From: Nitrososphaerota archaeon
GTDB lineage: Archaea; Thermoproteota; Nitrososphaeria; Nitrososphaerales; UBA213
Assembly: GCA_002713325.1 (NCBI GenBank)
Contig: PAWD01000021.1
Location: 15,535-79,534 of the forward strand
Direction: 5' to 3'
Length of the DNA stretch: 64,000 nt
The notes below the pieces were generated by a model. The model was given only the letters and a program-made list of their open reading frames with translations. It was not told the DNA's origin and ran no database searches. The position numbers and the translations under genes are program-made. Shown here piece by piece: positions 1-64,000 of this stretch. Position 1 is the stretch's first letter. Each line of letters opens with the position of its first letter.

Positions 1-1484
1 TCATAGAACCACTTTACTTGTTTAAGGTAATCTCTGTAGGAGTTATTAATTAAAAATTGTTTGTATATGTAAACAATACTAATAAACTTGTAATTCTTAG
101 CTGAGAAATTGACACGTATACGCAAAATTTGGATATACAAATTGATAACAGTTGGACTAGGTTTGGCATTCCTAGGAATTATAGTTGGATCTACCACTCA
201 GTATACATTTGTTGCTGGCATAATTTTTGTTGTAATTATAATTTTAGGTGTTATAGGAATTATGAAGATGTGGAAAAACATGTGATGTTTTGTTAATATC
301 CAATAATTAATATCAACATTATAATTGTGAATTATATAAAAAAGAAACAGTGGCAACGGTAATTTTAGACAGATCCTTCAGGTTAAGAATTGAATTCATA
401 TCTTTTCCTCCTTACTTGATCTATTTCATACCTTGAGATCTTTGTCTTCCAATCTCTCTTTATTACAGTAATTTCATATTTCAATTACTCTAGTTATTCC
501 TTGATATACGCATATCACTTTCTCTGAATTCATTGCTTATTCACATACAGAAATATGAATATAAAATCAATATAAAATATTAAGTAAATATATTGATTCT
601 CAATACAGTTACTTATTTCATGAATATGACGAGAAACACCATAGGTATTGAGACTACAGTAGTTATTATTAGTAGCGCCTGTATTGATTCGGGGGTTGGC
701 TCTATTCCAAATAAAGGTAGAAATGGTATTGGAAATAATATGAATGCCCATAATAAACCAAAAGCTATTAGCCTACGCCATTTCTTACGCAAGTTGATCT
801 GCATGAATCTACTCATAAGATAACTACATTTAATCCTTAAGATAATATGCAGTAACATATGAAAAAGATATTACGGCATCTATGAAACGATTATCTAATT
901 TTATTTCTTAATTTTATCATCATTGATCAATACAATTCAATTATTTATTGAAAATTGTAAACTGTTGCACCATTATATTAATTGTATAATATATCTTATT
1001 GAATTAAAGTCATTTTCATGAAAATTGGTTATTATTTTATATTCAATCTACACAATAGTTTATCGCTAATGTTACGGGTTGTAACTTAGTATAAAGATCC
1101 AATAATACTATATAATTGGTTAATGTTAAAGTAAAATCATGGTTTCTATTTTCACAATGTGTAATTATTAAATTATCTTCATATTAGTATAGGAAGTTGA
1201 TTACTGATTGTTGTCTAATAATCCATTGGAGTGGTTATATATGACACTCTCTTTAGTAAATTCAATCCAATGTTAAATCTTTAATAATTCACACATGAAA
1301 ATTGTATACATTATTATATGTTTGTATAGTAATTTGTAAAAACAATCTATAAAATAATAAAAACTTCTATAGAATTTGGTTGAGCTAATATTAATATTTA
1401 AATAATGTATTAGGAAAATATAAAGCAAAGGTGTATAATTAATGTTGATGGAGTTTTATTATTGTATGAAAGGTGTGGGATTTT

Positions 1485-3290
1485 ATGAAGAGTAAGGCAC
1501 TGAATAGTAAATTGCAGATAAAGAGGACCCAGAATAATTGGGGTATACCAGAAGAGGTTACCACATTTGCTGAAATTGAAAAGCTTTACAGACAGAAGAA
1601 GATCAGTGAGGATGAATTCCGCAGGTTTAGGCTTCAGAATGGGGCTTACGGTTCCAGAATGCAAGCTGACTATAGTATGGTGCGTGTAAAGGTACCATCA
1701 GGAATAATTACATCGGAACAATTAAAGAAGTTTGCTTTCCTTAGTGATGCATTCTCTATCGGGAGTGCACATGTATCAACCAGACAAAATATTCAGCTCC
1801 ATTGGGTTCATCTAGATGATGTTTCAGAAGTGATGCGAGGTTTGGTCGATGTTGGTCTCACAAGTAGGGAAGCTTGCGGCAACACTATACGAAATGTTAT
1901 ATGCAGTCACTTTGCAGGTGTCTGTATAAATGAAGCATTTGATGCAACACCACATGCAAATGCTATAGCAAAGTTCTTCCTAAGGAATCCATTAAATCAG
2001 AACCTGCCGAGAAAATTTAAATTCAACTTTGCGTGCTGTGAAGATCATAGCAATCTTGTTAGAATAGCAGATATTGGATTGGTTCCAGCAGTGAAAGAAA
2101 TCAATGGACAACTGATCACTGGTTTCAGGATATATCTAGGAGGTGGCCTTGGTCCGGCTTCATTCATTGGAGAACTTCTTGAGGAATTTACACCTATGAA
2201 AGATATCTTATCTACATGTATTGCAACGATAAGGCTGTTTGATAGACTTGGTGATAGGGAAAAGATGCACAGAAACCGAATGAGGTATCTCGTACATGAT
2301 ATGGGTTTTGAGAAGTTCCAAAAACTTGTTTTGAAAGAACGTATAATTGTGAATGCTACCAAGTCTATCACAACAAAGTTAGAGATTATAGAAGAACAAG
2401 TACCAAGCATTGCCGCATCAATTATCTCATACGAATCTACAGATAATCCACTAGGCTATCAGAAGTGGTTACACACAAACGTAGTACAACAGAAACAACA
2501 AGGGTATACAGTGGCATTTATCACATTACAGGCTGGTGATATAACATCAAGACAGCTCAAAGTACTTGCCGAAATATGCAGGGAATTTAGTGCAGAAGGA
2601 TGTGTGCGTACAACACCAGCGCAGAATATAGTGTTAAGATGGGTTCTGCAATCAGATTTACTTGATCTATATCAGAGGCTTGTACAAACCGGACTTGCAA
2701 ATTCAGGAGCATTAACTATTGCATCTCCTGTGGGATGTGTTGGTACAACATCATGTAATTTAGCAATAACAAATTCACATAGACTCGCAAAAGAAATACA
2801 AGCCAAGTTTACTGAACTAGGTCTAGATATGGATGATGAACTCAGGGATTCTACCATAAAGATAAGTGGATGTCCAAACTCCTGCGGACAACATGAAATT
2901 GCTACTATGGGTTTCTATGGTGGTGCATCAAGAGTAAATAATACACTGGCTCCAACTTATAACATGCTCCTAGGAGGTAGCACTGGAGAAAAATCATCCC
3001 TTGGAAAGGTGTTCACAAGGGTTCCAGCAAAGAAAATTATCGATGTTGTGTTGAAGATAATCGAACTCTATAGGCAAGAAAAGAATGAGGGTGAGAAACT
3101 GAATGAATGGATATACAGGATTCTTCGAGGTGAGGGTTCTATGAATGTAAAGAACTCTAAAGATCTGAAGACTATTATTGATACAGTTACCCCATTGCCT
3201 AGTCCAGAACAGAGTCCCGAATCATATATTGATTATGGTAATGATGTCCAGTTTTTAGCAAAGACAGCTAGAGGCGAATGTGCAGCTTGA
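1485..3290 (+). CDS. Assimilatory sulfite/nitrite reductase hemoprotein (ferredoxin-type, siroheme-[4Fe-4S])
   Basis: ORF track 1473..3290 (GTG). First ATG is at 1485, preceded by AAGGTG. Duplicated nitrite/sulfite-reductase architecture. Cluster-ligand motifs GCVGTTSC (C-x5-C) and SGCPNSCGQH (C-x3-C). Confidence 0.85.
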   Translation: MKSKALNSKLQIKRTQNNWGIPEEVTTFAEIEKLYRQKKISEDEFRRFRLQNGAYGSRMQADYSMVRVKVPSGIITSEQLKKFAFLSDAFSIGSAHVSTRQNIQLHWVHLDDVSEVMRGLVDVGLTSREACGNTIRNVICSHFAGVCINEAFDATPHANAIAKFFLRNPLNQNLPRKFKFNFACCEDHSNLVRIADIGLVPAVKEINGQLITGFRIYLGGGLGPASFIGELLEEFTPMKDILSTCIATIRLFDRLGDREKMHRNRMRYLVHDMGFEKFQKLVLKERIIVNATKSITTKLEIIEEQVPSIAASIISYESTDNPLGYQKWLHTNVVQQKQQGYTVAFITLQAGDITSRQLKVLAEICREFSAEGCVRTTPAQNIVLRWVLQSDLLDLYQRLVQTGLANSGALTIASPVGCVGTTSCNLAITNSHRLAKEIQAKFTELGLDMDDELRDSTIKISGCPNSCGQHEIATMGFYGGASRVNNTLAPTYNMLLGGSTGEKSSLGKVFTRVPAKKIIDVVLKIIELYRQEKNEGEKLNEWIYRILRGEGSMNVKNSKDLKTIIDTVTPLPSPEQSPESYIDYGNDVQFLAKTARGECAA

Positions 3291-3308
3291 AGTCGAAGGC
3301 AATTGAAT

Positions 3309-4112
3309 ATGAGTCTAGATAGAAAGTATCCGATTATTATTAATCCTAATCAACTGATAAAGAGCACTACAAAAAAGTCCGTAAGAGTTGTTGATGTGAG
3401 AAAAACTGAAGAGTATAACGATGGACACATCCCTAGTGCTATTTCAATACCTTTGGCAGGTGTACTAAATGCAGAGAGTATAGAAATAGTAGTAAGTTTA
3501 TTTGCGAATGTTGGTATAGATGATAATATACACGTTGTAGTTTATGACGATACATTCGGTGCACTAGCAGCAAGGGTTGCTTGGACACTAGAATATATAG
3601 GACATCAAAATGTTTCACTTCTAGGAATTACGTATAGTACATGGAAGTCAATGGGTTTTAAAATAGAGAAGAAGAAGAGAGTTTACAAAAAAACAAAGCA
3701 CTCCCTAAAGATAAACAATGATATTCTTGCTACTATAGATTATGTTAATTCTTCTGGCGGATATAATGGCAAGGTGCTACTTGACTCTAGGGAGCGATTG
3801 AACTATCTGGATCACCATATACCTAGGGCAATTAACATACCATGGAAGACTTTCGCTGGAGAGAATTCTATCCTTCGGTCTTCAGAGGAGTTAAAGAGAC
3901 TTGTGAAGAACCGTGGACTTTCTGATACCCAAGAGGTGATCACATACTGTGGTAGTGTTGGTACACTCTCAGGACTGGCATACTATGGACTACTTCTTGC
4001 TGGGTATAGAAATGTAAAACTATACGTGAAATCATTAAGGGAATGGAAATCTAATGGCTTTCCAACAGAAGATGTGAAGGATGCTAACTATTGGGATCTC
4101 TCTGCGGAATAA
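3309..4112 (+). CDS. Two-domain rhodanese-like sulfurtransferase (thiosulfate/3-mercaptopyruvate type)
   Basis: ORF track 3303..4112 (TTG); first ATG at 3309. Two rhodanese halves (DVRKTEEYNDGHIPSAI / DSRERLNYLDHHIPRAINIP). Active-site loop YCGSVGTLSG in the second half. Lies 12 nt downstream of the sulfite reductase gene. Confidence 0.75.
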   Translation: MSLDRKYPIIINPNQLIKSTTKKSVRVVDVRKTEEYNDGHIPSAISIPLAGVLNAESIEIVVSLFANVGIDDNIHVVVYDDTFGALAARVAWTLEYIGHQNVSLLGITYSTWKSMGFKIEKKKRVYKKTKHSLKINNDILATIDYVNSSGGYNGKVLLDSRERLNYLDHHIPRAINIPWKTFAGENSILRSSEELKRLVKNRGLSDTQEVITYCGSVGTLSGLAYYGLLLAGYRNVKLYVKSLREWKSNGFPTEDVKDANYWDLSAE

Positions 4113-4256
4113 CCTAATTATAGAAATTTTCAAGCCAATTCATATATACGGTGACTAAGATTCTATGTAGAAATAGATTTCTATGAAAGTAAATTTGATA
4201 ATAATGTGTTATTAAGTAAACATAACAAATAAAAGAATCACATATTTACTTGTTTT

Positions 4257-5594
4257 ATGCGATGTAAATCAGTATTAGTAATTGGACTTATAGCGATGTT
4301 AATCTTTAGTGTGAATGCTAGCGCGTTGGCACAGGAAGATAAATTTTCTACAAGAGTACTAACAAAGGGAAAGAAGTCAGTATTAATGTTACTTGTGGTT
4401 AACTCTTCGAAGAGTACCAATGCTATTAACGAATTTGAAGTTACGTTCACTGATAGAAGACCATTTGGTGCAATAGCTAGAGGATGGGATAGCGAAAGGA
4501 ATGATAATACTATGACATTCACTGCTACACGATCCGACCTAGGTCCAGGAGAAAGAACAATTTTCATCATAAAGGTATCTGATCCAGCTTCTTCTAAATT
4601 TGATTGGATTGCTAAAGATAATAACGGTATTGAATTGCAAAATGGAGAGGTATCTAAGGTTAGGGTTAGAGAATCAAAGGAATCTTTACTTGTAAAGATA
4701 GTAACACCAGAAGTTAATGTTAATAAAGATAGGGTAATTCTAGGTGAACAGATTATAGTAACAGGAAAAGGATACAGTACCAATTCTGCAATTATAATAT
4801 ATATTGACCTAGACGAAGTTGGAAGATTCACAACGGATCAGCATGGAATGTTCAATACTATTATTCTTGTTTCAGATCATATTGGTGTTGGTCCACATAT
4901 GATAAAAGCTATAGATTCTACTGATAAGTCAGCTGTTATTAAGATTTTGACTGAGTTACCTGAAGGAGCGTTACCACCTCTTCAAGGAGGGAAACTTGTT
5001 ATAAGAACCGATAAGGAAGAATATAGTCCTGGAGCAAGGATTAAGATAACTGGTTCTGCAGTACTTGATACTCCAATTTCGTTAAAGATAACTGATCCCG
5101 TAGGTGCATTAATTTGTGGATCAAATCCACAAGTTAATAATCAAACTCTCCTCTGGAGTACCACCTGTTTTCTTGATCAAAAAGTCGTTGCTGGAACATA
5201 TAAGATAGATGTGAAACAGATAGTACACAGAACTAGTGCTACATTTATTGTAAAAGTTTCTATTACTACTACTACTACTACTACTAAAGTTGAATCAGGA
5301 GAAGATCCGGGCACTCTTAAGATATCTATTGATAAAGGAAAATATAGGGTAGGAGATACAGTCGAGGTAACTATAACTGGCTCTAGATCAGAATCCCTAG
5401 TAAACCTTATCGTTAATGCACCTTCTAGTTTAGAATCTAACCGTTATACTACTGATGAAACAGGCTCTGTAATAGTACAGTTACCAATTTCTGGCTCCGA
5501 TTCTATTGGAATCTGGAAACTAGTAGTAAAGCAGACTGATTCAACTACGAAAAAACATTTTACGGTACGATTACAGTTCATAGTAGAGGAATAA
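4257..5594 (+). CDS. Exported protein of repeated beta-sandwich modules with a (Thr)7 linker
   Basis: N-terminal signal-like sequence MRCKSVLVIGLIAMLIFSVNASALA. Three modules of the type [DN]K..Y..G[DE].I.[IV].G...TD..G.F...G.Y. No catalytic motif seen. Confidence 0.7.
   Translation: MRCKSVLVIGLIAMLIFSVNASALAQEDKFSTRVLTKGKKSVLMLLVVNSSKSTNAINEFEVTFTDRRPFGAIARGWDSERNDNTMTFTATRSDLGPGERTIFIIKVSDPASSKFDWIAKDNNGIELQNGEVSKVRVRESKESLLVKIVTPEVNVNKDRVILGEQIIVTGKGYSTNSAIIIYIDLDEVGRFTTDQHGMFNTIILVSDHIGVGPHMIKAIDSTDKSAVIKILTELPEGALPPLQGGKLVIRTDKEEYSPGARIKITGSAVLDTPISLKITDPVGALICGSNPQVNNQTLLWSTTCFLDQKVVAGTYKIDVKQIVHRTSATFIVKVSITTTTTTTKVESGEDPGTLKISIDKGKYRVGDTVEVTITGSRSESLVNLIVNAPSSLESNRYTTDETGSVIVQLPISGSDSIGIWKLVVKQTDSTTKKHFTVRLQFIVEE
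5265..5285 (+). repeat. (ACT)7 trinucleotide microsatellite encoding Thr7
   Basis: Seven perfect ACT units counted in the sequence, in frame within CDS 4257..5594. Confidence 0.95.
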
Positions 5595-5676
5595 TTGTTT
5601 TTCCTTGAGATATCCTTGAGTTTATTCCTCAACAAATATGTTTTAATAAAATAAATCAACCTTTTGAAGGATAATA

Positions 5677-5976
5677 TTATATCTTATCCATACACTTGGG
5701 TAATTTCCCATGTTTCTCACGGTATTCATTAAGAAGCTTCTCTTTCATTTTTTCATTAGATTGTGTAGTCATATAACGGAATCTTTTTGCCTCATTAATG
5801 CATGAATGAGAGATCGATTCAAGCAAGCTTTGCCTTAGGTTTATACTAGATCCAATGTAAAGGATCTTCATAGCTGCATGCATCATATAAACACCTGGTA
5901 ATTCCGGAACCACTTCAACATTTGTTTTGTCAAAATCTATCCATTCTGACCAGTATGTTTCTATTTCTTCAGCCAT
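5677..5976 (-). CDS. Small GIY-YIG (URI) domain-like protein
   Basis: 99-aa ORF. Motif LPGVYMM....ILYIGSSINLRQSL matches the GIY...YIG...R pattern of GIY-YIG nucleases. Confidence 0.5.
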   Translation of the reverse strand: MAEEIETYWSEWIDFDKTNVEVVPELPGVYMMHAAMKILYIGSSINLRQSLLESISHSCINEAKRFRYMTTQSNEKMKEKLLNEYREKHGKLPKCMDKI

Positions 5977-6486
5977 ATCTTTTACCTTCTATTTTTTATT
6001 CATAAAGGTTTTTGTTTTTATTATAATAAACTAGATATTATTTTTCATAACATTCTTCAATGCTTTTGTAAAAATACCAAATACCTTTATTTTTTGCCAT
6101 TCCTTATCTCCATACTTACTTGAGTAATACAGTGCTACTGCCAAATCTATTCCTATGTAAAAAAATATAATTACGGCTGCATAAACATGTGGTTCGTTCA
6201 CATCTATGCTTAATTGTTAATTTTATTTGAATGCTTCTTATATTCTACCTAACAAGAATTCTCTATTTCGCTGATTACTATCGTGTGAAGGGTTGTTTTA
6301 TTACGCATAACTTTTGTATGGTTATTGGTTATCTATTTCATTTGTATACACGCGTTCTCCCCTGTAATCCCTATATCACTAGTAATTTTAATCACAATTG
6401 TGTGCCTATATTTAGTAAAAAGATGAAAACATATGTAGTGTAACACTTAGAATTTCCATTAGGATTTCTATTTCTATTAACTAAAA

Positions 6487-7542
6487 TTATTTCGTATGTT
6501 TCTTGAGATAATCTATACATGTAATGGGAGTTGGGTCAATACCATGTAAGATAGCTATTGTCATCGATATTAGATCAGCAATAAATATTGTGGAAATAAT
6601 ACTTTCAAATTTATTACGCCCTCGCGAATAAATTTCTAAAAATTCAATTTTCTGGTTATCTAGTAGTTGCTTGATAGCCTCAAATCTTTTTTGTGTATAT
6701 TGATCGTCAAACTGGTTAGATAGAAGTATAACGATTCTATTGAATGGTTTGACAAAAGGAACTACAGTATTATGAGAAGCTTCAAATACATCGTTAAAAA
6801 CAACATCCATTTTCGCATTTTCATTTAACGCACTCTTGAATCTGGTTCCTACTGACATCTGAATTGGTGAACACAATATAAGTGGAAGATCCGATTTGGA
6901 AATCCTTGTTGCAATATTTAAAATATTTTTTTCAAACATTTCAGAAGGTGATGAATCTATTTGTTCAGATAACAATGTAGTCGAAAGTTCTTTAAGACGT
7001 TCTATTGCTATACCCGCATCTTGATATAAATTTCTATCTATTGTTGCAATCTGTGCAATAATCGCAAAAACATAAGCTGGAAGGGACTCTCTAGGTGTGC
7101 CATAACTACCAATCTTCACATAATCCATTCCGTTGTCTAACGCCATTCTTTGCATCTTTCCTCCGGAAGAAAATGCAATAATCTTTGCCTTTCTATTCTT
7201 TGCATCCATCATCGCTCTTATAGTTTCATCGGTATCTCCTGATACACTTGTAGCTATTACAAGAGTATCTTCGTCTACTAATGGTGATAAGATATAACTA
7301 TTGTTTACTTTGGTGATGATCTTATTATTATACAGAGATTCTGTTACGACTAGACCTACATGTGAAGAACCTCCCATCCCTAGAAAAACTAATTTTCGGA
7401 ATTGTTCTAAATCCTTAATCTTTTTATTAAAAACTTCTGACGCTATATTATACCAATTAGTGTAATTCTTAAACATTCCTTGTGAATCGTATGTTTTAAC
7501 CAAATAAGGAAAATTACATGTTGACGCATCTGGATTAACCAT
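6487..7542 (-). CDS. Bifunctional phosphoglucose/phosphomannose isomerase (SIS domains)
   Basis: 351-aa ORF. Contains GMGGSSHVG and TSVSGDTDET (SIS S-x-S-G-x-T-x-E type motif). Size and layout fit the archaeal PGI/PMI family. Confidence 0.75.
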   Translation of the reverse strand: MVNPDASTCNFPYLVKTYDSQGMFKNYTNWYNIASEVFNKKIKDLEQFRKLVFLGMGGSSHVGLVVTESLYNNKIITKVNNSYILSPLVDEDTLVIATSVSGDTDETIRAMMDAKNRKAKIIAFSSGGKMQRMALDNGMDYVKIGSYGTPRESLPAYVFAIIAQIATIDRNLYQDAGIAIERLKELSTTLLSEQIDSSPSEMFEKNILNIATRISKSDLPLILCSPIQMSVGTRFKSALNENAKMDVVFNDVFEASHNTVVPFVKPFNRIVILLSNQFDDQYTQKRFEAIKQLLDNQKIEFLEIYSRGRNKFESIISTIFIADLISMTIAILHGIDPTPITCIDYLKKHTK

Positions 7543-7712
7543 AGTTTTAGATGATCTACTTCATATTTAATAATTCAGGTTTATAATAACAGATAATGTT
7601 AAAACTAATTTAATCATCTTCAAATTAGATATCTAAGGAAATGGTTCTATATTTTACTCAGATGTAGTAGTTAATCTGACTAATCCTACAAGTAATTAAT
7701 GAAATATTTTTC

Positions 7713-8741
7713 CTAAGTAACAATTTTGCTCAACTCATTACTATTATTTGCATTTTTGATTTCCCTTGCAAGCCTTCTACCAGTGCTCATAGGTTCATCA
7801 TATGTTAATGCTGTGTAGGGTGATCCATCGATGTAGAGATTTGTACCCGCAACTATTCTTGCAGAGAATTCAAAAGATATGAATCTACCCTCTTTATCAT
7901 AGACACCCTCAATGCAGAATGGTCCAACCATACCCGGTTCAACAAATCTCTTTGATGTTTCAACAAACCTTTCTCCCATCTTATACACTTCGTTAAGCAA
8001 CGACTCTCTCAAAACTATAGGTATATTTCCTACAACTGTGTATGAAGGTTCTACATCAATCTTCAGCTGATGCCTGCTTGGAATTCTTCCAAGTCCATCA
8101 ACATCGGATTCATATCTGCGATCAATACCCATGAATTCAACATTGTTTTTTAGTGGAGAATAGAAATACTGAAGATATACAGGAACACCAAAGACATATT
8201 CTTGTATGTATAGATCATTTTCATCCTTTATTAGACCCTGGTTTTTGAGTTTATCAGCACCTTCCATGAAGCTCTTCTTATCCCATGCAAGGAAGTATCC
8301 CTTACCTCCAGCTGCACCATGTAATTTCACTATAACCATACTGTTGATATCGTTTGGACCATTCACACTATTCGGTGTTTCTAATTTGGATTCTTTCATT
8401 AACTTCTCTTTTAGCTTCCTATCAGATTCCCAGCGCAGTATCCACTTATTTCCAAAGAAAGGAATCTTCATATTTTCTATTTGTTGACTATTCATATTAG
8501 ATATCAATGTGCCATGCGGAACTAGAATTGTATCGTTTTTTTGGAACTTATCTAAGACATTTTGATCAAGAATTTGTATAAAATCATCTACTAGTATAAA
8601 TTCATCAATGAACTTGAAACGTTTATACAAATCCTCTCTTTCCTTTTTGCAAACTAATAATGTTTTGAATCCTTCATCTTTAGCTCCCTTTAAGATCTGT
8701 AATGAGCAATGTGAACCTATAGTCGATATTACGTTCATCAT
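7713..8741 (-). CDS. purP: 5-formaminoimidazole-4-carboxamide ribonucleotide synthetase (ATP-grasp, archaeal purine pathway)
   Basis: 342-aa ORF. The N-terminus ISTIGSHCSLQILKGAKDEGF is typical of PurP, followed by an ATP-grasp core. Confidence 0.85.
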   Translation of the reverse strand: MMNVISTIGSHCSLQILKGAKDEGFKTLLVCKKEREDLYKRFKFIDEFILVDDFIQILDQNVLDKFQKNDTILVPHGTLISNMNSQQIENMKIPFFGNKWILRWESDRKLKEKLMKESKLETPNSVNGPNDINSMVIVKLHGAAGGKGYFLAWDKKSFMEGADKLKNQGLIKDENDLYIQEYVFGVPVYLQYFYSPLKNNVEFMGIDRRYESDVDGLGRIPSRHQLKIDVEPSYTVVGNIPIVLRESLLNEVYKMGERFVETSKRFVEPGMVGPFCIEGVYDKEGRFISFEFSARIVAGTNLYIDGSPYTALTYDEPMSTGRRLAREIKNANNSNELSKIVT

Positions 8742-8890
8742 AAGTATTACTCCATAGGAAGGTTATTAAAAACGTAACAGTTACAATCTCATATACTGAA
8801 ATACAAAAGAAAATCTATCATCATTACACTCCGCGTTGTCGAGAGCTATGCATATGTTAAATTAATTAACGATAATTCATTGTGATACTA

Positions 8891-9805
8891 ATGAATTCCA
8901 AGTTAGCACACACTGCAGAACACATATTCATGCGAAGTCTGCAACAACTAGTAGATGGAATATCTGTAAGAAAAGTTGATCATCGTGACACGATCAACAA
9001 GGTGTATTTGAAGAGTCCTAAACTTACTCTAGATATAATTTATCAAGCTGAAGTCATGACCAATAGAGTAATTGAAGAAGGAAGAGAAGTGAAAGAACAT
9101 AAATTCGTATCGATAGGGGAAGCTCGTGAAATATTTCCACATATGCGTGCCTATGAAGAACGTATATCTGGAGACGTGAGAGTAATAGAAATTGATAACT
9201 ATGATTATTCAGCCTGTACAAGAGAACACACACAAAAAACTAATGAATGTGGATTCTTCCTTGTTACAAGGATATCGAAAGAAAATGATCAATATGGAAT
9301 AGAATTTCTTGTAGGTAAAGAAGCACAAAAATCAGCATTAGAGTTAAGTATGAAGTGTATAAAGGTTGCACGCGAGCTTGGAGCAAGTGTAAAGACATTG
9401 GAAGCTACGGCTAAAAATTTGAAAAAAGAGTTGGATATATACAAGAAGAGAATGGTTATTCTTACCGAAAATTCTATTAATTCTTTGATACCTACAAACA
9501 AAGATGATAAAATCATTTATGCAATGATCATAGAGATGTTTGATGATTCAATAGTTATGAAAAAAACTAGAGATATTATAAAACAAAATAATTCTATAGT
9601 ATTATTTATGAACATTAATTCTAGAGCAACAGTTGTACTTGCATGTAATGAGAACTTACAAATAGATTGTAGTGTTATTCTAAAATCTACTCTCAACAAA
9701 TTCGGGGGTAAAGGAGGAGGTAAAGTGAATTTTGCAACGGGTTCTGTTGAAATAGAGAAAGCAGAGGAAGTGTTTAATGCTTTACGTAAAGAGTTAAATT
9801 GCTAA
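8891..9805 (+). CDS. alaX: AlaX-type alanyl-tRNA editing protein (SAD + DHHA1-like C-terminus)
   Basis: ORF track 8882 (GTG). The ATG at 8891 lies ~30 nt downstream of a TATA-like TTAAATTAATTA. Zn motifs HTAEH and CTREH; C-terminal FGGKGGG motif. Confidence 0.8.
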   Translation: MNSKLAHTAEHIFMRSLQQLVDGISVRKVDHRDTINKVYLKSPKLTLDIIYQAEVMTNRVIEEGREVKEHKFVSIGEAREIFPHMRAYEERISGDVRVIEIDNYDYSACTREHTQKTNECGFFLVTRISKENDQYGIEFLVGKEAQKSALELSMKCIKVARELGASVKTLEATAKNLKKELDIYKKRMVILTENSINSLIPTNKDDKIIYAMIIEMFDDSIVMKKTRDIIKQNNSIVLFMNINSRATVVLACNENLQIDCSVILKSTLNKFGGKGGGKVNFATGSVEIEKAEEVFNALRKELNC

Positions 9806-11145
9806 TGAAGAGGTTTTTTACTGTGTTGAGTGAAGAAGATCTCGAAGACTGGAGAAGAACACATTATTCATCACAGATAAAACCAGATTTGAATGATGAC
9901 AACGTTCTTGTTATGGGCTGGGTCTCCAGCATACGTGATCATGGAAATATCACATTTATTATGATTACAGATAAGGATGGAGAGATACAGGTTACTGCGA
10001 AACTTGATGAGTGTGGAAAAATACTTTTTGATAAGATCAGGGAAGTTAAGGAACATTCTAGCATAGGTGTGAAGGGCAAGGTAAGAATGATGCAGAACGC
10101 ACCAAACGGAGCAGAGGTAATTCCTGAAGAGATGAAGATATTTTCCATAGCGAAGAAAGTACCACCTTTTCAGGTGTATAGTAGAACAGTACCAAATATA
10201 GATATAAGATTGGATCTGCGAGCCATTGATCTCCGTAGAAAAGTTCTGCGAGCAGTGTTCAATATTAGACATAACACACTAAACGCGATACGCGAATTTC
10301 TGAATAAAGAGGGATTTATTGAAGTTAACACACCAAAGATAATAGCTACTGCAACAGAAGGTGGTGCAGCTCTCTTCCCGATATTTTACTATGATAGAGA
10401 GGCATTTCTTGTGCAGAGTCCACAGTTGTATAAAGAACAACTTACTATGGCATTTGAACATGTGTTCGAAATAGGACCAATATTTAGGGCAGAACCTTCC
10501 AGAACTATGAGACATTTATCTGAGGCAATATCAATAGACGTAGAAGAGATATTTGTAGACTATAATGATGTTATTAATTTATTGGAAAGAATGGTTGTAT
10601 ATATTATAGAATACGTTATAAAAAATAAATCAGAAGAATTAGAGGTTCTGCAAAATAAGATAGATAAACCAAGTCTTCCATTCCCAAGATATTCATACAA
10701 TGAACTCATTGAGTTGTTAAAGAAAGAGGACGAAAGGATAGAGTGGGGGGATGATTTTTCCACAGATAATCTGAAAAAACTTGGTTCTATAATACAAGGC
10801 TATTATTTCATCACCGACTGGCCATCGATATCAAAACCATTCTATACTAAACCAAAAATCAGCGATGAGAAACTATGTGAGTCATTCGATCTCATGTATG
10901 GAGAATTAGAAATTTCATCCGGTAGTAGCAGAATAAACAGGAAAGACAAACTACTTGAACGTATGAAGAAACAGGGATTGAATACAGAGGCATTCGATTA
11001 CCATCTTAGAGTATTCGATTATGGTGTACCTCCTCATGCAGGATTTGGACTAGGCTTAGAGAGGTTTCTCATGACATTTACAGGCGTAGAAAATATAAGG
11101 GATACAACACTTTATCCTAGAGATAAAGATAGACTAGCACCATAG
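9805..11145 (+). CDS. aspS: Aspartyl-tRNA synthetase, archaeal type (probably non-discriminating)
   Basis: ORF track 9799 (TTG). The ATG at 9805 overlaps the alaX stop (TAATG). Has an N-terminal OB fold (RTHYSSQI...) and class II motifs ([13 protein letters not shown]). Immediately followed by gatCAB. Confidence 0.9.
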
Positions 11146-11151
11146 GGTGGT

Positions 11152-11427
11152 ATGATGGTAAGTAAAGAGGAAGTAAAACACCTAGCATGGTTAGCAAGGA
11201 TAGAACTTGATGATAAAGAACTGGAAGTTTATACAAAACAAGTTGAGCAGATAATAAGTTATTTTGATACATTAGATAAAATATCACTGGAAGATATTCA
11301 TATATCGCAGAGGAGTGTGCCATACTCGAAGTTCAGGGATGATGTACCAAAAGAATCAACTGATAATGTATTGAGTGTTGTAAAGAACAGTAAAGAAAAA
11401 TTCGTTAAAGCACCAAAGATGGCATGA
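11152..11427 (+). CDS. gatC: Asp/Glu-tRNA amidotransferase subunit C
   Basis: 91-aa ORF. The sequence VKHLAWLARIELDDKELE is typical of GatC. Its stop overlaps the gatA start (ATGA). Confidence 0.9.
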   Translation: MMVSKEEVKHLAWLARIELDDKELEVYTKQVEQIISYFDTLDKISLEDIHISQRSVPYSKFRDDVPKESTDNVLSVVKNSKEKFVKAPKMA

Positions 11428-12878
11428 TAACAATGGATCTATTAACTTCTAGCGCAGCAGATATTGTAACACAGATCAAAAAAGGATATGTAAGTACAGA
11501 AGAATATATTGCAAAAATATTTGATCATATAAAAAAGGTTGAAAGTAATGTACATGCATACATATCACTAAACGATTTGGCTATTGAAAGAGCAAGAGAG
11601 GTTGATAGTGCTGTGAAGAGGGGAGAGAAGTTGGGAAAACTTGCTGGTATCGCAATAGCTGTAAAGGATAACATATGTACTAGTAATATGAAAACAACAT
11701 GTGCATCAAAGATACTTGAGCATTATATTCCACCATACAACGCAACTGTTATAGAAATGCTTGAACGTGAAGGCGCAATAATAATTGGGAAAACAAACCT
11801 TGATGAGTTTGCGATGGGTACAACTACAGAATTTAGTAGATTTAAGGAAACTAGGAATCCATGGGATATCGAGAGAGTTCCTGGAGGTTCTTCTGGAGGC
11901 AGTGCAGCATCGTTAGCAGCTGGAGAAACTACACTTGCTCTTGGGTCTGATACTGGTGGTTCTATAAGATGTCCTGCAAGTTTCTGCTCAGTAGTAGGTT
12001 TGAAACCCACTTATGGTTTAGTTAGCAGATTCGGCCTAGTTTCATTTGCAAACAGCTTGGAACTGATCGGACCTATGTGTAGATCTGTTTACGATACAGC
12101 ATTGATGCTGAATTGTATAACAGGAAGAGATTCAATGGATCATACAACACTTGATGTTGATACAAAAGATTATACAGCAACAATAACGCAAGGTGTAAAG
12201 GGTCTGAAGATCGGTTTAGTTAGAGAAATGATCTCTGATGTAGATGAACATGTGTCTAAAACAATACATGATGCTGCAAGTAAATTTGAGAGTCTAGGCG
12301 CTAATCTTAATGAAGTTTCCATTGATTCATTACAATACGCATTAGCATCATATTATACAATAGCAATGGCAGAGGCTAGTAGTAACCTTGCAAGATATGA
12401 TGGTGTACGTTATGGTATAGATATGGGTCCAGAAGGTTTTGAATGGAATTCTTACTATACGAAGGTACGAAGTAACTTTGGTGATGTGGTAAAGAGAAGA
12501 ATAATTATTGGTACATACGTGTTATCATCTGGTTACTACGGAAAATATTACCTCAAGGCGCAGAAGGTACGAACTTTAATCAAGCAAGAATTCGCATCTT
12601 TATTCAAAACATACGATCTATTGATTGCACCAACTATGCCTATTCTACCGTTTAAAATTGGTGAAAAAACTATGGATCCGTTGCATATGTATATGACAGA
12701 TATAGATACTGTTGCTGCTAACCTTATAGGTATACCATCAATTTCTATTCCATGCGCATTTACAGATGGTTTACCCATTGGATTGCAGATAATGGGAGAT
12801 CACTTGAGTGAGGAACTACTAATAAGAGCTGCATATGCATTCGAAGAGATTACCGATGTGAAGAAGGTTATTGTATGA
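11424..12878 (+). CDS. gatA: Asp/Glu-tRNA amidotransferase subunit A (amidase)
   Basis: 484 aa. Amidase signature GGSSGGSAASLAAG...GSDTGGSIRCPA. Confidence 0.92.
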   Translation: MITMDLLTSSAADIVTQIKKGYVSTEEYIAKIFDHIKKVESNVHAYISLNDLAIERAREVDSAVKRGEKLGKLAGIAIAVKDNICTSNMKTTCASKILEHYIPPYNATVIEMLEREGAIIIGKTNLDEFAMGTTTEFSRFKETRNPWDIERVPGGSSGGSAASLAAGETTLALGSDTGGSIRCPASFCSVVGLKPTYGLVSRFGLVSFANSLELIGPMCRSVYDTALMLNCITGRDSMDHTTLDVDTKDYTATITQGVKGLKIGLVREMISDVDEHVSKTIHDAASKFESLGANLNEVSIDSLQYALASYYTIAMAEASSNLARYDGVRYGIDMGPEGFEWNSYYTKVRSNFGDVVKRRIIIGTYVLSSGYYGKYYLKAQKVRTLIKQEFASLFKTYDLLIAPTMPILPFKIGEKTMDPLHMYMTDIDTVAANLIGIPSISIPCAFTDGLPIGLQIMGDHLSEELLIRAAYAFEEITDVKKVIV

Positions 12879-14296
12879 AGATCAATATTGGACTTGAAAT
12901 ACATTGCCAAATGACAGGCCTGAAGAGCAAGCTCTTCTGTTCATGTGAGGCTGACTATAGGGGAAAGCAACCAAACGGAAATATTTGTCCTATATGCCTG
13001 GGATTACCTGGAACGCTACCATTGTTGAATAAAAAAGCATTAGAAAATGCATTAATGCTCTCACTGGCATTGAACTGCAAGATACCCGATGTAGTATCGT
13101 TCTACAGAAAGAATTACTTCTATCCAGATCTTCCAAAAAATTTTCAGATAACACAGTATAATAGTTATCAGATAAGCAGTATAGGTTCTGGTGGTACAGT
13201 AGAATTTGATCACAAGAAAGTCAGGATCAGACGTATTCAGCTAGAAGAGGATCCAGGTAGATTAGTTTACGAAAGTGGTATAGCGACATCTAACTACACA
13301 CTAGTAGATTATAACAGGGCCGGAGTAGCGCTCATGGAAATAGTTACTGAACCTGACTTTGATGATCCGAAAGATGTTAAACTTTTTCTAAATAAACTTG
13401 TATCGGTACTGGAACATCTTGGAACGTGTGACACAAAGTTAGATGGCGCTGTAAGGTGTGACGTCAATATTTCTCAGGAAAACAAAAAAAAAGTAGAGAT
13501 CAAAAATGTTGGTTCCTTCAAGGAAGTGGAGAAAGCATTAGTGTTTGAAATATCAAGACAAAAAAGTTTTGGTATTAAGGGTATTGAAGTGAAATCTGAG
13601 ACGAGGCATTGGGATGATATTAGAAGAATTACGATCCAGTCCAGAACCAAGGAGGAGGAACAGGATTATCGTTACTTTCCAGAACCAGATATTCCCGCGG
13701 CATATTTAGGTAATGAGTTAATAAATTCTCTAACAAAACAAATGCCAGAGCTACCAGATGCAAGAAAGTCTAGATTTGTTGAAAATTTTGGTTTATCGGA
13801 ACAAAATGCCCAGATCTTAATTGATGAGAAAGACACGGCTGACTTTTTTGAAGAGAGCTTGAAGTTATATGATGATGCGAAAGAGATATCTAACTGGTTC
13901 GTTACCGATCTAAAAGTGTTTATCAATGAGGCTAATGGTATAAGATCGCTGAAGATAAAACCTTCACATATAGCTGAGCTTGTTAAACTTGTAAACCAAT
14001 CCACAATTAGCAGGAATACAGCAAAACAGATCTTGCAACAGATAGTCAAAAGCGGGGAAATGCCATCAGTAGTGATGAATAATCTTAAAGCTACGAAGAT
14101 AAGTAATGAGGAAGCTCTTATACAAATTGTAGATGATGTATTTGCGAAGGAAACTATTGCTGTGCGGGACGCTCTGAAGAACGAGAAGGCCATAAACTTC
14201 CTATTGGGAAAGGTTATACAGTCTACAAGAGGTAGAGCAGATCCCAAACTTACTACTGAGTTGATAAGGAAGAAGATTGCAAGTATATCTACTTAG
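12875..14296 (+). CDS. gatB: Asp/Glu-tRNA amidotransferase subunit B
   Basis: 473 aa. N-terminus GLEIHCQ...KLFC.C, C-terminal YqeY-like tail. ATGA overlap with gatA. Confidence 0.92.
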   Translation: MKINIGLEIHCQMTGLKSKLFCSCEADYRGKQPNGNICPICLGLPGTLPLLNKKALENALMLSLALNCKIPDVVSFYRKNYFYPDLPKNFQITQYNSYQISSIGSGGTVEFDHKKVRIRRIQLEEDPGRLVYESGIATSNYTLVDYNRAGVALMEIVTEPDFDDPKDVKLFLNKLVSVLEHLGTCDTKLDGAVRCDVNISQENKKKVEIKNVGSFKEVEKALVFEISRQKSFGIKGIEVKSETRHWDDIRRITIQSRTKEEEQDYRYFPEPDIPAAYLGNELINSLTKQMPELPDARKSRFVENFGLSEQNAQILIDEKDTADFFEESLKLYDDAKEISNWFVTDLKVFINEANGIRSLKIKPSHIAELVKLVNQSTISRNTAKQILQQIVKSGEMPSVVMNNLKATKISNEEALIQIVDDVFAKETIAVRDALKNEKAINFLLGKVIQSTRGRADPKLTTELIRKKIASIST

Positions 14297-15530
14297 TTTT
14301 GCTTATCTGTTCCAGATGGTCTACTATCATAGGTAAGAACGCACCCACATCTGATACTATCCCTATTGCCTGTAAAGTACCTCTATCTAGCAATTTTGTA
14401 ACAACTGGCTGACTGATATCAACAGCAATCACCTTTACATTAGAAGATAACATATTTCCTACAGCAATAGAATGAAGCATAGTACAGAGCATAAGCACCA
14501 TATCAACACTCCTAAGAATTTCCTTATACTTCTTCTGTGACTCCACAACATCTGTTATACAATCAGGAATGGGACCGTCATCGCGTAAAGAACCTGCCAA
14601 TACATATGGAATATCATTCTTAATACATTCATACATTATACCACTTTTCAGAACACCTTTCTTAACCATCTCCTTTATTGAACCAGCCTTGAAGACTTCG
14701 TTCACTGTTTGCATGTGATTTCTATGTCCCCTAACTGCAAGTGTTCCATCTTTAACATACATACCAAGTGATGTTCCCATTAATGCATACTCCATATCAT
14801 GAACTGCTAATGCATTACCCGCAAGCAAACCGTCTATGTAACCCATTCTTATCAACTTTGCAAGCGATTCAGATGCTCCAGTATGCACTATCGCTGGCCC
14901 TCCTACTACCACTATTCTTCCTTTTTTTAATTTCGTATAATAGATATCATGGCCAATTTTTCTTGCTACATGCTGTGTAGGCCTTTCACTAGAACTGTTA
15001 CTACTCATGAACTGAAAAACATCCACACCTTCCCTAGGCCTCTCTGGAGGTGAAATTTTAACGCCTTTCTCTCCAACAATTATAAGATCATCCTTCTTGA
15101 CACTCCTTACAGGTTTGCAGTATGCTCTATTCTTTTCCTGATCATAAACAATACATTTATCCATCATCATATTTTCTACTTCGATCCAATCATCTTTGTG
15201 TATGAAAGTTGGATTATTTGTTGAACTGTAGAAGTTATCAGGCATGACCATATCTCGTGGTGCCTTCTCCAACATAACACTCTCTATTAAAACAGGAACT
15301 GCTCCTTCACGAGAAACTTCTTCCATCAATTGTTCAAGATGTTTCTTGTTTTTACCCTTGATCAGTAGTTTAGCATAACTTGGAGCCATTTTCTCTTTCC
15401 CTATACTAAAATCTAAAACTTCAAAATCACCATTTAGATCCATGATTTTATCGAATATTCTAGTTAATATCATAGAATCTATTAGATGACCTTTTACCTC
15501 GATCTCTTTTTCAAATTTCAAGTTGAACAC
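14289..15530 (-). CDS. LOR/SDH-type (TIGR00300-like) conserved archaeal protein, possible ornithine cyclodeaminase-type enzyme
   Basis: 413-aa ORF. Family assignment is from memory of the N-terminal KGHLIDS..L...D and central VVVGGPAIVHTG motifs. Its stop overlaps the gatB stop convergently by 8 nt. Confidence 0.55.
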   Translation of the reverse strand: MFNLKFEKEIEVKGHLIDSMILTRIFDKIMDLNGDFEVLDFSIGKEKMAPSYAKLLIKGKNKKHLEQLMEEVSREGAVPVLIESVMLEKAPRDMVMPDNFYSSTNNPTFIHKDDWIEVENMMMDKCIVYDQEKNRAYCKPVRSVKKDDLIIVGEKGVKISPPERPREGVDVFQFMSSNSSSERPTQHVARKIGHDIYYTKLKKGRIVVVGGPAIVHTGASESLAKLIRMGYIDGLLAGNALAVHDMEYALMGTSLGMYVKDGTLAVRGHRNHMQTVNEVFKAGSIKEMVKKGVLKSGIMYECIKNDIPYVLAGSLRDDGPIPDCITDVVESQKKYKEILRSVDMVLMLCTMLHSIAVGNMLSSNVKVIAVDISQPVVTKLLDRGTLQAIGIVSDVGAFLPMIVDHLEQISKTK

Positions 15531-15580
15531 CGATCACAAAACCATCTTTGTCCATTACTTAAAAAGATATACAGGGATCT

Positions 15581-15852
15581 TTATCTTGTCAACATATTAA
15601 CCATTTCATCAATCTTCATTTGTGTAACGACCTTATCCACATCTTCTCTCTTGAACCATGATGTTATGGCCTTTGCATTACCCTCATTATCACAGAGATA
15701 AATTATACATCCATGCTTTTCTACAACCAGTCCAGCAGGTCTTCTTCACCTACAGGTTCCCAAACATTGTTGTTGTTTTCTTTCAAAGCAATGGTGGATA
15801 TCACATTTCCAGTATATTTCTTCAGTTTCAAAGTGATATCTTTGATCCTTAC
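15581..15852 (-). pseudogene. Small ORF split across two reading frames (possible frameshifted gene)
   Basis: Frame A (15852->15721) reads ..KLKKYTGNVISTIALKENNNNVWEPVGEEDLLDWL*. Frame B (15745->15581) reads RRPAGLVVEKHGCIIYLCDNEGNAKAITSWFKREDVDKVVTQMKIDEMVNMLTR* and has no start codon. The two frames overlap by ~25 nt. Confidence 0.3.
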
Positions 15853-15905
15853 TTATCTTATTTTCAATGCTTGAAAGTATTATATATAGAATCCTATGTT
15901 TTAAC

Positions 15906-16436
15906 CTACTTTAAACTATTCAATATCTTCAATAATTCTTTATCTCTTATACCTGCTCTTGCAGAAAGAAAGAACTGTTCTAGGAGTTGATGACTATAAC
16001 CTTTCTTCAAATAGTCATTTGCCTGTAACGCCATCTCCAACCTATCTATTTGGTGAACAAGTTTAGCTTCCTTACTTGACATATCCTTGTAGTCTTTCCA
16101 TAATCTGCTATAACTTATACGTATATTTGGAGGTAATTTACCCAAAATATTTTTCATCGCTTTTACTTCCTTATCGTTCTTCGTCTTCTTTGTTAGTTCA
16201 CTTGGCATATAATCGCCTGTAATCGATTCTGCCAGATCATGAAGTAGAGCCATCTTCAATACTTTATTGGTATTTAATCCCTTTTGTTCCGCAATTACCA
16301 TACATATGAGTGCGGTAAGATAAGAATGACCTGCAACCGATTCATGTTCTTTTACTTTGATCTTCGCTATCCATCCGTTCCTTTCAGTCCACTTGAGTTT
16401 GTTAGCAATCTCAAAGAATCCAAGTAGGTCTACCAT
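15906..16436 (-). CDS. HD-domain phosphohydrolase (YfbR-like 5'-nucleotidase family)
   Basis: 176 aa. Contains ESVAGHSY and LLHDLAESITGD (H...HD...D metal-binding pattern). Confidence 0.8.
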   Translation of the reverse strand: MVDLLGFFEIANKLKWTERNGWIAKIKVKEHESVAGHSYLTALICMVIAEQKGLNTNKVLKMALLHDLAESITGDYMPSELTKKTKNDKEVKAMKNILGKLPPNIRISYSRLWKDYKDMSSKEAKLVHQIDRLEMALQANDYLKKGYSHQLLEQFFLSARAGIRDKELLKILNSLK

Positions 16437-16926
16437 TTACCGATATCACTTTCCATGAGCCCTGAACCAGTGGGTAAGCGATCTATAAGTTTGGAAATCT
16501 TGCTTTTGTCTTTAGATGTAGAATTATAGTATTGATATTTCACGTTGCTCATATTAAGAGTTCAGTCATACGTGATTTTAACTTAATTATTTGAGCTGTA
16601 TTATTATTTAGTTCGGGTCTCTTAATACACTAATCAGAAAGAAATAATCTATATCTGTAGTTGGGAGTGAAATTTTACCATAAAATATGTAGTTATCAAA
16701 GAGTTGTGAAAGATACTAGTATAACCATATTATGGTTATCTCAATAAGTATTAGTGTGCGATGTTTGATCCAACGTAATCCCCTGTTGAGCGATCAAACT
16801 TGTTAAAATTTATTCTATTTTATCCTCATAGTTGATAAGTTGAGATTGCTTAATGGTTTGTATATTATTTATTACCCATTAATTCAAGTAATATTGTTAA
16901 ACAATAATTGGTATGGAGTGTAAATA

Positions 16927-17157
16927 GTGAAACATATTCTGTTAGGCATATTACCTCTTAAGGTTCTAGTCGGCGTAGGTGCTGCCTTTTTGATAATTTC
17001 TGGTTCTATTGTATTTGGTCTTATAGATGCGAGTATGTTGAATTATACTGGTAATGACCTGCTCACCAGAAAGATTATTTACACTACTGGCGGATTTGGA
17101 TTTGTGGTAATGGTTCTGGCTGGTATGTATTATTTTCAGTACAAGTATAGGTTATAA
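16927..17157 (+). CDS. Small membrane protein (two predicted TM helices)
   Basis: 76-aa ORF with GTG start. Two long hydrophobic stretches. No homology recognised. Confidence 0.4.
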   Translation: MKHILLGILPLKVLVGVGAAFLIISGSIVFGLIDASMLNYTGNDLLTRKIIYTTGGFGFVVMVLAGMYYFQYKYRL

Positions 17158-17193
17158 TGCAACGTTAATAAAAAATGATATTGATGTGTTTGT

Positions 17194-17742
17194 ATGGTAA
17201 AGATATACACTAAGGGCGGAGATAATGGCGATACTTCCTTAATAGGCGGTAAACGTGTTTCAAAATCGAGTGTACGAATAAATGCGTATGGTAATGTTGA
17301 TGAATTGAGCGCTTCTATAGGCATTGTAGCATCATTCATTGATGATAATGAAATTAGGAAATTACTTGAACAAATACAAGAAAAACTATTCATAATAGGT
17401 TCGGATTTGGCTGATCCATTATATCCTGATAATACAAACAATATTCCTAGAGTTACTGATATAATGGTTAAGGAATTGGAGAATATTATTGACAAGTATG
17501 AGCAGGAAGTCGGAGTAATACAATACTTTATTTTACCAGGTGGAAGTAAAGAAGCATCATTTCTACATTTGGCGAGATGCATTGCTAGAAGAGCCGAAAG
17601 AAATTGCGTTGAATTATCAACTAAAGAAAAGATTAATCACGAGATAATCCCCTATATTAATAGACTGTCTGATTTACTTTTCATGTTAGCTAGGGTAGTA
17701 AATAAGCGACTGAACATAGATGATATTGCTTGGCATAACTGA
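17194..17742 (+). CDS. ATP:cob(I)alamin adenosyltransferase, PduO type
   Basis: 182 aa. The N-terminus IYTKGGDNGDTSL.GG.RV.K...R..AYG.VDEL is diagnostic of the PduO/MMAB family. Confidence 0.88.
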   Translation: MVKIYTKGGDNGDTSLIGGKRVSKSSVRINAYGNVDELSASIGIVASFIDDNEIRKLLEQIQEKLFIIGSDLADPLYPDNTNNIPRVTDIMVKELENIIDKYEQEVGVIQYFILPGGSKEASFLHLARCIARRAERNCVELSTKEKINHEIIPYINRLSDLLFMLARVVNKRLNIDDIAWHN

Positions 17743-17982
17743 TCATTCTTTCTGTACACTCTTAACAGTTTGTTCCAATGAATTTCACTTCCTTTTTGAG
17801 TTAGATTATAGCCTTCGTATTTATGAATATAATGGCAGTCCAGAACGATATCAGTATCATGAATATTGTATTGCAATCATCTTTATCACTTGATTCAGCA
17901 AATGAATATTTGTGATATATGTTTACACTAATTTTGTGTAGAACAAAACTGTTAAATTTGCGCTACCTAAAGTAACCGCTGT

Positions 17983-18072
17983 GCCGCCGTAGCTCAGCCT
18001 GGGAGAGCACTCGACCTTTTTGGGGTGATGCTGAAGACCGAGCTGTCGTGTGTTCAAGTCACACCGGCGGCA
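17983..18072 (+). tRNA. tRNA-Phe(GAA) with 16-nt intron after position 32
   Basis: Acceptor GCCGCCG/CGGCGGC, A73. D arm GCTC-AGCCTGGGA-GAGC. T arm GTGTG-TTCAAGT-CACAC. Removing 18016..18031 gives anticodon arm CTCGA-CTGAAGA-CCGAG (anticodon GAA at 18033-18035). No encoded CCA. Confidence 0.85.
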
Positions 18073-18528
18073 TATCTACTAATTGAGACTCATTTCCTGT
18101 AATATTACATACAAAAGAAATACCTAGGCGAGTATTTAACACGGTATTTTAAATGAGTATAAAAGCTCGAAATCACGGAGCGTTATGAATAAAGGATTAA
18201 TCACTTTTGCAGGAATATATTGATTACTTCATAACAAGTAGAACCGAGTAAAGGATTCTGACTATCTAATAATCCCTCAGTAATGACGGAGTAATTATAT
18301 CTATTATTGAATTGTTTGTAAATGTGGAATTTATTATTGATGAAGTTTTATGGACATTTAGATAATGGATATATCCATCTAATCTACCCATTGCTACGTA
18401 TAATGGCGTAATCAAACAAGTATACATAGTAGGTTCAAATTCAATTTTCATGATTAATAGAGGTCAAGAGCGGAAATAATAACAGAAAAGTTATATACGT
18501 CTATTCCATGTTTTCTATCTAGAATATT

Positions 18529-18894
18529 ATGAACAGACTCGTGATTTACAGTTTAGGTGCAGTTCTATTACTTGGAACATTTGCAGGTGCATCTGTCATG
18601 GGCCAAATGTATGGTAGCGGTACTGGTGGTTCTATACAGAAAGCTTCACCAGAACAATTGAAAGAATGTGCTGCATTAGATATACCAGAGTTTTCATGTA
18701 CAGAAAATACTATACTTGCAAAGAGAAGAATAGGAATAGCAGCCCAAGGGGATGCGTATGGTTCTGGTACACCCATGCTTAGTCAAGCATTTGGTGAGAT
18801 GGGCGTTTTAATAGCAGTTCTTGCTGTTATCTTTGGCGCTGTTGCAGTTGTATTCTTTGTCAAGGCCCGAGGAACTAAGAAACAGGTCCAATAA
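18529..18894 (+). CDS. Small exported/membrane-anchored protein next to the amo cluster (candidate AMO-associated subunit)
   Basis: 121 aa. Signal-like N-terminus, duplicated YGSGT motif, one C-terminal TM helix (GVLIAVLAVIFGAVAVVFFV) followed by a basic tail. Confidence 0.6.
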   Translation: MNRLVIYSLGAVLLLGTFAGASVMGQMYGSGTGGSIQKASPEQLKECAALDIPEFSCTENTILAKRRIGIAAQGDAYGSGTPMLSQAFGEMGVLIAVLAVIFGAVAVVFFVKARGTKKQVQ

Positions 18895-19017
18895 TTCTCC
18901 TTTAATTTTTGTTATATTTAGATCATATAAGTATAATCAATGATTTTAGTTATAGTCATTAATAGGTTATAAGAAACACAGAAATGTATATATTCACGCA
19001 TATTCATCAATAGTTTA

Positions 19018-19290
19018 ATGTTTGCGATATTTTCCTTAGTTTCATGGATTGGTGCGTCACTGACTAAGATGACTGGGCAGATAGGTCCTGTGTACGATCC
19101 CCTGTTCTATGATGTCATGGTATACATATTTGGGACAATGCTCTTTGCTGTATTCTTGCTTGCTGTTATAGCATTCTGGATGAGAAAGAAAGGAATTGGT
19201 GTCTCTTCAAAGGAAACATGGGTCAAGGAGCTGGACAAGCACTACGAAAGAGAAGGCACTGGTCTTATCCCAGAAGAATCGCTAAAGTAA
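19018..19290 (+). CDS. Small membrane protein convergent with amoB (candidate AMO-associated subunit)
   Basis: 90 aa. Hydrophobic N-terminus plus TM helix VYIFGTMLFAVFLLAVIAFW, then a charged C-terminal tail. Confidence 0.6.
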   Translation: MFAIFSLVSWIGASLTKMTGQIGPVYDPLFYDVMVYIFGTMLFAVFLLAVIAFWMRKKGIGVSSKETWVKELDKHYEREGTGLIPEESLK

Positions 19291-19293
19291 TAC

Positions 19294-19340
19294 ACCCCTA
19301 ACTTTTTCTATTTTTTCTATTTTACCGTTTTCTATTTTGT
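19294..19340. terminator. C-run plus oligo-T termination zone between the convergent 19018 ORF and amoB
   Basis: CACCCC is followed by three copies of TTTTCTATTTT (19304, 19313, 19328). The opposite strand has CTTTTTTCATTTT just after the amoB stop. Confidence 0.45.
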
Positions 19341-19404
19341 AAGAGTTACAAGATTTTAATTTCCATTAACCTAATACTTAAAATGAAAAAAGTATGTGGC
19401 TTGT

Positions 19405-19962
19405 TTAGATCACTTGCCACGGTTTTGTCGCAAACGATACACCTAGTCCTGCAGCAATGACTATACTTTGATAGATAACACTTCCAGTGGAGACAGGTTT
19501 CACTATTGGTTCACCCTCTACGACCACTGTTTGACCAGCACCAAGACCTGGTCCTATACCTTGAACATTAAGCTGTGTATGTAAGTGGTACACACCTGCT
19601 TCAAGTGCTTTTATCCGCAACGAGTAATCTACTTCACTATTTGCAGAAATATCAAATACGTTACCAGGTGGGTCTCGTGCAAGAAACTCCCATCTATTAC
19701 CAGCGTTGGTAGAGTCACTAAACACAGACAGCCAAGCTCTTGTATCTCTGTTGACCAGACTGATCAACGTTCCTCTAATCTCAATTTCTTCACCAGTTTC
19801 TAATGTCTGTGTAGAGAAAGTTTCATCTGTAACTCTAATGAACCTACTCTGCAACTGTGCTTGTACACCATGACCCCATGCATTTTCTAGTAAAATTGTA
19901 ACACTGCTGAGTACTATTATCGCAAAAAGACTCGATATTAACATTGTTTTGCTCGTCTTCAT
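19405..19962 (-). CDS. amoB: Ammonia monooxygenase subunit B, archaeal type
   Basis: 185 aa. Signal sequence followed by the mature N-terminal HGVQAQLQSRF, one cupredoxin-like domain and one C-terminal TM helix. Recognised as archaeal AmoB. Adjacent to amoC/X/A. Confidence 0.93.
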   Translation of the reverse strand: MKTSKTMLISSLFAIIVLSSVTILLENAWGHGVQAQLQSRFIRVTDETFSTQTLETGEEIEIRGTLISLVNRDTRAWLSVFSDSTNAGNRWEFLARDPPGNVFDISANSEVDYSLRIKALEAGVYHLHTQLNVQGIGPGLGAGQTVVVEGEPIVKPVSTGSVIYQSIVIAAGLGVSFATKPWQVI

Positions 19963-19986
19963 TAACCCATAACGACAATGAACAAA

Positions 19987-19999
19987 GATATATGTTTTA
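19987..19999 (-). promoter_or_regulatory. TATA-like box for amoB
   Basis: The minus-strand sequence TAAAACATATATC is centred ~31 nt upstream of the amoB ATG (19962). Confidence 0.4.
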
Positions 20000-20199
20000 T
20001 CTTTACAAATTGTATCTTGTTTGTGGTTTTACGCATAGAATCACTACTTGTATAACTATAATGTTTATCTTAATTGTTAATCATTACAGCTATAGAATTT
20101 ATAACATAAATACATCATTCTACTTTAAATTTTCTTATCCTAAATAGTAACAACATCAAAATATTACAATATATTATTGAAAATTTCAACTGTAATACT

Positions 20200-20209
20200 A
20201 ATATATTAA
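20200..20209 (+). promoter_or_regulatory. TATA-like box for amoC
   Basis: AATATATTAA is centred ~32 nt upstream of the amoC ATG (20237). Confidence 0.4.
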
Positions 20210-20236
20210 GAAAGACATACTAGAAATTGAATAAAT

Positions 20237-20800
20237 ATGGCACAGATGCCAGCACTAATTCCAAAAGAAGTAGAGATCCAGCGACTCAAGAAGGTTATGA
20301 TAATGATCATAGTCTTGGGTTCGGTAGCTGCTTCAGTGGAAGTAGACAACTTCGTAGACGGTTCGTTACACCAGACTTCGATCAGAGACTCGGCATTCAC
20401 ACCAGCTCACTGGTGGCTATACAGTCACTTTGTGGCTTTGCCATTGGGTTGGGGTGCTGTCATGATCTATGACCGAAGAATTCCATCTCTAAGAGGCCCT
20501 AATAATTCAGTGAATACTGGTCTGAAGATAACCATCATCGGTTACCTTGGTACCATGTTCACAATCGGTATAAACGAGATGTGGCACTTCTGGTTCGTCG
20601 AGGAAATCTTTGCTGTGCCCAACCACTGGTCATTCAACATGGGTGTTGTTCTAGCATTCATGGGTGCATTGGGTTACGTGGTTAGAGTCTATGCGCGTAT
20701 GATTGAGCTTGGTGTGGAATCACCACCAAGTAACCCGTACGTAGCAGAAATGTACAAGATGGCTCTAGAGGGCAAACTGTACAGTAGGAGCATTCCATAA
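20237..20800 (+). CDS. amoC: Ammonia monooxygenase subunit C, archaeal type
   Basis: 187 aa, polytopic. The sequence (..HQTSIRDSAFTPAHWWLYSHF..NEMWHFWFVEE..) is recognised as archaeal AmoC. Confidence 0.93.
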   Translation: MAQMPALIPKEVEIQRLKKVMIMIIVLGSVAASVEVDNFVDGSLHQTSIRDSAFTPAHWWLYSHFVALPLGWGAVMIYDRRIPSLRGPNNSVNTGLKITIIGYLGTMFTIGINEMWHFWFVEEIFAVPNHWSFNMGVVLAFMGALGYVVRVYARMIELGVESPPSNPYVAEMYKMALEGKLYSRSIP

Positions 20801-20818
20801 ACATATTCAGTAAAATCC

Positions 20819-20850
20819 GTTCCCGAAAGGGAACTCTCCTTTGTTTCATT
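20819..20850 (+). terminator. Hairpin (GTTCCC-GAAA-GGGAAC) plus T-rich tract after amoC
   Basis: A perfect 6-bp stem with a GAAA tetraloop sits at 20819..20834, 19 nt after the amoC stop. It is followed by TCTCCTTTGTTTCATTT. Confidence 0.4.
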
Positions 20851-21012
20851 TATGTTTAAATGTAAATTATAATATCTATAGCAAGCTAGGGAATAGGATA
20901 TGTCGATAGGCTATATCATAGAAGAACCATTCATATACTTGAAAAACCCTATCAAACGAGTTTTTACACCTCCTTTTTATACTTATTAAGATTTTACAGA
21001 GGTCAGCATAGT

Positions 21013-21024
21013 AAAATTTAAAAA
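21013..21024 (+). promoter_or_regulatory. TATA-like box for amoX
   Basis: AAAATTTAAAAA is centred ~30 nt upstream of the ATG at 21048. Confidence 0.35.
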
Positions 21025-21047
21025 GGTATTTGCTTCCTAATAGCCAT

Positions 21048-21305
21048 ATGTCCAAAGACTCTCCTAGGGAAGAGATCGAAAGAATGATTGGTAAAAGAGT
21101 AGAAAACATGAAGGGACTCTACATAGTTGGGGCTATATTGTCATGGGTCGCAACAGCTTTTGGTGTATGGGTAGGTTTTACATACTATCCATGGGCTTAC
21201 GCAATGGCTAGCGGAATATTTGCACTCATAGTACTTACAGTCATCATAGTATTCGCATTCATCTTCATATGGAAGACAGCGATGGAAAAACCGGTAAATC
21301 CATAA
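21048..21305 (+). CDS. amoX: AmoX, small membrane protein conserved between amoC and amoA in archaeal amo clusters
   Basis: ORF track 21030 (TTG); first ATG at 21048. Two TM helices (LYIVGAILSWVATAFGVWVGF / IFALIVLTVIIVFAFIFIW). Its position between amoC and amoA matches amoX. Confidence 0.8.
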   Translation: MSKDSPREEIERMIGKRVENMKGLYIVGAILSWVATAFGVWVGFTYYPWAYAMASGIFALIVLTVIIVFAFIFIWKTAMEKPVNP

Positions 21306-21315
21306 ATAATTACCA

Positions 21316-21335
21316 CCCCCCCTTATTTCATTTTT
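21316..21335 (+). terminator. C7 run plus T-rich tract after amoX
   Basis: CCCCCCC TTATTTCATTTTT begins 11 nt after the amoX stop and lies upstream of the amoA TATA box. Confidence 0.4.
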
Positions 21336-21360
21336 AGTGGATGAGCCAAAGGAATAAAAT

Positions 21361-21369
21361 TTTATATAA
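21361..21369 (+). promoter_or_regulatory. TATA box for amoA
   Basis: TTTATATAA, preceded by an A-rich stretch, is centred ~30 nt upstream of the amoA ATG (21395). Confidence 0.5.
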
Positions 21370-21394
21370 TGGTCATCATTGAAGTATAACCAAT

Positions 21395-22045
21395 ATGGTT
21401 TGGATGCGACGTTGTGTACATTACCTATTCATAGTAGTGGTTGCAGTAAACTCGACACTGCTGACCATTAATGCTGGTGATTATATATTCTACACAGACT
21501 GGGCTTGGACATCATTTGTAATATTCAATCTTTCACAATCAACTATGTTAGCTGTTGGTGCAATATACTACCTTACATTTACAGGTGTACCAGGTACTGC
21601 TACTTATTACGCGACCATCATGACGATATACACGTGGGTTGCAAAGGGTGCTTGGTTTGGATTAGGCTATCCATATGACTTCGTAGCAACACCTGTATGG
21701 ATACCAAGTGCAATGTTGATGGACCTTGTGTACTGGTCGACTAAGAAGAATAAACATGCAACGATACTGATTGGTGGTGTGCTAGTAGGAATGACTATGC
21801 CATTGTTCAATATGGCTCATTTACTTACGTTAACTGATCCGCTGGAAACCGCTTTCAAATACCCACGGCCTACACTACCTCAGTATATGACACCTGTCGA
21901 GCCACAAGTTGGTAAGTTCTATAACAGTCCGGTAGCACTCGCAGCAGGAATTGGTGCTGTGATAACGGTGCCTATGTCCGCATTAGGTGCAAAGTTAACT
22001 ACGTGGACATATAGATGGGCTGCGGCTTGGAGTAAGTGGGATTAA
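21395..22045 (+). CDS. amoA: Ammonia monooxygenase subunit A, archaeal type
   Basis: 216 aa. The sequence MVWMRRCVHYLFIVVVAVNSTLLTINAGDYIFYTDWAWTSF...FKYPRPTLPQYMTPVEPQVGKFYNSPVA is near-identical in pattern to known archaeal AmoA. Confidence 0.97.
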   Translation: MVWMRRCVHYLFIVVVAVNSTLLTINAGDYIFYTDWAWTSFVIFNLSQSTMLAVGAIYYLTFTGVPGTATYYATIMTIYTWVAKGAWFGLGYPYDFVATPVWIPSAMLMDLVYWSTKKNKHATILIGGVLVGMTMPLFNMAHLLTLTDPLETAFKYPRPTLPQYMTPVEPQVGKFYNSPVALAAGIGAVITVPMSALGAKLTTWTYRWAAAWSKWD

Positions 22046-22408
22046 AAAACCCAATTCTTTTACTTTTTATATTTTGATATCTATCTTTAGATATACTCTG
22101 ATAATTAATCGACCTTTTTTTAATTCGTCATGTTTATGAAGAGGTTCTATTCAAAACCTCAAAAATTTAACATATCTGATGTATAGTCATTGGAAATAGA
22201 GCCTAAGAACTTTTCTATACCTTTAAGAGAAAACTAGTAGATCGTAGATTACTCATCCATATTAACCAAATATGAATATACTGATGTGGAATGAGATGGA
22301 TCTTGAACCATCCAGATGAATGAAAGGAGGTTTTGTCATATGCCAACGTTCATAACATAATGTACTAAACACAAAATAAATTAAAGAAATTTAGTTTTTT
22401 ATGATCGT

Positions 22409-22612
22409 CTAACTCTTTCGAATACAAATTCCGATAAAGTATGCTAGACCAACACCAAGTCCGATCATGAGTGGTACATATGCCTTCAATGATTGAGTGA
22501 TATATACTCCTTCTCCCTTTAATTCTTGAGCGAAAGCCGTAGGGAACATAAATGCTACAACAACTAATCCGATCGCCAAACCCAATAGTAGACTTTTTTG
22601 TAAGCCTTTCAT
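22409..22612 (-). CDS. Small membrane protein convergent with amoA
   Basis: 67 aa. Signal-like N-terminus (LLLGLAIGLVVVAFMFPTAFA) and a C-terminal TM helix. Confidence 0.5.
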   Translation of the reverse strand: MKGLQKSLLLGLAIGLVVVAFMFPTAFAQELKGEGVYITQSLKAYVPLMIGLGVGLAYFIGICIRKS

Positions 22613-22668
22613 TGCATAAGTATCAGAAGAGGTGTAATATAACTATGATGGTTTTGTAGATAATTATA

Positions 22669-22763
22669 AGCCTCGGGCGGGATTCGGGCCCGCGACCTCT
22701 TCCTTACCAAGGAAGCGCTTTAACCATTATGTTATAACTCTAGCCAGGCTGAGCTACCGAGGC
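22669..22763 (-). tRNA. tRNA-Thr(GGU) with 20-nt intron in the 3' strand of the D stem
   Basis: Reverse complement reads GCCTCGG-TA-GCTC-AGCCTGGCTA-GAG[TTATAACATAATGGTTAAAG]C-G-CTTCC-TTGGTAA-GGAAG-AGGTC-GCGGG-CCCGAAT-CCCGC-CCGAGGC-T. The intron (22718..22737) has a 4-bp helix TAAC/GTTA flanked by 3-nt bulges (BHB-like). Confidence 0.8.
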
Positions 22764-23055
22764 ATGATGAACACGCTTCTACGAATTACTTATTAACTTT
22801 TCTAGGTTTAGACTTTTTGTCAGATTTTTTCTTAGTCTACATGTTGATACCACTTACGGTCTTACAACAATTATATCGACCAAATCTTACCATGGAAAAT
22901 TTTGTCTGTATCCTTTATACACTTCGTACTTAAAGAACTAATAGATCTGTTCTCTATTCTCTTTATTCAACACATTACCTACACGATGTAAATATCATAA
23001 GGTTTCTGTAGATGCTAAAAGGTTTAAGTTATGATCTACGAGTTAGTTTATCATC

Positions 23056-23173
23056 GCGGGGGTTGCCGAGCCTGGCCAAAGATACTAGAAAAATTGGAAG
23101 CGCGGGACTTAAGATCTTGAGATGGGTGATCCCGTCTCTTAGGAGTTCGTGGGTTCAAACCCCACCCCCCGCA
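23056..23173 (+). tRNA. tRNA-Leu(UAA), class II, with two introns (D arm and canonical 37/38)
   Basis: GCGGGGG-TT-GCCGAGCCTGGCCAAAG[18 nt, 23082..23099]GCG-CGGGA-CTTAAG[15 nt, 23114..23128]A-TCCCG-long variable arm-GTGGG-TTCAAAC-CCCAC-CCCCCGC-A. Anticodon TAA at 23110-23112. Confidence 0.85.
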
Positions 23174-23336
23174 TTCATGATATCATTTTGTACAGTCCAA
23201 ATTCTTTCCTTATTCGTTACTACGAGTGAAGGCGATAGTGGTAAATGAATTTGATCTTAATCATAATACAGACAGGATAAAACTAAAAAAGTCTGAAGTA
23301 AATCCATGTATATATTTGAAAAAGCCTAGTGTCTAT

Positions 23337-24284
23337 ATGACAAGATATATACCAAAAGCAGTGGAGATCCTTTCAGCATCATGTGATCTTACCGTACATA
23401 AAGGGAGGGCTTTCCCAAGCAAGAAGGATATTATTAAGAATGTTAGTAACAAAGATGGTCTTCTTTGTTCCTTATCTGATGTCATAGATAATGAAGTGAT
23501 TGTTGCCACGAAGAAACTTAGGGTAATAAGTTCCTATAGCGTGGGTTACGATCACATAGATATTGATACCGCAACGAGATATGGAATATGTGTTACTTAT
23601 ACACCAGAGGTTTTGACAGAAACCACAGCAGACTTAGCATTTACTTTACTCCTTACTACAGCCAGGCGAATTACTGAGGCTGATGTCTTGGTAAGAAGTG
23701 GTCAATGGCGTAGTGGTTGGAAGTATGATTTTATGTTGGGTAGTGATATCAATGGGAAAACATTGGGTATAATAGGTCTTGGAAGAATAGGTTCAGCAGT
23801 TGCTAAACGTTCTAATGGATTTAAAATGAGGGTGTTATATCACGATAGGAATAGATTACCTATTGAAAAGGAGGATGAACTTGCCGTGGAATATAGATCA
23901 TTAGAGGATCTTTTGAAGGAGAGTGATTTTGTCAGTATACACTTACCATTGAATAATGATACTTTCCACCTATTTAATGAACAGAAATTGAAACTTATGA
24001 AACCCACTTCATACTTGATAAATACTGCTAGAGGTTCAATAATAGATGAAAAGGCATTGATAAGAGCATTGAAGCAGAAATGGATAGCCGGTGCGGGGTT
24101 GGATGTATTTGAAACTGAACCTATCTCAAGAAATAATCTGTTGTTAAAAATGAATAATATCGTTCTGGCTCCCCATGTAGGTAGTTCTACCACAGAAACT
24201 AGAGAGAAGATGGCAGAGGTTGCAGCCATGAATCTACTCAATGTATTAAATGGAAAAAAACCACTATATGAAGTGAAATCTTAA
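23337..24284 (+). CDS. D-2-hydroxyacid dehydrogenase (glyoxylate/hydroxypyruvate reductase type)
   Basis: ORF track 23226 (GTG). The ATG at 23337 (MTRYIPKAVEIL) fits the family N-terminus and lies ~27 nt downstream of TATATATTTGAAAAAG. NAD motif GIIGLGRIGSAVAKR. Catalytic region includes RG..ID and HVGS. Confidence 0.85.
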   Translation: MTRYIPKAVEILSASCDLTVHKGRAFPSKKDIIKNVSNKDGLLCSLSDVIDNEVIVATKKLRVISSYSVGYDHIDIDTATRYGICVTYTPEVLTETTADLAFTLLLTTARRITEADVLVRSGQWRSGWKYDFMLGSDINGKTLGIIGLGRIGSAVAKRSNGFKMRVLYHDRNRLPIEKEDELAVEYRSLEDLLKESDFVSIHLPLNNDTFHLFNEQKLKLMKPTSYLINTARGSIIDEKALIRALKQKWIAGAGLDVFETEPISRNNLLLKMNNIVLAPHVGSSTTETREKMAEVAAMNLLNVLNGKKPLYEVKS

Positions 24285-24292
24285 AATCTTAA

Positions 24293-24691
24293 TTAGTTAT
24301 GTAACGGAATTACTTCCTTGGAGCCATATTTTTTGAATATGTATTCATAGCGTTCTATTCTTTCCTTTACTGGATTTCCATTTTCATCCTGCATTCTTGT
24401 AAAAAACACAGCAATAAGCCTTTCATCCTTTACATTCATCAATCTTATACTGTAACTTGTTTTGGTCTCTTTTTTTTCCCTTACAAACCTTATCTCCTTC
24501 ACTTCATTCTTGTTTATGTGCATATGACATGGCCCATCATTATCTCCAATGGTTATCCAATTTTCTCTTGTGCGGTATTGTAGATCTTTGTTAACACGCA
24601 TTTCAATAATGGCACCTCCAACATTTATCGATACAAGCACGTTTTCTTCCTTTAGAATATCATTTAATAGATCTTCAAGCATGTTTTCCAT
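24293..24691 (-). CDS. Hypothetical cytoplasmic protein
   Basis: 132-aa ORF with balanced composition. No motif recognised. Confidence 0.55.
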   Translation of the reverse strand: MENMLEDLLNDILKEENVLVSINVGGAIIEMRVNKDLQYRTRENWITIGDNDGPCHMHINKNEVKEIRFVREKKETKTSYSIRLMNVKDERLIAVFFTRMQDENGNPVKERIERYEYIFKKYGSKEVIPLHN

Positions 24692-24754
24692 TACTATCTA
24701 TGTTTTAAATACACTGTGAAAAATTTTTAAGATGGGTTATATGATTTTTTCATA

Positions 24755-25273
24755 ATGAGAGTCGTACCTCTGACCATATTCCTGTTTATGGTATTATTTT
24801 CCATACCAAGTGTATACGGACAGGAAGAATACACTATGAAACAGCTTATTCCACATGGTGGAATACAGGTAGAGCTCATATGGCCCGAAGATCAGGATGG
24901 TAGTTTCAAAGCTATAGAGGTAGACGAGATCAGTAATTTTACAGTAAGATTCGTGGATTCATCAAGTAATAAAATGGTTGACAGTATAGCTTTTGATCTT
25001 GTAATTACACAAGAAGAATATTTGATAGAAAATTATCATGACGAGGTTGCAGACGGGGAGATGGTATTACAAGTACTCTTCATTGAAAAAGGACCTGCAA
25101 CTATCAAAGTAACTGTAAAAAGTATAGGCAATATACCAGTAAACGAATTGGTTACATTTTCGATCAACGTTGTACCCGAATTTGCTTTCATGGCAGTAAT
25201 TGTAATGGCAGTTTCAATGGCGATAGTTATAACAACAAGGTTTAACGTGATTACAAAGTTGCATCTAGGTTAG
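24755..25273 (+). CDS. Exported protein with PEF-CTERM-type C-terminal sorting signal
   Basis: Signal peptide (LTIFLFMVLFSIPSVYG). The C-terminus VVPEFAFMAVIVMAVSMAIVITTRF is a PEF motif plus TM helix plus basic residues. Confidence 0.7.
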   Translation: MRVVPLTIFLFMVLFSIPSVYGQEEYTMKQLIPHGGIQVELIWPEDQDGSFKAIEVDEISNFTVRFVDSSSNKMVDSIAFDLVITQEEYLIENYHDEVADGEMVLQVLFIEKGPATIKVTVKSIGNIPVNELVTFSINVVPEFAFMAVIVMAVSMAIVITTRFNVITKLHLG

Positions 25274-25527
25274 TTGTACGGATTACATTCACATGGATGA
25301 TATTTCTGTGTAGGAGGCGTTATCTATATCCATAGAAACGTGGACCAAGTTCAGGCTTATTCATTAGTCAGAATGAACTAGGATAAGTGTTAGTTACATA
25401 TGCAGAAAGAATGATGTTACTCCATTTGAGATGTTCGTATTAGGTGTTAAATAATATAGATAGTAATGAGAAACAGACAAGAGTACTACCTATCTCTGCA
25501 AGCTCAACAGTTAGTTAACCATCACTT

Positions 25528-25797
25528 TCATTCCCACTTTTCTGGATAATTTGTTACACAATCTGTTACAACTGGTTTCACAGGTACAAACTTGATCTCT
25601 TTTTCACTCAGCCCTTCATTATTCTGCATGTTGATTAAACGCTTCTTCATACTTACTTTGTGCTCCTTGCATACAACACCTATCATATATTCACCAGAAT
25701 TGTCTGTTATGGATACCACATATGAAGGCGGGTTTGGACAATCACCATTCTTATCCTTGATGGAGCATCGGTCTGGAAGCACGTGATGGTTTTTCAT
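25528..25797 (-). CDS. Hypothetical small Cys-containing protein
   Basis: 89-aa ORF with four Cys. No motif recognised. Confidence 0.5.
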   Translation of the reverse strand: MKNHHVLPDRCSIKDKNGDCPNPPSYVVSITDNSGEYMIGVVCKEHKVSMKKRLINMQNNEGLSEKEIKFVPVKPVVTDCVTNYPEKWE

Positions 25798-26127
25798 TTA
25801 GTAATATTAAACCTTTTGAGGACAGTGTGGATTTACACAGAATCTAGAATATACAATATGTTATTCTAATGACAATAAAATGACATATCAGGATCTTTTA
25901 AACTAACATACAAAACTAGTATGTCATGTATTGATAATGAGAGCTATTCTATTATAGACATTAAGATTAATCAATATCTGTTTTACTGTACCAAATATCG
26001 GTGTAGGTTTAATACGTATAAATTTTTAGAATATCTTTACAGGAAATCAAGAACATACAACAAAAACACATTATTAAAATTGATTGTGTCATGAGTTTGC
26101 GTTCCACGGAATTAATTATGATATTAG

Positions 26128-26233
26128 CGCCGGGGAAGGGATTTGAACCCTCGAGACCATTGCTGGTCATAGGCTCTCTACCAATTCCAGGCTTAGGCCA
26201 GATCTACCTCCTCCCAGGCTAGAGCACCCCGGC
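26128..26233 (-). tRNA. tRNA-Ser(GGA), class II, with ~20 nt of intervening sequence inside the anticodon arm
   Basis: Acceptor GCCGGGG/CCCCGGC, G73. T arm GAGGG-TTCAAAT-CCCTT. Variable arm T-GACCA-GCAA-TGGTC-TC. Removing 26179..26198 gives TAGAT-CTGGAGA-GCCTA (anticodon GGA). An alternative two-intron model gives TAGGC-CTGGAAT-GCCTA. Confidence 0.7.
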
Positions 26234-26373
26234 TCAGTTTCTAGCGTAATCTTCATACAAATAAAGATTGGTTCATGTTTTTCAGTTCGTTAATATCTAT
26301 TCACGTTATTGATCTAATCTTCCCGTTTCTCCTTCTCGTAATATCGGTTTTCTAATGAAATGTAAAGGTATTA

Positions 26374-27297
26374 TTAGGTACGAAAATTCAATGTATGACT
26401 TTGTATTTTCAGGCGTTTTGCCAAAAACAAACTAGCTCCTATAGATACAATTAAAATCATTACATAATTGGAAAATTCTGGTACCGCAAAATATGAGCCA
26501 TCCCCTATCTTTTCGTCGTAGATTAACATTATCCTACTAGAAATATTGGGTAACATGAAGAATAGCTCCCCCCTGACCTCCTGACCCTGATTTAGCTTAC
26601 CACGCGTGATTGGATTTTTAAGTAATTTAAAACTCCCTATATCTACTGGATACATATAACCATCATTATCTTTTATAAAAAAAAATGTCGCGCCGTAATG
26701 TAAAACCTCACTTGTTAAATTTTTGAGTGAGATATCAACTAGATAATACGGAGGAGATACGTTAAAAAACTCATCATATACAGTAAGCTGTGTTCTACCA
26801 TCAGAAAGTACTGTTCCCCTGTTAGATGATAATACCCATTCACTCTTTAACAGTGGATCCGGAGGACTTTTGGTCTTGGTAAGATCAATAACAATCTCTG
26901 ATCCATCAAACTCTTTCCAAACTAGCATAGACGCATCTACATCATTTGGTAAAGGAAAGCCCAGCATCCCCCTTAGTATATCATCCGAAGGGATCCGTAT
27001 AGGCATCACTGAACCCATCATAGGAGATGCACTATTTCCATTACCATTTGAATCGATTACTGTAACATAGAAAACATTGAAGGCTCTTGGATTTGGCTCA
27101 ATATTTTTTAAGATCACCTCCAATGTAACAAGTTTGGTGGATAGAGGACCAGCTGTCTCTTCCACAGAAATAACATAGATCTGCATATTTTCATTACCAA
27201 CAACCTCATTTATCGACCCTGAGGTTGATGCAAATGAATCCACAGTTAATGGAAAAAGCATGAAAACAATGATAGATATCAGTATCTTCTGCCGCAT
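26374..27297 (-). CDS. Exported two-domain protein with PEF-CTERM-type sorting signal
   Basis: ORF track start 27309 (TTG); ATG at 27297 (MRQKILISIIVFMLFPLTVDSFAS). The C-terminus AVPEFSNYVMILIVSIGASLFLAKRLK is a PEF motif plus TM helix plus basic residues. Two similar beta-rich halves. Confidence 0.7.
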   Translation of the reverse strand: MRQKILISIIVFMLFPLTVDSFASTSGSINEVVGNENMQIYVISVEETAGPLSTKLVTLEVILKNIEPNPRAFNVFYVTVIDSNGNGNSASPMMGSVMPIRIPSDDILRGMLGFPLPNDVDASMLVWKEFDGSEIVIDLTKTKSPPDPLLKSEWVLSSNRGTVLSDGRTQLTVYDEFFNVSPPYYLVDISLKNLTSEVLHYGATFFFIKDNDGYMYPVDIGSFKLLKNPITRGKLNQGQEVRGELFFMLPNISSRIMLIYDEKIGDGSYFAVPEFSNYVMILIVSIGASLFLAKRLKIQSHTLNFRT

Positions 27298-27789
27298 AAT
27301 TATTCTCAAAGATTGTTTTATTGTTCATAAATCTTTTTAGTGAATGTTTACTCTAGAAAAGTGATAAAGATAACAAGATTGGATATCGTTAAAGATTAAA
27401 GTTCAAGTATATCGCATTATTCCTTGAAAAAGTAAAGCGTGAACAACTGACTTATGTTGGAATGATAAGAAAGAGTATAGATAGCACTTTCCAACTATCA
27501 AAATAGTCAATGCCATAATATGTATGATTGTTGCTATTTGATATTAGTAATTCAATAGTGGAGGTAAACATAATGACTAGCTCCGACTTGAATCTTCATG
27601 AAAATGAGCATTTAAGATAATTAATCTAATTCTAAAGAAGTTATTGAAGGAGGCTAAAACACAATCTGTTTTATCAGCGTCTTTTATAGGACTTTATTAT
27701 ATTATAATTATTGGAAAGGTAACTAGTGTAAGGATCTACAGGAAGTTTGGAAAAAAATCAACATACTAACAACCAAATACTGAATAGTT

Positions 27790-27972
27790 TTGAATTGCCT
27801 TATTGAAGAAATCTTGTCAAATGGAGTAAAAGACAAAGATCTTATGAAAAATACACACATTTCAGAACTAGTGAAGAAACTGCATGTTAGTCTTGATAAA
27901 ACAGAAATTCCTACTATAATGTCTACAAATAAAAACATAGTAGAGCTCGTTAGGGAAAATAGAACACATTAA
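27790..27972 (+). CDS. Small ORF (42-60 aa), weak helix-turn-helix resemblance
   Basis: TTG at 27790 or ATG at 27844 (MKNTHISELVKKLHVSLDKTEIPTIMS...). Its stop codon lies inside the first unit of the 22-bp tandem repeat. An antisense ORF (27723..27938) looks less protein-like. Confidence 0.3.
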   Translation: MNCLIEEILSNGVKDKDLMKNTHISELVKKLHVSLDKTEIPTIMSTNKNIVELVRENRTH

Positions 27973-28035
27973 TTGGCTTATATGGACACATTAATTGGCT
28001 TATATGGACACATTAATTGGCTTATATGGACACAT
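27964..28035. repeat. Perfect tandem repeat, 22 bp x 3.3 (ACACATTAATTGGCTTATATGG)
   Basis: Identical units at 27964-27985, 27986-28007 and 28008-28029, plus a partial ACACAT at 28030-28035. Lies ~205 nt upstream of the giant surface-protein gene. Confidence 0.97.
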
Positions 28036-28195
28036 ATAGCCTTTAATATTTAGATGGATCATAGTATGTGTAAATTTGTATGATAATGAGCACAAAAAGG
28101 AGTTGTATCACTAATGATATACCTAAATATGATCATGTGAAGAGATATACAAGATCACTAATTATTTGTTAGAATGAACATTTTGTTCATAATTC

Positions 28196-28202
28196 TTATA
28201 TA
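28196..28202 (+). promoter_or_regulatory. TATA-like box upstream of the giant surface-protein gene
   Basis: TTATATA lies ~42 nt upstream of the TTG start. AAGGTG (28228-28233) sits 8 nt upstream of the start as a possible SD-like element. Confidence 0.35.
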
Positions 28203-28240
28203 CCAAATACTGTGCCTGTAGGTTAATAAGGTGTAAAAAA

Positions 28241-31200
28241 TTGAATAGTAAAAAAATACAAAGTATTACATTGTCTGTAATACTATTAGCAAGCGGAATT
28301 ACAATAGCAGGCGCTTCCGCATTCTTGCCATCATCATATGAGCAAGAAGCAGAAGCCCAAGCTCAGACATTATCATTATCAGTTTCAGGCGCAGCAAACG
28401 AAAAGTACGATAACCATTTCTTTGCAATGAACATTCAAGAAATCATAATTAATGACCCTGGTGCCAGAGATTCAGATAAGCAGACTGTAACTCTCCAAGT
28501 TCGTGGAGAAACAGTTCCAAGAGTACATCTTGCAGACGGTCTTTGGTATCAATTCACCGCAGAAGAGGATACATTCGGAATTTACATGGATCTTCTTTCT
28601 GATGGTGCAAGGGACAGCAATATTGCAGTAGCAGATACAACTCCAGCAGATACTTCAAAGCAGATAGGACTTGAAACATATACAATTAAGACTAATACTA
28701 ATGCAGTAGGCACTGTAGTAGCCGCAAGTTGGATTAGAGAAATAACTGGAGCATCAACTATACAGGACGGATTTACTTACATAGAAGTAGATCAGACTAA
28801 GGTGTTCCGATCAGTTCCTAACCCAATATTTGAAACTGCAACTACATTGAATTATGATCTAGAACTAACAGGCAAACCAGCTGATATCGTTGGAAACAAC
28901 GATGGACTTTGTGAAATTGCAGAGTTCAATTTGGCTGATACCGACTGTGACTGGCCATACATAAGACTGATTCCACTTAACGAAAATGAAAGTCTTCTTG
29001 TACAAGCTGGCTCACAAAGTGTAGTTCTATCATTCTCTTCAATGGAAGATTCTATCACTTCAACACTAAACAGATCAGCATACCCTGTAAATTCAGAAAT
29101 TGCATACAAATTCTGTGACTTCATGTGGAATACTAATCCAGAAGAAGTTGACCAATTGTGGTTCGTTTTGAACAGAGATACTGGTGTACCAACCAAAGTT
29201 CTTAACTCTCTTAGAGGAGGTATAGCAAAGCAAGATATACTTCCTATAATGACAGCACTTGAATTTGATCCAAGACAAGTCTTAGAGATTGATCCTGAAG
29301 GTGTCAGCTCTATAAAATGGATATTTGCATATTCAACAGCTATAGGTTCAGAAGTGAACTTTGTAGCAGACAGTCCACCATTCCTTCTGAAAGCAGAGAA
29401 TGGTAAATTGGTATCAGAATTCGATGCAGTAACAACAGTATACAAACCAGGTCAAGCAACAGCTGCAACAAACTCAGATGGCACGGCTTGGACAAATCCT
29501 GCAGGTGATCTCTTACCAGTAGTAAGAATCAATGAAGGATCTGCCAATCCAAACTCAGGCTGCTTTAATACTGGACAGGCAGGAAAGGGTAGTAAAACTA
29601 CACTATATGCCGGTTCTAGGGATAGAGTGGCATCATTCGACTACTTTGACGTTATAAACAGCGCAGCAATTCAGGCCAACCATGGTTTCGTTACCGTTGA
29701 CGCAGAAGTATACAATTCAGCAGACAGAGCAGTATTCACTGTAACAGATCCTGATCAGAACTTAAGGACCTCAGTAGTAGAGGAACCATCAGCAATAATG
29801 TCAAACACATTTGTAAAAATTGGAACGCCTTACCCACTAGGTAACAACCCAGTGTTTAAGGACAACTTTGGTAAACAAACAGTTAACTATCAACCAGGAG
29901 CAAATACTGACTTTAACTTCGCATCAACCGCCATAGGCGGTGTAGATGGTACAAACTTCGACAGAATGCTTAACAACCTGGTAACCAACCAATTGGCTCC
30001 AATAAGGGAAGCAGCAATGTTGTTTGAAATAGATCCAGATGATCCTCTACAGGATTCAGCTGATGAAATTGAAGCAATACTGAATGGACCTAGTGCATTT
30101 GCACTTACAGATGTTACTGGTTACGATGCAGCTGGAACCGTAGTTGCAGATAACCTTGCAGTAGGAGCACTCGGTAGTTTCAAATTCGTTAGAATAAATT
30201 CAGATACACAGATAGTTCAAATGGATATGAACAAGAATGGAAAAATTGACTTAGACGGTAATGTACTTACAGGTGACATAATAATGATGGCGACTGAGCA
30301 TGCTACAGCAAGTATAACTGATATCAAAGACGCAGTACCAGCAGATTCAGCACGTGATGGAAGAACACAGAAAACAGGATTAGACTTCGCAACTGCAGGA
30401 CTCGGAGCTACTCCAGACAGACCATCTGCTATAATCATAAACAGTCAAGTAACACTGAAAGACTTGAACAAGTTTACAACATTCACTGCTTTAGGAACAC
30501 AAATAGTTAACAATGGTTTAGTTGGTAACTCATATGGTCTACAAGGACAAGCATTCCCAGTAGATCCAATGGTTGCAGCTACAGCAATATTCACAAACGC
30601 AGCCGGTACTATAGTAAACAAAGGTAGTGTAACAAATACTACTGCAATATACACTGTTGATCTTCCTGAGTACAACTTAATTCGTGCAGAATTAGGTGAG
30701 CTAAAGGTAACTACAGAAGCTACTTCGTCAGATAGTTTAAGTACAGTAGCAGTTCAGATGGAAGCTATTTGCCCAACAACAAAATGTACCAATGGTATGC
30801 AAGTGAGTCAACTTGTTGACTTTACTCCATTTGGCACACTAGATGTAACGGCAACATCAGCAACAGGAACTGTTACCCACCTTCCTTCAACAAAGGCAGG
30901 TACAGGTAGCTTTAGAGTAGTTGACTTCTTAACTACCGACTGGGACGCAGACGGTGTGCTTTGGCCAACAGATACAGACGAACCATTTGAGTTCATAACA
31001 CTAAGATTCACAGTAATGACAATAGGTCTAAACTCTGGACAACATGAAAACGAAGCATCAGAATTAATCACTATAGGTAATCAAGTAATGGGAATTGATG
31101 TAATTGGTTTGGTAACAGTCATACCACCCCCAGTAGTAGCTGGAGGAACATCAACATACCCAGCTTCAAGAACTATAGATGAAATAACTATGGTGTCAGT

Positions 31201-34045
31201 AGAAAACATTGTGTACAGAGTACAAGTTAAGGAAGAAGGACCAAATTCAAGTGTCTTTAGTGGAAGAATGGACTTTATGACAGTAAACCAATTCGACACA
31301 GTACAGAACGCATTACAGGACATCGTGTTCTCTGGTGACCCTGTAAAGGCAATAATGCCAAACAGGTTTATACCACCAAACAGATTAGCATTCATAAACA
31401 CTGACCTGAACGTTATGCAAGGATTCAGAGGTGTCGGTGCTACATTTATCTACGAAACAAGTGACGGATCGGTAGAATGGAACAAGAGTGCATTCTCATT
31501 TGGACAAGGTGGATTCGTAACAGTAACTGATGAAGATCTTAACAGAAGACCAGATGCTACAGAAAGATATAACATGCCAGAAGGAGGCTTCGTATTCTTC
31601 GAACTTGGTAAACAGAGAGTACTTGACGAAACACTAAACGCAGTGGATATGGACTTTAACTCTAGAGTGCACAAAACATTACTAGAGACAGGTCCAAACA
31701 CTGGAACATTCGTCGGAAAAATCTCAATGCCAAAGACTATAAACATATCAACAGCATCTGGACTTGATAAAATACAAGGTACAGCTGACGATACAGCAGC
31801 AGCTCAGACTACACAACAACGTGATCTTGAAGTTAATTACATTGACATAAGAGACAGATCATCAGTGAGACAAGAATTTGATAGTGTAGCTAACATACGA
31901 ACAACACTTGGTGACGTTGTTCTTGATAGATCAGCGCTCCCACCAGGTTCGTTAATGTTCGTTGAAATACATGACAACGACCACAATACTTCTGGTGCAG
32001 TAAGAAATACCATAGATCTAAGGACTATGGTTATCAAAGATACAACTACTTCAAGTTCTGGATGGGGTGTACAAGCTGAAGGAACATCATTAACAACATT
32101 CCCAGCCGCATGTGACACATTCACAGAAGATGTAACTGCTTCATGTGATAATGCTGCCCCAATAATGGAAATAACTATCTTCAACAATGCAGGAAAGTTA
32201 GTTTCAATGTTGCCAGCAGGATTACTTGATTTAGCTGCAGCAGGAACTTCAGGTATCACAGCAGCGACTGCATTAAATGAGGAATATGGTACAGGTATAG
32301 TTACTGGAGCAGGTACATATGCTATATTACCAATACTCAACAGAGATGGTTTAGTAGTAACAGAGGCAATTGAGACAGGACCAAACACTGGTATATTTGA
32401 GTTTGAAGTTAGGATGCCAGGTCCAACAAAAGATGCAAGATTCCCTGTTACCTTGCCGTCAGTACTCACTACAGGAACATTAGCAAATCCAATCATTAAA
32501 TCTAACCAACCAATACAGGTAACATACACTGATCCAGCAGACGAAGCTGGTGAGACAGAAGACGAAGAAGAATTAGCAACATTCTTGACTAACACTGCAA
32601 GAGTAATGACAGACAAACTAGAGTATGGTCTTGGAGATAGAATAGAAATAATAATAGAAGAACCAGACTTCAACTTAGATAGCAGAGCAGTAGATGAAGT
32701 CGCATTCAGTATATTAGATCTTGTAACTGACAAGTTTGATACTGAGTTCGGTGCAGATTCATCGACTACTGACTTTGGAACAGTAATTAATTCTATCACA
32801 AATCTCAGAACTAATCTAACAAAGTTCAGAGAAACAGACTTTAACTCAGGAGTATTCGTCGTTGCTATAGAAGAGCTAGTCAATGAATTAATTGATAGAG
32901 GAGAAACAGGAAGATTACTATACTTCGATAAGACGCCATCTGGTGGTGGTGCTGAAATTAGAGTTCAGTACACATTCATGGTGGTATCTATATTACCGGA
33001 GATAGTCTTCGACAAAGAAGAGTATACGCCATTTGACGAGATAGTAATAAGGATTGTATCTCCAGACAGTAACAACGATCCAGATAGAATAGAAACAATC
33101 AGTCCATTGATATCAAGTTCATCAGAATCACTTGGTAGGAAGAGTCTCCCTGAAACAGGTCCTAACACAGGAATATTTGAGGAAGATTTCCACCTAACAC
33201 CAAAGAAGACATTATTCCAAGGTGACCTCACAGCAATAAGAGAAGATGGTATAACAGTAGAGTTCAGAATTGACTCTGATACAGTAGCAACAAAGTCAGT
33301 GTTCATTAACTATCATGTTGGACAGGTAATGTTCGACAAAGATGCCTTTGCAGTAGCTGAAAGAGGTGTCTTAAGAGTTATTGATCCTGATGCAAACAAT
33401 CATCCAGACACAATCGATACATTGAATGTACGATTCTGGTCCACTACTGATCGTGGTGGTTTACTGGTAACCTTGAGAGAGACTGGAGACAGAACAGGAA
33501 TATTTGAAGAAATTATAACATTCACACCAGATGAAGAAAGTTCTGGAACAAGATTGAGAGTAAGTGAGGGTGATACTGTAACAGCAAAATACACTGACAA
33601 TACACTTCCAGCTCCAGCATCATTAGATGCTAATTCAGTATACACTGTAGAAATAGAAGAGCTATTTGCAAGCGCCTTGATAGGTGCATTAGTATCCCCG
33701 ATGGATCGTGCAGTAGCATCAGAACCCGCGCTAGTAGATCAGACAGGTGCAACCTTGACAGATGTATCAGCAGGTTCGCAAGTGTTGATACAGAGCAAGA
33801 TAACAAACGCGCAGACAAAGAAACAATCATTTGCATACATAGTACAGATAAAAGACAACAGTGGAGTTACGGTATCTCTATCATGGATGACCGGTGAACT
33901 ACCTTCCAAGGATTCACTAGCAGCGGCTCAATCATGGATACCAGAAGTATCAGGTGAATACATCGTAGAAGTATTCGTCTGGATAAGTATTGACAATCCA
34001 AGTGCTCTATCACCAGTAAGAACATTAACAACAACAATCACGTAA
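28241..34045 (+). CDS. Giant acidic secreted protein, probable S-layer / major surface protein
   Basis: 1,934-aa ORF. TTG is the only start available (in-frame stop at 28190). Signal sequence KIQSITLSVILLASGITIAGASA. Thr/Asp/Glu/Asn-rich with almost no Cys. Five modules end in ETG.N[TS]G.F-like motifs (31685, 32372, 32831, 33152, 33479). Followed by a double stop and a C-run/oligo-T signal. Confidence 0.75.
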   Translation: MNSKKIQSITLSVILLASGITIAGASAFLPSSYEQEAEAQAQTLSLSVSGAANEKYDNHFFAMNIQEIIINDPGARDSDKQTVTLQVRGETVPRVHLADGLWYQFTAEEDTFGIYMDLLSDGARDSNIAVADTTPADTSKQIGLETYTIKTNTNAVGTVVAASWIREITGASTIQDGFTYIEVDQTKVFRSVPNPIFETATTLNYDLELTGKPADIVGNNDGLCEIAEFNLADTDCDWPYIRLIPLNENESLLVQAGSQSVVLSFSSMEDSITSTLNRSAYPVNSEIAYKFCDFMWNTNPEEVDQLWFVLNRDTGVPTKVLNSLRGGIAKQDILPIMTALEFDPRQVLEIDPEGVSSIKWIFAYSTAIGSEVNFVADSPPFLLKAENGKLVSEFDAVTTVYKPGQATAATNSDGTAWTNPAGDLLPVVRINEGSANPNSGCFNTGQAGKGSKTTLYAGSRDRVASFDYFDVINSAAIQANHGFVTVDAEVYNSADRAVFTVTDPDQNLRTSVVEEPSAIMSNTFVKIGTPYPLGNNPVFKDNFGKQTVNYQPGANTDFNFASTAIGGVDGTNFDRMLNNLVTNQLAPIREAAMLFEIDPDDPLQDSADEIEAILNGPSAFALTDVTGYDAAGTVVADNLAVGALGSFKFVRINSDTQIVQMDMNKNGKIDLDGNVLTGDIIMMATEHATASITDIKDAVPADSARDGRTQKTGLDFATAGLGATPDRPSAIIINSQVTLKDLNKFTTFTALGTQIVNNGLVGNSYGLQGQAFPVDPMVAATAIFTNAAGTIVNKGSVTNTTAIYTVDLPEYNLIRAELGELKVTTEATSSDSLSTVAVQMEAICPTTKCTNGMQVSQLVDFTPFGTLDVTATSATGTVTHLPSTKAGTGSFRVVDFLTTDWDADGVLWPTDTDEPFEFITLRFTVMTIGLNSGQHENEASELITIGNQVMGIDVIGLVTVIPPPVVAGGTSTYPASRTIDEITMVSVENIVYRVQVKEEGPNSSVFSGRMDFMTVNQFDTVQNALQDIVFSGDPVKAIMPNRFIPPNRLAFINTDLNVMQGFRGVGATFIYETSDGSVEWNKSAFSFGQGGFVTVTDEDLNRRPDATERYNMPEGGFVFFELGKQRVLDETLNAVDMDFNSRVHKTLLETGPNTGTFVGKISMPKTINISTASGLDKIQGTADDTAAAQTTQQRDLEVNYIDIRDRSSVRQEFDSVANIRTTLGDVVLDRSALPPGSLMFVEIHDNDHNTSGAVRNTIDLRTMVIKDTTTSSSGWGVQAEGTSLTTFPAACDTFTEDVTASCDNAAPIMEITIFNNAGKLVSMLPAGLLDLAAAGTSGITAATALNEEYGTGIVTGAGTYAILPILNRDGLVVTEAIETGPNTGIFEFEVRMPGPTKDARFPVTLPSVLTTGTLANPIIKSNQPIQVTYTDPADEAGETEDEEELATFLTNTARVMTDKLEYGLGDRIEIIIEEPDFNLDSRAVDEVAFSILDLVTDKFDTEFGADSSTTDFGTVINSITNLRTNLTKFRETDFNSGVFVVAIEELVNELIDRGETGRLLYFDKTPSGGGAEIRVQYTFMVVSILPEIVFDKEEYTPFDEIVIRIVSPDSNNDPDRIETISPLISSSSESLGRKSLPETGPNTGIFEEDFHLTPKKTLFQGDLTAIREDGITVEFRIDSDTVATKSVFINYHVGQVMFDKDAFAVAERGVLRVIDPDANNHPDTIDTLNVRFWSTTDRGGLLVTLRETGDRTGIFEEIITFTPDEESSGTRLRVSEGDTVTAKYTDNTLPAPASLDANSVYTVEIEELFASALIGALVSPMDRAVASEPALVDQTGATLTDVSAGSQVLIQSKITNAQTKKQSFAYIVQIKDNSGVTVSLSWMTGELPSKDSLAAAQSWIPEVSGEYIVEVFVWISIDNPSALSPVRTLTTTIT

Positions 34046-34056
34046 TAACCGCACAA

Positions 34057-34077
34057 CCCCCTTTTCTTTTTATTTTT
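34057..34077 (+). terminator. C5 run plus oligo-T terminator after the giant gene
   Basis: CCCCC TTTTCTTTTTATTTTT begins 12 nt after TAATAA. Confidence 0.5.
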
Positions 34078-34340
34078 GAACATATACTAATGTAAATTAA
34101 ATTTTTCATGAATTTATTTTAAAAAAATATATTGGCATCACAATTATCATCATTATCATCCCTAACTTTCTTCTTTTTCAATAAATCTAATTCTATCTTA
34201 ATTAAGTTCATATTTATTTACTCAAAAAATTACATCGTACGAGAGTTTTCATTTTTTATTCATGTCTATATTAGATGTTTATGAATATCTAGAATGTTTT
34301 TATTCTACTATTGAACCAATCAGTAGAAGAGAAATGTTAA

Positions 34341-35378
34341 ATGTATAAATACAAATATGTAATAATTATAACTGTAATTATTTTCTTATTTTTATCACCA
34401 TTAAATGAATCGTTTTCTCAGTCATTAACGTCAAGCACAAACCAGAAAACATATGTAGCAAGGGATACACTTGTAGTATTTGGTAAAAGTATACCAAATG
34501 ATTCACTTATTGCAGAATTATTCAGCCCAGGAGGATCTCTAATATTACGAACACAGATAGATGTAGGAGTAGAAGGAAGCTTTTCAAAGATATTGATGGT
34601 ATGGCCTACATTCTTCAGTAAAGAATTATCGTTTGGTACTTATACATTAGTCCTAACATCAAGTATAAATGAAAAATTAAAATCCAATTTAGTATTTAGG
34701 TTTGCAGATATTTCAACCCCAATAGTGGATCAGGAAAGAAAATTGGACTTACAAGTATCAATTCTACCACATATAGGTAAGAATGAAATCACTCAGATGA
34801 TAGTTGAAATCTCTATAAATGGTGTACTTGTAAAGGGAAATGCGGATGACACGCTTAAGGGTTCTCGTATATACTATCCTGACAGGAGTGTAACTCCTTT
34901 GGATAATTTTACTACCATCCATGATGGTATATATTTGGCAAATTTTAGTAGTATTATGTTAGGACATCATACAATTCATATTCAGGCATTTTACCAAGGC
35001 ATGTTAGCAAACGATGCACATGGAATTTTCGTTGAAGAGGGCCCAATTCTTTCGTTGGGAAAAGAGATCAATAATGTAAATGAAAATCTTAAAAAGTTAA
35101 GGGAAGAAACGATCAAGAATAACAACCAACTTGCAGAGAAAATTATAGAGAGTAACAATCAACTTGCAGAGATGGACAACCAACTTGCAGAGGAAATTAC
35201 AAAGAGGAACAACCAACTTGTAGAGACTGACAAACAACTTGCAAGTGCTGTTGAGGAGGTCGGTAAAGCAAGTGGTCAAGTATCTTCCTTGCTTTTACCC
35301 ATAATGGGAATGATTGTTGTTATAATCGCTTTACAGGCAACTATACTCTCTAGGCGGAGTAAACAGAACGATAAATAA
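34341..35378 (+). CDS. Type-I membrane-anchored surface protein with beta-sandwich head and NNQLAE coiled-coil stalk
   Basis: 345 aa. N-terminal signal/anchor, then five N(N/D)QLAE-type repeats (aa ~258-300), then a C-terminal TM helix LLLPIMGMIVVIIALQATIL followed by RRSK. Confidence 0.7.
   Translation: MYKYKYVIIITVIIFLFLSPLNESFSQSLTSSTNQKTYVARDTLVVFGKSIPNDSLIAELFSPGGSLILRTQIDVGVEGSFSKILMVWPTFFSKELSFGTYTLVLTSSINEKLKSNLVFRFADISTPIVDQERKLDLQVSILPHIGKNEITQMIVEISINGVLVKGNADDTLKGSRIYYPDRSVTPLDNFTTIHDGIYLANFSSIMLGHHTIHIQAFYQGMLANDAHGIFVEEGPILSLGKEINNVNENLKKLREETIKNNNQLAEKIIESNNQLAEMDNQLAEEITKRNNQLVETDKQLASAVEEVGKASGQVSSLLLPIMGMIVVIIALQATILSRRSKQNDK
35121..35245 (+). repeat. Five imperfect copies of AACAACCAACTTGCAGAG within CDS 34341..35378
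   Basis: Copies start at 35121, 35153, 35176, 35208 and 35229 and encode NNQLAE/DNQLAE/NNQLVE/DKQLAS. Confidence 0.85.
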
Positions 35379-35480
35379 CGTCTCAACGATTACGGATTCA
35401 TTTGACTTAATTCAAATTTACACTATTGTATGCAAATGATAGCTTTACACTTTAAGTTACAAAAATTATGATTTATCTTA

Positions 35481-36227
35481 ATGAAACTTTTAGCAGGTTT
35501 AAGTGTAACTCTGGGTGTCATGCTTCTATTATCTACAATGGCAAATGTGTCATATGCAGATAACAATGTTAAGGTATATGCCAAAGAGGTACAGGGTAAG
35601 ATATTATTACTTGTAAGGAATACAAGCGATTTCAATCTACATGAACTTACTATAGCATTGGTTGATGGTAAGATAGATTCTGCAAGAAGTAAGGGATGGT
35701 ATGTATCATATGACTCTATAAATCAGATAACTGTATCAGCAAACTCTATATCTCCCAATGGAAAAGAAACTTTCCTCATAAATACGAAAAATATCAATTC
35801 TATAATATCATTAACTGCTAAAGATGGAACTGGATCCATAGTAGCCGTGGATAATACAAGAGCAGTACTAAAACGAACTCTGAATAATATGTATGATTTA
35901 GATACACTATCTACCAAGATGGCATTGGTTACAACAGTTACAACAGATAAGATCTTTTACAATAAAGGTGAAAAGATGTTAATATCTGGTGTTCTAAAAC
36001 CCAATTCGGATATAATAATAACGATTTACACACCTTCTGGACAGAATATAATGATAGGAGAAAAGACAGATCAGAATGGTAATTTCAAAGCTTTACATGT
36101 TCTTCATGATGTAGATGAAAGAGGTAAAAATAAAGAAATGATTGGTACATATATAGTAAATGCAAGTGAACCTATTGATTTATTCGACAATTTTTCATAT
36201 GTCGAAACAACTTTCAAGGTTATTTGA
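35481..36227 (+). CDS. Secreted protein with C-terminal beta-sandwich module
   Basis: 248 aa. Signal peptide MKLLAGLSVTLGVMLLLSTMANVSYA. Module DKIFYNKGEKMLISGVL...TDQNGNF...GTYIV. Confidence 0.65.
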   Translation: MKLLAGLSVTLGVMLLLSTMANVSYADNNVKVYAKEVQGKILLLVRNTSDFNLHELTIALVDGKIDSARSKGWYVSYDSINQITVSANSISPNGKETFLINTKNINSIISLTAKDGTGSIVAVDNTRAVLKRTLNNMYDLDTLSTKMALVTTVTTDKIFYNKGEKMLISGVLKPNSDIIITIYTPSGQNIMIGEKTDQNGNFKALHVLHDVDERGKNKEMIGTYIVNASEPIDLFDNFSYVETTFKVI

Positions 36228-36282
36228 TTAAATTTATTTCAAGTTAGATAAGAATAAAAATTAGTTAATATTTAAATTATGT

Positions 36283-39200
36283 GTGTATATTACGATTATA
36301 AATTACAAGGTAATTTCGATCATATTATCAGCTATACTACTTGGTGGATTTCTTCAAGTACAAAACGCAATTGCATTATACGAAAATGACTCTCTTAATA
36401 ATGTAATACCTAACGATTTTCCGTTACGAACAAGCTCAGAACTACTTGATCTCTCTACATCTGATATATCTTATAATTCTGATGTGATAAGAGTTATGAT
36501 CAAGGGTCATGGTAAAGCAGAGAATATTAATGATCTAGCTCATATAACGCACCAGCTAAAGACTAAGGATGGTTACATAGCATTTGGAACAACAACGACT
36601 CTGAATCTACCATTACTGCGATCACAGGGATTAGAGGTCATAAATGATGTTAGACTTGATTTCGATCAGGTAAAGGAAGCATCTCGTGTGGGAGAAATAC
36701 TTGGATCAGAATTTGCAAGTAAAGATTTTGGTGTTACAGGTAAGGATGTAAAAGTAGCTATAGTAGATACTGGTACAGATTTTTCCAACAAGGATCTTAT
36801 GCACGCGGTAGCAAGGGATGTAGACGGTAAACCTATAATGCTGGATGCTGACGGTCAGGGAATTGTTCTAACGAAGACTAAGTTCATTGCAAATATAACT
36901 CCAGGGGGAATATTGATGAACAGTACACTACCAAATGATGCGGATGAATTTACTGGCAATGTTTACATAACAGATGATGGTGTCTTCCTTAATCTACAAC
37001 ATCAAACTAATGGAACGAAGTTCGAGATTTATAATTCCATATATCCATTGGTATCACCGCTTATACTTAATGCAACTTCAAATAAGGACTGGAAGATAGG
37101 AGAAGATAGCACTGACTTCATACGATCAAAGAGTGATACATATCATATGGGTTTCGTCCTACAGGTACAATTCCATCTTGGTAGAGCCGGTTTGATCATA
37201 GTACCAGTACTTGTAGTTGATAGCGAGAAAGCGGGTGTATACGATACAATAATTGGTGATATGTCATCTTCATGGGCTGACTTTAGTAAATTTGAATTGA
37301 AGAAAAGCGACGCGGAATTCGATTTTTCATTTACTGATGAAGAACATATAAAACTTGGTAATAATAATGAGTCTCTTATCTACGATGCTGATAAAGATGG
37401 TAGTATTGATCTGTCTGCGGGTATGGTAGGAGCGTATGTATTGGATGTCTGGGGTGCATTAGAGGAAGACGACAAGGCCGAGATTGACGATTATCTTGGT
37501 GCAATTAATGGAACTCTTGCAAAACCTATTGATCCAAATGGCCGATATTTTGGTATGATGTTCGACTTTCTTGGTCATGGAACCAGTAGTGCAGCAAGTA
37601 TTGCTTCACGTGGTCAGGAGCTATATGATATTTACAATAACTCCACAGAATATAGGTTGAAGGGAGCAGCACCAGATACAAAGATAATACCTGTCAAAGC
37701 ACTGTGGTATGGTGATATAGTTTATGGATGGTTGTGGGCATCGGGCTTTGACCAGGAAGAAAACGATCACTGGTATTATACTGGAAGGCACAGAGCTGAT
37801 ATAATAAATAATAGCTGGGGCATCTCCAAGTTCCCGGTTCTTGACTATGGTCCAGGATACGATGTGGTAAGCATACTTTCAAGTTTACTAAGCGTTCCTG
37901 GTACTTTCAATGAGTCATTTCCTGGCACGTTAATGGTGAATAGTGCCGGTAATACTGGCTTTGGTTATGGTACGCTTGGACCACCTAGCAGCTCCCCATT
38001 TGCACTTACAGTCGGCGCAACTACAAACAATGTATTTGTGGGATATGGTTTCACCAAGGAAGAACCCAGGTTTGGAAACAGTACGACTTTCTACGACGAT
38101 ATTGCTCAATTCTCCAGTCGTGGGCCCAGCATGTTTGGTGATGTTAAACCAGAAGTTATGAGTGTAGGTGCCTATGGATTTGTACCTTTACCAGTAAACG
38201 CAAAACATAGAATAAACGCAACAGGTCCATTTGGACTATTCGGCGGTACCAGCATGGCAGCACCACTTACAGCGGGCGCAGCTGCACTTGTAATGGAAGC
38301 TTTGAAAAACGAAGAGATGGAAGTCAATCCATTCATCATTAAATCAATATTGATGTCCACAGCCAGTGACCTAGGAAGCGATCCTTTTACACAAGGATCA
38401 GGTAAGGTAGATGTTTCTAACGCTATTGATTACATAAAGGGAGGAGATAGAAGGTTCCTAGTTTATACCAATGACACTTATCATAATATTGCCGGCTTAC
38501 TGAAGAAACCAATCGAAAGTTACGAGTTTAATAATTTTGTAAATGATGTAATATTGCCGGAAAGAGAATTTCAGAATACGAAATGGTATGCAGAGTATGT
38601 GAACAGTAATAGTAGCAAAGAAACAACCTTCACGGTTGAGAATCGTTCAGACAGAGCGTTCACTGTTGATATACAACCCACGACGTTGCATCTCTTAAAA
38701 GAGCATAGAATCAATGGCACAACTGATGTAAGGAAGAAGGATCCTGTATTGAATAGTAATACTACAGGCTTTGCACCAAATTATATCAACCTCAGTGAAA
38801 AAATGAAGATTCCTGAGGATACAGAAGTTATTGTAGTCAAGGCATATTTCCCATTCGAATCATTCCTTAATTCTACAGAAACGATCTATGCAGACTCTCT
38901 CAGGATAGCGTCTCTCTACTTCTACGACTGGAACGACAAAAATGATGATCAGGAAGTATCATTCAACGAACTAAGTATGGTGAATAGGGGTGGTAGTTGG
39001 GGTACGGTGCAGGAGGTTACAATCAGGGATCCATTGAATAGGATACAGCATACACCGTTGATAGGTATTTACCCAGTACCAACACTCTACTCCTACTGGA
39101 GCGGTAACACAAATCAGAATAGCACAGCAATGAACTATACTCTTTCCGTTGCATTCTACAAGAAGAGTCCATGGGAAGTCCTGTCTATTGACACTGAAAA

Positions 39201-40764
39201 ATTAGAATTACAGCCGAATAGCCGTAACATATTCCATGCTGTACTCGATGTGCCTGCAGATACAATACCAGGTATATACCATGGATTCATAACTGTTAAG
39301 AGTAAGAAGTATACTTCAAACGTACCAGTATCTTTTGTAGTTCCTGTTACTGTAACAACAAAAGATGTTCCTATTGTCATTTCAGGTACGGCCAAAGATG
39401 ATCTGTTATATGACAATGCGTCGATAATGGGTTCATTTGACATGCTTTCCAGGTATAACGCTGGTGATTGGAGATTTTATCACTTCAATGTAACAGATCC
39501 TACAATAAACGCATTTAACATGAAGGTCACTTGGAAGAACAACCAGACAAGTGTGAATGCAATGGTAACTGATCCCTATGGAAAGTTAATTGCATCTTCC
39601 GTACCTGCAGGCGTTTTCAAAGAGTTCGTAGGATGGGCAAGTAATGACTGGCTTGGTACTACGAGCGTCAGTCAGGGTGGAGGTTTCTATCCTGCTGCTA
39701 ACCAAGGAACAAACTCTTCAATACTTTATGTTCCTGTAAATACTACAGGTATGCATACTCTAATCTTGCATACGACACTCTTTCACGGGAAGGATCTTAC
39801 AGAGCCGATCTTAATCGAAACTAAATTTACTACATTGTTACCTGATATAGAATCGCCAATCATTTCAATAGACTTTCCAGAATATGTGAGAGGAATAGTA
39901 GATATACCTGTTGATATAGTTGAAGAAAATTTTGCGAGTGCTACTTACTCTATAAATGGATCTGGTGAACACACTTTAGATAAGAATGGAAGTATAACAT
40001 TAGATACCAAAAACATGGTCGATGGTGTCAATATGTTGAACATGGTAGTATCTGATACTGTAGGTCATAGTGTATACAAGGACATATTATTTACCATTGA
40101 TAATATTCAACCAGAATTAAAGTTTAGAAGTCCCGAAAATGATACTTCTGTATCTGGTAAGGTTGATATTGTTCTGGATGTGTTTGATTTAACATTAAAG
40201 AATTTCAGTATTACGTTACCTAACGGAACAAAGATTGATAATAGAAATGATTTCACTTTTGATACCAATAGCATAGCAGATGGAGATTATCAGCTATTTA
40301 CGCTAGCAGAGGATAGATCTGGTAATATTACAGAAAAAGATATAATGTTCAATATTGACAATATTCCACCAAGAATCAGCATAAGCAGTCCAAGCGATGG
40401 TGCAAAATTAGGAGGTACTGTGAATATAGAATATGATATTAAAGAAAGGAGTATTAATAATGCAAAAATCCTTGTGGGAGAAAGATCTATAGATATTGTT
40501 GGAGATTATGGTTCGTATATGCTAGATACTACTCTATTGGTTGATAATGAATATGTATTACAGATCATAGCACAAGACGAGGCTGGTAACACGAACTCTA
40601 CATCTATCAATATTGTAGTTGAGAACTTAGGACCCATGTTGTTAGAGATGCAAATAATGGCTGTTGTGATAGGTCTTGCAATAGGTACTGGGATAACTAC
40701 CATTGTATTACTAGCCAAGTATAGAAAGCGAAATGTAGAGATCCCATATGATCAACAGAGATGA
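36283..40764 (+). CDS. Very large membrane-anchored subtilisin-like (S8) serine protease
   Basis: 1,493 aa, GTG start. Catalytic D162 (VAIVDTGTD), H432 (GHGTSSAAS), N510 (NNSWG) and S657 (GGTSMAAPL). ~270-aa insert between Asp and His. Three Ig-like repeats near the C-terminus (IDNIQPELKF.., IDNIPPRISI..). C-terminal TM helix followed by KYRKR. Confidence 0.88.
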   Translation: MYITIINYKVISIILSAILLGGFLQVQNAIALYENDSLNNVIPNDFPLRTSSELLDLSTSDISYNSDVIRVMIKGHGKAENINDLAHITHQLKTKDGYIAFGTTTTLNLPLLRSQGLEVINDVRLDFDQVKEASRVGEILGSEFASKDFGVTGKDVKVAIVDTGTDFSNKDLMHAVARDVDGKPIMLDADGQGIVLTKTKFIANITPGGILMNSTLPNDADEFTGNVYITDDGVFLNLQHQTNGTKFEIYNSIYPLVSPLILNATSNKDWKIGEDSTDFIRSKSDTYHMGFVLQVQFHLGRAGLIIVPVLVVDSEKAGVYDTIIGDMSSSWADFSKFELKKSDAEFDFSFTDEEHIKLGNNNESLIYDADKDGSIDLSAGMVGAYVLDVWGALEEDDKAEIDDYLGAINGTLAKPIDPNGRYFGMMFDFLGHGTSSAASIASRGQELYDIYNNSTEYRLKGAAPDTKIIPVKALWYGDIVYGWLWASGFDQEENDHWYYTGRHRADIINNSWGISKFPVLDYGPGYDVVSILSSLLSVPGTFNESFPGTLMVNSAGNTGFGYGTLGPPSSSPFALTVGATTNNVFVGYGFTKEEPRFGNSTTFYDDIAQFSSRGPSMFGDVKPEVMSVGAYGFVPLPVNAKHRINATGPFGLFGGTSMAAPLTAGAAALVMEALKNEEMEVNPFIIKSILMSTASDLGSDPFTQGSGKVDVSNAIDYIKGGDRRFLVYTNDTYHNIAGLLKKPIESYEFNNFVNDVILPEREFQNTKWYAEYVNSNSSKETTFTVENRSDRAFTVDIQPTTLHLLKEHRINGTTDVRKKDPVLNSNTTGFAPNYINLSEKMKIPEDTEVIVVKAYFPFESFLNSTETIYADSLRIASLYFYDWNDKNDDQEVSFNELSMVNRGGSWGTVQEVTIRDPLNRIQHTPLIGIYPVPTLYSYWSGNTNQNSTAMNYTLSVAFYKKSPWEVLSIDTEKLELQPNSRNIFHAVLDVPADTIPGIYHGFITVKSKKYTSNVPVSFVVPVTVTTKDVPIVISGTAKDDLLYDNASIMGSFDMLSRYNAGDWRFYHFNVTDPTINAFNMKVTWKNNQTSVNAMVTDPYGKLIASSVPAGVFKEFVGWASNDWLGTTSVSQGGGFYPAANQGTNSSILYVPVNTTGMHTLILHTTLFHGKDLTEPILIETKFTTLLPDIESPIISIDFPEYVRGIVDIPVDIVEENFASATYSINGSGEHTLDKNGSITLDTKNMVDGVNMLNMVVSDTVGHSVYKDILFTIDNIQPELKFRSPENDTSVSGKVDIVLDVFDLTLKNFSITLPNGTKIDNRNDFTFDTNSIADGDYQLFTLAEDRSGNITEKDIMFNIDNIPPRISISSPSDGAKLGGTVNIEYDIKERSINNAKILVGERSIDIVGDYGSYMLDTTLLVDNEYVLQIIAQDEAGNTNSTSINIVVENLGPMLLEMQIMAVVIGLAIGTGITTIVLLAKYRKRNVEIPYDQQR

Positions 40765-40796
40765 GAGAACGTTTATAAATTTAGTTTTAAGTTTTT

Positions 40797-41417
40797 ATGT
40801 TCATTATGAGCAAGCAGCCTTCAGAAAAGGACGGCAAGCTCTCTAGACGTGATTTTCTTAAAATTGTGGCAGCTGCTGGTACTATCATGACATTTACGCC
40901 TTTCATAGATTGGGGTAAGTTCATGCCCAATCCTGCCGGTACAAGCACTGAACGTGCAAAGGTTATATTACCAGATTCCACACAGGCTAATGTCAATACG
41001 TTTCCAGTAAATTATTCTGAAGCAGTAATATATCCAACTACAGGTGATAGAGTATTGGACGAGGAACCGTTCAGGCGTTGGCAGTTCATACGTTTACCTT
41101 CAGAGTTTGGAGGCGATAAAAATGATGTTTCTGCATTCCGTGCATTTAGTATGGTATGCTTGCATCTATGGTGTTTATGGAAGTACTACCCTGACGAAAA
41201 GAAGAAGAGGGGAGAATGTCCTTGTCATGGTAGTATGTATGATGCTAGGAACGGAAAGGCAGTAGCAGGACCAGCAGCATTGCAAGCACCCCCTTCAAAT
41301 GTATTACCTAAATTGGATCTAGAGGTTGATAGTGACGGATTTTTATGGATCCCATCTGCTGTATGGAATGTAAACTCAAATGGAATAGTTGGATATGGTC
41401 GCTTCATTAGAGACTGA
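40797..41417 (+). CDS. Rieske [2Fe-2S] protein of the complex-III-like module
   Basis: Tat-like SRRDFLKIVAAAG. Rieske boxes CLHLWC and CPCHGSMY. Confidence 0.9.
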   Translation: MFIMSKQPSEKDGKLSRRDFLKIVAAAGTIMTFTPFIDWGKFMPNPAGTSTERAKVILPDSTQANVNTFPVNYSEAVIYPTTGDRVLDEEPFRRWQFIRLPSEFGGDKNDVSAFRAFSMVCLHLWCLWKYYPDEKKKRGECPCHGSMYDARNGKAVAGPAALQAPPSNVLPKLDLEVDSDGFLWIPSAVWNVNSNGIVGYGRFIRD

Positions 41418-42963
41418 GAATGGTATAGTAAGGTTCTTCACATGGCTTTGGGCTGGCCTAGAACGAACTCTGTTTCTTGGTATGAAGTTCACTTTTCCAT
41501 CTAGATTTGTAAGTCCGTTGGGATTTTTAGGAATGTTAACATTCATCACTTTTATCATTTTAGGAATAACCGGAGCATTACTGATGTTCTATTATGAACC
41601 TATACTCGATAGGGCATGGGACAGTGTTGAAAGGATCAATGATGTTATACCCTATGGATTTCACATAAGGAATATACATTATCATGCATCGAATGCAATG
41701 GTCTTTCTTGCTCTAGCGCACATGTATTATCAATACTTCAGTGGGAGGTACAAGATCAGGAATGAGGTGTTATGGGTTACTGGTATACTTTTAGGAACTG
41801 TAACTATATTAGAGGCATTTACAGGTTATGATATTCTTTATAATGAAAGAGCCGAACTTGCAATTAGCATTGCTGCATCTTTAACTAACTCCATACCAGT
41901 AATGGGTCCAGATATAGTTAGTGCAATCTTTGGCTCTGGATTTGCTGATTTCGTGCTTAGGTTCTATGCATTGCATGTATTCATACTACCAATAGTAATG
42001 CTCGGTTTAATGGCAGTTCATTTTCCACGTTTTCTTGTATTTGACGTACCTATGGTGATGGCAATATCAGGTGCAATATTCATAACTGGTGGTGTATTTC
42101 CTGTTGAGCTTGGTGTAAAGTTCGAACCCTCGAGCCCGCCTGGTGTAACCGTTCCAGAATGGTATCTTACAGGATTGTACGCATTCCTTAGAACACAGTT
42201 CGACAAGTTCGTAACTGGTGTATTATGGCCTGGGCTCTTCATAGGCGCATTGCTTCTGATACCTTTTATGGACAAATACAAAAAGTTCTCTTGGAAAGAT
42301 AGACCGTTGATAACAGCCATAGGAATAACAAGTCTAGCACAGATACTTGTGACAACCTACTGGGGATTCTATATAGATCCTGATATACTAAAATCATTAA
42401 CGGAAAGACTCGTAATTGATCCAATAGTATTCTATACAGTTATGATATTATTAGTTCCATTATCGTTTGGATTTACATATATGATGATAAAGTTAGCAAA
42501 ACATTCTGAGTATAGAAAAAAGATTGAGGCAGCAGAGAGGAAAGCTGCAGGGGAAACTAGAAGAGGAATCAACTTGCCGGAGAACTGGTCGTGGTTAATA
42601 TTGATTACATTGCTGATATTCCAAGTTTATCTAAATATCTCGGCATATTACGCTGGTGCTGTAGGATTCAGGAATGTAGAACTGTTCTTGGTAGGCCTAA
42701 TACTGTTAACATTTGCTGGTATATTTCATGTGTATAGATACAGCAGTCAGCAGGCAAAGTTTAAACCAAAACCTCCAAAAACAGATACAAAAGAAATAAA
42801 ATCTACAATACAGGAAAAGTCCAAACCAATAATTGTGGAAGTACCACATAAGGATCCATCACAGTTAACGATTACAAGTGATAGTCAAAGAGCCATATCT
42901 CCAGAAACCACAATACAAACTCCAAGCAATATTATAGAAACTGAGGATAGGACAAATACATAA
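41389..42963 (+). CDS. Cytochrome b (fused b6/subunit-IV type) with extra C-terminal TM helices and hydrophilic tail
   Basis: 524 aa, polytopic. Conserved His-containing helices (HYHASNAMVF.., FYALHVFILP). Overlaps the Rieske gene by 29 nt. Confidence 0.85.
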   Translation: MDMVASLETENGIVRFFTWLWAGLERTLFLGMKFTFPSRFVSPLGFLGMLTFITFIILGITGALLMFYYEPILDRAWDSVERINDVIPYGFHIRNIHYHASNAMVFLALAHMYYQYFSGRYKIRNEVLWVTGILLGTVTILEAFTGYDILYNERAELAISIAASLTNSIPVMGPDIVSAIFGSGFADFVLRFYALHVFILPIVMLGLMAVHFPRFLVFDVPMVMAISGAIFITGGVFPVELGVKFEPSSPPGVTVPEWYLTGLYAFLRTQFDKFVTGVLWPGLFIGALLLIPFMDKYKKFSWKDRPLITAIGITSLAQILVTTYWGFYIDPDILKSLTERLVIDPIVFYTVMILLVPLSFGFTYMMIKLAKHSEYRKKIEAAERKAAGETRRGINLPENWSWLILITLLIFQVYLNISAYYAGAVGFRNVELFLVGLILLTFAGIFHVYRYSSQQAKFKPKPPKTDTKEIKSTIQEKSKPIIVEVPHKDPSQLTITSDSQRAISPETTIQTPSNIIETEDRTNT

Positions 42964-43052
42964 TAATCCTTTCTACAACTTACAGAAGTACCTGAATCAT
43001 CAGAAAAAGTTATATCGATATCTACGGTTGTCACAGATTTGTTTTCATCTTC

Positions 43053-43295
43053 TTAATTTTCTTCCATATCAACACATAGTAAAATCCTAGTATTTGCAAC
43101 TCCTCTTATTACTTGTATCTTCCGCATCATAAGTTCATAGATACTCTTAAAGTCAGATGCCTCAACAGCTGCAAATATATAACATTTATCAGAAACTGCA
43201 TGTGCTTCTATAACACCTTCGATCTGTCTGATAAACTCAGCTGATGCTATTACATCTCTACCAGATTCAATATCGATCTCAACATAAGCACGCAT
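43053..43295 (-). CDS. Stand-alone Lrp/AsnC ligand-binding (RAM) domain protein
   Basis: 80 aa with a beta-alpha-beta-beta-alpha-beta pattern (AYVEIDIESG....IEGVIEAHAVSD.CYIFAAVE..). No HTH domain. Confidence 0.6.
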   Translation of the reverse strand: MRAYVEIDIESGRDVIASAEFIRQIEGVIEAHAVSDKCYIFAAVEASDFKSIYELMMRKIQVIRGVANTRILLCVDMEEN

Positions 43296-43401
43296 AGATC
43301 AAATAAATCTAGTAATAGTGTAGAATAAAAGTATAAGGATGAAAAAAATTGTATATAAAGCAACGAAGCTTTATAAGGGAAAAATTCTACATAATAATTG
43401 A

Positions 43402-43875
43402 ATGGCTGCAGCGCAGAGACACAGCCCCTTTGGTGTAGGTGTCATAGCATTTGTGTTAGCAGTGAGTGTGAGTATAGGATTCTATATATTTGCATATCTT
43501 CCAGTTATTACTGCAAGACCTCAAATACCTGAAGAGATACTTGAACCAGAAAAAACAATAGAGATCTTGATTATTGCTGGTTCTGCAGATCCTGAACAGG
43601 AGCAAAATTATATACAGAAACGAGTTGAAGTACAGCTTGGTTTTGATAACAAAGTAATATGGATCAATAAGGATACTACAGCACATACAGTTACTACAGA
43701 TAATAATGTCATCGATAAATACAGTGGACTTTTTGATTCACTTGAAACTGTGGGTCTAGTAAAACCAGGAGAATCGTGGGAGTTTCTATTTACTCAAGAA
43801 GGAGAGTTTCCATATCATTGTGAACCTCATCCATGGATGAAGGGTTTAGTGAAGGTCATCAAGCAAAAATTCTAG
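43402..43875 (+). CDS. Membrane-anchored plastocyanin-like blue copper protein
   Basis: N-terminal TM helix. Type-1 Cu ligands H (TAHTVT) and C-x2-H-x4-M (YHCEPHPWMKG). Confidence 0.85.
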   Translation: MAAAQRHSPFGVGVIAFVLAVSVSIGFYIFAYLPVITARPQIPEEILEPEKTIEILIIAGSADPEQEQNYIQKRVEVQLGFDNKVIWINKDTTAHTVTTDNNVIDKYSGLFDSLETVGLVKPGESWEFLFTQEGEFPYHCEPHPWMKGLVKVIKQKF

Positions 43876-43962
43876 AATCAATCTCATAATATAGTAAATT
43901 ATCGAACAAATGAGAACAAAGTGCCGAATCATTTATAATTTAGACAACCAATAAAAAATTAC

Positions 43963-45372
43963 ATGCAACATGTTCCTATTGTTATAGCTATAAGTGTAAT
44001 CCTAGTAACCAGTCTTGGATTAAATTCTGTTGTCGGTGTTTCTACTATTAAGACATCATTAAATCTTAACGATCTATCTGATTTCCCTATTACACAGGGA
44101 GAAGAAATGATCTTCAGCGGGAGATTGACCAAAGCTACAACTTCAGCTGGTATTGTGGATGCTAATATTGTTATAGTACATAATATATCTTTTAACAATA
44201 ATAAAATACTTGTACAAGGTTTGACAGATGCTAATGGTTACTATTCGATCCCATGGGTTATTGATGTGGAGAAGATAGAACCGAAAACAGGTGGTTCATT
44301 TGGCACAGATTCTACTCAGGGAAGAGAAAAAAGATTCCAGGTTAATGTCTTCGCACAGTTTAACGATAATGATCAATTTCAACATTCTGTAAGTGGGTCA
44401 CAGTCTTTTGAAGTTAGACTAAACCAGCTCAAGATATCTGTAGAAAAGAAGGTACAATATCTAGCCTTTGAAAGTTCCATTATACGAATACGTATCACAG
44501 ATAATAATAATTCTCTACTAGACCCTGATATATTGTCTTCATTCTATGATAATATACCGATAACACTTGTTCATGACGGATTAGGAATGTATTCGTTTAC
44601 AATCTCCTCCTTAACAGCAGGATTACATTCATTCAAGGTAATCGCTGAAAAGTCAGGCCATGTAACAGATGACCAATTGGTCACTATAGAGGTGTTGAAA
44701 CGAAAAACTGCATTGGTTATTCATTCCAAATCAACATACGAACAAGGAGAGACTATCGTGATATCTGTAAATCTGTTGGACAAAAATATTAATTCATTAA
44801 TACCTGACAAACCTATAATAGTATCTCTTAAAGCTCCAAATCATGTAGTTAATCCGCTAACATCAGTTAATGGAAAAATAACGTATGTTCTTACTAAATT
44901 CGACGCAATAGGTAAATGGTCAATTTCCGTAAATTTTGCAGGTGATAGTGCATACTCTAGCTCATCGAAATCTATCTCTTTTGTAGTCGAAAGAGAGAAA
45001 AGTGTTGTGAAGCCATCTTTACCTATAGAGAAAATTTCTGTGGAAGAGATAGGTCTGGTAGATCAACAAGGTTCTATGATGCATAATATATCTGTCGGAC
45101 AACAGGTTGTAATTCAGTCAAAGGTAAATAGTAATTTCGATGCAGATGAGGAGATAACTTACATTAGTCAGGTAAAGAATATTGATGATATCACAGTATC
45201 ACTTTCATGGATCACTACTACAATTTCTCCGGAACAGTCACTTGAGATCGCAATATCATGGCTTCCCTACAAACCTGGAGAATATAGGGTAGAAGTGTTT
45301 GTATGGGATGACATACAAACTCCCGAACCGCTTTCATTTGAGGTTAAACGTTCAACAATAGTTGTAAATTAG
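43963..45372 (+). CDS. Secreted multi-beta-sandwich protein carrying the shared C-terminal module
   Basis: 469 aa with an N-terminal hydrophobic signal. The C-terminal 106 aa (45052..45369) align with the C-termini of the 28241 and 61430 proteins. Confidence 0.7.
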   Translation: MQHVPIVIAISVILVTSLGLNSVVGVSTIKTSLNLNDLSDFPITQGEEMIFSGRLTKATTSAGIVDANIVIVHNISFNNNKILVQGLTDANGYYSIPWVIDVEKIEPKTGGSFGTDSTQGREKRFQVNVFAQFNDNDQFQHSVSGSQSFEVRLNQLKISVEKKVQYLAFESSIIRIRITDNNNSLLDPDILSSFYDNIPITLVHDGLGMYSFTISSLTAGLHSFKVIAEKSGHVTDDQLVTIEVLKRKTALVIHSKSTYEQGETIVISVNLLDKNINSLIPDKPIIVSLKAPNHVVNPLTSVNGKITYVLTKFDAIGKWSISVNFAGDSAYSSSSKSISFVVEREKSVVKPSLPIEKISVEEIGLVDQQGSMMHNISVGQQVVIQSKVNSNFDADEEITYISQVKNIDDITVSLSWITTTISPEQSLEIAISWLPYKPGEYRVEVFVWDDIQTPEPLSFEVKRSTIVVN

Positions 45373-45441
45373 TAAAAAACTAACAGATTTCTTTTTAGAA
45401 AGCGTATTTGATATATTATTATTAATTTTATTATTTACCAT

Positions 45442-45621
45442 TTAATTAATCAAAAATATGTTTGTTTTTTTAACAATGGAAAACACTATTTGATTATCAA
45501 GTATCATTAAAACGAATATCTCAATACTGAATTCATCAGGTCGTTTAAATATCCATGATAAAGAAGTTTCTACATTTTGATTTAGAAAAACAGAAAAGTC
45601 CAATTGTGTACTAAGTGTTAT
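45442..45621 (-). pseudogene. Truncated, internally deleted copy of the shared C-terminal module
   Basis: Translation ITLSTQLDFSVFLNQNVETSLSWIFKRPDEFSIEIFVLMILDNQIVFSIVKKTNIFLIN matches ..SLSW.., E[YF].[VI]E[VI]FV....DN and the ..VK[RK][ST].I..N terminus of the intact copies. It ends 5 nt from the tRNA-Arg 3' end. Confidence 0.45.
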
Positions 45622-45626
45622 TACAG

Positions 45627-45753
45627 CGGGCCCGGAGGGCTTCGATCCCTCGACCTCTGGCTTAGAAGGCAAGCGCTCTATCCAAACTGAGATATGCTAT
45701 TTGTAACATACCGTTTCAGGGTTTTTTGTTAAACCAAACTGAGCTACGGGCCC
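45627..45753 (-). tRNA. tRNA-Arg(UCU) with 52-nt insert in the D loop flanked by a 10-nt direct repeat
   Basis: GGGCCCG-TA-GCTC-AGTTTGG[52 nt]ATA-GAGC-G-CTTGC-CTTCTAA-GCCAG-AGGTC-GAGGG-ATCGAAG-CCCTC-CGGGCCC-G. CTCAGTTTGG occurs on both sides of the insert (plus-strand 45682-45691 and 45734-45743). Confidence 0.8.
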
Positions 45754-45802
45754 AGTAATTATGATTGAGTTACTATAATTATAACTTTCTATGATTTTAT
45801 TA

Positions 45803-46639
45803 TTAATTTTTATTATTTCTGAAATAACAGTATAAGTATTGTTGCGCGTAACCTGCGTAGACACCAAAATATCCACGCATTTTTGACGAAATTATACTGT
45901 ATACTTTAGGTGTGATTTTTTCCCCATTTAGTTCTGACTCAAACATATATGCATAATATCTTATAATTGTCCTTGCTATCCATACATCTATTGGAAAGGA
46001 ATCAAGTTTTTCTAGAGAAAACAAAAGAATACAATCTGCGACCTTTTGTCCTACTCCTAAAAAGTCTATGAGCTCTTTCTTAGCATTTTGATAGTTTTTA
46101 CGTCTAAGAGAGTCAAAATCGATTTTCCCGTTTAGAACAGTCATTGCAGCTCTCTGTATGAACCGTGCTCTATAACCAACACTACATCTATAGAGTTCAT
46201 TTAGGCTCGCATTCGCAAGTCTTTTGGGTTCTGGAAAAGTGTGAAACTTTAAACCACAATATTCCACACTATCACCGAAATTTACACATATGTTTGTGAG
46301 CATGCGTTTTATCATGGGAATGTTTGTATTGGTAGCACATATGAAAGAGATCAAGCACTGATAAGGATCCTGTCTCATTAATCGCAAACCTCTCATCTTT
46401 GATAAAACATCCTTCATAATACAATCTTTAGATATTTTCTTAGTTATATGATGCAAGTCATCATCAAATCTGAATATTCTACTATAATCAAGTCTTTCTG
46501 GATAGGAGGAATATTTTAGGTTGTTTTCACTTTCGGATATCTTGATTATGTTATCTCTCTCAACGCCGTACCAGGATCCATTAATTTTATCCCATAGGAA
46601 TACCTGTCCACTATCAACTGTAAGATTAAGGTTAAAGCA
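45803..46639 (-). CDS. ogg: 8-oxoguanine DNA glycosylase/AP lyase (Ogg1-like, HhH-GPD); 5' end unresolved
   Basis: HhH-GPD motif LGVGQKVADCILLF...FPIDVWI. The N-terminal-domain motif FNLNLTVDSGQVFLW is encoded in the same frame, upstream of the ORF-track start (TTG 46456). There is no ATG/GTG/TTG in frame between 46456 and the stop at 46685-46687. Confidence 0.75.
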   Translation of the reverse strand, partial: CFNLNLTVDSGQVFLWDKINGSWYGVERDNIIKISESENNLKYSSYPERLDYSRIFRFDDDLHHITKKISKDCIMKDVLSKMRGLRLMRQDPYQCLISFICATNTNIPMIKRMLTNICVNFGDSVEYCGLKFHTFPEPKRLANASLNELYRCSVGYRARFIQRAAMTVLNGKIDFDSLRRKNYQNAKKELIDFLGVGQKVADCILLFSLEKLDSFPIDVWIARTIIRYYAYMFESELNGEKITPKVYSIISSKMRGYFGVYAGYAQQYLYCYFRNNKN

Positions 46640-46828
46640 TGAGATATTATTTATCAGTACAAATATCCATATTAGTATATGTTTTTAAATTGATGGTTCA
46701 ACCAACATACTATAATTTCAATATATAAGATATTCCACTAGATGGAATATGATAGAGGTAAAAATAATAAAGAAACCCAAGATCTTGTACGAGTTTTGGA
46801 TTGTTAGATATCTATGTATTTAATATCT

Positions 46829-47020
46829 TCATTGATTATGAAGTGATTGAAGATCTCTGTTAAGTAGATCTATTATCTTTTGAATCTCCTTAGGTGCGCA
46901 TTGCAAACAGTAGCGCTGAAACGAGCTTGGAATGGTAAAATACTTTTCTCTGTATTCTATAGTTTTTCTACAAGCAGTACATGCTGGCGGCTTAACAGTG
47001 TTGAGGTTCTTGATAATCAT
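46829..47020 (-). CDS. Small zinc-ribbon-like protein
   Basis: 63 aa with CTAC...CLQC (two CxxC pairs). Confidence 0.5.
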   Translation of the reverse strand: MIIKNLNTVKPPACTACRKTIEYREKYFTIPSSFQRYCLQCAPKEIQKIIDLLNRDLQSLHNQ

Positions 47021-47113
47021 AAGTGATATTTAGAGAATGGAGGGTTATATGACTTCCATGAAGATCATTAGCTGACAATAGAGATATTAAGAGCATAAAA
47101 GGTTAAAGTATTC

Positions 47114-47308
47114 ATGCCAAGACAACTCTTCAATAAGGACGATTTCATAAAATTGGCTGATGGCGCTAAAGTGTGTTTGGTTGTAAGAAGAGAGGATAAA
47201 GTAAAGATCAAGATTAGACGATCTAGGTTGATGTACACATACATAACAGACAAATCTGAAGCGGATCAGGTATTGAAAGAAATAAAACTAGATAAAATCA
47301 ATCTCTAA
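47114..47308 (+). CDS. rpl38e: Ribosomal protein eL38
   Basis: 64 aa. MPRQL...DF......VKIKIRRSRLMYTYITDKSEADQVLKEI aligns with eukaryotic L38 (MPRKI..IKDF...[29 protein letters not shown]). Confidence 0.8.
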   Translation: MPRQLFNKDDFIKLADGAKVCLVVRREDKVKIKIRRSRLMYTYITDKSEADQVLKEIKLDKINL

Positions 47309-48564
47309 ACAGTTACAGTTTCTCCAGTATTTGGGGCATATGCTTCAAGACCGAATTTTTCATGTATATCTTTAGCAAATTTAATACATGATTCACCATC
47401 ACCATGTACCGTCAAAACTTTTGGGTTACCCTTTATCTGTGATATCATCTCAAACAAGTCACTTCTTCCACTATGACCAGAAAACTCGAATTGTTGTATC
47501 TCTGCCGTTACCTTTCTAACTTTACCTTCTATCGTTGCAACACGTTTTTCTAGTAATTCCTTTCCAGGAGTTCCTTCGCCCTGGTACGACACCATCGCTA
47601 TACCATTTCTCTCATTTTGAGCTATCTGCTGAAGATAATATACACCAGCACCGCCAACGAGCATACCAGCTGGTGAAATTACAACACAAGGTTCCTTAAC
47701 AATCCTCCTTCTATCCTTCCAACCACTAACCCATTCAGTTTTTCTTATTGCATCAGAAAACAGTTTAGGATCTCTAAGAAAATCTGGATGTTTTGAGATT
47801 ATCTTATTCACCTTAAGTGCCATTCCATCCATCACAATATTATGTTTGAAGTTTGCTTCCTTGAAAATACATGCTATCTCTTGTGCCCTTTCTACAGAAA
47901 ATGCTGGTACGAAAAGTATACCTCTTCGTTCAACAACTTCGTTGGCAAAATCTATTAGTTTTTTTTCTGCTTCCTTCCTTGGCTGATGATCTTCCATGGC
48001 GTATGTACTCTCTGTTATAATCAGATCAATATCTCCAATATCCAAGTCCATAGCCCTCATCATCTTAGTTCCTTTTGTATTGATATCTCCAGTATAGAAT
48101 ATTCTTTTGTTATCATATTCAACAACTACTGTAGATCCACCGACTACATGACCAGATTCATGAAACACTACGGTTGTATCATTTAGTGAAAATGGTTCTC
48201 TATAACTAGTAGATCTTGAGCTTTTCTGCATTGCGATAAGATCAATATATTCAAACGGAAGATAGAAACCAGATATCCTTATCATATCTTCTATAAGAAG
48301 GCTTGAAAGTTCTAATGTTGGCTGTGTAGAATAGGTGGTTATATCTTTCGATAGAAATAGAGATGGCACAAAACCAGAATGATCTAAGTGTGCATGCGTT
48401 ATTACAACAGCATCAATATCTTTGGGCTTTACATGTATGGGAAAGAGTGGTTCTTTACGTCGAAGCATTACACCATAATCTAACAATATTTTTGCATTAT
48501 TGGTATCTATTAGAAATGCAGATCTACCAACTTCTTTAGCCGCACCCAATACTGTTACTTTCAA
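47305..48564 (-). CDS. Beta-CASP metallo-beta-lactamase RNA-processing nuclease (aCPSF2-like)
   Basis: 419 aa. MBL motif ITHAHLDHSG, followed by a beta-CASP region and a C-terminal H motif (VHGD). Confidence 0.8.
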   Translation of the reverse strand: MKVTVLGAAKEVGRSAFLIDTNNAKILLDYGVMLRRKEPLFPIHVKPKDIDAVVITHAHLDHSGFVPSLFLSKDITTYSTQPTLELSSLLIEDMIRISGFYLPFEYIDLIAMQKSSRSTSYREPFSLNDTTVVFHESGHVVGGSTVVVEYDNKRIFYTGDINTKGTKMMRAMDLDIGDIDLIITESTYAMEDHQPRKEAEKKLIDFANEVVERRGILFVPAFSVERAQEIACIFKEANFKHNIVMDGMALKVNKIISKHPDFLRDPKLFSDAIRKTEWVSGWKDRRRIVKEPCVVISPAGMLVGGAGVYYLQQIAQNERNGIAMVSYQGEGTPGKELLEKRVATIEGKVRKVTAEIQQFEFSGHSGRSDLFEMISQIKGNPKVLTVHGDGESCIKFAKDIHEKFGLEAYAPNTGETVTV

Positions 48565-48714
48565 TGCCTATTTAGCTAGATCTAAATAAAGGCCTTTAAA
48601 CATTTGTAATTATATAATATATACTCAATTTATACCAAAAATGATGGAATTCATTCACTACAACAATTCTAGTAAGACAAAAAACTTAATAAGTTGTGTA
48701 GGGAGAATATAGGA

Positions 48715-48942
48715 ATGGGTAGAAGTTTTAAAGATTGGTGGGCAACTGTTCCAGAAGATCTTAGGACTAAAGCAAAAGGTAACGATGATTGGGATACGTA
48801 TAAGCCTATACTGAACGAGCTGAACTTTGTCATAGTGATGTTAAATCATTCAGGAAAGTCAGATATGTGTCCATCTGGAGAAGAGTTATTGAGCTGGGTT
48901 GGTAACGGCGAAATAGACGCAATGCGACAGATGAAGAAATAA
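48715..48942 (+). CDS. Hypothetical small protein
   Basis: ORF track 48694 (TTG); ATG at 48715 (MGRSFKDWW...). No motif recognised. Confidence 0.45.
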   Translation: MGRSFKDWWATVPEDLRTKAKGNDDWDTYKPILNELNFVIVMLNHSGKSDMCPSGEELLSWVGNGEIDAMRQMKK

Positions 48943-49067
48943 AAATATAAACACTAATCAATTTTTTCATTTTTTATTTAGTGAGTTTTTTTTTCCGTAA
49001 AACAGTGTTATATAAAGTACGCAGTATTTATATATTATAATAGACTATGAATAGTAGTGATATATAG

Positions 49068-49361
49068 ATGCCAGTAGCAATATTACCAGACGTAGACGAG
49101 CAGACATGTATAGGCTGTGCACTTTGTGTAGAAATTTGCACTGCACTAGGACCAGATGTCCTTAGAGTAAAGCCAGTAGAGGGTTGGAAGAGAGGTAAGG
49201 CATTCGTCTTCTACCCAGAAAGGTGTATCTCTGATGGAGCATGTATTGGCGTTTGTCCAACAAAGTCAATATTCTGGATGAGACCAATGGATTTCACACC
49301 AGGACAACCAGTACCACTACACAAATTCGGCAGATTCACGAAGGGCTGGGCAGAAGGATAA
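49068..49361 (+). CDS. 2x[4Fe-4S] ferredoxin
   Basis: CIGCALCVEIC and CISDGACIGVCP cluster motifs. Confidence 0.85.
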   Translation: MPVAILPDVDEQTCIGCALCVEICTALGPDVLRVKPVEGWKRGKAFVFYPERCISDGACIGVCPTKSIFWMRPMDFTPGQPVPLHKFGRFTKGWAEG

Positions 49362-49391
49362 ACGAAGTTCGGTCCATCATTCTTTTTATTT

Positions 49392-50924
49392 TTATTTTAC
49401 TTCATTCACAGCATTTGCTATGTCTTTCATATTGCTAGCATAAGGTAATAGAGTTACTTTCTCATCTAATTGTTTAAGAAAATCTTCTAGAAAATCATCT
49501 ACAACTGCAATTATTTGTTTGAATTTATTATTTTTGATATATGATGTTAATGCATCTCCAAAAGTTTCAAATTTGTCTGGATCAAACTTTACTCTAGCAG
49601 CAACGTGATGCGCGGCAGGAAATAGATCAGAAATTTCTTCAGGTACAACACCCAAGAACGGAGAATAATATCCAAGTTGTACTTTACAATCCAACATTTT
49701 TCTCAATTCATTATATTGAGTGTAAAAAGGATGTTTGTCAGGCTCTGGTAATAACAATAGTACATTTTTAGTGCTACTTGTTTTCTGTACCATCTTCCTG
49801 AACCGTCTCACTTCTGGTCTGTATTGGTCGATCTCCGAGAATAGAAAAACAGCCTTACTCTTAGATACAGGCGTTCCTTCCTCAAGATAATCTGAATTTT
49901 CTTTTAATACATCTAAAGTTTCAGCTAATCTTGGGTGGGACATAGCTTTTTGCACAGCATATTCCCATAGTCGACCATCTATTATGGCCTGTTTTACAGC
50001 ATCTACTTCACGCTTTATAATATACAGATTGTGTATAGCTAGTTCACGGAAGCGTTGTGCATCTTCAAGTTCCCGTAACTCATTAGCTTTGTAGTTGTTG
50101 CAAACTTCACACACACATGGAAGGTAATTTAACTCCTCCAGTTTGACCGTTGCATTAGGAAGCATATACCTGTTATCTCTTGCATATAGCATATATGATG
50201 CTGAATCAAATGTATCACAGCCTAACGCTACAGCCAATGGTATTGTCAAAGGATGACCTGCACCGAAAAGGTGTAATGGTTTGCTGCTAGGTATAGATTT
50301 TTTTGCAGATATTATCATCATTGCCAGAAGTTTAAATTCATATGATTCCATGACTTCCGTAGGACTTCCCAAGGCAAACATGTTGTACCCTAGCATATCA
50401 AGGGATTTTGCAGACGAGGTAATCAAGTCGAGATGTTCTCCTCCCTGTATGGGGCCAACCCATATAGTTTTATTATTATTTACAGTTTCGATAGTTTCTT
50501 TCGCAGCTTGTAAAGTTTTATCCACATAGGATTCTGCAACGCTGCGTTCAAGTTTAAAACCGGTTGGTTTGTCTAGAGGTATCGCAATGTCACTACCTAT
50601 CCTCTCCTCAAACAATGCCATATCTTTTGGATTGACATCTATATCTCCATATTCTAGGACTTGGTAACCACCTGAGTCTGTCATAACAGGACCATCAAAA
50701 TTTATTATTCTATGAATGTCGTTGGCATCATCACCATATTCCTTTTTTGTTATGTATGCGTTTGTTATCAAAAGTTCAAAACCAATCATCTTCAATTTGT
50801 TTGGTTCAATAGTTTGTTTTACAGGATGTATTACGGGAACAAAAGCTGGTGTTTCTACTGATCCATGGCGGGTTTCTAATCTACCTATTCTTGCAGCAAG
50901 ATCAGTATACTGTACTTCAAACAA
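49392..50924 (-). CDS. tgtA: Archaeosine tRNA-guanine transglycosylase (tRNA-guanine(15) transglycosylase)
   Basis: 510 aa. N-terminus ARIGRLETRHGSVETPAFVPV, TIM-barrel TGT core, Zn motif CVCEVC. The only start upstream of the conserved N-terminus is TTG at 50924. Confidence 0.88.
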   Translation of the reverse strand: MFEVQYTDLAARIGRLETRHGSVETPAFVPVIHPVKQTIEPNKLKMIGFELLITNAYITKKEYGDDANDIHRIINFDGPVMTDSGGYQVLEYGDIDVNPKDMALFEERIGSDIAIPLDKPTGFKLERSVAESYVDKTLQAAKETIETVNNNKTIWVGPIQGGEHLDLITSSAKSLDMLGYNMFALGSPTEVMESYEFKLLAMMIISAKKSIPSSKPLHLFGAGHPLTIPLAVALGCDTFDSASYMLYARDNRYMLPNATVKLEELNYLPCVCEVCNNYKANELRELEDAQRFRELAIHNLYIIKREVDAVKQAIIDGRLWEYAVQKAMSHPRLAETLDVLKENSDYLEEGTPVSKSKAVFLFSEIDQYRPEVRRFRKMVQKTSSTKNVLLLLPEPDKHPFYTQYNELRKMLDCKVQLGYYSPFLGVVPEEISDLFPAAHHVAARVKFDPDKFETFGDALTSYIKNNKFKQIIAVVDDFLEDFLKQLDEKVTLLPYASNMKDIANAVNEVK

Positions 50925-51317
50925 TTATTTATTCTCCCGTATGAATTGATCACATTTTACTTTCACATGATCTGCAGCCAGTTCACTTCCTTGAACTCTA
51001 TTTTCCGTCATACTATTGTTATCCGTAACTATGATAGTATTTTCAGCTATCATCATCATATCAGGGAATATGTAATTCAGTATTTTAACGAAAGTTTGTG
51101 TGTTGAATGATTTTAATTTCACTTCATTTTCAGCATTTCTATTTGAGATTGATTTGTTAATACCAACGTCAGTATTTTCAATAACCACACTCAGATTTTT
51201 GTCATTGTAAGGCAGTATAACTTTGTAAATTCTTTGTTCAGAAGTTTTCACAGAAACTCTCTTTCCGGTAAAACTAAATACTCCATCACTAGATTTACCT
51301 GTTTCAGATATAATCAT
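50925..51317 (-). CDS. Hypothetical protein immediately upstream of, and in frame with, tgtA
   Basis: 130-aa ORF. Its TAA stop (50927-50925) is the codon directly preceding the tgtA TTG. Confidence 0.5.
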   Translation of the reverse strand: MIISETGKSSDGVFSFTGKRVSVKTSEQRIYKVILPYNDKNLSVVIENTDVGINKSISNRNAENEVKLKSFNTQTFVKILNYIFPDMMMIAENTIIVTDNNSMTENRVQGSELAADHVKVKCDQFIRENK

Positions 51318-51474
51318 ACAAATAATTAATAATTCTATTATATGAAGTCATTGTATTTAGTGGTAATAATTTAATTGTGATTGTTTTTGTAAATTATCTA
51401 AACTTTTATGATGTGTATATAAGTTGATACATCATTTTGATTAGACATATGTTTAGTCTTAAGAGAACTAGATT

Positions 51475-52050
51475 TTATTTTTTTGACTTTTTTTTATACT
51501 CAAAGAACTTATACATATCATTATTTGCAGATATCAAAGATAACCAGTCAATTTTTCCTACAATATATTTGACGTTTCCTTTAAAATAATTGATTATTTT
51601 ATCTGTAGTTACTTTTGATTTTACAGCAGTATTATCGAATTCTGCAACTTTATTCTTTCCAAATTTCTTAATAGTATCATATAGACATATACCAATTATT
51701 TCACCAGACAAGTTATCGGTTATTTTTTGAAAATTATAACATCTTTTTTTATACACACTTTCCAATTCATACGGAGAACGTCTTATTACGGCTACCATAC
51801 ATACGTCATTTCTTTGCAGAACGTATGGTGCAAGGTGTCCTACTATTAGACTTTTTTTATTCATATATTTTTTCAACAGTAAAGATAATTTTTGTAAATC
51901 AACAACGTATCCAGAACTATCCTTTGATTTTATTGTATTATTTTTTATAGCAATAGCGTTTATATCAATTAGGTCGAGAGAGAGTTTTTTTGCGACTATC
52001 TTAGATATCGTATGTTTACCTACACCAGGATTTCCTGTTATAACCAACAT
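51475..52050 (-). CDS. Fap7/AK6-like P-loop kinase
   Basis: ORF track start 52098. The ATG at 52050 gives MLVITGNPGVGKHT (P-loop at the extreme N-terminus, as in this family). Confidence 0.7.
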   Translation of the reverse strand: MLVITGNPGVGKHTISKIVAKKLSLDLIDINAIAIKNNTIKSKDSSGYVVDLQKLSLLLKKYMNKKSLIVGHLAPYVLQRNDVCMVAVIRRSPYELESVYKKRCYNFQKITDNLSGEIIGICLYDTIKKFGKNKVAEFDNTAVKSKVTTDKIINYFKGNVKYIVGKIDWLSLISANNDMYKFFEYKKKSKK

Positions 52051-52172
52051 ACAGATGTCATAACTTGTTATAAATATCAACCATTCTTTTTTTAACAAAT
52101 ACTTATTATCATTTCAAGTAAATAATCATCACTTAACATACCGTTAAATCTAACCATTAACAAATAATTGAC

Positions 52173-53369
52173 ATGATCATAGGATTACTGGGTAAAACCA
52201 ATGTAGGAAAATCAACATTATTTAATGCTGTTACACAGTTGAATGTACCTATTGCAAATCATCCCTTTACAACGATCAATCCAAACGTTGGTGTAGCATA
52301 CGCAAAAACTAAATGTATATGCGAAGAATTTGGTGTTAAAGATAACCCAATTCACTCTGTATGTATAGATAGAAATAGGTTCATACCAGTGAAAGTTATA
52401 GATGTGGCTGGTCTCGTTCCAGGAGCACATGAAGGAAGGGGATTGGGAAACAAATTTCTTGATGATGCAAGGCAAGCCGATGCTTTGATCCATGTTGTAG
52501 ATGTATCAGGTTCAACTGACAGCGAGGGTAGACCATGTCCACCCGGCACACAGGATCCAATGTTTGATATGGAATTCGTTGAAAAGGAGTTCGATCTATG
52601 GTTAACTTCATTGATCAGTCGTGACTGGGACAAGACTGTTAGAGAAGTAGAACATCAAGATCAAAAACTCGAGCAATTACTAGCTACTAGACTGAGTGGT
52701 CTTGCAATAAGCGAGAGCGATATACTGGAGGTTATGCTCAACTTCAAAGGAAGTAAATTATTGACATGGAGTAAGGAAGATCTATTTAATTTTTGCAAGA
52801 AATTACGCGAGAAGTCAAAGCCTATCATAATAGCCGCTAACAAGGCTGATATTCCTCCTGCCGACGATAACATAGCAAAGATGAAGAAATCTGATAGAAT
52901 CGTCGTACCATGCGCATCAGAAGCAGAACTACTTTTGACGAGGGCTGCAAGTAAGTATCTCATTGATTATATGCCAGGGAATGACCTCTTCAGAATAAAT
53001 GATGAAAGTAAGTTAACTATTGAACAAAAGAAAGCACTAGATTTAGTAAGAATATTACTGGACAAAACGGGATCAACTGGAGTTCAACTATTAATAAATA
53101 CTGTATGCTTCAAATTACTCAATATGATAGTAGTTTATCCAGTTGAGGACGAAAATAAATTCAGTGATAAAAAAGGTAATATTCTTCCTGATGCATACAT
53201 GGTGAAAAATGGTTCAACTGCCAAGGATCTGGCATTTGTTATACATAGTGATTTGGCAAAAGGATTTCTACATGCCGTAGACGCAAGAAGCAAGCAGCGA
53301 ATTGGGGCAGATCATAAACTGAAGGATCGCGATGTAGTCAAGATAGTCTCTACAATGAGCAGGAGATAA
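52173..53369 (+). CDS. Obg-family GTPase/ATPase (YchF/Drg-like) with C-terminal TGS domain
   Basis: G1 motif GLLGKTNVGKST, G3 motif DVAGLV, NKAD, C-terminal TGS-like (DRDVVKIVS). Confidence 0.8.
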   Translation: MIIGLLGKTNVGKSTLFNAVTQLNVPIANHPFTTINPNVGVAYAKTKCICEEFGVKDNPIHSVCIDRNRFIPVKVIDVAGLVPGAHEGRGLGNKFLDDARQADALIHVVDVSGSTDSEGRPCPPGTQDPMFDMEFVEKEFDLWLTSLISRDWDKTVREVEHQDQKLEQLLATRLSGLAISESDILEVMLNFKGSKLLTWSKEDLFNFCKKLREKSKPIIIAANKADIPPADDNIAKMKKSDRIVVPCASEAELLLTRAASKYLIDYMPGNDLFRINDESKLTIEQKKALDLVRILLDKTGSTGVQLLINTVCFKLLNMIVVYPVEDENKFSDKKGNILPDAYMVKNGSTAKDLAFVIHSDLAKGFLHAVDARSKQRIGADHKLKDRDVVKIVSTMSRR

Positions 53370-53371
53370 AG

Positions 53372-54364
53372 ATGTATTGTCTAGGAATTGAGAGTACAGC
53401 TCATACATTTGCATGTTCTGTAGTTGAGCTTACAAATGGAAGAGGTAAAATTCTCTCGGATATTAGAAGTATATACAAACCCCCAGAAGGTGCTGGTATT
53501 CATCCTAGGGAAGCTTCTAGACATCATGCAGAACAAAGTTCAGCAGTGTTGAGTGATACATTGATAGCAGCAAAGATCAATTTAGGTGACATCGATGCAA
53601 TAGCATATTCTGCTGGGCCTGGACTTGGACCATGTCTTAGAATTGGTGCTGTGGTTGGTCGATGCTTAGCTGCATACCATAAAAAACCTCTAGTATCGGT
53701 GAATCATGCTATAGGTCATCTAGAACTTGGTATGTTTCTTACTGGTGCCAAAGATCCTCTAGTGTTATTGGTTTCTGGAGGGCATTCCATGATACTTGCA
53801 CTTTCAAACGGTAAATGGCGTGTATTTGGTGAAACATTGGATATAACTATTGGGCAGTTGTTGGATCAGTTTGGTAGGGCGGTAGGTTTTGCATCTCCAT
53901 GTGGAGCAAGGATAGAGGAACTTTCAATGCAGTCAAACAATTATTTACATTTACCATATACTGTCAAGGGAAATGATGTATCATATTCTGGTTTACTCAC
54001 AGCTGCAAAGAGATTTGTTAGTAGTAACAAACTCCAAGATGTTTGTTTCTCCTTACAGGAAACTGCTTTTGCCATGGTTGCAGAAGTAGTTGAACGTGCA
54101 CTTGCTTTATGTAACAAGAAGGAATTACTGATAGTCGGTGGAGTAGCAGCAAACAAACGTCTAGCTAATATGCTTAATAATGTATGTAAAAGACAGAAGA
54201 CAAAATTCCTTGTACCACCAATAAACTATGCTGGAGATTGTGGTGCTCAAATTGCTTGGACAGGCATACTTCAATTTAGAGCGGGTATTAAATCAAATAT
54301 CGAAGAAGCATTTGTAAGACCATCATGGCGACTTGATACAGTTGATATTACTTGGAAGAACTAG
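53372..54364 (+). CDS. kae1: KEOPS subunit Kae1 (tRNA t6A37 threonylcarbamoyltransferase)
   Basis: 330 aa. GIESTAHTF..., HH..H metal motif (NHAIGH), ASKHA fold. Confidence 0.9.
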   Translation: MYCLGIESTAHTFACSVVELTNGRGKILSDIRSIYKPPEGAGIHPREASRHHAEQSSAVLSDTLIAAKINLGDIDAIAYSAGPGLGPCLRIGAVVGRCLAAYHKKPLVSVNHAIGHLELGMFLTGAKDPLVLLVSGGHSMILALSNGKWRVFGETLDITIGQLLDQFGRAVGFASPCGARIEELSMQSNNYLHLPYTVKGNDVSYSGLLTAAKRFVSSNKLQDVCFSLQETAFAMVAEVVERALALCNKKELLIVGGVAANKRLANMLNNVCKRQKTKFLVPPINYAGDCGAQIAWTGILQFRAGIKSNIEEAFVRPSWRLDTVDITWKN

Positions 54365-54683
54365 TCTTCACTGCATCTTTTATTACATCTTTCCATTTAC
54401 CAGGACTAAAAACACCAAACTTGTATAGCTTGCTTCCAGATTCTTCAGACACTTCTATGACTACCTTCTTGGCGAGTAATCCTTCAGTTTTAACGGTTTT
54501 GATCTTATTCAAGGACACTTCAAGATAAATTTCGGTTATCTTTTTGCTTAGTGTTAACATGCGAGCCTCACCCTTCTGAAATATTATTCTTTGATTGGTA
54601 AGCGTAAGGTAACCAGATCCAAACTTGTCTTCACCACAGTCTTCTTGTATGATTATATTTTCATCTTTTCCCTGTTCTATCAT
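54348..54683 (-). CDS. PH/GRAM-like domain protein
   Basis: 111 aa. GYLTLTNQRIIFQK is typical of bacterial/archaeal PH-like (GRAM/GLUE-like) domains. Overlaps the kae1 3' end by 17 nt on the opposite strand. Confidence 0.5.
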   Translation of the reverse strand: MIEQGKDENIIIQEDCGEDKFGSGYLTLTNQRIIFQKGEARMLTLSKKITEIYLEVSLNKIKTVKTEGLLAKKVVIEVSEESGSKLYKFGVFSPGKWKDVIKDAVKTSSSK

Positions 54684-54721
54684 AAGTACATATTAATTCA
54701 CTCATCCAAGTTATAACTTTA

Positions 54722-55339
54722 ATGATGTTGATCAAAAAGGGTGCGGAAGCAGATATTTACCTTGTTATGTGGTATGGTAAGAAAGCTGTGATGAAGATCA
54801 GGAAGCCAAAGAATTACAGAAACAAAATACTTGACGAAGAGATCAGGAAGAAACGTACTTTACATGAAGCAGCAATGTTGTCAAATGCGAAAAAGGTTGG
54901 AGTACAGACCCCATTACTCTATTTTGTAGATCTACAAAATACAGAAATTATAATGCAGTATTTGGAAGGGAAACTTGTTCGTGATACATTATCAAGAAAT
55001 TTACACATATGTAAAAAAATTGGGATCTATGCAGCAAAGTTACACAAGAACAATATAGTGCACGGCGACCTAACCACATCAAACTTTATAATCAATAATG
55101 GAAATCTTATCTTGATTGATTTTGGTCTAGCATATTATTCTGACAGGACTGAAGACAAAGCAGTTGATATACGTCTTATCAAGGAGATCATGAGAAGTGT
55201 ACATGCAACAATTTTCACCAAGGCATTCAACAATTTTATTAAAGGGTATGAAAGTATTATTGATAGTTCAATGACTTCAAAAATAATGAAAAAAGTTACT
55301 GAAATAGAAAGGAGAGGCCGTTATGCCCGAGTTGTCTGA
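54722..55339 (+). CDS. bud32: KEOPS subunit Bud32 (atypical small kinase)
   Basis: 205 aa. GAEADIY, K in VMKIR, catalytic HGDLTTSNFI, DFGLA. Confidence 0.88.
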   Translation: MMLIKKGAEADIYLVMWYGKKAVMKIRKPKNYRNKILDEEIRKKRTLHEAAMLSNAKKVGVQTPLLYFVDLQNTEIIMQYLEGKLVRDTLSRNLHICKKIGIYAAKLHKNNIVHGDLTTSNFIINNGNLILIDFGLAYYSDRTEDKAVDIRLIKEIMRSVHATIFTKAFNNFIKGYESIIDSSMTSKIMKKVTEIERRGRYARVV

Positions 55340-55892
55340 CATATACTTTGCTACAACCAATACAAATAAGTTCAACGAAGTAAAAGATATACTTTCCAAT
55401 TATGATATAAAAGTGAAAATGGTAGAACTTGATCTGCTTGAGATACAGTCTAACGATCTAGAAGTTATAGCAATGGATAAGGCAAAAGATGCTTGTAGAA
55501 AATTAAATGCCAGAGTAATTATTGAAGATGATGGTTTGTTTATAGCATCACTGAAGGGATTTCCTGGACCATACTCATCATTTGTATTCAAAACAATTGG
55601 CAATGAGGGTATTATTCAGTTAATGAAATCATATAGTGATAGAACTGCTACATTCAGATCTGTAATCGCTTATTGCGAACCAAACAACATAACATTAACT
55701 TTTGTTTCAAATGTAAACGGTGAGATTTCTGCAGAGATAAGTGGTAAGGGATGGGGTTATGATCCTGTATTCATACCTAATGATTCTGCACAACTCACAT
55801 ATGCAGAGCTTGGAAGTAAGAAAAACGAATCATCGCATAGGAAATTAGCATTAGAAAAATTTGCTCATTGGATAAAGAATCACAGATATTGA
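55323..55892 (+). CDS. Non-canonical purine NTP pyrophosphatase (RdgB/HAM1 ITPase)
   Basis: IYFATTNTNKFNEV..., FPGPYS, GWGYDPVF motifs. Overlaps bud32 by 17 nt. Confidence 0.88.
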   Translation: MPELSDIYFATTNTNKFNEVKDILSNYDIKVKMVELDLLEIQSNDLEVIAMDKAKDACRKLNARVIIEDDGLFIASLKGFPGPYSSFVFKTIGNEGIIQLMKSYSDRTATFRSVIAYCEPNNITLTFVSNVNGEISAEISGKGWGYDPVFIPNDSAQLTYAELGSKKNESSHRKLALEKFAHWIKNHRY

Positions 55893-55916
55893 AATTATTA
55901 AATTAATCAACAGTTA

Positions 55917-56924
55917 TCATGTTATCAATCTGTCAAGATATCTTTCAGTATTCTGGAGTACGACCACTCTTGATATTATACTCTCATCCATGAATTTGTA
56001 GCAACCTACAGCATTTGCAAGTGAATTCGCATATTCTCTAACTTCACTCATTTCCATCATGTCAGACTTTTCCAAACGCTGATTGGAATAACCTACATGC
56101 ATATATGATTTCACTTCAATGAAATGTGGATTACCACGTTTCATTATATCTGCAAACAAAGGAACTAAATCAAGATCTGCATTAAGACTTCGTATTAGAG
56201 TTATCCTAACAACAGTTCGTGTATTTATTTCTCTCAAAAACAGCAGACTTTTCCACCATCTCTCCCACGCGTCCCTATATCGAGGTTTGTTTATCATGAA
56301 AAAAATTCTTCTATTAGGAGCATTGGTAGAGAGATAGAGTTGTGTTGGTAAAGCATCTTCATCTTGTAATCTGTTTAACATTTCTGGTTCCTGACCGTTT
56401 GTTACAAGGAATATAGATTTAGTGTCTCTCAAATTCTTCAAATACGTTATCAGTCCAGGTAATTTTGGGTACATCGTAGGCTCACCAGATAACGATATAG
56501 CATAATGGGAAGGTATCATTGCTTCTTTCACCTTCTTTTTGTCAGCTTTAGCATTTCCAAAATAACCATTCATCAAGCGGTATCTTTCTTCCATTAAATT
56601 TTTCATAATACTTTCAGGCTCGTCAACCATCTCTACTGGCATCTTCATAGAATCGTAGAACTCCATAGGTCGCCAACAGTAAACACATCTATTTTGACAG
56701 AGCATACCAGCAGGCGAAAATTCCATACATCTATGTGTATCAATACCGTAGAACTTCTTCTTATAACACTCGCCTTCATTTACAAATGATTTTTTTGTCC
56801 AGTGACATAATTCAACAGTGGAATGGTTAGAAACTCCATATTTTGCCTTCTTGAGTCGATTTATTATACTTGGCTGAATTTGTATTATATTAGATGGAGG
56901 TTCCATTTCATCAGAGCAGCTCAT
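55917..56924 (-). CDS. taw1: Radical-SAM tRNA 4-demethylwyosine synthase (Taw1/TYW1)
   Basis: 335 aa. HSTVELCHWTKKS..GECYKKKFYGI, plus the radical-SAM cluster CQNRCVYCWRP. Confidence 0.85.
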   Translation of the reverse strand: MSCSDEMEPPSNIIQIQPSIINRLKKAKYGVSNHSTVELCHWTKKSFVNEGECYKKKFYGIDTHRCMEFSPAGMLCQNRCVYCWRPMEFYDSMKMPVEMVDEPESIMKNLMEERYRLMNGYFGNAKADKKKVKEAMIPSHYAISLSGEPTMYPKLPGLITYLKNLRDTKSIFLVTNGQEPEMLNRLQDEDALPTQLYLSTNAPNRRIFFMINKPRYRDAWERWWKSLLFLREINTRTVVRITLIRSLNADLDLVPLFADIMKRGNPHFIEVKSYMHVGYSNQRLEKSDMMEMSEVREYANSLANAVGCYKFMDESIISRVVVLQNTERYLDRLIT

Positions 56925-57028
56925 AATACAATCACTCTACAAACCATGTATTAAATTTAACATATATTTATTATAAGACAAATCTATCCGATCTAACCGA
57001 ATATATAAAACATTCCTGTCAGATTTAC

Positions 57029-57637
57029 ATGGCTACTGACGACAGGGATCTGGCTAAAGAATACTTGGAAAAATACTCAAGTTTAAGTTCAATCATATCA
57101 CAGATATTACCAATCTTACTACTAGCACTTGTTGGAAGCTTGCTTACAGGCTTTCTGTTTTTAGAAATGAGGAATTCATTAGAGCTTCTACCGGGTCTGC
57201 TGGCTATGGTACCTGCAGTAATGGATACCAGAGGTGGAATTTATGGAGCTTTCGGTTCGAGGATAGCAACTGGTCTACATCTTGGTATTGTTGAACCTAG
57301 ATTTGTAATCAACAGAAATGTGAACAGAGCAATGGCAGCTGCACTGATCAACAGCACTGTGATCTCCATAATAATTGCAGTTATAGCGTATGGAGTGTTA
57401 CATGTACTTGGATTTGAAACAATACCCGTCTGGGCTCTAGTGGTGATCTCTCTACTCGCAGGAATGATCAGTGGTTTGATACTCATAGGTGTAATGATAG
57501 TGATAACCTTCAGAGGTTTCAGGAGAGGAATAGATCCAGATAATCTTGTAGGTCCTCTTGTAACAGTTACTGGAGATTTATTTAGTATTTTTGCTCTTCT
57601 ATTCACTGCAAAAATAATCTTGGTGATTATTACATGA
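57029..57637 (+). CDS. MgtE-like divalent-cation transporter, membrane domain only (paralogue 1)
   Basis: 202 aa, ~5 TM helices. Motifs PGLLAMVPAVMDTRGGIYGAFGSRIATGLHLG and DPDNLVGPLVTVTGD. Confidence 0.75.
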   Translation: MATDDRDLAKEYLEKYSSLSSIISQILPILLLALVGSLLTGFLFLEMRNSLELLPGLLAMVPAVMDTRGGIYGAFGSRIATGLHLGIVEPRFVINRNVNRAMAAALINSTVISIIIAVIAYGVLHVLGFETIPVWALVVISLLAGMISGLILIGVMIVITFRGFRRGIDPDNLVGPLVTVTGDLFSIFALLFTAKIILVIIT

Positions 57638-58206
57638 GTGAGCCTTCGAATACCATCTATTGGAGCCTTGGGAGCATGTTGAGAACAACAATGCCTATAC
57701 TGATTGGGATGGCAGTACTAGGTGTAGTATCTGGAACGATGTTACAATCGTTTGAAAAACAATTACTCATCTATCCATCAATACTTTTTCTAATTCCGGC
57801 GTTGATCGGCATAGGAGGAAATCTTGGTACCATCTTTGGTTCCAGATTTGCTACCGGTATACATCTAGGTATTCTTGAATTCAAATTTAGTAATCCGATA
57901 TTCAGGAATAATATAATAGCAATTCTAATAGTAAATATAATAATATTTCTAATACTGGGATTCATGAGTTACTTTATCATAAATTTAATTGGAATTGGTG
58001 TACTATCACTCACAAATGTGGTATTACTTTCATTTTTTGCCGGTTTAATTCTGACATCAGCTTTAATACCCACTGCAATATTCGTTGCTTATATAAGCTA
58101 CAGGAAGGGATTAGATCCTGATGATACTATAATTCCTACAGTTACTCCTACAGGTGACATAATTGGTATTCTAGCACTCTTAGCTGTGATCGTGTTATTA
58201 TTATAG
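57634..58206 (+). CDS. MgtE-like divalent-cation transporter, membrane domain only (paralogue 2)
   Basis: 190 aa. Same motifs (LIPALIGIGGNLGTIFGSRFATGIHLG, DPDDTIIPTVTPTGD). ATGA overlap with paralogue 1. Confidence 0.75.
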   Translation: MSEPSNTIYWSLGSMLRTTMPILIGMAVLGVVSGTMLQSFEKQLLIYPSILFLIPALIGIGGNLGTIFGSRFATGIHLGILEFKFSNPIFRNNIIAILIVNIIIFLILGFMSYFIINLIGIGVLSLTNVVLLSFFAGLILTSALIPTAIFVAYISYRKGLDPDDTIIPTVTPTGDIIGILALLAVIVLLL

Positions 58207-58213
58207 GTGTTTT

Positions 58214-59443
58214 GTGAATTATAATGCATTAGTTATGGGTATGAAAAAGTCAGGACGTCTGAAATATAAACCCGTGAATGTTAAGGAAATAATTGCGGAG
58301 ATACGTAACACTGCTGAACTTATGCTGGATCTAGCATATTCAAGTATACTATTCAAGGAAAAACATTTTGGCGAAGAGGTAATTGAACTGGAGAAGAAGA
58401 TCGATGAGATGATCTTCATGGGTAGAGTTTCTGTTATGTTGGCTGCCAGAGGAATAGAAGAAGTACAGAATCTGGCAAGTGTTCTACAGATAATAGACTC
58501 TTCTGCTCATATAAGCTATGGAGCGGTTGATCTAGCAAAGATAAATGTCTCAGATATTGGTATTCCTTCAGCATTTCTTCATACCTTCCATTTGATTGAG
58601 GAAACGTTGACAAGCTTGATAGTACCTGAGAAATCGAAGGCTGTAAAGATAAGCGTTCAGAAGATCGAGAATGTAACTGGTATGCGTATAATTGCTATTA
58701 AAACATCCACAGGAAAATGGACGATCAATCCTGTTGGTGATATAATAATATATGCTAACGACCGTCTGATTGCAAAGGGACCATTTGAAGCACTAGAGGA
58801 GTTTGAGGTCTTCTGTACAGGGAAACATGAAGCATTTCCTAGTTTGAGTGAATTGAATGAACCTAAAATTTTACGGCATATAAGAGAGACTTTGACAGAG
58901 ATGATGATGCTTTCTCTTCTATCAATAGATCTTGCATATTCTTCAGTGATATTCAACACCAAAGGTATAGCTGAAGAGGTTGCTGCTATAGAGGATAAAT
59001 TAGAAATTCTAAGAAGTGAATTGGAGGATCATATTTTGCGTTATGCAAAGATAGTGGAAAATGTGCTTGAGTTAAGGGGGTTGTTACGAATTGCTTCAGC
59101 ATCTGAAAAGATCTCTGATGCGAGTAAAGACATAGCGGATATTTTGCTTAGTGGAATTGGTCTACATCCTATATTACTTTACGCCATAAAAGAGAGCGAT
59201 GAAGTGATAACTAGAATAGAAATTGAAGAGGAGAGCCAATTAGACGGTAAGTCAATTGGAGAGTTAGATATCGAAGTAGAAACAGGTATGAATATTATTG
59301 CACTAAAGAAACCAAGGGCTGTAAAGTGGCAATTTTACCCAAAGGGAGATCATAAACTTGAAGCTGCTGACATAATAATTGCAAAGGGTTTGAAAGAAGG
59401 AGATAATAAACTACGCAAACTTGCTACAGGTAAAGATATGTAA
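58214..59443 (+). CDS. Cytoplasmic regulator with duplicated PhoU-like + TrkA-C (RCK_C) units
   Basis: 409 aa with an internal duplication (ELMLDLAYSSILFKEKHFGEEV.. / LLSIDLAYSSVIFNTKGIAEEV..), each unit followed by a TrkA-C-like beta domain. Lies 8 nt after the transporter pair. Confidence 0.65.
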   Translation: MNYNALVMGMKKSGRLKYKPVNVKEIIAEIRNTAELMLDLAYSSILFKEKHFGEEVIELEKKIDEMIFMGRVSVMLAARGIEEVQNLASVLQIIDSSAHISYGAVDLAKINVSDIGIPSAFLHTFHLIEETLTSLIVPEKSKAVKISVQKIENVTGMRIIAIKTSTGKWTINPVGDIIIYANDRLIAKGPFEALEEFEVFCTGKHEAFPSLSELNEPKILRHIRETLTEMMMLSLLSIDLAYSSVIFNTKGIAEEVAAIEDKLEILRSELEDHILRYAKIVENVLELRGLLRIASASEKISDASKDIADILLSGIGLHPILLYAIKESDEVITRIEIEEESQLDGKSIGELDIEVETGMNIIALKKPRAVKWQFYPKGDHKLEAADIIIAKGLKEGDNKLRKLATGKDM

Positions 59444-59467
59444 ATTAACAAGAGTAGATAATTTGTA

Positions 59468-60625
59468 TTGGTATTAAATGACATTGTAAGGAAAGTTGAG
59501 TGTAATTTCAATGAAATATTGCAGACAGCATCAAAAATGATAAAAATTCCAAGTAGAAATCCTCCAGGAGAAGAGAAGAGATGTGCTGAATACATACATT
59601 CAAAACTAAAAGAGCTTGGCTATGAAACTTATTTTGTAAACGAACCTTTCATAGATAGACCACAGGTTGTAGCATTACTCAAGGGTAAAAGCTCTGATAC
59701 TATTTTGTTAAATGGTCATATAGATACTGTTCCAGAAGGTGATGCAAATAGTTGGATAATGGATCCGTTTTCTGGTGAGATAAAAGATGGATTTCTTTAT
59801 GGAAGAGGAGCGGTTGACATGAAAAGTAGTTTATCAATAATGATGCATGTGGCAAAATTCGTGGAAACAAATGGAACTATATTACTTGCGTTTGCAGTTG
59901 GTGAAGAGAGGGCTGAACCAGGAACATCTACACTGTTATCTTGGATAAAGAAATTTAATCTTAAAATAAAGTATGGGTTAGTTATGGAACCTACTGGACT
60001 GCAAGTAGCTACACATCAAAGGGGAGCGGTTTGGTTAAAGATCAGGATCAAGGGAAGAGCTACTCATGCATCTACTCCAAATGAAGGAATTAATGCAATT
60101 GAGATTGCACATAATATTATGTATATAATTCAGGAATATAAAAAACAAATTACAAAGAAATCACATAAATTTACAGATACTCCGACTTGTAGTGTAACTA
60201 TGATAAATGCAGGTATAAAGGAAAATGTGATCCCTGATAGATGTGAAATTGTTTTGGATAGAAGATTGGTTCCGGGAGAGACAAAGAATGAAGTTACAAA
60301 AGAGTTAAGATTGTTATTTGATAAAAAGAAATTGAATTGTGAAATTACTCAACTAGGATCAAGGAAACCAGTAGAATTATCGAATAATTCTGTATTACCA
60401 AGAACTATACTTGACGTCATGGATCAGATGAACATACAAAGTAGTACAATATGTTTTACTGGAGCAACTGATAATGAGCATATATTTTCCAATAGTATAG
60501 AAAGTTTGGTTTGGGGACCAGGCGATCTTTCATTTGCTCATAGTGTAGACGAGCGAATAAGTATAAACGATATGAAAAATGCTGCTATAGCACTAGGACT
60601 TGTAGTGAATAAGTTACTTGAATAA
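59468..60625 (+). CDS. M20-family metallopeptidase/deacylase (ArgE/DapE/LysK-like)
   Basis: 385 aa, TTG start. Motifs LLNGHIDTVP, GRGAVDMKS, GEE, plus a dimerisation-domain insert. Confidence 0.8.
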   Translation: MVLNDIVRKVECNFNEILQTASKMIKIPSRNPPGEEKRCAEYIHSKLKELGYETYFVNEPFIDRPQVVALLKGKSSDTILLNGHIDTVPEGDANSWIMDPFSGEIKDGFLYGRGAVDMKSSLSIMMHVAKFVETNGTILLAFAVGEERAEPGTSTLLSWIKKFNLKIKYGLVMEPTGLQVATHQRGAVWLKIRIKGRATHASTPNEGINAIEIAHNIMYIIQEYKKQITKKSHKFTDTPTCSVTMINAGIKENVIPDRCEIVLDRRLVPGETKNEVTKELRLLFDKKKLNCEITQLGSRKPVELSNNSVLPRTILDVMDQMNIQSSTICFTGATDNEHIFSNSIESLVWGPGDLSFAHSVDERISINDMKNAAIALGLVVNKLLE

Positions 60626-60693
60626 GTATGATAGTTTTATGTAAAAACTAAGGTGAAGAAATGTCTTCCATGTGAATTTAATTAATATGACAC

Positions 60694-60906
60694 TTATGAC
60701 TGATCAATCTTCTCACAGTTTCTTGTAATACTTGTAAATATAATCCATGACACTCCAAAAATTACGGCTGTTATGAAATATCCAATACCGTCTTCGGAAA
60801 ATACCAGTATCTCTATCAACCCAATAATAACAAATGTTGTACTTATGGACCAAAGTATTGATTTTATTACTGAACGAGTACCGGTAGCTGCTTTCTGATT
60901 ATTCAT
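60694..60906 (-). CDS. Small membrane protein (2 TM)
   Basis: 70-aa ORF with two hydrophobic helices. Confidence 0.45.
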   Translation of the reverse strand: MNNQKAATGTRSVIKSILWSISTTFVIIGLIEILVFSEDGIGYFITAVIFGVSWIIFTSITRNCEKIDQS

Positions 60907-61429
60907 TTAATCACTATTATTATTTTCACCTTTTTTTATTTTTCGTTTTCCTGATCAATTTTGGTTTAGGTGAATATAACAGAATCAAATCTCCTAGTAA
61001 AATAAATACTTTCTCCTAGTTTAATCGAATAATTTATTTATCTAGATCAATCTCATATAATTATAGGTAGACTTTCTTACATACATGCATACGGTTTTTT
61101 GATTAATATTTCAAATTGATCAATATATCAAAACTTACAAACAAAATGACGAACATTGATAGATGAGATATTGGCACTTTAAGTATTAATGTAGTAAGAT
61201 ATACAAATAGTGTTTGACGAAGGCTTTCATGAAGTGTTATAGAGATATACATTGTATTAGATCAGAAACATCTATAGTGAATTTATCACCCATTTGTTTT
61301 CTAATTCTAGAACATGACATGCTTGTAAACTATACTGAATTCCTTAACGCATACATTCGAAATAACTGATCTATCATAGGATTTAGTAACTAATTATTTT
61401 TATACAAAAGAAGTATAATATACATAGAT

Positions 61430-63016
61430 ATGATGTATAAGATAGCATTCTTCTTAATAGTAATTTTAGTTATTCCTTTCATGTCTATAGGTGAAGGTGT
61501 AAGTGAATGGTCAGTTTTGGTTGATATGCCAACACCACGAACAGAAGTTACTGCATCTACAATAGGAAGTAGAATCTATGTAGTAGGTGGATTCGATGCA
61601 GTTGGAGATACTAGTAGTGTAATTGAGGTATATGATCCTAGAAGTAATACATGGTCTGAGGGAAAACAATTGCCTATCGCATTACATCATGCAGCAGCTA
61701 CATCTTATGAAGGTAAGCTATACATTGTAGGTGGTTACAGTGAAGGCTGGATACCATCCAGTACTTTATTTATTTATGATCCTCTTACAAACGAATGGAC
61801 TCGCAGCAGGGATATGTCAACACCTAGGGGCGCTTTGACATCACAGTTCATTAACGGTATACTTTATGCTGTAGGAGGTTGGAATATTGTTTCATTATCT
61901 GCCAACGAAGCATACGATCCTGTAACTAATACCTGGACTACAAAATCGTCTATGCCAACAACTAGGGAACATTTAGCATCAGGCGTGATTGATGGAAAAT
62001 TATATGTTATAGGTGGTAGACAGGGAAGCCTACAGACCAACCTGAATGTAAATGAGGAATACGATCCTGTAACTAATACCTGGACTACAAAATCGTCTAT
62101 GCCAACTAACCGTGGAGGAATAGTAGCATCATCTCTATACGAAAGCATCTATGTCTTTGGTGGAGAAACATCTACGGGAACGTTTTATGATAACGAGCAG
62201 TATATACCATCATTAGATATATGGTTAATTAGAGAAATGATGCCTACAGCCAGACATGGATTGGCTGCAGTAGAGGCTGGTGGTAGTATTTATGTTATAG
62301 GAGGTGGTATTAATCCAGGATTTTCTGTAAGTGGTAAAAACGAAGTGTTCACTCCAGTGGACTGGAAGAAGACAATAAACGTAAACATTATCCCATCTAT
62401 CAGTATAGAACCTAAAGAACCATTGACAGATGACAAGATCAAGATAACTGTTAGTTTTGATACAAACACATCTGGATATATTGTAAAATTCAACGAGCTT
62501 ATAATAACTAATAAGATACTTACTACAGATGTAATTGTAATACCACCACCAGCAAACATGTTGGTTGCACAAGTCAAAACACATCATAGTCACACATACA
62601 CACTAGAGAAACTTACTGTTGGGGACTACATGTTTTCTATATCTATAAACGATCAGAAAAATCACATTTCTGAAAGATTTAGAGTTGAAGTAAAGACGTT
62701 ATTCATTGATGTTTTACATGGTAGCATCAAGGAAGTCAATGTTGGTACACCAATTGTATTTCAACATGATATCAATAATGGTACGGATCTGAATCAAAGT
62801 TTTATACATATATTACAAATAATTGACGAAAACGGGATAACTATTTCCCTTACATGGTCAACTGGTGAACTAATGACCAATGAATCAAAGCATGTATCAA
62901 AGACATGGATAAACGACAATACCGGAAAGTATACACTTCAATTTTTTGTATGGGAAAGCATGGAAAATCCCAAGGTATTTGATTCCATGCATGAAATCAT
63001 AATAAACATGATGTGA
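61430..63016 (+). CDS. Secreted six-bladed Kelch-repeat protein with Ig-like region and the shared C-terminal module
   Basis: Signal sequence. Six blades (..IYVVGGFD, LYIVGGYS, LYAVGGWN, LYVIGGRQ, IYVFGGET, IYVIGGGI). The C-terminal 102 aa (62708..63013) align with the C-termini of the 28241 and 43963 proteins. Confidence 0.8.
   Translation: MMYKIAFFLIVILVIPFMSIGEGVSEWSVLVDMPTPRTEVTASTIGSRIYVVGGFDAVGDTSSVIEVYDPRSNTWSEGKQLPIALHHAAATSYEGKLYIVGGYSEGWIPSSTLFIYDPLTNEWTRSRDMSTPRGALTSQFINGILYAVGGWNIVSLSANEAYDPVTNTWTTKSSMPTTREHLASGVIDGKLYVIGGRQGSLQTNLNVNEEYDPVTNTWTTKSSMPTNRGGIVASSLYESIYVFGGETSTGTFYDNEQYIPSLDIWLIREMMPTARHGLAAVEAGGSIYVIGGGINPGFSVSGKNEVFTPVDWKKTINVNIIPSISIEPKEPLTDDKIKITVSFDTNTSGYIVKFNELIITNKILTTDVIVIPPPANMLVAQVKTHHSHTYTLEKLTVGDYMFSISINDQKNHISERFRVEVKTLFIDVLHGSIKEVNVGTPIVFQHDINNGTDLNQSFIHILQIIDENGITISLTWSTGELMTNESKHVSKTWINDNTGKYTLQFFVWESMENPKVFDSMHEIIINMM
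61912..62106 (+). repeat. 48-bp perfect direct repeat (61912-61959 and 62059-62106) inside the Kelch gene
   Basis: Both copies read ATACGATCCTGTAACTAATACCTGGACTACAAAATCGTCTATGCCAAC (YDPVTNTWTTKSSMPT). They lie 147 bp apart, which equals one blade. Confidence 0.95.
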
Positions 63017-63238
63017 CAGAATCATTCATTTAGAATATTTGTATAAAATATTCAATGAAAAGAGTAACGGTTATGGGAAAATAGAAAAACAAGATTAGGT
63101 GTAAAGTTATTGCTCTAGAGGATCACATTTTATCTATGATTTCAGGATTTATTATGATAATACATTATTTAGTAATAATTATTATCATTTATTTTAACGC
63201 AATCTATTTAAAATCCTATTACTGCAGAAGATGAAACA

Positions 63239-63463
63239 ATGTCTGAAGATAGAAGCGCTATTTATAAAATACGATGGGAGATACTTATTATGGCTGTAGC
63301 ATTAGTGCTTTCCGCCTTAGTGGTACTGGCAATCCCAAGCGATTTTTCACAAAGATTGGTCGAACAGCGGACAGAAGAAGAATCAAAGAATAAGACAGCC
63401 GAATTGGAGGAACAGGTTGATTTCAATGAAAGTGAGAGTACCAGGGTTGTTACAAAACCATGA
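63239..63463 (+). CDS. Small single-TM protein with acidic tail
   Basis: 74-aa ORF. TM helix ILIMAVALVLSALVVLAI. Confidence 0.45.
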   Translation: MSEDRSAIYKIRWEILIMAVALVLSALVVLAIPSDFSQRLVEQRTEEESKNKTAELEEQVDFNESESTRVVTKP

Positions 63464-63958
63464 TCAATTAACTCTTATCTTGAACGCATAGTTAACATCA
63501 CCTAGATCTTGCCATATTGCTTGCAAGTGTAGTATGTATACACCCTTTTGTAGGTCAATCTTATACATATTATTTCCTTCACTCAGAAGCTCTCCCATTT
63601 GCATGGGATTATCAAAGGTATCAATTACAAATACACGTGTATTAACAACAGTCGGTCTGATCCTACTATTCATAAGTAATTCTAATAAAGATCCTTCTGT
63701 GACATCAATCATTCCCATAGGTTCTTGAAATTCTACATCAACGCATTTATCTGCCCAACAATAACTTTCACGTATACCAGAATAAACTCCATTTTCATAT
63801 ACAAGCCAAATCGTTGGAGTTGTCGGGTCTTCTGACGGAGACATGTCAAAGTATCCTTGACCAATAATGAACCAAAATACCGTCACAATACCAGCCAGCA
63901 AAAGCATTACTACCTTGGTAGGAAATCCTTCCTTTCTTGCGTAAACGTCTTCAGACAC
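63464..63958 (-). CDS. N-terminally anchored hypothetical protein
   Basis: 164 aa, GTG start. TM helix VVMLLLAGIVTVFWFII followed by a beta-rich ectodomain with two Cys. Confidence 0.55.
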   Translation of the reverse strand: MSEDVYARKEGFPTKVVMLLLAGIVTVFWFIIGQGYFDMSPSEDPTTPTIWLVYENGVYSGIRESYCWADKCVDVEFQEPMGMIDVTEGSLLELLMNSRIRPTVVNTRVFVIDTFDNPMQMGELLSEGNNMYKIDLQKGVYILHLQAIWQDLGDVNYAFKIRVN

Positions 63959-64000
63959 AGTTTAATTTGTGAAACTGTATTCTCTAAAACCTTCCGTTAC

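Follow-up and report, generated by a model that had tools for sequence, protein, structure and literature searches.

Small membrane-protein genes beside amoB in a marine Nitrosomirales archaeon assigned to AmoZ and AmoY of a contiguous six-gene AMO cluster

In N. viennensis and N. cavascurensis the small subunits AmoY and AmoZ migrate together with AmoABCX and can be cross-linked to it (PMC10030591), and the amo locus analysed here raises the question which of three short membrane-protein genes next to amoB and amoA encode such subunits. An earlier, sequence-only reading had proposed that one or two of them are AmoY/AmoZ-type subunits and had counted the gene beside amoA, here called orf67, among the candidates. 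Within the window, i.e. the whole 64-kb stretch of DNA under analysis, the ORF listing agrees with the three genes as proposed, and hydropathy and sequence bear out the architectures described for them (signal-like N-termini, TM helices, a charged tail and a doubled YGSGT). Conserved homologues together with purifying selection place all three beyond chance. Overall, we consider it very likely that the locus represents a complete six-gene archaeal AMO cluster in which ORF 18529-18894 is AmoZ, ORF 19018-19290 is AmoY and orf67 is neither. Exactly two of the three ORFs are thereby assigned to this type of subunit, AmoZ by homology and AmoY by homology and adjacency. The genes and the spacer discussed below are:

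18529..18894, plus strand: amoZ, 121 aa (homology to N. gargensis AmoZ, signature residues, AF2 helices)
19018..19290, plus strand: amoY, 90 aa, 10.25 kDa (homology to the gene adjoining N. gargensis amoZ)
19291..19404: convergent amoY/amoB intergenic spacer, 114 bp, oligo-T runs on both strands and a C-run after amoY (from sequence)
19405..19962, minus strand: amoB, 185 aa, single cupredoxin domain and C-terminal TM helix (Pfam PF04744; E 1.4e-43 to the archaeal AmoB structure 4O65)
20237..20800, plus strand: amoC, 187 aa (Pfam PF04896, E 7.8e-15)
21048..21305, plus strand: amoX, 85 aa from ATG, two TM helices (between amoC and amoA; 73% identity to the Nitrosocaldus gene at the NCAV_0491 (AmoX) position)
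21395..22045, plus strand: amoA, 216 aa (Pfam PF12942, E 8e-107)
22409..22612, minus strand: orf67, small membrane peptide of 67 aa, convergent with amoA (family alignment, dN/dS, adjacency)

The six amo genes are contiguous in the order amoZ-amoY (plus strand), amoB (minus strand) and amoC-amoX-amoA (plus strand). Both small ORFs near amoB had been described as ending tail-to-tail with it. This holds for amoY, with 114 bp between the stops, but not for amoZ, which lies in tandem upstream of amoY on the same strand with a gap of 124 bp. The amoX gene had not been pointed out in the earlier reading; the ORF lister takes TTG 21030 as its start and gene callers use the 85-aa form.

On the basis of sequence comparison, ORF 18529-18894 is AmoZ. 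Pairwise alignment gives 56% identity (E 2e-28) to a published subunit, WP_015019252.1 (P0292), the N. gargensis AmoZ of Fig. S10C in Hodgskiss et al. 2023 (PMC10030591). Fifty-two homologues were found, cluster P0049 containing WP_015019252.1; accessions of N. maritimus or N. viennensis did not turn up among the cluster members. The window protein is divergent, with only 57% identity to its nearest relative outside its own species. The PMC10030591 supplement gives Glu48, Cys49, Cys59, Arg68 and Arg69 as the signature of N. viennensis AmoZ; these residues correspond with identical spacing to E46, C47, C57, R66 and R67 in the window protein. In our alignments C47, C57, K65 and R67 are invariant, with C47, C57 and R67 unchanged across 37 sequences, and a median dN/dS of 0.19 among Nitrosomirales loci indicates purifying selection.

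The protein comprises a signal peptide (approximately residues 1-25), a disordered Gly/Ser/Thr-rich stretch and two short ectodomain helices with the Cys47-Cys57 pair, followed in the C-terminal half by a loop with an invariant GSGT, a C-terminal TM helix and a basic tail. Hydropathy marks residues 5-23 at the N-terminus as hydrophobic and 93-111 as a strong TM segment, and the YGSGT motif occurs at residues 28-32 and 77-81. The AF2 model, which is of modest confidence (pLDDT 60), places helices at 4-24, 41-50, 59-73 and 88-115, with low pLDDT in 17-36 and 74-84. The predicted succession of signal helix, disorder, two helices, loop and TM helix matches the description of AmoZ in the PMC10030591 supplement.

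Compared to the known AmoZ proteins (NVIE_004550, Nmar_1507, NCAV_0486; 123 aa, 12.8 kDa), the window AmoZ is of similar size (121 aa, 12.5 kDa), and it is 47% identical to the gene at the AmoZ position of Nitrosocaldus. Shared features are the signal peptide, the two-helix ectodomain, the Cys pair ten residues apart, the conserved Glu, the Arg-Arg, the GSGT loop, the C-terminal TM helix and the place directly upstream of amoY. While PMC10030591 reports the Cys pair only for Nitrososphaera and Nitrosocaldaceae, it is kept in the marine lineage of the window. That UBA213-type Nitrosomirales retain the Cys-pair form of AmoZ goes beyond the literature consulted.

ORF 19018-19290 is likewise, by homology, AmoY; here the connection is made by the position next to N. 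gargensis AmoZ, as opposed to an accession-level match to WP_015019253.1. The contig encoding the exact N. gargensis AmoZ (L081) carries, directly downstream of it, an 80-aa gene that is assigned to AmoY by this adjacency and is 68% identical to the window protein (E 1e-38). N. gargensis amoY and amoZ are indeed neighbours, NGAR_RS08330 and RS08325 (Table S16, PMC10030591), and the context on the contig (rps15, Z, Y, glycosyltransferase) mirrors NVIE_004560, 004550, 004540 and 004520. Comparing the homologues by length and mass with NVIE_004540/004550 and NCAV_0486/0488 in a published proteomics table singled out P0217, which was not relied on, as the masses are equal (9.557 kDa) but the lengths differ (83 aa versus 82). 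The portion of the supplement covered showed no AmoY or AmoZ peptides.

AmoY consists of an N-terminal helix, a near-invariant QIGPxYDPLFYDVMVYIFG that runs into a single TM helix; RKKG and a cytoplasmic helix rich in charges follow. Hydropathy indicates one TM segment at about 33-51 followed by the charged tail, and the AF2 model, again of modest confidence (pLDDT 69), has predicted helices at 2-20, 28-58 (TM; pLDDT up to 94) and 63-79 (cytoplasmic). Known AmoY proteins (NVIE_004540, Nmar_1506, NCAV_0488) share the motif, the single TM helix and the charged cytoplasmic helix and have 82-89 aa versus 90 aa in the window; the Nitrosocaldus protein is 69% identical. The C-terminus ends in PEESLK as in others of the Nitrosomirales/Nitrosocaldus type, in contrast to PDEKHHW in Nitrososphaeraceae and PDNGKYW in Nitrosopumilaceae. 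Median dN/dS among Nitrosomirales loci is 0.09, i.e. the gene is under purifying selection.

AmoY has 137 homologues, and a relative is encoded by 570 GTDB genome loci. The named matches of AmoZ and AmoY are all Nitrososphaeria or Thaumarchaeota; among the best 80 of the 570 loci, 79 carry such a title, and the one labelled 'bacterium' (L067) nevertheless encodes both AmoZ and AmoY. In 79/82 AOA loci AmoY is directly preceded on its own strand by an AmoZ-profile match, so that the pair proves conserved beside amo genes in other AOA, as the proposal of AMO subunits had implied. The converse finding, true homologues located elsewhere and without amo linkage, was not made: the 64-kb window holds no second copy of either gene.

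Searches of the three ORFs against Pfam, NCBIfam and PDB, the latter in a copy without the archaeal AMO cryo-EM entries 9XJ2 and 9XGS, returned only sub-threshold TM-segment or BamE-like noise. Such matches could be taken to mean that ORF121 and ORF90 arose by chance or encode small membrane proteins of no particular kind near amoB, the former perhaps BamE-like, since their sole library matches are sub-threshold (BamE, E 0.06-0.3; Syndecan or FixQ TM segments, E ~0.01). However, the BamE match covers only 30 residues with a non-significant E-value, while both ORFs show strong and specific homology to published AmoZ and AmoY, have AOA homologues numbering in the hundreds and evolve with dN/dS of 0.09-0.19. 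We therefore give this explanation next to no credence; the homology to AmoZ/AmoY and the 79/82 synteny refute it.

The libraries searched contain no Pfam or NCBIfam models for AmoX, AmoY or AmoZ, so that no curated threshold applies to the assignment of AmoZ and AmoY. In the database records examined both proteins are labelled 'hypothetical protein'. Given these labels and the missing models, a sequence-level link to the published subunits aids annotation.

AmoY and AmoZ carry the names AmoF and AmoG in a 2026 preprint on the cryo-EM structure of N. maritimus AMO (10.64898/2026.08.31.748207). There they are described as a heterodimer that sits like a clamp between neighbouring protomers of the trimer and whose charged termini make electrostatic contacts at both membrane faces. 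According to PMC10030591 and the preprint, the AmoZ TM helix replaces a helix that is present in bacterial AmoB and missing in archaeal AmoB, and in AlphaFold models the small disulfide-stapled AmoZ ectodomain leans on the AmoB cupredoxin domain. By homology to the proteins of N. viennensis, N. cavascurensis and N. maritimus, the window AmoZ and AmoY would act as single-pass AMO accessory subunits doing the same job. AmoZ would be exported via a cleaved signal peptide, and AmoY may be inserted so that its N-terminus faces outwards and the charged helix at its C-terminus lies in the cytoplasm.

The window is 99.99% identical to the MAG UBA213 (GCA_002494485.1), which has been named as a marine Ca. 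Nitrosomirales MAG in a study stating that AMOX, AMOY and AMOZ are present in the order Nitrosomirales (PMC10811736). The AmoZ/AmoY part of our result is therefore already known; it confirms the correct annotation and does not add new biology. The gene order is common to the window and the loci L001-L006, L050 and L079, and corresponds to NCAV_0486 (Z), 0488 (Y), 0489 (B), 0490 (C), 0491 (X) and 0492 (A), so that the Z-Y-B-C-X-A order is the fully syntenic Nitrosocaldus arrangement.

Gene order and orientations are identical to those of N. islandicus and N. cavascurensis (amoA-X-C-B-Y-Z), down to the convergence of amoY and amoB, and in both Nitrosocaldus and the window a gene of the orf67 family converges on amoA. 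Differences concern AmoB, which has 185 aa in the window and lacks the insertion specific to the 209-aa Nitrosocaldus protein, and the outer flanks, which are reshuffled in the lineage of the window: rps15 is gone from the amoZ side and a TM-anchored neighbour of about 125 aa is gone from the orf67 side. In Nitrosopumilaceae amoYZ is parted from amoABCX by one or two genes, and in Nitrososphaeraceae the amo genes are scattered, whereas the cluster of the window is contiguous, with amoY directly adjoining amoB (114 bp) and without Nmar_1504- or Nmar_1505-like genes between them. PMC10030591 found the contiguous six-gene cluster only in Nitrosocaldus, a thermophile; its retention in mesophilic marine UBA213-type Nitrosomirales extends this observation.

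The third ORF had correctly been placed tail-to-tail with amoA, the stops of the two convergent genes lying approximately 363 bp apart. Its candidacy as one of the named small subunits, however, did not hold. orf67 shows no sequence similarity to AmoX, AmoY or AmoZ, with no cross-match to any of them within the window; AmoX is accounted for at 21048-21305, and a profile of orf67 run against all ORFs of 81 loci and the window matched only its own family. With dN/dS of about 0.1-0.25 (median 0.24 among Nitrosomirales loci) it is under purifying selection and a real gene. The peptide has a probable signal peptide ending in P-T-A-F-A|Q, a short ectodomain, a TM helix with the invariant residues P47-x3-G51-L52-G53-x-G55 and a basic tail, in agreement with hydrophobic segments at 8-26 (N-terminal stretch) and 46-64 (TM). 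Cleavage at AFA|Q would most likely leave a mature type-I single-pass peptide of about 39 residues.

The family comprises 13 GTDB-derived sequences (the window and 12 loci), all of Nitrosocaldales/Nitrosomirales type or from related uncultured MAGs, and matches only three clusters among 1.84 billion representatives. The Nitrosocaldus relative is a 66-aa ORF, MMKNYSMLAVLAILALAAVAAVMPSAYAQTWGRPDSMIIAGLPLIVGLGTGIVYFIVISARRSKK. A literature search on the orf67 family or NCAV_0493 returned no matches. Upstream of the gene we find a conserved element:

22634..22651, minus strand: BRE/TATA-like promoter of orf67, CCATCATAGTTATATTAC, -39..-22 from the ATG

The motif CCATyATAGTTATATT occurs at about -45 to -20 from the start in 11/12 orf67 sequences compared, spanning Nitrosomirales and Nitrosocaldus types; the exception is locus L003, where the start codon is uncertain. 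The spacing to the ATG implies a leaderless or very short-leader mRNA. That a gene for a small membrane peptide, with a strongly conserved promoter, lies beside amoA in every locus of Nitrosocaldales/Nitrosomirales type that reaches this far goes beyond the literature consulted.

We lean towards the view that orf67, a small peptide either exported or membrane-bound, functions independently of AMO and that its place beside amoA was inherited from the common ancestor of Nitrosocaldales and Nitrosomirales. As these are sister lineages, the shared adjacency needs one ancestral event only, and the convergent orientation of orf67 and amoA excludes co-transcription. Moreover, most AOA are without the family (none of 20 loci of Nitrososphaeraceae and Nitrosopumilaceae in which 700 bp or more follow amoA), and other ancestral neighbours are functionally unrelated to AMO, e.g. 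rps15, which adjoins amoZ in Nitrosocaldus and Nitrososphaera and is obviously no AMO subunit, demonstrating that inherited adjacency can mislead. Yet orf67 adjoins and converges on amoA in the window and in 12/12 GTDB loci with the family, always with stops 100-460 bp apart, although the lineage of the window has rearranged both outer amo flanks. In L043, L055, L073 and L090, amoC lies outside the cluster and amoA-X-B has the opposite orientation with respect to Z-Y; there, too, orf67 remains beside amoA.

This persistence, through three cluster arrangements and altered outer flanks and with 4/4 informative metagenome contigs in agreement, would also suit a different role, namely that of an extra AMO component, either an accessory subunit or an assembly factor, restricted to Nitrosocaldales and Nitrosomirales and adding a supernumerary single TM helix to AmoA, AmoC or AmoB. 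We regard such a role as unlikely. It would be consistent with the purifying selection, with the BRE/TATA motif, whose sequence hardly changes between the lineages compared, and with the invariant P-x3-G-L-G-x-G helix face, which is typical of helix packing. This face probably packs against another membrane protein, and the single most likely candidate partner would be AMO. The screen in which the subunits were first identified was confined to families conserved throughout the AOA (PMC10030591), and the orf67 family, which shows conserved linkage to core amo genes and not the all-AOA conservation demanded by Hodgskiss et al., would thus have escaped it.

Furthermore, the preprint (10.64898/2026.08.31.748207) shows lineage-specific single-TM subunits in archaeal AMO and one chain, AmoH, that lacks an identity. 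Since AmoH is described there as loop-rich and cytoplasmic, unlike orf67, we rejected an assignment of orf67 to AmoH. Against a subunit role stand the narrow distribution of the family and the part of the N. cavascurensis BN-PAGE table that we consulted, in which NCAV_0493 and NCAV_0494 have no entry; the latter is at most weak evidence, as only part of the table is covered and the peptide is trypsin-unfriendly.

In the preprint, the marine-specific NmAmoE of N. maritimus resembles orf67 in being a small, lineage-restricted, single-TM protein whose gene lies within the amo cluster or next to it. NmAmoE differs by a C-terminal domain, by a gene described as within the amo gene cluster, whereas orf67 lies beyond amoA, and by its physical association with AMO, whereas orf67 is known here from genes. 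The orf67 profile gave no match in any Nitrosopumilaceae locus searched; these loci are not from N. maritimus. If orf67 were an AMO subunit, it would represent a seventh AMO-associated single-helix chain, a deep-branching counterpart of lineage-specific helices such as marine AmoE. As archaeal AMO has lineage-specific accessory chains, one of them lacking an identity, the peptide is a cheap and testable candidate.

Pattern recognition also identifies a TATA-like box for each of the six amo genes:

18486..18498, plus strand: TATA-like box of amoZ (-43..-31)
18982-18995: TATA-like box of amoY
19986-19998, minus strand: TATA-like box of amoB
20197-20210: TATA-like box of amoC
21013-21026: TATA-like box of amoX (-35..-22 from the ATG)
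21356-21371: TATA-like box of amoA

Every amo gene may thus be transcribed from its own promoter as a leaderless or short-leader mRNA. At the other end of the genes, T-rich tracts had been reported after both small ORFs, with a C-run in the case of amoY, and likened to those after the amo genes. They are found after the stops of amoZ, amoY (with the C-run in the tract after 19290), amoB, amoX and amoA, but the sequence downstream of amoC is not T-rich. In the amoY/amoB spacer the oligo-T runs are probable archaeal oligo-T terminators. The sequence downstream of orf67 is T-rich as well.

ORF121 and ORF90 are AmoZ and AmoY, respectively, and lie with the other amo genes and orf67 as follows:

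18529-18894 (+), amoZ (ORF121): homology, signature residues, AlphaFold2 (AF2) model
19018-19290 (+), amoY (ORF90): homology, adjacency to amoZ, AF2 model
19405-19962 (-), amoB: Pfam and NCBIfam; similar to the crystal structure of archaeal AmoB, 4O65 (E 1.4e-43)
20237-20800 (+), amoC: Pfam and NCBIfam
21048-21305, amoX: between amoC and amoA
21395-22045 (+), amoA: Pfam and NCBIfam
22409-22612 (-), orf67: small membrane-peptide gene, converges on amoA

The coordinates that the sequence-only reading gave for the three small ORFs around amoB, amoC and amoA are exact, judged by the ORF listing and the sequence; amoX is a fourth small gene that it did not list. Hydropathy analysis agrees with the architectures it described, i.e. 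a signal-like N-terminus and a C-terminal TM segment (93-111) in ORF121, a single TM segment and charged tail in ORF90, and a signal-like N-terminus and TM segment (46-64) in ORF67. The duplicated YGSGT of ORF121 is present at two positions, and T-rich tracts follow the stops of orf67 and of all amo genes but amoC. Of the two ORFs described as tail-to-tail with amoB, this holds for ORF90 (114 bp from stop to stop) but not for ORF121, which lies in tandem upstream of ORF90. In the ORF listing AmoX starts at TTG 21030 (91 aa; 21030-21305), while a TATA-like box at 21013-21026 and public gene calls of 85 aa indicate ATG 21048 as the true start. TATA-like boxes, identified by pattern recognition only, are found 22-43 nt ahead of the start of each amo gene, which points to a promoter for each gene and to mRNAs with a short leader or none.

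A homology search with ORF121 identifies 52 relatives of 113-186 aa each, all from Nitrososphaeria. The cluster represented by one of these AmoZ homologues (P0049) contains WP_015019252.1 (Ngar_c17820), the AmoZ of Ca. N. gargensis according to Fig. S10C in the supplement of Hodgskiss et al. 2023 (PMC10030591), and pairwise BLASTP aligns ORF121 to this published protein with 56% identity (E 2e-28). The same supplement describes, for N. viennensis AmoZ, Cys49 and Cys59, conserved Glu48, Arg68 and Arg69 and an extended loop leading to a C-terminal TM helix; the ORF121 signature E46, C47, C57, R66 and R67 has spacing identical to these residues, and C47, C57, K65, R67 and G78-S-G-T81 (ORF121 numbering) are invariant in 37 homologues. 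An AF2 model built on the homologue alignment places helices at 4-24 (signal), 41-50 and 59-73 (ectodomain) and 88-115 (TM), joined by low-confidence linkers, and thus reproduces the published architecture with modest confidence (pLDDT 60).

For ORF90 we found 137 relatives, which have in common the near-invariant core QIGPxYDPLFYDVMVYIFGTMLFAVFLL. The contig L081 encodes the exact N. gargensis AmoZ sequence and, directly downstream, an 80-aa gene with 68% identity to ORF90 (E 1e-38). In Table S16 of PMC10030591, amoY and amoZ of N. gargensis are neighbours (NGAR_RS08330/RS08325). The L081 gene order rps15, Z, Y, glycosyltransferase parallels N. viennensis NVIE_004560, 004550, 004540 and 004520. 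The AF2 model of AmoY begins with a helix at the N-terminus, followed by a confidently predicted TM helix (28-58) and a cytoplasmic one (63-79). ORF121 and ORF90 display every feature of AmoZ and AmoY membership that is testable in silico.

Scanning GTDB with one genome for each species gives 570 loci with an AmoY relative. The window and 81 retrieved loci make 82, of which 79 have an AmoZ-profile match just upstream of AmoY and on its strand. The complete order Z-Y-B(reverse)-C-X-A recurs in the nearest loci L001-L006, among them Ca. Nitrosomirales DSS1, and in Nitrosocaldus (L050, L079), in agreement with NCAV_0486 (Z), 0488 (Y), 0489 (B), 0490 (C), 0491 (X) and 0492 (A). Of the tabulated genomes of PMC10030591 considered here, only Nitrosocaldus islandicus is scored 'fully syntenic'. 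L001, the GTDB relative with the most similar AmoY (76% identity), has ~1.1 kb inserted between amoY and amoB (10270-11386), a gap of 114-150 bp in the window and L002-L006. Beside amoZ, rps15 is divergent in Nitrosocaldus (L050 8800-9243) and Nitrososphaera (L081 5419-5868), an adjacency that looks ancestral; the window instead has tRNA-Gln and the gene of a cobalamin adenosyltransferase there.

The window matches a TARA Oceans scaffold at 100% identity and GCA_002494485.1 (MAG UBA213) at 99.99%. UBA213 is a marine Ca. Nitrosomirales, an order that is sister to Nitrosocaldales and encodes AMOX, AMOY and AMOZ (PMC10811736); the AmoY/AmoZ assignment is thus already known at lineage level, and the interpretation of the sequence-only reading is supported. 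No explicit mention of a mesophilic marine lineage keeping the fully contiguous cluster and a Cys-pair AmoZ was found in the literature searched. The otherwise identical TARA scaffold (L082) carries a 328-bp direct duplication (~11167-11821; window 19119-19446) spanning the 3' ends of amoY and amoB with the spacer between them and creating an extra 50-aa partial AmoY gene call. Absent from the window and UBA213, it is probably an assembly artefact.

In N. viennensis and N. cavascurensis, AmoX, AmoY and AmoZ were shown to migrate together with AmoABC and to be cross-linked to it (PMC10030591). In the 2.9 Å cryo-EM structure of N. maritimus AMO reported in a 2026 preprint (10.64898/2026.08.31.748207), AmoF (AmoY) and AmoG (AmoZ) pair up as a clamp-like heterodimer between trimer protomers, with electrostatic contacts through charged termini on both faces, and the AmoG helix makes up for a helix absent from archaeal AmoB. 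By analogy, AmoY and AmoZ of the window probably act in the same way, which fits their tails, basic in AmoZ (KARGTKKQVQ) and charged in AmoY (KETWVKELDKHYEREGTGLIPEESLK).

The proposal of a named subunit does not extend to orf67. Among the ORFs of the loci and the window its profile matches its own family alone, and not AmoX, AmoY or AmoZ. orf67 is nevertheless a real gene, with relatives of 36-67% identity and a pairwise dN/dS of ~0.1-0.25, comparable to AmoZ. In the family alignment a basic start is followed by a hydrophobic core closing with P-[ST]-A-[FY]-A|Q, then by a 10-17 residue segment, a TM helix with invariant P47, G51, L52, G53 and G55, and an RRSR-type tail; this architecture is fixed across the family. 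Of 12 sequences compared, 11 share a BRE/TATA-like motif (CCATyATAGTTATATT) ~-45 to -20 from the start, with hardly a base changed.

The family was found in sequences of Nitrosomirales/Nitrosocaldales type only; the profile retrieves three clusters from 1.84 billion representative proteins, and none of the 20 Nitrososphaeraceae/Nitrosopumilaceae loci extending at least 700 bp past amoA has the gene. In the window and 12 GTDB loci (L001-L006, L043, L050, L053, L055, L073, L079) orf67 is always convergent with amoA, with stops 100-460 bp apart, and of seven further metagenome loci all four that reach far enough have amoA adjoining. Neither the family nor its invariable pairing with amoA was found in the literature searched. 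The pairing persists where amoC lies outside the cluster (L043, L055, L073, L090) and despite differing outer neighbours, tRNAs and a 2-hydroxyacid dehydrogenase in the window and a ~125-aa TM-anchored protein in Nitrosocaldus and terrestrial Nitrosomirales. These observations hint at a functional link with AMO, and the subunit screen of PMC10030591 took only families conserved in all AOA. However, because the two orders are sisters a single ancestral event suffices to explain the adjacency, and the case of rps15 and amoZ, where unrelated genes too persist beside amo genes, cautions against inferring function from conserved adjacency. We therefore regard a role of orf67 as AMO subunit or assembly factor as unlikely.

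The ~125-aa protein, which the 64-kb window lacks, is conserved and adds to the small membrane proteins of AOA with a link to amo genes. It is anchored by an N-terminal TM segment, ends in ...RSMPKAPGMIGGM[RG] and belongs to no Pfam family. It is divergent beside orf67 in Nitrosocaldus and terrestrial Nitrosomirales (L050 13503-13877; L079 13601-14014; L053 4709-5122; L002 13859-14242; L003 14061-14432; L089-L091) and lies <10 kb from amoZ/amoY in many Nitrososphaeraceae (~6.4 kb from amoY, e.g. L025 16379-16738). A 76-aa ORF with two TM helices (16927-17157, +), upstream of the cobalamin adenosyltransferase gene, is conserved in the nearest relatives only (L004, 68%, and same-species contigs) and shows no link to amo genes in the window and compared loci.

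tRNA genes lie near the cluster:

17983-18072 (+), tRNA-Gln(UUG) with intron (46.4 bits), between the cob(I)alamin adenosyltransferase gene (17194-17742) and amoZ
22669-22763 (-), tRNA with anticodon loop GGU (Thr), just upstream of orf67 on the same strand
23056-23173 (+), probable tRNA-Ser(UGA) with a 27-nt intron (ARAGORN, introns allowed, relaxed score)

An ORF at 17923-18057 (-) overlaps tRNA-Gln(UUG) and is spurious. The tRNA at 22669-22763 has no counterpart at the corresponding position in other Nitrosomirales loci; Rfam aligns model positions 8-63 only (31.3 bits) and ARAGORN returns 95 nt with an odd fold and no anticodon called, and a non-canonical intron or an atypical acceptor arm is likely. 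The tRNA-Ser(UGA) is missed by ARAGORN defaults and the Rfam gathering threshold. Since it occupies 23056-23173, the ORF at 23012-23248 (+) is spurious, and the Rfam tmRNA and 'Plastid-ycf2' fragments there match its T-arm.
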